From a phage, in sequence record OR846149.1: DNA of 1,250 nucleotides; one strand, given 5' to 3'. This document shows, in pieces, positions 1 to 1,250 of the stretch (positions within the stretch are counted from its first letter, which is position 1; the number at the start of each line of letters is the position of its first letter). The translations under genes and the position numbers were made by a program. The notes beneath the pieces were generated by a model, which made no database searches, had not been told where the DNA came from, and saw only the letters and a program-made list of their open reading frames with translations.

Positions 1-1250
1 GGTATTAATTACAATAACATGCTGTTAAGTAAAGTGTGCTGTGATGATTTTTCTGTTTCTTGGGATCCTGATTGGCCCAAATACGATCAATATCAAGCAC
101 TAGCGCCGTTTAATGAGCATGGTTCTTTGCAGGCAGGACTTGCAGCATTTGGGAATTTGATGGATGTCGTATTAGGAAATAGCGCTATCCAACTATCACA
201 TGTTATTGAGTCAGCAAGAATTTTACCTCCGCAAGGCAACAATGATCCCTTTTTATATGGGGCTATAACGGTAGGAACAGCATCCAAACTTGAAGTAGAT
301 AGGCCAGATATAAATAGAGTATATAGCCTTGCTGTTACGTCTGATCACGAAAGAGAAAGTGGCAGACCTTCTTCATGGTCTGCAGAAATTGATCAATTCA
401 CTTCTGGTATGCAAGATGGAAAGCGGAGACTTTTTGTTATTTCTGCCGGTAACAACTTAGATATTCGTCCTGACCAAGACTATTGGGATCAAGTCAATCT
501 CGCGCAGATAGAAGATCCAGCTCAAGCATGGAATGCTATTACTGTTGGGGCATATACAGAAATGACCACAAATGATGATCCATATTTTGAAGGTTGGTCA
601 CCATTCGCAATGGCGGGTGATGTTGCTCCATCAAGTCGTTCTTCGGTGAATTGGGCGTGGAGAAAGCAAGCACCATTTAAGCCAGATGTAGTTGCCGAAG
701 GTGGTAATCGACTTTTGTCACCTGATAAGACTGAACTCAGTAATGAAGATACTGTTGGATTATTAACAACATCAGGAAAAACTACCGGTCAGGTTTTTGA
801 GCGGGGTAGTGATACAAGCGCTGCGTGTGCGTTAGTCTCGAGATGTGCGGCTCAGTTAACAGCCGAGTATCCTGAACTTTGGCCCGAGACTATACGAGGT
901 TTGATAATTCACTCTGCGGAGTGGACTCCACGAATGATGGAACGATTTGGTTTATTAAGTGCAGTACATAGTCCTAAAGTAGCAAAAGAAACATTATTGC
1001 GTACGGTTGGGTATGGTGTAACAAACATTGACAGAGCTAGATATAGTGCTGACCATGCGCTTACTTTGATCGCTGAAGGCGAAATTCAGCCATTTATCAA
1101 ATCCCAAGATGCTAATGCGTCATCTGATCCTAAACTAAATCAAATGAAACTTTATCAGTTACCTTGGCCTCTCGCGGAATTGCAAAATTTGCCGCCAGAG
1201 TTAGAAGTTAAACTCAAAGTTACTTTATCTTACTTCATAGAACCTAATCC
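1..1250 (+). CDS. Partial (5'- and 3'-truncated) subtilisin-like serine peptidase, S8 family, with a C-terminal extension
   Basis: Manual frame +1 translation gives 416 codons with no stop, beginning GINYNNMLLSKVCCDDFSVSWDPDWPKYDQYQALAPFNEHGSLQAGLAAFGNLMDVVLGNSAIQLSHVIESARILPPQGNNDPFLYGAITVGTASKLEVDRPDINRVYSLAVTSDHERESGRPSSWSAEIDQFTSGMQDGKRRLFVISAGNNLDIRPDQDYWDQVNLAQIEDPAQAWNAITVGAYTEMTTNDDPYFEGWSPFAMAGDVAPSSRSSVNWAWRKQAPFKPDVVAEGGNRLLSPDKTELSNEDTVGLLTTSGKTTGQVFERGSDTSAACALVSRCAAQLTAEYPELWPETIRGLIIHSAEWTPRMMERFGLLSAVHSPKVAKETLLRTVGYGVTNIDRARYSADHALTLIAEGEIQPFIKSQDANASSDPKLNQMKLYQLPWPLAELQNLPPELEVKLKVTLSYFIEPN. It carries the S8 signature motifs in canonical order (His, oxyanion Asn, KPD-x-x-A-x-G, Ser, terminal GYG-x-x-N). 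No Shine-Dalgarno sequence precedes the first in-frame ATG (nt 19-21), and the frame is open from nt 1, so the start is upstream; the stop is downstream of nt 1250. Confidence 0.85.
118..147 (+). other. S8 catalytic His motif (H-G-S-L-Q-A-G-L-A-A; His = codon 40, nt 118-120)
   Basis: Translated HGSLQAGLAA fits the subtilase His-box pattern H-G-[ST]-x-x-A-G-x-x-A-A (compare HGTHVAGTVAA in subtilisin BPN'). It lies about 111 residues upstream of the oxyanion Asn, compatible with S8 spacing plus a modest insertion. Confidence 0.7.
436..462 (+). other. S8 oxyanion-hole Asn motif (V-I-S-A-G-N-N-L-D; Asn = codon 151, nt 451-453)
   Basis: Hydrophobic strand followed by A-G-N matches the subtilase VVAAAGN(E/D)G box that carries the oxyanion-hole Asn (Asn155 in subtilisin BPN'). 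Confidence 0.7.
679..708 (+). other. Conserved subtilase K-P-D-[IV]-x-A-x-G motif variant (K-P-D-V-V-A-E-G-G-N)
   Basis: Matches the (K/E)PD(I/V)xAPG(V)xI segment that precedes the Ser box in S8 peptidases; here Pro is replaced by Glu. Its position between the Asn box and the Ser box is as expected. Confidence 0.6.
805..840 (+). other. S8 catalytic Ser motif (G-S-D-T-S-A-A-C-A-L-V-S; Ser = codon 273, nt 817-819, codon AGC)
   Basis: D-T-S-A-A-C-A-L-V-S-R-C-A-A-Q-L aligns with the subtilase Ser box G-T-S-[MF]-A-[AS]-P-x-V-[AS]-G-x-A-A-L. The nucleophile Ser sits in T-S-A-A, followed about 65 residues later by the domain-terminal GYGVTNIDRA (compare GKGLINVQAA in subtilisin). Confidence 0.75.
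1048..1250 (+). other. C-terminal extension beyond the S8 catalytic domain (continues past the window); function unknown
   Basis: The S8 fold normally ends shortly after the G-[YK]-G-x-x-N-x-x-x-A segment (here nt 1009-1038). The reading frame stays open for at least 68 more codons (DHALTLIAEGEIQPFIKSQDANASSDPKLNQMKLYQLPWPLAELQNLPPELEVKLKVTLSYFIEPN) with alternating hydrophobic/polar runs (EVKLKVTLSYFIEP) suggestive of beta strands. I recognise no motif in it. Confidence 0.5.

Follow-up and report, generated by a model that had tools for sequence, protein, structure and literature searches.

An internal segment of sgiT (S025), the predicted S8 protease gene of the sgiAT pair carried by SGI1 and related elements

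Closest described systems

The sgiAT operon of Salmonella Genomic Island 1 (SGI1) comprises the genes S026 and S025, which lie 20 bp apart; S026 encodes the antitoxin, an AAA-ATPase, and S025 the toxin, a subtilisin-like protein (Huguet et al. 2016, PMC5006074). In that work, induction of S025 lowered transformation efficiency 100- to 1000-fold and left E. coli dead in less than 30 min, and co-expression of S026 reversed the toxicity. Deletion of sgiAT led to more loss of SGI1 in the presence of the IncA/C plasmid R55 and had no effect without the plasmid; when no selection was applied, the deletion brought the cells carrying SGI1 alone from 40% down to 9% (PMC5006074). When sgiAT was placed on a test plasmid under its native promoter, post-segregational killing was not seen (PMC5006074), and the classical addiction model is therefore incomplete for this pair. 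The promoter itself is strong and constitutive and is not SOS-regulated in Salmonella (PMC9927553). All SgiT homologues were reported to adjoin a SgiA homologue (Huguet et al. 2016, PMC5006074).

The products of S026 and S025 are 50% and 36% identical, respectively, to IetA and IetS of plasmid pTiC58 (PMC5006074). The Agrobacterium pTiC58 locus (Yamamoto et al. 2009) is reported to resemble that of SGI1 in having an AAA+ ATPase gene followed by the gene for a large S8 protease, and in both systems the protease is the toxin and the ATPase the antitoxin. According to the account given in PMC13069673, which cites Gao 2020, IetAS systems protect against phage and require protease activity to do so. 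In ietHAS variants a helicase has been recruited as an essential part and protease activity is likewise needed for defence, and as late as April 2026 the mechanism of IetAS was given as unknown (PMC13069673). The role demonstrated for the SGI1 pair is island maintenance (PMC5006074), unlike that reported for the anti-phage IetAS systems of Gao et al. 2020.

An open frame within sgiT

The window, by which we mean the whole stretch of 1,250 nucleotides that was analysed, gave on re-translation 416 codons without a stop in frame +1 (positions 1-1250), which bears out the preliminary description of an uninterrupted plus-strand frame over its entire length. The other five frames contain 16-46 stops each, and the longest open run among them is 88 codons. 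With the base composition of the window (41.8% G+C), a run of 416 codons free of stops has a probability of about 1.2e-12, and in 20,000 shuffles the frame never stayed open. The G+C content at codon positions 1, 2 and 3 is 53, 44 and 28%, the usual pattern of a genuine coding sequence in AT-rich DNA. This frame is missing from the ORF list of the window because both gene ends lie outside it, the lister being set to drop any ORF that is cut by an end of the source; both this rule and the existence of 847-aa copies agree with the earlier supposition that neither gene end is in the window. A frame missing from the track is thus, in this case, an artefact of the window edge and not an unannotated gene. 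On the opposite strand the longest ORF is 64 aa, an Rfam search of the window with E values up to 1 returned no match, no direct or inverted repeats were found in the window, and promoter-like and terminator-like sites in it were present only at the level seen in shuffled sequences. Nothing besides the sgiT segment is encoded in the window.

The translated window is identical at 415 of 416 residues to positions 287-702 of the Salmonella protein 'S025' in UniProt (C4XV85, C4XV85_SALET), the sole difference being an Ala in place of the Val of the entry at residue 639 (window aa 353). At the DNA level, a C instead of a T at position 606, synonymous for Phe, is the single difference from the copies in Providencia, Rheinheimera and the Salmonella record OX345320. 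The exact 847-aa protein is found on more than 1000 contigs from Salmonella, Proteus, Vibrio and other Gammaproteobacteria, and the 90% cluster that holds it also holds the UniProt entry 'S025'. The window matched positions 44-1293 of OX345320.1, a 20-kb Salmonella enterica contig, at 99.9% and, from window position 604 onwards, OR851626.1, a contig of 1591 bp; a megablast against complete E. coli genomes gave no match. When one genome per species was scanned, the protein turned up at 100% identity in Providencia sp. and Rheinheimera nanhaiensis, at 99% in Thorsellia anophelis and at 95% in Marinomonas shanghaiensis, together with about 30 further distant homologues of 36-84% identity. That hosts so far apart carry almost the same DNA suggests a mobile element, and R. 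nanhaiensis E407-8 is among the listed carriers of an SGI1-related element (PMC9035990). Among the matches listed by a large-database protein search, none exceeded 86% identity, only fragments of up to 728 aa were present, and the protein's own cluster of 474 members was absent, although the same collection contains that cluster and the exact 847-aa protein; the word-index search evidently passed over or withheld it.

Seven primers from Huguet et al. 2016, given in AF261825 coordinates and including the qPCR pair for S024 as well as the primers that mark the start and the stop of S025, match the Providencia chromosomal locus (L003) exactly and collinearly, with AF261825 position = 34035 - L003 position. 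From this linear relation, S025 is AF261825 complement(22349..24892) and the window is complement(22785..24034). Synteny, the 20-nt spacer and the primers all agree that the SgiT of SGI1 (Huguet et al. 2016, PMC5006074) is the product of the gene to which the window belongs. Judged by sequence, the window comes from the interior of sgiT (S025), in the backbone of SGI1 or of a close SGI1-related element. The gene is already known and named; its function was published in 2016, and it is annotated as 'S8 family peptidase' in many genomes. The features of the window and of the surrounding locus are collected in Table 1.

Table 1. Features read in the window and in the Providencia copy of the locus (L003)
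Feature	Sequence	Coordinates	Strand	Basis or remark
S025/sgiT internal coding segment, codons 287-702 of 847	window	1..1250	+	open frame, 415/416 aa match to C4XV85
Peptidase_S8 domain, most of it, without the first strand (which bears catalytic Asp285)	window	1..1017	+	
Catalytic His326 codon CAT, motif NEHGS, window aa 40	window	118..120	+	sequence read
Oxyanion-hole Asn437 codon AAC, motif SAGN, window aa 151	window	451..453	+	sequence read
Nucleophile Ser559 codon AGC, motif DTSAA, window aa 273	window	817..819	+	sequence read
C-terminal domain, first 77 residues (626-702 of 626-847)	window	1018..1250	+	conservation, AlphaFold secondary structure
Start of the most conserved block V693-F721, VTLSYFIEPNPGRRGY...	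window	1219-1250	+	conservation profile
sul1	L003	671-1597	-	
blaOXA-10	L003	3922-4812	-	
catB	L003	4791-5423	-	
ant(2'')-Ia	L003	5504-6253	-	
Integron integrase IntI1	L003	6183-7196	+	
Resolvase	L003	7470-8054	+	
329-aa AAA+ ATPase, sgiA (S026)	L003	8133-9122	+	
S8 protease sgiT (S025), 847 aa	L003	9143-11686	+	window = 10001-11250, Providencia chromosome
645-aa OLD-type ATPase-nuclease (S024)	L003	11752-13689	+	PADLOC GajA, 1102 bits
553-aa UvrD-like helicase (S023)	L003	13686-15347	+	GajB, 906 bits
321-aa Integrase_1-type protein	L003	16323-17288	+	

As an internal segment, the window by itself cannot establish the completeness of its copy, and this copy might be a truncated and non-functional sgiT remnant, produced when IS26 or IS6100 mediated a deletion extending out of the resistance region. 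Deletions from that region through res and the ORFs beyond it have been described (PMC9035990), partial S025 proteins (for example of 808 aa) are recorded in S. Kentucky, and two of the matching records begin inside the gene: OX345320 starts at about codon 272 of S025 and the 1591-bp S. Kentucky contig starts at window position 604. However, contig ends in draft assemblies are no evidence of truncation, and the window contains neither a frameshift nor a stop and is one synonymous base away from intact copies. Moreover, a toxin gene that had lost its 5' end would be simply inert. We consider a remnant of this kind unlikely.

The origin given for the two matching records was also considered. OR851626.1 is labelled 'Salmonella phage S.Kent 1-2-1' (UNVERIFIED_ORG), and we rejected a phage origin: all that the record holds is the 3' part of S025 together with the 5' part of S024. 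It is bacterial SGI1 DNA, which probably reached a phage preparation by host contamination. A plasmid origin is likewise unsupported for OX345320, named 'plasmid: 134', which is a linear 20-kb contig with SGI1 backbone genes (L001). This contig opens inside S025, with positions 1-43 preceding the window match, and the break could come from a repeat such as an IS element in the strain or from the assembly.

The protease domain and the regions around it

The Pfam family PF00082 (Peptidase_S8) matched the window with E=5.3e-62 and 210 bits over residues 1-339, close to the codons 1-348 that had been guessed beforehand, and over profile positions 12-288 of 288. Against the full protein, the score was 226 bits (cut-off 21.8). 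The preliminary description had reported S8 motifs in the window, and this stands for the His, Asn and Ser motifs; the catalytic Asp (LDTG) lies outside, D285 being two codons upstream, so that longer copies read SILD-TG and the window opens at the Gly. The profile match begins at position 12 because the first strand, which bears this Asp, is just outside the window. In an alignment of full-length homologues with 36-100% identity, D285, H326, N437 and S559 were invariant in all 28. With the Asp-His-Ser order and oxyanion Asn characteristic of family S8, and with a subtilisin-like alpha/beta fold in the predicted structure, SgiT is a member of peptidase family S8 and a predicted protease.

A search of PDB sequences found no subtilase, giving a single chance match at E=0.37, which places SgiT in a divergent branch. 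Its likeness to solved subtilases emerged solely through the predicted fold, and identity to Vpr (8jmw), Tk-SP (3afg/9ues), CspB (4i0w), KP-43 (1wmd) and PCSK9 is merely 17-23%. It also differs from classical subtilases in being cytoplasmic, in having no signal peptide and in needing a partner ATPase, and furthermore in its extensions, some 280 aa on the N-terminal side and, on the C-terminal side, a conserved domain of some 220 aa to which no Pfam family corresponds.

These extensions agree with the earlier expectation of a protein of more than 416 aa with additional N- and/or C-terminal modules. Copies identical or nearly identical to this one encode a full protein of 847 aa, whose S8 domain covers residues 279-625, which leaves about 278 aa on the N-terminal and about 222 aa on the C-terminal side of the core. 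Residues 626-847 are beta-rich in the secondary structure of the AlphaFold model and gave no match to Pfam, and residues 1-285 gave only a non-significant match to DurN (E=0.053, below the cut-off). The N-terminal region may contain a prodomain-like fold, for which there is a weak structural hint. PF27160, which a precomputed table lists for some homologues, was not reproduced in our local Pfam search, which gave only PF00082 for the proteins P0012 and P0046. In the alignment of 28 homologues, the C-terminal region is conserved as strongly as the catalytic core, and residues 693-721, inside which the window stops, are the most conserved block of SgiT. Just past the window end and in the middle of this block is a basic loop, RRGYRTR (residues 705-711, L003 about 11255-11275), with pLDDT below 50. 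Perhaps this flexible and conserved loop is a candidate site for partner binding or for cleavage.

The strength of the S8 match, and the presence of secreted subtilases and lantibiotic leader peptidases among the structural neighbours, could be taken to mean that SgiT is an ordinary secreted degradative subtilisin or a protease for peptide maturation. However, no signal peptide or membrane segment was found in SgiT (the maximum Kyte-Doolittle value over 19 residues is 1.25), which indicates a cytoplasmic protein and led us to reject secretion. The protein is also toxic inside the cell (PMC5006074) and is paired with an AAA+ ATPase in 34 of 36 loci, and clustering of the flanking ORFs revealed no lantibiotic or other substrate genes conserved nearby. 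A secreted or maturation protease is therefore hardly credible here.

The ATPase-protease pair, its neighbours and its function

Neighbouring genes were read on the copies L003 and L001, which differ from the window at 1 of 1250 bases. The order res, S026, S025, S024, S023 and, further on, an mpsA-like gene, with a class 1 integron beside res, is that of the published SGI1 backbone, and this gene order is confirmed in PMC9035990. The spacer between S026 and S025 in L003 is 20 nt, the same as published (PMC5006074), and the gap between S025 and S024 is 65 nt, all four genes from S026 to S023 being on the same strand in L001, L003 and L004. The ATPase SgiA has a Walker A motif, GSPGTGKT, at residue 131. 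In the SGI1 literature, S024 is an endonuclease (ybjD) and S023 a helicase (uvrD). These two genes (L003 11752-15347, equivalent to L001 1795-5390) overlap by 4 nt and match GajA and GajB over their full length. Taking S024 and S023 as Gabija matches, two defence-type modules stand side by side on SGI1 beside the resistance integron.

In 34 of 36 related genome loci, the next gene upstream of the protease on the same strand encodes an IetA-like ATPase and ends 7-130 nt before the protease gene. Clustering of all flanking ORFs in 31 loci found no third gene conserved with the pair, and we rejected such a gene on this basis. The pair by itself is the functional unit, with Gabija a frequent neighbour but no part of it. 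Gabija-like genes are downstream only in the SGI1-type loci L001, L003 and L004, with a remnant in L005. In Vreelandella nanhaiensis (L024), homologues of GajA (76%) and GajB (74%) occupy 4010-7602 on the minus strand, directly upstream of the pair at 8155-11680 on the plus strand; the adjacency of Gabija and an IetAS-like pair thus recurs outside SGI1 in a different arrangement. In the Halomonadaceae loci L022-L029 and L034, ORFs resembling type I restriction-modification genes (about 598, 425 and 1070 aa) lie within 5 kb of the pair, for example at L022 11730-14796, as judged from sequence alone. If these ORFs are type I restriction-modification genes, the flanks would be a defence-island setting.

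It might be proposed that the pair forms a single four-gene system with the GajA/GajB-like S024 and S023. The common strand and the 65-nt gap agree with this proposal, as do the presence of Gabija next to the pair in L024 and the precedent of the essential helicase recruited by ietHAS (PMC13069673). However, about 30 related loci have the pair without Gabija and share no third gene, and the Gabija genes of L024 are on the opposite strand. SGI1 relatives without S023-S024 exist in the backbone class that otherwise bears sgiT-sgiA (PMC9035990), and S026 and S025 alone reproduce both toxicity and neutralisation (PMC5006074). We consider a four-gene system very unlikely.

The best explanation as a whole, to which we assign a probability of about 0.92, is that the window lies in sgiT, the gene of a cytoplasmic S8 toxin that is neutralised by SgiA and stabilises the island. 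The present analysis shows which gene this is, that its catalytic residues are intact and conserved, that it is paired with the ATPase and that its product is cytoplasmic, and published work on the same gene contributes the toxicity, its neutralisation and the stabilising role. Under this explanation, sgiT is co-transcribed with sgiA (S026), which ends 20 nt upstream, and SgiT made without SgiA is toxic to the cell whereas SgiA neutralises it, so that the pair would act as an addiction module. It would keep the island in the population once a helper IncA/C plasmid triggers excision. By extrapolation from the IetAS family, the toxicity of SgiT could arise from proteolysis of host proteins. The ATPase might act on the protease itself, whether by remodelling it or by way of its non-catalytic domains at the N or the C terminus. 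Our literature search turned up neither work with a catalytic-Ser mutant of SgiT nor a biochemical assay of the protein.

The main role of the pair could instead be abortive infection directed against phages or plasmids, as in other IetAS systems, with island stabilisation secondary. Infection would then free or activate the protease and bring about cell death or arrest, which is compatible with a toxin-antitoxin function. S026 and S025 match the IetA model (E=2e-78, 262 bits) and the IetS model (E=2e-24, 84 bits, residues 234-778) of PADLOC, and a PADLOC survey of S. Typhimurium found ietAS and Gabija on SGI1 (PMC9958689). The protease-dependent phage protection by IetAS mentioned above, the position of the pair next to Gabija in SGI1 and in L024, and the restriction-modification-like flanks in Halomonadaceae all point the same way. 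However, the 84 bits obtained with the best PADLOC IetS model make SgiT only a distant relative of IetS, and the NCBIfam equivalogs for the anti-phage proteins gave 38 bits for S025 (IteS cut-off 900) and 214 bits for S026 (IteA cut-off 510). Scores below these cut-offs make the SGI1 pair a distant subfamily of the tested systems, akin to the IteS/IteA equivalogs while falling outside them, and an anti-phage function is not transferable by that model. Furthermore, we found no phage assay of the SGI1 pair in the literature, and the phenotype demonstrated for it is island maintenance (PMC5006074). Abortive infection as the main role is possible, and we lean against it.

Perhaps both functions are combined. 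SgiT might be present in the cytoplasm as a latent subtilase that its N-terminal region and its AAA+ partner restrain until a cue from a phage or plasmid releases it, so that sgiAT would double as an abortive-infection defence in a small islet with Gabija beside the multidrug-resistance integron. This idea is tentative, and we think it more probably wrong than right.

As a discovery the window adds little, belonging as it does to a known and experimentally characterised gene, and it marks its source as a bearer of SGI1 or of a related mobilisable multidrug-resistance island. The lasting interest lies not in the window itself but in how IetAS/SgiAT pairs kill, what they cleave and what triggers them, and the mechanism is most naturally sought in the N- and C-terminal domains, which are conserved but non-catalytic. 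If SgiT is indeed a latent subtilase that serves in defence, resistance genes and phage defence would spread together on SGI1.

Follow-up and report, generated by a model that had tools for sequence, protein, structure and literature searches.

The question raised by the stretch of 1,250 nucleotides analyzed here (the window) is which protein its one long reading frame belongs to, and whether that protein serves phage defence, the maintenance of a mobile element or an unrelated secreted or housekeeping function. Frame +1 contains no stop in its 416 codons, leaving all 1250 bases of the window open, both other forward frames are riddled with stops, and the longest ORF lying wholly inside the window comprises 64 aa. 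Scans of the window for Rfam families, tRNAs and repeats were all empty. The initial annotation recognized in this frame a part of a large S8 peptidase and suggested that it is the protease component of a two-gene ATPase-subtilase module similar to Iet, or of a related system.

In database comparisons, identity to the window reaches 99.9% in OX345320.1 (locus L001), a 20.4-kb linear contig of Salmonella enterica that has been deposited as a plasmid, and likewise in a locus on a Providencia chromosome (L008), which differs from the window in 1 of 1250 bases. Genomes of Rheinheimera and Thorsellia carry sequences with 98.6-98.9% identity to the window, and a megablast search against 5,426 complete E. 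coli genomes returned no match to it. The connection to a named gene is provided by primers designed for Salmonella Genomic Island 1 (SGI1), which are listed with their AF261825 coordinates in Supplementary Table 1 of PMC5006074. Four of these primers match the Salmonella contig exactly and in colinear order, with the AF261825 position equal to 24078 minus the L001 position for all four, and the start primers of S026 and S025 have exact matches in the Providencia locus, which brings the total to six SGI1 primers or primer cores with exact matches in the two loci. These matches and the mapping therefore place the window within ORF S025, at the AF261825 coordinates and codons given in Table 1. 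S026 and S025 (sgiAT) have been described by Huguet et al. in 2016 as a toxin-antitoxin pair of SGI1 (PMC5006074). With a probability of about 95%, the window is a part of sgiT (S025), a gene for a cytoplasmic, subtilisin-like serine protease that acts as the toxin in sgiAT, a type II toxin-antitoxin operon of SGI1 and the SGI1 homologue of ietAS of the Ti plasmid pTiC58. The locus shares with the published operon the 847-aa ORF, the 20-bp spacing after sgiA, resG and IntI1 upstream and S024/S023 downstream, and differs from it in nothing of substance: a single synonymous base separates the window, which spans only an internal part of the gene, from the two best-matching records.

Table 1. Features of the window (positions count from its first base; residue numbers are those of full-length SgiT unless stated otherwise)
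Feature	Position	Strand	Evidence
Internal segment of sgiT (SGI1 ORF S025), codons 287-702 of 847	1..1250	+	Open frame, 99.9% DNA identity, SGI1 primer matches
Segment corresponding to AF261825 24034-22785 (minus strand of AF261825)	1..1250	+	Primer mapping
Peptidase S8 catalytic domain, from just after the catalytic Asp to the domain end	1..1017	+	Pfam PF00082, 210 bits, window residues 1-339, model positions 12-288 of 288
CAT codon, catalytic His326, motif N-E-H-G-S-L-Q-A-G	118..120	+	Sequence; invariant in 29/29 full-length relatives
AAC codon, oxyanion-hole Asn437, motif S-A-G-N	451..453	+	Sequence; invariant in 29/29
Synonymous C/T in the Phe codon 202 of the window, sole difference from Salmonella L001 and Providencia L008	606..606	+	Sequence comparison
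AGC codon, nucleophile Ser559, divergent Ser box S-D-T-S-A-A-C-A	817..819	+	Sequence; S559, A560 and A561 invariant in 29/29
Start of the conserved C-terminal domain, residues 626-702 of 626-847	1018..1250	+	Beyond the Pfam S8 match; conservation
Motif V-T-L-S-Y-F-x-x-P-N, residues V693-N702, ending the window	1219..1248	+	Invariant

The window encodes most of the S8 catalytic domain and the start of a conserved C-terminal domain, and Peptidase_S8 is the sole domain found by Pfam on full-length SgiT. The catalytic residues were assigned from the Pfam-aligned motifs and from their invariance, because a pairwise local alignment with subtilisin BPN' gave a spurious result; the alignment used to measure conservation comprised 29 full-length relatives with identities down to 41%. 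Only the His, Asn and Ser of the catalytic set lie within the window, and the catalytic Asp285 (in the motif LDTG), invariant in 29/29 relatives, is found two codons upstream. The complete set of Asp, His and Ser together with the oxyanion Asn is thus intact in SgiT, as is characteristic of the IetAS family. The sequence features on which the initial annotation relied are all confirmed. The serine box that it called divergent reads G-S-D-T-S-A-A-C-A, as opposed to the canonical G-T-S-M-A, with the T-S-A-A core containing Ser559 invariant in 29/29 relatives; the insertions that it noted are reflected in the 347 residues (279-625) that the S8 domain of SgiT spreads over 285 Pfam model positions; and the large size is borne out by the full ORF of 847 aa seen in the near-identical Providencia copy. 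The AT-leaning composition that it remarked on applies to the window (GC 41.8%, GC3 28%) and to the whole sgiAT operon, with a GC content of 39% compared to 45-47% in the neighboring island backbone and 53% on the integron side.

The C-terminal module noted at the outset was recovered as well, in the form of 77 residues of the window (340-416) that fall outside the Pfam domain and open a region of 222 residues. Among the 29 relatives, the mean identity to the reference is 0.67 in this region and 0.68 in the catalytic domain, and its invariant motifs include VTLSYFxxPNP and PxxGWW. SgiT itself was absent from the results of a search in a large protein index, where the best match was 86% identical; the AlphaFold2 model of an 86%-identical homologue (P0001) is confident (pLDDT 87.4, pTM 0.91), and in this model the C-terminal domain is predicted to be mainly beta-stranded and to follow the subtilase core. 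A fold search identified KP-43, Tk-SP, SubHal, Kex2 and furin, all subtilases with C-terminal beta domains, as the closest solved structures, at 11-17% identity. The matches of this search in the PDB were generic subtilases, with no IetS- or SgiT-type structure among them, and a sequence search of the PDB yielded no relative at E <= 0.001.

The partner gene and the flanks were read beyond the ends of the window from near-identical copies, primarily the Providencia locus, in which the gene order is IntI1 (class 1 integron integrase), the resolvase gene resG (S027), sgiA, sgiT, GajA and GajB. The co-oriented AAA+ ATPase gene that a two-gene module implies was found there: sgiA (S026), encoding a 329-aa AAA+ ATPase, lies 20 bp upstream of sgiT on the same strand, the spacing also given in PMC5006074. 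The defence genes and integrases that would mark an island are likewise present, with Gabija directly downstream and the resolvase and integron integrase upstream, in a mobile island. Specifically, ORFs of 645 aa and then 553 aa (S024/S023) begin 65 bp downstream of sgiT on the same strand, and they are assigned as a complete Gabija system because the GajA and GajB models of PADLOC match them with 1102 and 906 bits. This downstream half of the context is also found in the Salmonella contig. The UvrD-type helicase encoded downstream of sgiT belongs to Gabija.

The founding ietAS pair of pTiC58 (Yamamoto et al. 2009), located at NC_003065.3, positions 97873-98859 and 98863-101373, keeps the gene order of sgiAT, with only a few bases between its two genes, and encodes proteins of 328 and 836 aa, compared with 329 and 847 aa for SgiA and SgiT. 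SgiT and pTiC58 IetS share 36% identity across 829 aa (E 1e-160), and SgiA and IetA share 50% across 325 aa (E 3e-110), in agreement with the values published by Huguet et al. (PMC5006074); the window alone is 42% identical to IetS over 397 aa. The match of the proteases runs colinearly from the N-terminal through the S8 to the C-terminal region and takes in nearly all of both proteins. As related in PMC5006074 and PMC13069673, the roles are also divided as in sgiAT, with the protease of pTiC58 acting as toxin and its ATPase as antitoxin. In contrast to sgiAT, which belongs to an integrative mobilizable island, ietAS stabilizes a plasmid, and the sequences are divergent. The pairing of the two genes is widely conserved: an AAA gene homologous to sgiA is located directly upstream and on the same strand in 35 of the 36 related loci from species-representative genomes, and the AAA-S8 pair also occurs in all 5 other loci (L003-L007), which comprise a Burkholderia plasmid, an Agrobacterium plasmid and three metagenome or run-assembly contigs. 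Genes of the sgiT family were found in 466 plasmid records, 325 of them conjugative.

The kinship with the anti-phage systems of this family is more distant. IetAS/IteAS (Gao et al. 2020; NF042959/NF042956) shares with sgiAT an AAA+ ATPase and an S8 protease of ~750-850 aa with N- and C-terminal extensions. On the PADLOC models, SgiA scores 262 bits against IetA, almost end to end, with TRIP13 as the next family at 45 bits, whereas SgiT scores 83.6 bits (E 2e-24) against the best IetS model, covering 65% of it. Both proteins miss the equivalog cutoffs of NCBIfam, SgiT with 38.2 bits versus 900 for IteS and SgiA with 213.8 versus 510 for IteA. Judged by these scores, the SGI1 pair belongs to the same superfamily as the phage-tested IteS and IteA and is not an equivalog of them. 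The ietHAS system described in 2026 shares the ietAS core with sgiAT but includes an additional SNF2 helicase essential for defence, and such a gene is absent from the SGI1 operon (PMC13069673). The pair TA132/133 from a Mollicutes chromosome (Mycoplasma), which resembles sgiAT in its architecture, consists of a 353-aa ATPase encoded upstream of a 757-aa S8 toxin; it is a functional toxin-antitoxin pair in E. coli, where the subtilisin-like toxin causes filamentation (PMC8562856). Taken at the level of sequence, the Iet-like module proposed in the initial annotation is supported by the partner ATPase, the homology to IetS and IetA, the conserved pairing, the island context and the lack of a signal peptide.

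The gene is already known, named and experimentally characterized, and its partner, its toxin-antitoxin behavior and its kinship with ietAS were all published in 2016; software for the detection of defence systems already annotates the pair as ietAS. Expression of S025 decreases transformation and viability of E. coli 100- to 1000-fold within 30 minutes, co-expression of S026 (SgiA) abolishes this toxicity, and deletion of sgiAT destabilizes SGI1 when an IncA/C helper plasmid triggers its excision (PMC5006074). Expressed from its own promoter, sgiAT produced no post-segregational killing on a test plasmid (PMC5006074), so that the classic addiction model is only partly demonstrated. In Salmonella, the operon shows strong constitutive expression and is not SOS-regulated (PMC9927553). 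In the wider ietAS family, the protease activity is required for protection against phage, and IetA acts as the antitoxin (PMC13069673). The role shown experimentally for sgiAT is toxin-antitoxin stabilization of SGI1; activity against phage is documented in other family members only.

A mechanism can be proposed on this basis. SgiA has recognizable Walker A (GSPGTGKT) and Walker B (LFDEFD) motifs, and its best matches outside the Iet family are proteasomal, FtsH and Cdc48 unfoldases; we infer that it is a classical-clade AAA+ protein closest to these three groups. SgiA probably keeps SgiT inactive by holding or remodeling it, and depends on ATP to do so. If SgiA were lost, outcompeted or inhibited, upon loss of the island or possibly upon phage infection, the 847-aa protease would be freed and would cleave one or more essential host proteins, so that growth would stop. 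The conserved N- and C-terminal domains of SgiT are likely to be the regulatory or substrate-selecting parts of the enzyme.

Among the alternatives, the one that fares best assigns to sgiAT the main role of abortive-infection phage defence (Iet sensu Gao et al. 2020), instead of island addiction, and regards it together with the adjacent Gabija as a two-system defence islet. This reading concerns the role of the pair, not its identity, and is compatible with toxin-antitoxin behavior. It is a serious contender that falls somewhat short of an even chance. The pair is matched by the PADLOC IetA and IetS models, the full GajA/GajB pair lies close downstream in the same orientation, and in a PADLOC survey both ietAS and Gabija were called on one contig of S. 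Typhimurium that is associated with SGI1 (PMC9958689). In Vreelandella, a related AAA-S8 pair adjoins a Gabija pair of 74-76% identity in a different arrangement and orientation, related islands couple sgiAT with Abi_2 genes (PMC8409611), and the neighborhoods of other homologues include BREX-type and HEPN genes. Members of the ietAS family that protect against phage depend on the protease activity to do so (PMC13069673). However, the phenotype demonstrated for sgiAT is retention of the island (PMC5006074), both proteins score far under the cutoffs for the phage-tested type, the ietAS system of ECOR52 alone confers only limited protection, and no phage experiment on the SGI1 pair was found in the literature searched.

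Tentatively, and with the odds leaning against it, sgiAT may also be an abortive-infection defence that works together with Gabija S024/S023, in which the AAA+ antitoxin would be the point where phage infection releases the protease. SGI1 is a clinically important resistance island; if this were the case, the spread of multidrug resistance by this island in Salmonella and Proteus would bring with it a cassette of two anti-phage systems, and protection of SGI1 carriers from phage by sgiAT and Gabija would bear on phage-based control of Salmonella.

It is improbable that the source genome holds only a remnant of sgiT that has lost its 5' end or been inactivated in some other way, as could be the case in an SGI1 variant with part of its backbone deleted. 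Such a remnant would fit with the frequency of IS26-mediated backbone deletions among SGI1 variants, with the start of the matching Salmonella contig within S025, 43 bases before the first base of the window, and with the shortened or interrupted frames of several relatives (L003, L011, L026, L036 and L038). Against it, 416/416 codons of the window are open, a single synonymous base is all that separates the window from the intact Providencia copy, and the contig starts with in-frame S025 sequence without an insertion-sequence end. Most of the related loci have intact open frames of 824-855 codons. An IS-mediated truncation as the cause of the contig start was considered and rejected, given that S025 runs undisturbed and in frame through the first 43 bases of the contig; the contig break is uninformative.

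The N-terminus of SgiT, read from the Providencia copy, bears on secretion, which would have argued against a role in defence. It begins with MVSKRKHLDVARFF and is basic and hydrophilic; no signal peptide or hydrophobic segment was detected in SgiT, with a maximal 19-residue hydropathy of 1.25, and the Pfam scan found no propeptide domain of the I9 type on the protein. Pfam PF27160 (Y4kK_N), precomputed on some of the homologues, was not detected on the N-terminus of SgiT with the copy of Pfam used. From this basic and hydrophilic character of the N-termini, and from the lack of any 19-residue segment above that hydropathy value, it follows that SgiT is cytoplasmic and not secreted, and the argument from secretion against a defence role fails. 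A secreted or housekeeping subtilase, or a LanP-type lantibiotic leader peptidase, without an ATPase partner, which has only the generic S8 fold and the distant likeness to secreted subtilases and proprotein convertases in its favor, is refuted, with a vanishingly small residual chance, by the lack of a signal peptide, propeptide domain or hydrophobic segment, the obligate upstream AAA+ partner of sgiT-type genes, the toxicity of S025 expressed in the cytoplasm (PMC5006074) and the position of sgiT between a resolvase gene and Gabija in a mobile island. The value of the present analysis lies in a clean identification, in which the inference made from the letters alone is confirmed and a secreted protease is ruled out; as a discovery it carries little weight.

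As for the occurrence of the window in phage material, its sole match in the phage collection is an unverified contig of 1.6 kb from a preparation of an S. Kentucky phage, which is probably host DNA, and the allele of the window at position 606 is also present in the S. Kentucky-associated contig L002.

The genes S024 and S023 of Salmonella Genomic Island 1 (SGI1), the first to follow the protease gene sgiT (S025) and co-oriented with it, together constitute a complete Gabija system. Their products score 1102 bits (GajA) and 906 bits (GajB) against the PADLOC models, and the stop of the gajA gene overlaps the start of gajB. Gabija has already been reported on an SGI1-linked contig in a PADLOC survey (PMC9958689), and the two genes are still drawn as genes of unknown function in the SGI1 literature examined.

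A second Gabija pair was found in Vreelandella nanhaiensis (L029), with GajA and GajB 76% and 74% identical to those of SGI1, beside an AAA ATPase-S8 protease (AAA-S8) pair whose protease is 66% identical. Since Gabija adjoins AAA-S8 genes in both SGI1 and L029, in differing arrangements, the association is possibly a recurrent one, and the shared neighborhood hints at this. The surroundings of more distant AAA-S8 pairs, on L005 and L007, hold further defense-type genes.

Features neighboring sgiT and related AAA-S8 pairs
Feature	Locus and coordinates	Strand	Position
Gabija pair S024/S023	L001:1795-5390; L008:11752-15344	as sgiT	65 bp downstream of sgiT
Second Gabija pair	L029:4010-9132	opposite to AAA-S8 pair	directly upstream of AAA-S8 pair
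BrxC/PglY-like ATPase and AAA_15/DUF3696 protein	L005:1-4779		near AAA-S8 pair
DEAD/DEAH helicase and HEPN protein	L007:8993-13206		near AAA-S8 pair
Recombinase clusters, prophage-like	L004		near AAA-S8 pair

The sgiAT operon, comprising the AAA+ ATPase gene sgiA and sgiT, has a GC content of 39% (8133-11686 of the Providencia chromosomal locus L008), compared with 45-47% in the adjoining SGI1 backbone and 53% on the integron side, and looks like a cassette of distinct composition even inside SGI1. Among the relatives, the protease frames are shortened or interrupted in L003 (2245-4787), L011, L026, L036 and L038; in L003, a break sets the N-terminal 125 codons apart from the remaining frame, and in L038 the open frame comprises just 308 codons and is not preceded by an AAA gene. 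These broken frames may represent toxin pseudogenes or assembly errors.

SgiT itself was not returned from a search of a 5.8-billion-protein index, in which the top match was 86% identical, although sequenced Salmonella and Proteus commonly carry SGI1; its absence is a gap in the content of the index or in its word-based candidate step.

The 1591-bp OR851626.1, deposited as an unverified phage sequence (“Salmonella phage S.Kent 1-2-1”), is 100% identical to sgiT over positions 604-1250 of the window, sharing the C at position 606, and then runs into GajA; most likely, the sequence stems not from a phage but from the SGI1 of the S. Kentucky host, whose DNA came along with the lysate. OX345320.1 (L001), a 20.4-kb linear record labeled “plasmid: 134”, begins inside S025 and, across the part of S025-S024 to which the primers match, is colinear with the SGI1 backbone; the assembly pipeline has probably mislabeled a piece of a chromosomal island as a plasmid here.
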